Assembly: GCA_030141605.1 (NCBI GenBank)
Contig: JAQGDQ010002182.1
Coordinates: 1 to 10,685, forward strand
Reading direction: 5' to 3'
DNA: 10,685 nt
Source: Tubiluchus corallicola
Lineage: Eukaryota > Animalia > Priapulida
Positions 1 to 10,685 of this stretch are shown here, piece by piece. Position 1 is the stretch's first letter. The number at the start of each line of letters is the position of its first letter. A model generated the notes under the pieces. The model had not been told where the DNA came from, did not search any database, and saw only the letters and a list, made by a program, of their open reading frames with translations. The translations under genes and the position numbers were made by a program.

Positions 1-185
1 TACGATCTTTTCGGATGAAATTGATTTAAGTCAGCAGCTGTCAGCCTTGTAGTTTATTTTCTTTCTGCAGTGCTTCTTTGAAAGATAATTTTAATTAGTC
101 GTATTGCATTAACAGCATTAATTGGTAGATAAAATAATTCCATAATAAGGATAGGAAACTGCCTTTTTACAGCAAATCTAGTTAC

Positions 186-695
186 CTTGAAATCCAACTA
201 CAGTCAACAAGATTTAGTGTTTTTATTTTGCAACTGTGTGATTTTGCATAGTGACAAAAACGAATTAATTTACCTAAAACAGAAATCGACATTTTCTAAT
301 AGTTAACCTACCCGTCACTAGTTCCGATGTATATGTGGTTACCACTCGACTCCAAGCATTCCAACTGAAAATAACAAAATGTAATACATAACAAACATTC
401 TTACATATAAATAAACACACCTTTTATGAAGATGAAATTATGCAGCTTTCCCACCTGACTACAAACGTCTAAATTCTTTATGAATGTATTTTTTATTTCA
501 TCATATTGTAAAGCTAAAGTGAATAGCCTATGAAAACTGATTTGTTCCCCAGGCTTGTACATACATAGAATATTACAAAATACTGTATGCATAGAATTGA
601 TAATTAAGCATCATAGAAAATTTACAGTTATACTCTAGATAAGGTAGCAGATTTTTAAACAAAGTACTGCTAAAGTTCTGAATTTTGACTAATTT
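186..695 (-). CDS. Candidate internal exons of a spliced host gene, possibly an LRR (F-box/LRR-like) protein
   Basis: Hand-predicted exons 626-695, 455-513, 343-364 and 186-273 have AG/GT boundaries, introns of 112, 90 and 69 nt, and compatible phases. They give KLVKIQNFSSTLFKNLLPYLEYNSLQYDEIKNTFIKNLDVCSQLECLESSGKLIRFCHYAKSHSCKIKTLNLVDCSWIS. There is no homology or transcript support, so over-fitting is possible. Confidence 0.35.
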
Positions 696-787
696 CTATG
701 ACAGAATCTTTTGGTTGCATTAATTGTGTACCCTAAGTGAAATATAATAACAATTTGATCATGTTTAGTTACAGATTTAATACCAAA

Positions 788-850
788 TACAGTAGTCGCC
801 ACTTAATAGACTCATTTTGGGACCGACGTATTTTGACCCAATTGATTGAA
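788..850 (+). mobile_element. Possible solitary end (TIR) of a pogo/Tc1-mariner-type DNA transposon
   Basis: TA|CAGTAGTCGCCACTTAATAGACTCATTTTGGGACC resembles TA-flanked CAGT... termini of pogo-like elements. No matching partner TIR was found in the window. Confidence 0.25.
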
Positions 851-1910
851 CCTATTAAATATATTATTATATTATAGTAGTATGGTGCTAATCCGTTGAA
901 TTGTAAAAAGACACGACGTTGTTAATAAGAAATTTCCAACTGATGTAATTAAAACAGAATTTAAAGAAATTAAGACTGCGGGCCTTACAATAGCTGTGTT
1001 TAAACTTTAAATTTCTAAGTTTCGTACGCTTGAGAATCGAACATCGTAAGACGTAGCCTATAAGCCTATAATTGTACTGCCGCCTGAACAACCATGGATG
1101 TTTAATAAATTCGAAGCCGCCGCAGCCTGCCTCAGAGGTTTACCGCTTTGGTAGTACAGCTGAGCAGAATCGGTACCAGATGTAATATCAAGCACTTAAT
1201 GATTTTAATGAAAAGCAGTAAAATAGAGGGCAGTGTTTCGAGATAGTTATGATTTTGCTAAAAGTTTTATAGTTCACAATAATAATAAAAATTTCATTTA
1301 ATATTTTAGTATACAAGTTTATATTGCACAATGTTTTTCATACCACGTAAAGTATATCGCTTAATATTGTAAATCTTCTCACATAACTAATTGTTAACTT
1401 ATCTAATTTGTACTACAAACTAAAAAAAATTATATAGGGCTAATTACAATATGGGCTTAACGTTTAAACCATACAATAAGTTCGTCTATGTACATCTTTA
1501 GTGCTGCCCATTACTATCAAATTACAATAGAAGATACAATGAGAAATAAGTTTAACATACACACAGTGGGTTTGATGGAAATCACTTATAAACGCGGTTA
1601 ATATAATCTCTTATATTAATCCATTGTGCTCTACTCTGGTTACAACTTTAATTCAGCAAAAAGCTACAGGCTTTGCGTTAGTTAAACAAACAGTAGGCAT
1701 GATGTTACGGGCTTTGCGTTATAAATGAGGACTAGGTAGGATGTTCGCGTATTATTGATTACACGTGTATTTATACGCAAAATCTTTTGCGGGGCGTTTG
1801 CTATTTATTATATTATAGCACATAGTTTCAACTTTGTGAAAAATGTTTGGAATGGTTTTGTTGTAATGCTGTGCTGTTGGTGCTTGTGCTATAGGTGTCG
1901 TCATCGTTGC

Positions 1911-1943
1911 CACCATCATCATCATCAACATCATGATCACCAC
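1911..1943. repeat. Imperfect (CAT/CAC)n trinucleotide microsatellite
   Basis: CACCATCATCATCATCAACATCATGATCACCAC. Confidence 0.75.
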
Positions 1944-1960
1944 GTGAGGTGGTGGATTTG

Positions 1961-2470
1961 ATGTGGTGTGGTGGTGGTGTGCTTTGTGTGTTGTGCTATG
2001 CATGGTGTGGTGGGGTGATAGGGTGTGTGGGGTGTGGTGTGGGTAGTGTGGTATGGAGTGGGTGGCGTGGTGTGTGGGTGGGTGTTGTAGTGCAGTGTGG
2101 TGTTATGGTGTGGTGCAGTGCGGTGTGATGTGGTGGAGTATTATGGTGTGGGTGGTGTGGTGTGGTGTGTGGGTGGTGCGGTGTGCTGCAGTGGTATGGT
2201 GTGGTGCGGTGTGGTGTGATGTGGTGGAATGGTATGGTGTGGGTGGTGTGGTGTGTAGGTGGGTGGGTGGTGTGTTGCAGTGTGGTGTTATGGTGTGGTG
2301 CTGTGTGGTGTGATGTGGTGGAGTATTATGGTGTGGGTGGTGTGGTGTGGTGTGGGTGGTGCAGTGGTATGGTGTGGTGCAGTGTGGTATGGTGTGGTGC
2401 AGTGTGGTGTGATGTGGTGGAGTGGTATGGTGTGGTGCGGTGTGGTGGTATTGTGTGGTGCAGTGTGGTG
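1961..2470 (+). repeat. TG-rich complex minisatellite, left arm (GGTGT-based, ~90-100 bp higher-order unit)
   Basis: The marker GATGTGGTGGA recurs at 2127, 2218, 2312 and 2411, with alternating ...TATTATGG and ...TGGTATGG variants. Confidence 0.9.
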
Positions 2471-3230
2471 CACAAAACCCACACCACACCACTCCACTTC
2501 ATCACACCACACTGCACCACACCATACCACTCCACCACATCACACCGCACAGCACCACACCATAACACCACACTGCACCACACCACCCACCCACCTACAC
2601 ACCACACCACCCACACCATACCACTCCACCACATCACACCACACTGCACCACACCATACCACTGCACCACCCACACACCACACCACACCACCCACACCAT
2701 AATACTCCACCACATCACACTGCACAGCACCACACCATAACACCACACTGCACCACACCGCGCAGCACCACACCATAACACCACACCACCCACCACCCAC
2801 ACACCTACACACCACACCACACCGCTGCAGCACACCACACCACCCACACACCACACCACCCACACCATACGACTCCACCACATCACACCACACTGCACCA
2901 CACCATACCACTGCACCACCCACACACACCACACCACACCACCCACACCATAATACTCCACCACATCACACTGCACAGCACCACACCATAACACCACACT
3001 GCACCACACCACCCACCCACTACACACCACCCACACCATACCACTCCACCACATCACACCACACCGCACCACAACATACCACTGCAGCACACCGCACGAC
3101 CCACATACCACACCACACCAACCACACCATACGACTCCACCACATCACACCACACTGCACCACACCATACCACTGCACCACACCACCCACCCACCTACAC
3201 ACCACACCACACCACACCACCACCACATAC
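2471..3230 (-). repeat. Same minisatellite in inverted orientation, right arm (CA-rich on +)
   Basis: The reverse-complement marker CTCCACCACATC recurs near 2530, 2624, 2705, 2873, 2956, 3044 and 3135. Confidence 0.9.
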
Positions 3231-3447
3231 TGGTGGGCCTGGTGGGGCTATAGAAGTGTGAGTCATCAGCTTATTATGCACTGCAAAGGCTTTTAATCAA
3301 TTTTAGAAACGAAGTAATGCCTATATTCCTTTGTGTAGTTAAAAATTAGAAAAAAAACATTTTAAAATATTAATTTATATAAATGAATTAACAATAAATT
3401 AAAAAGTGTACTGTTTCAAATCACACAAGTCTGTTTATTTGCAAAAA

Positions 3448-3866
3448 TTACAAAAATTCCTTCAAAGTTAGCTGCTTCATTTTCTCGTGAAGAAGTTGGC
3501 CCACAAAGTTCTCGTAATTGTAAAAACGTTGAAAATCTATTGTTGTGCGTGACTAAAACAGTTCTGTTCACTTACATTCCTCTTATTTGCTGTACGATGT
3601 TTACACTTGTAAGTCACAAGGAATACTGGCTGATTATACTGTACATCTTTGACTGTTAATTCATTAAGCCTGAAAGTGTGATTTGCAACTAGACCATGAA
3701 AAGGAAACCGCTAGGCAAGTTTAGCTTCCAGAAATTGTTTGGGCAATGAGGTTAATTGCAGAGGAGCGAGCGGGTAACAGATTCAAAGCAAAACTGCTAC
3801 GCTAGCATATTAGCGCATGATAAACGTACCTGTTTACCAACAAAACGGTACTTAACATGATTGTTT
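3448..3866 (-). CDS. Candidate 3'-terminal exons of a spliced gene (or decayed transposase end) finishing in a PIP-box-like motif
   Basis: Exon 3830-3866 (donor CAG|GTACGT) joins in frame to an exon starting at 3669 (acceptor TTTCAG). A terminal frame ...FQRFYNYENFVGQLLHEKMKQLTLKEFL* stops at 3448-3450, with a minus-strand AATAAA at 3434-3439. The last splice junction is ambiguous. Confidence 0.3.
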
Positions 3867-3914
3867 CTACATGTATAATGCACAAAAGAGAAGTAAAGAT
3901 GGCATAAAAGTAGG

Positions 3915-4249
3915 TGGACAAAAGAAAATCATTTTTAATTATTCTAAATCTAAATTTATGTTGTATATTTATCCTAATGTCATCATACTTTTTTAGTTTT
4001 GGATAGTGCTGCCACCTTCAGGTGCTCTTGTTAAAATTGTTGAACTTTCTCTTTCCTGTTTAAATTTTCATTGGCTTCTACAGTCTTTATGAATGCATAA
4101 TTTCTAAACCTGTTTTCACACCTAAATGATTTCACTTGTAGTGACTTGGTTTTCTGCTTTTCAACATGACACTACTTCACTGTTTATGTAGGCATTTCAG
4201 AATAAAATCTTAAAAATAAATCTCAAGTTTTTTTGGTTTCTTCAAACCA
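3915..4249 (+). repeat. 5' LTR (335 bp, TGG...CCA)
   Basis: TGGACAAAAGAAAATC... is repeated at 9684, directly after the PPT. The end ...TTCAAACCA is repeated at 10685 and is followed by the PBS. AATAAA at 4201-4206 and 4215-4220. Confidence 0.96.
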
Positions 4250-4255
4250 AAAGTT

Positions 4256-4266
4256 TGGTAGCAGAG
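4256..4266 (+). promoter_or_regulatory. Primer-binding site complementary to the 3' end of initiator tRNA-Met
   Basis: TGGTAGCAGAG lies 6 nt after the LTR end. It is the reverse complement of ...CUCUGCUACCA, the 3' end of animal tRNAi-Met (11-nt match, from recall of the tRNA sequence). Confidence 0.85.
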
Positions 4267-4282
4267 AGTAGTTTTTGTGACC

Positions 4283-7200
4283 ATGCCTACAACAGGACAA
4301 AAAGGTGCAGTTGATACTTCGTCAAAAGATGGTGAAGAAAGCAAAAACAGTGAAGCAAGTGGAGGACAGTCCAGTGAAAGGATTGGTGACCGAGTCAAAG
4401 CCTTGAAAAAGGAAAAAATGGCTGCAAAACAACAGTTTACAAAGCAGATCAACCGGTTTGGAGTCATTCTATGGGAACAGGAGGATTTACAGTTAATAAA
4501 ACAGCATTGGGAGCAGATGGATCTGATACAAGTAAGAACTACTGACATTATTAGAGAGTTGCATGAATATTACTGCACGCTGGATGATGTTGATATGATT
4601 GAGAAAATGGAACAAGAAATGGAAAAGCTGAACGAGATTTTTGAAAAAGCATCAAATGATTATCAACAGAAGTTGAAAATGATTAATGGTAATAAAAAAC
4701 AACCAGTGCAGTTACACTCGTCTGCTGTCAGTCAAGAGCCGGAGGAACCATCCATTGGTAGGGATTTGTGGAAGCAATTGAAAAGAGTTAGGATTCCAAT
4801 GTTTTCCGGAGATGTGAAAGAATATGAGAACTGGAAAGCTGCATTCAATGCCTGTGTAAATGATGCACCAGCAACAAAGGAATACAAATTGCTTCAGCTT
4901 AGGCAATATTTATCGGGTGTGGCACTGCAAGCAATTTCTGATCTGGGACATTCAGCTATGGCATACGATGCTGCGTTACAGCGATTAGAGCGAAAGTTTG
5001 GAGGGAAATCGAGACAGATAGCACTACAGTTCCAGGAATTGCGAAGTTTCAAACCAGTGCGAGCTAACAACCCAGATGATCTTGGTAAATTTGCTGATTT
5101 GCTCGACATTGCAATAATTAACATCAAGGAGTTTGGACTAGAAAATGAGTTAAATAGCCAAATGTTCTACAGCATGCTACTGGAGAAGTTAACAGAGCAA
5201 ATGGTGAAGGATTACAAATGTTGGATTTTAGAAAATAAGAAAGAAGATTCTGTCATGGTTCTCAAAGAGTGGATTGTGCGAGAAGCAGAATGCAGAACAC
5301 AGGCTTTTGAGATTGTCTACGGAGTTGGAAGCACAGCACAGAATGAGAAACCGAAATGGAAAAACAAAACATTTTTTGCAAAGCAGGGAAGCATTAATCA
5401 ATCAAAACAGCCACATGCAATGCGAAAGACACCTGGTAGAAGATGTGCATTCTGCACAGAAGATCACCCTATTTGGTTTTGCCAGAAGTTCAAGGATTTG
5501 GACATGGATGGGAGATGGAACGCTGTCACAAAACTCAAGCTGTGCTTCCAATGTCTGGGCGATGACCACCAAGCTAGCCGATGTTATAGAATGCGAAGTT
5601 GTGGAATAAATTCATGCACACAGAATCACAACAGGCTTCTTCATCAAAAATATTCTAAATCGAGTAGCATGCCAAAAGCTATTGTAGAACAAAGGATGCA
5701 AGAGGGGGAGACAACATCCACAGGTACTCAAGTACAGCTGACTACGATGACGGTAAAGGGTAAAAACTCATCAATGATCGCCATGAGGACAGTTCCTGTA
5801 ATCCTGAAAAATGGTACAAGACGTCTCCAGGTTAATGCACTTCTTGATGATGGCAGCACATCAACATTCGTGAATTCATCAGTAGCTGCTGAACTTGGTT
5901 TACAAGGGACAATCGAAGAAATTTCTGTCAGCGTTTTGAATGGAAATGTGACAACATTCGAGACTATGCCAGTTCACATGGGATTGGAAAATGTAGAAAG
6001 TACCCTGGACATGATGATAACTGCAAAGGCAGTAGACAGTGTTACTGGAAACCTGAAAGCGTACGACTGGAATCACCATGCTAACCAATGGTTTCACCTT
6101 AGAAACATTAATTTTCCAAAACTAAGCCGCCCTTTGAAAGTCGATATGCTGATTGGTTTAGACTACCCATTGTTACACAAATCACTAGGAGAAGTGGCTG
6201 GAAGATCCAATGAAGAGCCAATTGCACGATTGACACCACTTGGCTGGACATGTGTAGGGCAGACAAAAGAGAAAATAAGAGATGCTTACACCCATTTTGC
6301 GATGTGTGTCCTAAACAGAGAAGAAACTTTAAACAGAGAAATTAACGGAACACTTCGACGTTTCTGGGAGTATGAAAATTTTGGCCTCGAAGAAAAGGGT
6401 CAGCCAATCAGCATTGAAGATGCATTGGTCAAAAAGAAAACTTTGGAAACACTGAAATATGCTGATGGACGTTATGAAGTACAAATTCCGTGGAAAGATG
6501 AAGGTGTAAAACTACCAGACAACAAAGAGATGGCAATGAAGCGCTTGATCAACACAGAAAAGAAGTTAATAAAGAACCCGGAAATTGCAAAGCAGTACTG
6601 TGACACAATAGAGCAATATTTGGAGAAAGAGTATATACGAAAAGTGGCACCAGGTGAATTAACAACAGTTCCCAAATGGCATCTTCCACATTTTGCAGTG
6701 GTGCGTCATGATCGATCAACTACAAAATGCCGAATAGTCTTTGATGGCTCTGCCAAATGTGACGCAGTTTCCTTGAATGATACCGTGCATCAAGGACCAA
6801 AATTGCAGCAAGACCTGAATAGCGTTCTACTTCGATTTCGGAAGGAACCAATTGCCCTGGTCTGTGACATTGCTGAAATGTACCTTCGCATAGGAATAGC
6901 TGAAGAAGACAGACCTTTTCATCGTTTCCTCTGGAGAAATCTTGACACCACCAGGCAACCAGATGAATATGAGTTTTGTCGCATAGTTTTTGGAGAAAAT
7001 GCATCACCGTTTTTAGCTCAACTTGTCACACAGGAACATGCAAGAAAGAATCAAGAGAAATTTCCAATGGCTGCAGAGACTGTGCTGCATTCAACATACA
7101 TGGATGACAGCATGGATTCTGTTCCTACGGTTGAAAATGGAAAGACTTTGTACCATGAACTGTCAGAACTCTGGGCGCTAGCTGGCATGTATGCAAGAAA

Positions 7201-9664
7201 ATGGTTGTCGAACTCATCAGAAGTCTTAGCAGAAATACCAGTGGAACAACGCCTGCAAGAAATAGATTTAGAACATGAGCTGCCAACAACCAAAACTTTG
7301 GGTGTCATTTGGAGAGCAAGTTCAGATGTTTTTGCATTTCACATCAACATGCCACCACTCGAATTCAAGATGACAAAGAGAAATGTTCTGAGAAAACTAG
7401 CAACAATTTTTGACCCTGCAGGATTTATTTCTCCATTTGTAGTTCGTGGGAAGATATTACTGCAAGAAATTTGGACAGCAGGCTTTGGCTGGGATGACAC
7501 AATAAATGCTTGTTTGGAGACAAAAATTTGGCAATGGTTATTGGAGTTAGGAAAGCTGGAGCTGCTTACAATTCCACGTTGTCTGCGGATGGATCAGACT
7601 CAAATAGTTGTCTGTATGGACATCCATACTTTTGTTGATGCTTCACAACAAGCTTATGCTTGCGCTGTTTATGCTCGAACATCGTACATCAATGGCACTG
7701 TAGACACCAGGCTAGTAGCATCAAAAACACGAGTTGCTCCACTAAAAGTCGTCAGTGTACCAAGATTGGAGCTAATGGCAGCTGTGCTTGGCTTACAACT
7801 TAGCTTGTCAACCACAACAACACTGCAAATTTCTATTACCAAGGTGACGTTTTGGTCAGACAGCATGGATGTGTTATGGTGGATACATGGAAGAAGCAGA
7901 GCATTCAAGCCATTTGTAGCCAATAGGATTGGAAATATACAAAGTCACACGGATCCCGAACAATGGAGGCATGTGCCAACCAAAGAAAATCCTGCTGATT
8001 TAGTTTCACGTGGTGCAACTATAGACGAAATTGCAGAGAACTCAATTTGGTTAAAACGACCAGCATTTCTCAAAAAAGATCCTGCATCGTGGCCGGCAAT
8101 GATCGTTAGAAAGCAACAGTCAGCCACAGATGAGATGAAGAAAACTGTGGTTACGACATTTTGTACTCAAAAAATAAATTTGGAGAGACTGCAACCCGAA
8201 CGGTTTTCTTCATGGACACGACTTCTAAGAGTTTATGGATGGGTATTTCGTTTCTTAAACAATTGTGTAGCAGTGTACGAGAATCGAGAATGTGGAGAGC
8301 TTACTTGCAAAGAACTGAGCCAAGCTGAATCAACTGTCATCGGAAATATGCAGAAGACAGCATTTGCTGAAGAATACTCAAAGTTTGAAAGTGGAAAGCA
8401 GTTACCGCCATCAAGCAAACTATTGCGGCTAAACCCCAAAATTGATGAAGATGGTCTCCTGCGATGTCATGGACGTCTGGAACACGCCGAATTTCTATCG
8501 TATGACACACGGTACCCCATAATCTTACCACGGAAAAACTGGGTGACACATTTGATTGTGAAGCACCATCATGACAAAGGCAAACATGTTGCTGGAATTA
8601 ACCAGACATTGTGTTCCTTGTCAAGCAAATTCTGGGTTATGGCTGGTCGAGAAGAGATTCGCGACTGTGAAAAGTCTTGTCTTCAGTGCCGACTACGGAA
8701 GGCTAAAGCTGCAACACAAATTATGGCACCATTACCTCAACACCGCATTGCACCTTCAATGAGAGCCTTTACGAGAACGGCTGTAGACTTTGCTGGTCCA
8801 TTCTTCATAAAGCAAGGACGTGGAAAAGCTCGCTTGAAAAGATACTTATGCCTTTTCACTTGTACTGCTACAAGAGCTGTACATTTGGAAGTAGCTTACG
8901 GATTAGACACAGATTCATTCTTAAATGCTTTCCACAGGTTCACAAATCGTCGAGGGATGCCACAGCAAATGATCTCCGATAATGGAACTAATTTTGTTGG
9001 CTCAGATCGAGAGCTAAGAGAACTAGTAAATGAGTTTAACCAGGGAAAAATCACCAAACTAACAGGAGTGGAGTGGCTGTTTATTCCACCGATGGCACCT
9101 CACTTTGGTGGAGTCCACGAATCCATGATCAAGTCTGCAAAGAAAGCTATCACTGCAATTCTAGGCAATGCTGACATAACAGACGAGGAACTAACTACTG
9201 CCTTCACTGGAGCAGAGGCGCTCATTAACTCGAGGCCACTAACATACCAATCAGCTGACGTACAGGATACCATTCCTTTAACCCCAAATCATTTTCTGTT
9301 TGGTCAAATCGGCGGGCAGCTTGCCCTGGAAGCACTGGACTCAACTGCATACCATCCTAGGAAAAGATGGAGACGAGTGCAAGAGTTAGTCCATCATTTT
9401 TGGAGGAGATGGTTAAAAGAATGGTTGCCAGAACTAAGCCCAAGAAACAAATGGCGCCGTCAGCAACCCGAGGTTTCAGTTGGCGATGTGGTTTTATTTG
9501 TAGATCCAGCAACTACTAGAGGAAACTGGCCTCTTGGGCGAATCGTCAAAACCTATCCAGGGCAAGATGGTCATGTAAGAGTTGCAAAAATTCAAGTTGG
9601 CAATCAACAAATGACGAGACCAATTTCCAAAATCTGCATCCTGGCATCGTGTGGTGATGGTTGA
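4283..9664 (+). CDS. Gag-Pol polyprotein of a BEL/Pao retrotransposon (~1793 aa)
   Basis: Uninterrupted ORF. The ORF track starts at GTG 4277; the first ATG is 4283 with A at -3. Motifs: FSGDVKEYENWKAAF (Gag), three zinc knuckles, ALLDDGS (protease), CDIAEMYLRI / [10 protein letters not shown] / YMDD (RT), FVDASQQAY / PRLELMAA / FWSDS / NPADLVSRG (RNase H), HHCC, VDFAGP / SDNGTNF / GGVHE and WPLGRI (integrase). Confidence 0.97.
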   Translation: MPTTGQKGAVDTSSKDGEESKNSEASGGQSSERIGDRVKALKKEKMAAKQQFTKQINRFGVILWEQEDLQLIKQHWEQMDLIQVRTTDIIRELHEYYCTLDDVDMIEKMEQEMEKLNEIFEKASNDYQQKLKMINGNKKQPVQLHSSAVSQEPEEPSIGRDLWKQLKRVRIPMFSGDVKEYENWKAAFNACVNDAPATKEYKLLQLRQYLSGVALQAISDLGHSAMAYDAALQRLERKFGGKSRQIALQFQELRSFKPVRANNPDDLGKFADLLDIAIINIKEFGLENELNSQMFYSMLLEKLTEQMVKDYKCWILENKKEDSVMVLKEWIVREAECRTQAFEIVYGVGSTAQNEKPKWKNKTFFAKQGSINQSKQPHAMRKTPGRRCAFCTEDHPIWFCQKFKDLDMDGRWNAVTKLKLCFQCLGDDHQASRCYRMRSCGINSCTQNHNRLLHQKYSKSSSMPKAIVEQRMQEGETTSTGTQVQLTTMTVKGKNSSMIAMRTVPVILKNGTRRLQVNALLDDGSTSTFVNSSVAAELGLQGTIEEISVSVLNGNVTTFETMPVHMGLENVESTLDMMITAKAVDSVTGNLKAYDWNHHANQWFHLRNINFPKLSRPLKVDMLIGLDYPLLHKSLGEVAGRSNEEPIARLTPLGWTCVGQTKEKIRDAYTHFAMCVLNREETLNREINGTLRRFWEYENFGLEEKGQPISIEDALVKKKTLETLKYADGRYEVQIPWKDEGVKLPDNKEMAMKRLINTEKKLIKNPEIAKQYCDTIEQYLEKEYIRKVAPGELTTVPKWHLPHFAVVRHDRSTTKCRIVFDGSAKCDAVSLNDTVHQGPKLQQDLNSVLLRFRKEPIALVCDIAEMYLRIGIAEEDRPFHRFLWRNLDTTRQPDEYEFCRIVFGENASPFLAQLVTQEHARKNQEKFPMAAETVLHSTYMDDSMDSVPTVENGKTLYHELSELWALAGMYARKWLSNSSEVLAEIPVEQRLQEIDLEHELPTTKTLGVIWRASSDVFAFHINMPPLEFKMTKRNVLRKLATIFDPAGFISPFVVRGKILLQEIWTAGFGWDDTINACLETKIWQWLLELGKLELLTIPRCLRMDQTQIVVCMDIHTFVDASQQAYACAVYARTSYINGTVDTRLVASKTRVAPLKVVSVPRLELMAAVLGLQLSLSTTTTLQISITKVTFWSDSMDVLWWIHGRSRAFKPFVANRIGNIQSHTDPEQWRHVPTKENPADLVSRGATIDEIAENSIWLKRPAFLKKDPASWPAMIVRKQQSATDEMKKTVVTTFCTQKINLERLQPERFSSWTRLLRVYGWVFRFLNNCVAVYENRECGELTCKELSQAESTVIGNMQKTAFAEEYSKFESGKQLPPSSKLLRLNPKIDEDGLLRCHGRLEHAEFLSYDTRYPIILPRKNWVTHLIVKHHHDKGKHVAGINQTLCSLSSKFWVMAGREEIRDCEKSCLQCRLRKAKAATQIMAPLPQHRIAPSMRAFTRTAVDFAGPFFIKQGRGKARLKRYLCLFTCTATRAVHLEVAYGLDTDSFLNAFHRFTNRRGMPQQMISDNGTNFVGSDRELRELVNEFNQGKITKLTGVEWLFIPPMAPHFGGVHESMIKSAKKAITAILGNADITDEELTTAFTGAEALINSRPLTYQSADVQDTIPLTPNHFLFGQIGGQLALEALDSTAYHPRKRWRRVQELVHHFWRRWLKEWLPELSPRNKWRRQQPEVSVGDVVLFVDPATTRGNWPLGRIVKTYPGQDGHVRVAKIQVGNQQMTRPISKICILASCGDG
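5444..5644 (+). other. Gag nucleocapsid triple zinc-knuckle array
   Basis: CAFCTEDHPIWFC (5444-5482), CFQCLGDDHQASRC (5543-5584) and CGINSCTQNHNRLLH (5600-5644), the three-knuckle pattern characteristic of BEL/Pao Gag. Confidence 0.93.
5780..6260 (+). other. Aspartic protease domain (approximate bounds)
   Basis: ALLDDGSTSTFV with the catalytic Asp codon at 5846, followed by DMLIGLD and LTPLGW. Confidence 0.85.
6680..7320 (+). other. Reverse transcriptase domain (approximate bounds)
   Basis: HLPHFAV, KCRIVFDGSA, LLRFR, CDIAEMY, RFLWR, FG..ASPFLA, YMDD (7097-7108), RKWLSN, KTLGVIW. Confidence 0.95.
7620..8015 (+). other. RNase H domain (approximate bounds)
   Basis: HTFVDASQQAY, SKTRVAP, PRLELMAA, FWSDS, FVANR, WRHVPTKENPADLVSRG. 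Confidence 0.9.
8560..9640 (+). other. Integrase (HHCC zinc finger, DDE core, C-terminal domain; approximate bounds)
   Basis: HHHDKGKH...CLQC; D codon 8786, D codon 8978 and E codon 9119 (46 residues between the second D and E); NSRPL, LTPNHFL, FWRRW, WPLGRI. Confidence 0.93.
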
Positions 9665-9672
9665 CACATCAC

Positions 9673-9683
9673 GAGGGGGAGGA
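9673..9683 (+). promoter_or_regulatory. Polypurine tract (PPT)
   Basis: GAGGGGGAGGA lies immediately 5' of the TG that begins the 3' LTR and 8 nt after the stop codon. Confidence 0.93.
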
Positions 9684-9927
9684 TGGACAAAAGAAAATCA
9701 TTTTTAATTATTCTAAATCTAAATTTATGTTGTATATTTATCCTAATGTCATCATACTTTTTTAGTTTTGGATAGTGCTGCCACCTTCAGGTGCTCTTGT
9801 TAAAATTGTTGAACTTTCTCTTTCCTGTTTAAATTTTCATTGGCTTCTACAGTCTTTATGAATGCATAATTTCTAAACCTGTTTTCACACCTAAATGATT
9901 TCACTTGTAGTGACTTGGTTTTCTGCT
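9684..9927 (+). repeat. 3' LTR copy a, truncated (LTR nt 1-244)
   Basis: Identical by eye to 3915-4158. It stops at ...GGTTTTCTGCT and lacks the last 91 nt, including both AATAAA motifs. Confidence 0.95.
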
Positions 9928-10253
9928 AAGACTTCTGATGAGTTCGACAACCATTTTCTTGCATACATGCCAGCTAGCGCCCAGAGTTCTGACAGTTCAT
10001 GGTACAAAGTCTTTCCATCTTCAACCGTAGGAACAGAATCCATGCTGTCATCCATGTATGTTGAATGCAGCACAGTCTCTGCAGCCATTGGAAATTTCTC
10101 TTGATTCTTTCTTGCATGTTCCTGTGTAACAAGTTGAGCTAAAAACGGTGATGCATTTTCTCCAAAAACTATGCGACAAAACTCATATTCATCTGGTTGC
10201 CTAGTGGTGTCAAGATTTCTCCAGAGGAAACGATGAAAAGGTCTGTCTTCTTC
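9920..10253 (-). pseudogene. Inverted duplicate of the RT catalytic core (copy of 6902-7235)
   Basis: Reverse complement of 6902-7235, including YMDD. Three substitutions at 10019, 10128 and 10203. 8-nt microhomology TTTCTGCT (9920-9927) shared with the LTR. Confidence 0.95.
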
Positions 10254-10401
10254 TAGTAGTTGCTGGATCTACAAATAAAACCACATCGCCAACTGAAACC
10301 TCGGGTTGCTGACGGCGCCATTTGTTTCTTGGGCTTAGTTCTGGCAACCATTCTTTTAACCATCTCCTCCAAAAATGATGGACTAACTCTTGCACTCGTC
10401 T
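10252..10401 (-). pseudogene. Inverted duplicate of the integrase C-terminal region (copy of 9371-9520)
   Basis: Exact reverse complement of 9371-9520 (RRVQELVHHFWRRW...VDPATTR). It overlaps the preceding fragment by 2 nt (TC). Confidence 0.95.
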
Positions 10402-10416
10402 ATATTTGGAGAAAGA
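10402..10416 (+). other. 15-nt templated filler at the rearrangement junction
   Basis: ATATTTGGAGAAAGA is identical to 6616-6630 of the pol ORF, in direct orientation. Confidence 0.75.
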
Positions 10417-10417
10417 T

Positions 10418-10685
10418 ATCATACTTTTTTAGTTTTGGATAGTGCTGCCACCTTCAGGTGCTCTTGTTAAAATTGTTGAACTTTCTCTTTCCTGTTTAAA
10501 TTTTCATTGGCTTCTACAGTCTTTATGAATGCATAATTTCTAAACCTGTTTTCACACCTAAATGATTTCACTTGTAGTGACTTGGTTTTCTGCTTTTCAA
10601 CATGACACTACTTCACTGTTTATGTAGGCATTTCAGAATAAAATCTTAAAAATAAATCTCAAGTTTTTTTGGTTTCTTCAAACCA
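10418..10685 (+). repeat. 3' LTR copy b, 5'-truncated (LTR nt 68-335)
   Basis: Identical by eye to 3982-4249. It ends in ...AAACCA at the last base of the window. Confidence 0.95.
10637..10656 (+). terminator. Candidate polyadenylation signals of the LTR
   Basis: AATAAA at 10637-10642 and 10651-10656, followed by a T/GT-rich tract (GTTTTTTTGGTTT). Confidence 0.6.

Follow-up and report, generated by a model that had tools for sequence, protein, structure and literature searches.

It is an open question by what route a genome comes to have its first antisense RNA directed at a young and active retrotransposon. The maize Mu killer, as described in the consulted part of PMC3440606, is a derivative of a DNA transposon, transcribed from a flanking gene, with a hairpin of ~4 kb and with silencing demonstrated. 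The Tirant piRNA sources of Drosophila rely on a host gene or a transgene to drive the transcript; the tested fragment measured 2 kb, and silencing acts in trans via piRNAs (PMC13226689, in the portion consulted). At the level of DNA rearrangement, the available text of PMC11724301 reports that break repair can leave complex multi-fragment templated insertions, mostly of 50-300 bp, with 0-20 nt of microhomology. Here we describe an LTR retrotransposon of the BEL/Pao group that has features in common with each of these. Like Mu killer, it is a rearranged transposon copy in which the element's coding sequence recurs in inverted orientation, with a potential hairpin RNA (PMC3440606), and, like the Tirant sources, it has an antisense element piece in the 3' untranslated part of a polyadenylated, here predicted, transcript (PMC13226689). 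With the products of FoSTeS/MMBIR, Alt-EJ and cDNA capture at breaks, as far as they are covered in the same part of PMC11724301, it shares several short fragments in mixed orientation, overlaps of 0-8 nt and a flanking duplication. As it stands, the antisense-pol cassette in a split LTR is a candidate structure at a single locus.

The window, which is the whole stretch of 10,685 nucleotides analysed (contig JAQGDQ010002182.1 of the priapulid Tubiluchus corallicola), contains one BEL/Pao LTR retrotransposon at 3915-10685, with the following features in window coordinates:

3915..4249, + strand: 5' LTR, 335 nt, TG...CA ends, AATAAA at LTR 287 and 301; both boundaries common to relatives
4256..4266, + strand: primer-binding site (PBS); same 11-mer after the LTR end in relatives
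4283..9664, + strand: gag-pol ORF, single, 1793 aa, no internal stop, BEL/Pao domain order
6616..6630, + strand: source of the 15-nt sense piece, aa 778-783
6902..7235, + strand: sense arm A, reverse transcriptase (RT) core, aa 874-985, YMDD at 939
9371..9520, + strand: sense arm B, integrase C-terminal tail within DUF5641, aa 1697-1746
9673..9683, + strand: polypurine tract (PPT), position as in relatives
9684..9927, + strand: 3' LTR bases 1-244, 244/244 identical to 5' LTR 3915-4158
9920..10253, - strand: antisense RT arm A', reverse complement of 6902-7235 (331/334), 8-nt overlap with the LTR
10252..10401, - strand: antisense integrase-tail arm B', reverse complement of 9371-9520 (150/150), 2-nt overlap with A'; + strand AATAAA at 10274
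10402..10417, + strand: 15 nt of sense pol (copy of 6616-6630; exact match at 10402-10416) and one base
10418..10685, + strand: LTR bases 68-335, 268/268 identical to 3982-4249; reaches the window end

The element is a BEL/Pao member, with the protease-RT-RNase H (Peptidase_A17)-integrase order, Pao-specific domains, TG...CA LTRs, a PBS and a PPT. A Pfam search of the ORF returned DUF1759, protease, RT, Peptidase_A17, integrase zinc finger and DUF5641 in that order; Peptidase_A17, DUF5641 and DUF1759 score above the Pfam cut-offs, and RVT_1, Integrase_H2C2 and Asp_protease_2 slightly below theirs. Among the 120 matches listed, the named best matches to the ORF are 53-57% identical to it and come from marine invertebrates (sea cucumber, ribbon worm, coral, oyster and abalone), which makes a host of that kind likely. 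The related loci carry AACCA, three nucleotides and the identical PBS 11-mer in 17 of 52 cases, and a PPT followed by TGGAC or TGGTC in 4 of 52. Between the LTR end and the PBS lie 6 nt here (4250-4255), against 3 nt in 17/52 related loci. We take the PBS to be a match to the 3' end of initiator tRNA-Met. No relative was found when the RT query was compared with viral contigs, and a 22-nt LTR motif gave 0 matches in metagenome contigs.

An earlier note on this DNA had described the ORF, PBS, PPT and both outer termini as intact. This holds for the ORF (1793 aa, no stop), the PBS (4256-4266) and the PPT (9673-9683), while the outer termini are checkable by half, the window stopping at LTR base 335 with the 3' flank, the target-site duplication and a possible tandem copy all beyond its edge. 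The LTR copies are base-identical (95% bound on divergence 0.9%), so the insertion looks young, provided that the assembly did not collapse copies.

Directly upstream of the 5' LTR, the summed contig depth of the segment 3250-3914 is very high in sequencing runs X1 and X2, where numerous diverged contigs match it, and the element is therefore likely inserted in another repeat. The LTR as part of that high-depth repeat was considered and rejected, as relatives share both LTR boundaries. In runs X1-X4 the summed contig depth of the LTR itself (3915-4249) far exceeds that of the internal region, and diverged variants are numerous; summed depth is no copy number, and the excess hints at many solo LTRs or non-autonomous partners. 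Farther upstream, a GTG-rich minisatellite at 1955-3235 flips to its reverse complement near 2474 and forms a large imperfect palindrome, in which 373/403 aligned bases match and the longest exact mirror is 57 nt; the palindrome looks old and not like a fresh fold-back.

The 3' end of the element runs LTR(1-244), antisense 7235-6902, antisense 9520-9371, 16 bases and LTR(68-335). The earlier note had given this order of LTR pieces, antisense RT and antisense integrase together with their coordinates, and sequence comparison and self-BLAST agreed with it throughout (E-values of the copied pieces 6e-77 to 3e-174, far beyond chance). What it had taken for filler between the antisense integrase piece and the second LTR piece turned out to be, in 10402-10416, the exact sense copy of 6616-6630, a 15-nt match reached in 0/5000 shuffles and by 0 host-flank 16-mers. 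Because this filler is sense pol, all three inserted pieces derive from the element itself. LTR bases 68-244 are duplicated around the cassette and give a 177-nt direct repeat with 9751-9927. The four junction overlaps measure 8, 2, 0-1 and 2 nt, and an overlap of at least 8 nt is expected in 0.017% of random junctions. The 5' LTR is uninterrupted over its 335 nt, and the cassette is present in the 3' LTR only. The statement that the LTR is cut just before both AATAAA signals needs amending: the cut does precede them, but it lies 43 nt before the first, and the cassette adds a further AATAAA at 10274.

Our tentative preference, held at somewhat less than even confidence, is that the cassette was written after insertion, on the chromosome, in one burst of polymerase template switching. 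A DNA strand would have stalled at LTR base 244 (9927) and then made four jumps on 0-8 nt of microhomology: it would stop at 9927 and land at 7235, leave 6902 for 9520, leave 9371 for 6616, and go back to LTR base 68. The corresponding jump lengths are 2692, 2618, 2755 and 2648 nt (the last being 3121 if the strand landed in the 3' LTR), and they alternate between two neighbourhoods. Such jumps between the RT region and the integrase/LTR end, two sites with a spacing of ~2.7 kb, would amount to a templated insertion of the FoSTeS/MMBIR type, with the two sites held together, for example by the two forks of a small bubble or by a loop. A post-insertion event explains directly that only the 3' LTR is altered. 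The two-site alternation arose in 1.4% of simulations, or in 6% under a looser rule, and is a post hoc statistic; a figure of 0.0003 for four equal jump lengths was set aside, as it hinges on the post hoc choice of the nearer LTR copy.

The RT arm bears on the donor. A' differs from A at 3 of 334 positions (10019, 10128 and 10203), two of the changes being synonymous, against 0 differences in 485-662 positions of the other copied pieces (Fisher p 0.04-0.07). The cassette bases at 10019 and 10128 are present in ordinary contigs of runs X1 and X3, X2 has the host base at 10128, and at 10203 all four runs X1-X4 list the host base. At 10172 and 10345 host and cassette share bases against runs X1-X4, which places the donor close to the host copy. 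Overall the RT arm and the host RT diverge by 0.9%, and the window and the long contigs of run X2 by 1.06%. Judged from these bases, the mismatches point to a sibling donor, and template switching on the chromosome would then require an extra event: a later exchange or conversion with a sibling copy may have introduced them, or the assembly may display family alleles in the host RT. The mismatch at 7136 alters a residue that lacks conservation in 120/120 homologues scored and is thus uninformative. A-to-I editing was rejected as the source of the three mismatches, since all would be A-C in the duplex and editing gives A-to-G. Over 4400-9600, the differences between the window and run X1 contigs come in blocks (0/317, 1/556 and 0/260 versus 7/386 and 9/523), as in a recombining family.

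Sibling bases in the RT arm would be explained directly if the element's own reverse transcriptase had built the cassette inside a particle containing two different family RNAs, an origin that we regard as unlikely though worth serious attention. The plus strand, in the course of completing the 3' LTR, would have dropped off at LTR base 244, taken the antisense pieces from two stretches of sibling RNA and returned to minus-strand DNA, and the looped heteroduplex would have been integrated and then fixed by the host. Every donor is indeed element sequence, the 0.9% distance of the RT arm resembles the 1.06% between window and X2, the arm carries family alleles, the blocks seen against run X1 suit a recombining family, and co-packaging and template switching are established (PMC6894440, PMC3187697 and PMC1950507, in the parts consulted). 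However, both LTRs normally come from one template (PMC6894440, same part), and a cassette in the 3' LTR only would take a heteroduplex or an intermolecular transfer as an additional step; four non-homologous switches are required, each at least 1000-fold rarer than a homologous one (PMC3187697, as far as consulted); and the two-site alternation is left without a reason.

The cassette, or its link to the full-length copy, may instead be an artefact, either a chimera produced by whole-genome amplification or a path that the assembler took across the LTR repeats; we find this doubtful, though it keeps real weight. According to the consulted text of PMC9984789, MDA chimeras are mostly inverted and intramolecular with the parts <10 kb apart, as here, and the three base-identical LTR copies, with a window that ends exactly at the LTR end, look as if an assembler had reused one repeat edge. 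The same text gives MDA overlaps that peak at 7 nt (5-8) and distances of 250-300 nt, whereas at this locus 1/4 overlaps falls in that range and all jumps are ~2.7 kb. Four switches packed within 500 nt also speak against it, an assembler presumably cannot create four junctions without reads that contain them, and the upstream palindrome (373/403 aligned) is diverged rather than a fresh fold-back. As to the identity of an MDA chimera to its local template, the RT arm has 3 mismatches, for which an assembly effect could account. A search of sequencing runs by sequence words showed that 4 of the 6 listed runs, from two studies, contain 55-69% of the words sought; no RNA run was among those listed as containing them. 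Run X6, presumably RNA, gave no matching contigs and X5 next to none, which weighs neither for nor against the junctions. Comparison of 9830-10480 with the contigs of runs X1-X4 gave no junction-bridging piece among 32 of 575 listed, in contigs that drop rare variants, behind a filter that omits records and in runs that lie ~1% from the window. The contig depth beside junctions 1 and 2 is that of a single ordinary contig in nearly all cases, the exception being X4 (50.6 versus 48.5 at junction 1), and beside junction 3 it is that of a single ordinary contig in X1 and X2.

The DNA as assembled contains the layout of an inverted duplicate of element coding sequence within one transcription unit, the unit itself being a prediction. 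In a read-through RNA the arms are predicted to form two duplexes, one of 330 bp (-639 kcal/mol) and one of 150 bp (-298 kcal/mol), in an A-B-A'-B' order; uninterrupted pairing extends over 50-150 bp at a time, and the loops measure 2684 and 731 nt. A 5' LTR transcript that reached the signals at 10637 and 10651 would include all arms, and the AATAAA at 10274 could end it early with the RT arm still retained. Six more AATAAA hexamers lie inside the ORF and look unused, so a lone hexamer decides nothing on termination. The TATA box of four related LTRs aligns loosely near LTR 180. This hints that the promoter may lie within LTR 1-244, in which case a short antisense RNA could start from the 3' LTR too; the consulted part of an LTR review (PMC3601003) does not model BEL/Pao. 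Transcription from both LTR promoters would then cross the 482 nt of antisense RT and integrase; intramolecular duplexes would result, and the 3' LTR would contribute a short RNA that is purely antisense. Such RNA would seed siRNA or piRNA against all siblings without a piRNA cluster or a host gene.

That one replication accident made an autonomous animal LTR retrotransposon the silencer of its own family, fixed in place, is a prediction of working activity that we judge improbable; our estimate was lowered because artefact, absent expression and self-shutdown were allowed for. The function to be expected is at best that of an accidental, static siRNA or piRNA source against the family, and not of a mobile silencer.

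The earlier note had gone further and read the locus as a candidate hairpin silencer that its copy could in principle spread. The DNA anatomy of that reading (two long duplexes in A-B-A'-B' order) and its precedents (Mu killer, Tirant) stand; the evidence weighs against the self-spreading. That the copy enters particles, retrotransposes together with its cassette and thereby carries a silencer through the whole family is very improbable indeed, even though the ORF, PBS, PPT and in-window LTR ends are intact and, in Drosophila, antisense fragments in a 3' UTR are enough to silence Tirant in trans (PMC13226689, in the portion consulted). Daughters would have the cassette in both LTRs or in neither, and here one LTR alone has it, the 5' LTR being an uninterrupted 335 nt. 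Since reverse transcription rebuilds both LTRs from one template (PMC6894440, in the part consulted), the one-sided cassette marks a founder that has passed through no cycle. The cassette also lies between 177-nt direct repeats, which reverse transcriptase tends to delete; in a retroviral vector, 41% of single cycles led to the loss of a 110-bp repeat (PMC3187697, as far as consulted). Moreover, dicing would likely act on an RNA with 480 bp of duplex before it could be packaged. Finally, antisense pol behind the ORF was found in 0/20 related loci with at least 300 nt past the ORF end, taken from 52 loci that are distant and partly redundant, and the window, run as a control, gave both matches.

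In several related loci (L022:7485-8977, and also L023, L025, L026 and L027) the BEL/Pao ORF stops near aa 1449 and is followed by integrase-half matches on the minus strand; they are without an inverted repeat of at least 40 nt, and we read them as an inversion or a second element. The literature, searched by title and abstract start with most subscription papers outside the coverage, gave no description of an LTR retrotransposon in which antisense pol splits one of the LTRs.

If the structure is real and expressed, it would be a third route to antisense RNA, one that needs the element alone. If the silencer is true, the locus would be for retroelements what Mu killer is for DNA transposons, seen at the moment of its origin; as a mere repair scar, it would still document two-site template switching cleanly.

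With the BEL/Pao (Belpaoviridae) elements of marine invertebrates the element shares the gag-pol ORF domains, LTR ends, PBS and PPT, and it differs from these relatives in that its 3' LTR is split by an antisense pol cassette, which occurs in 0/20 related loci with a full 3' end. Compared with the complex templated insertions, the fragments here all belong to a single retrotransposon family, and their sources alternate between two sites at a distance of 2.7 kb. In contrast to the Tirant sources, the element's own LTR would drive the 482 nt of antisense sequence, the sense partner is in the same RNA, and the promoter that could be shut off would be the element's own. Unlike Mu killer, the element described here is a retroelement that keeps its ORF whole; it has two arms and two loops (2684 and 731 nt), and its own LTR is the presumed promoter.
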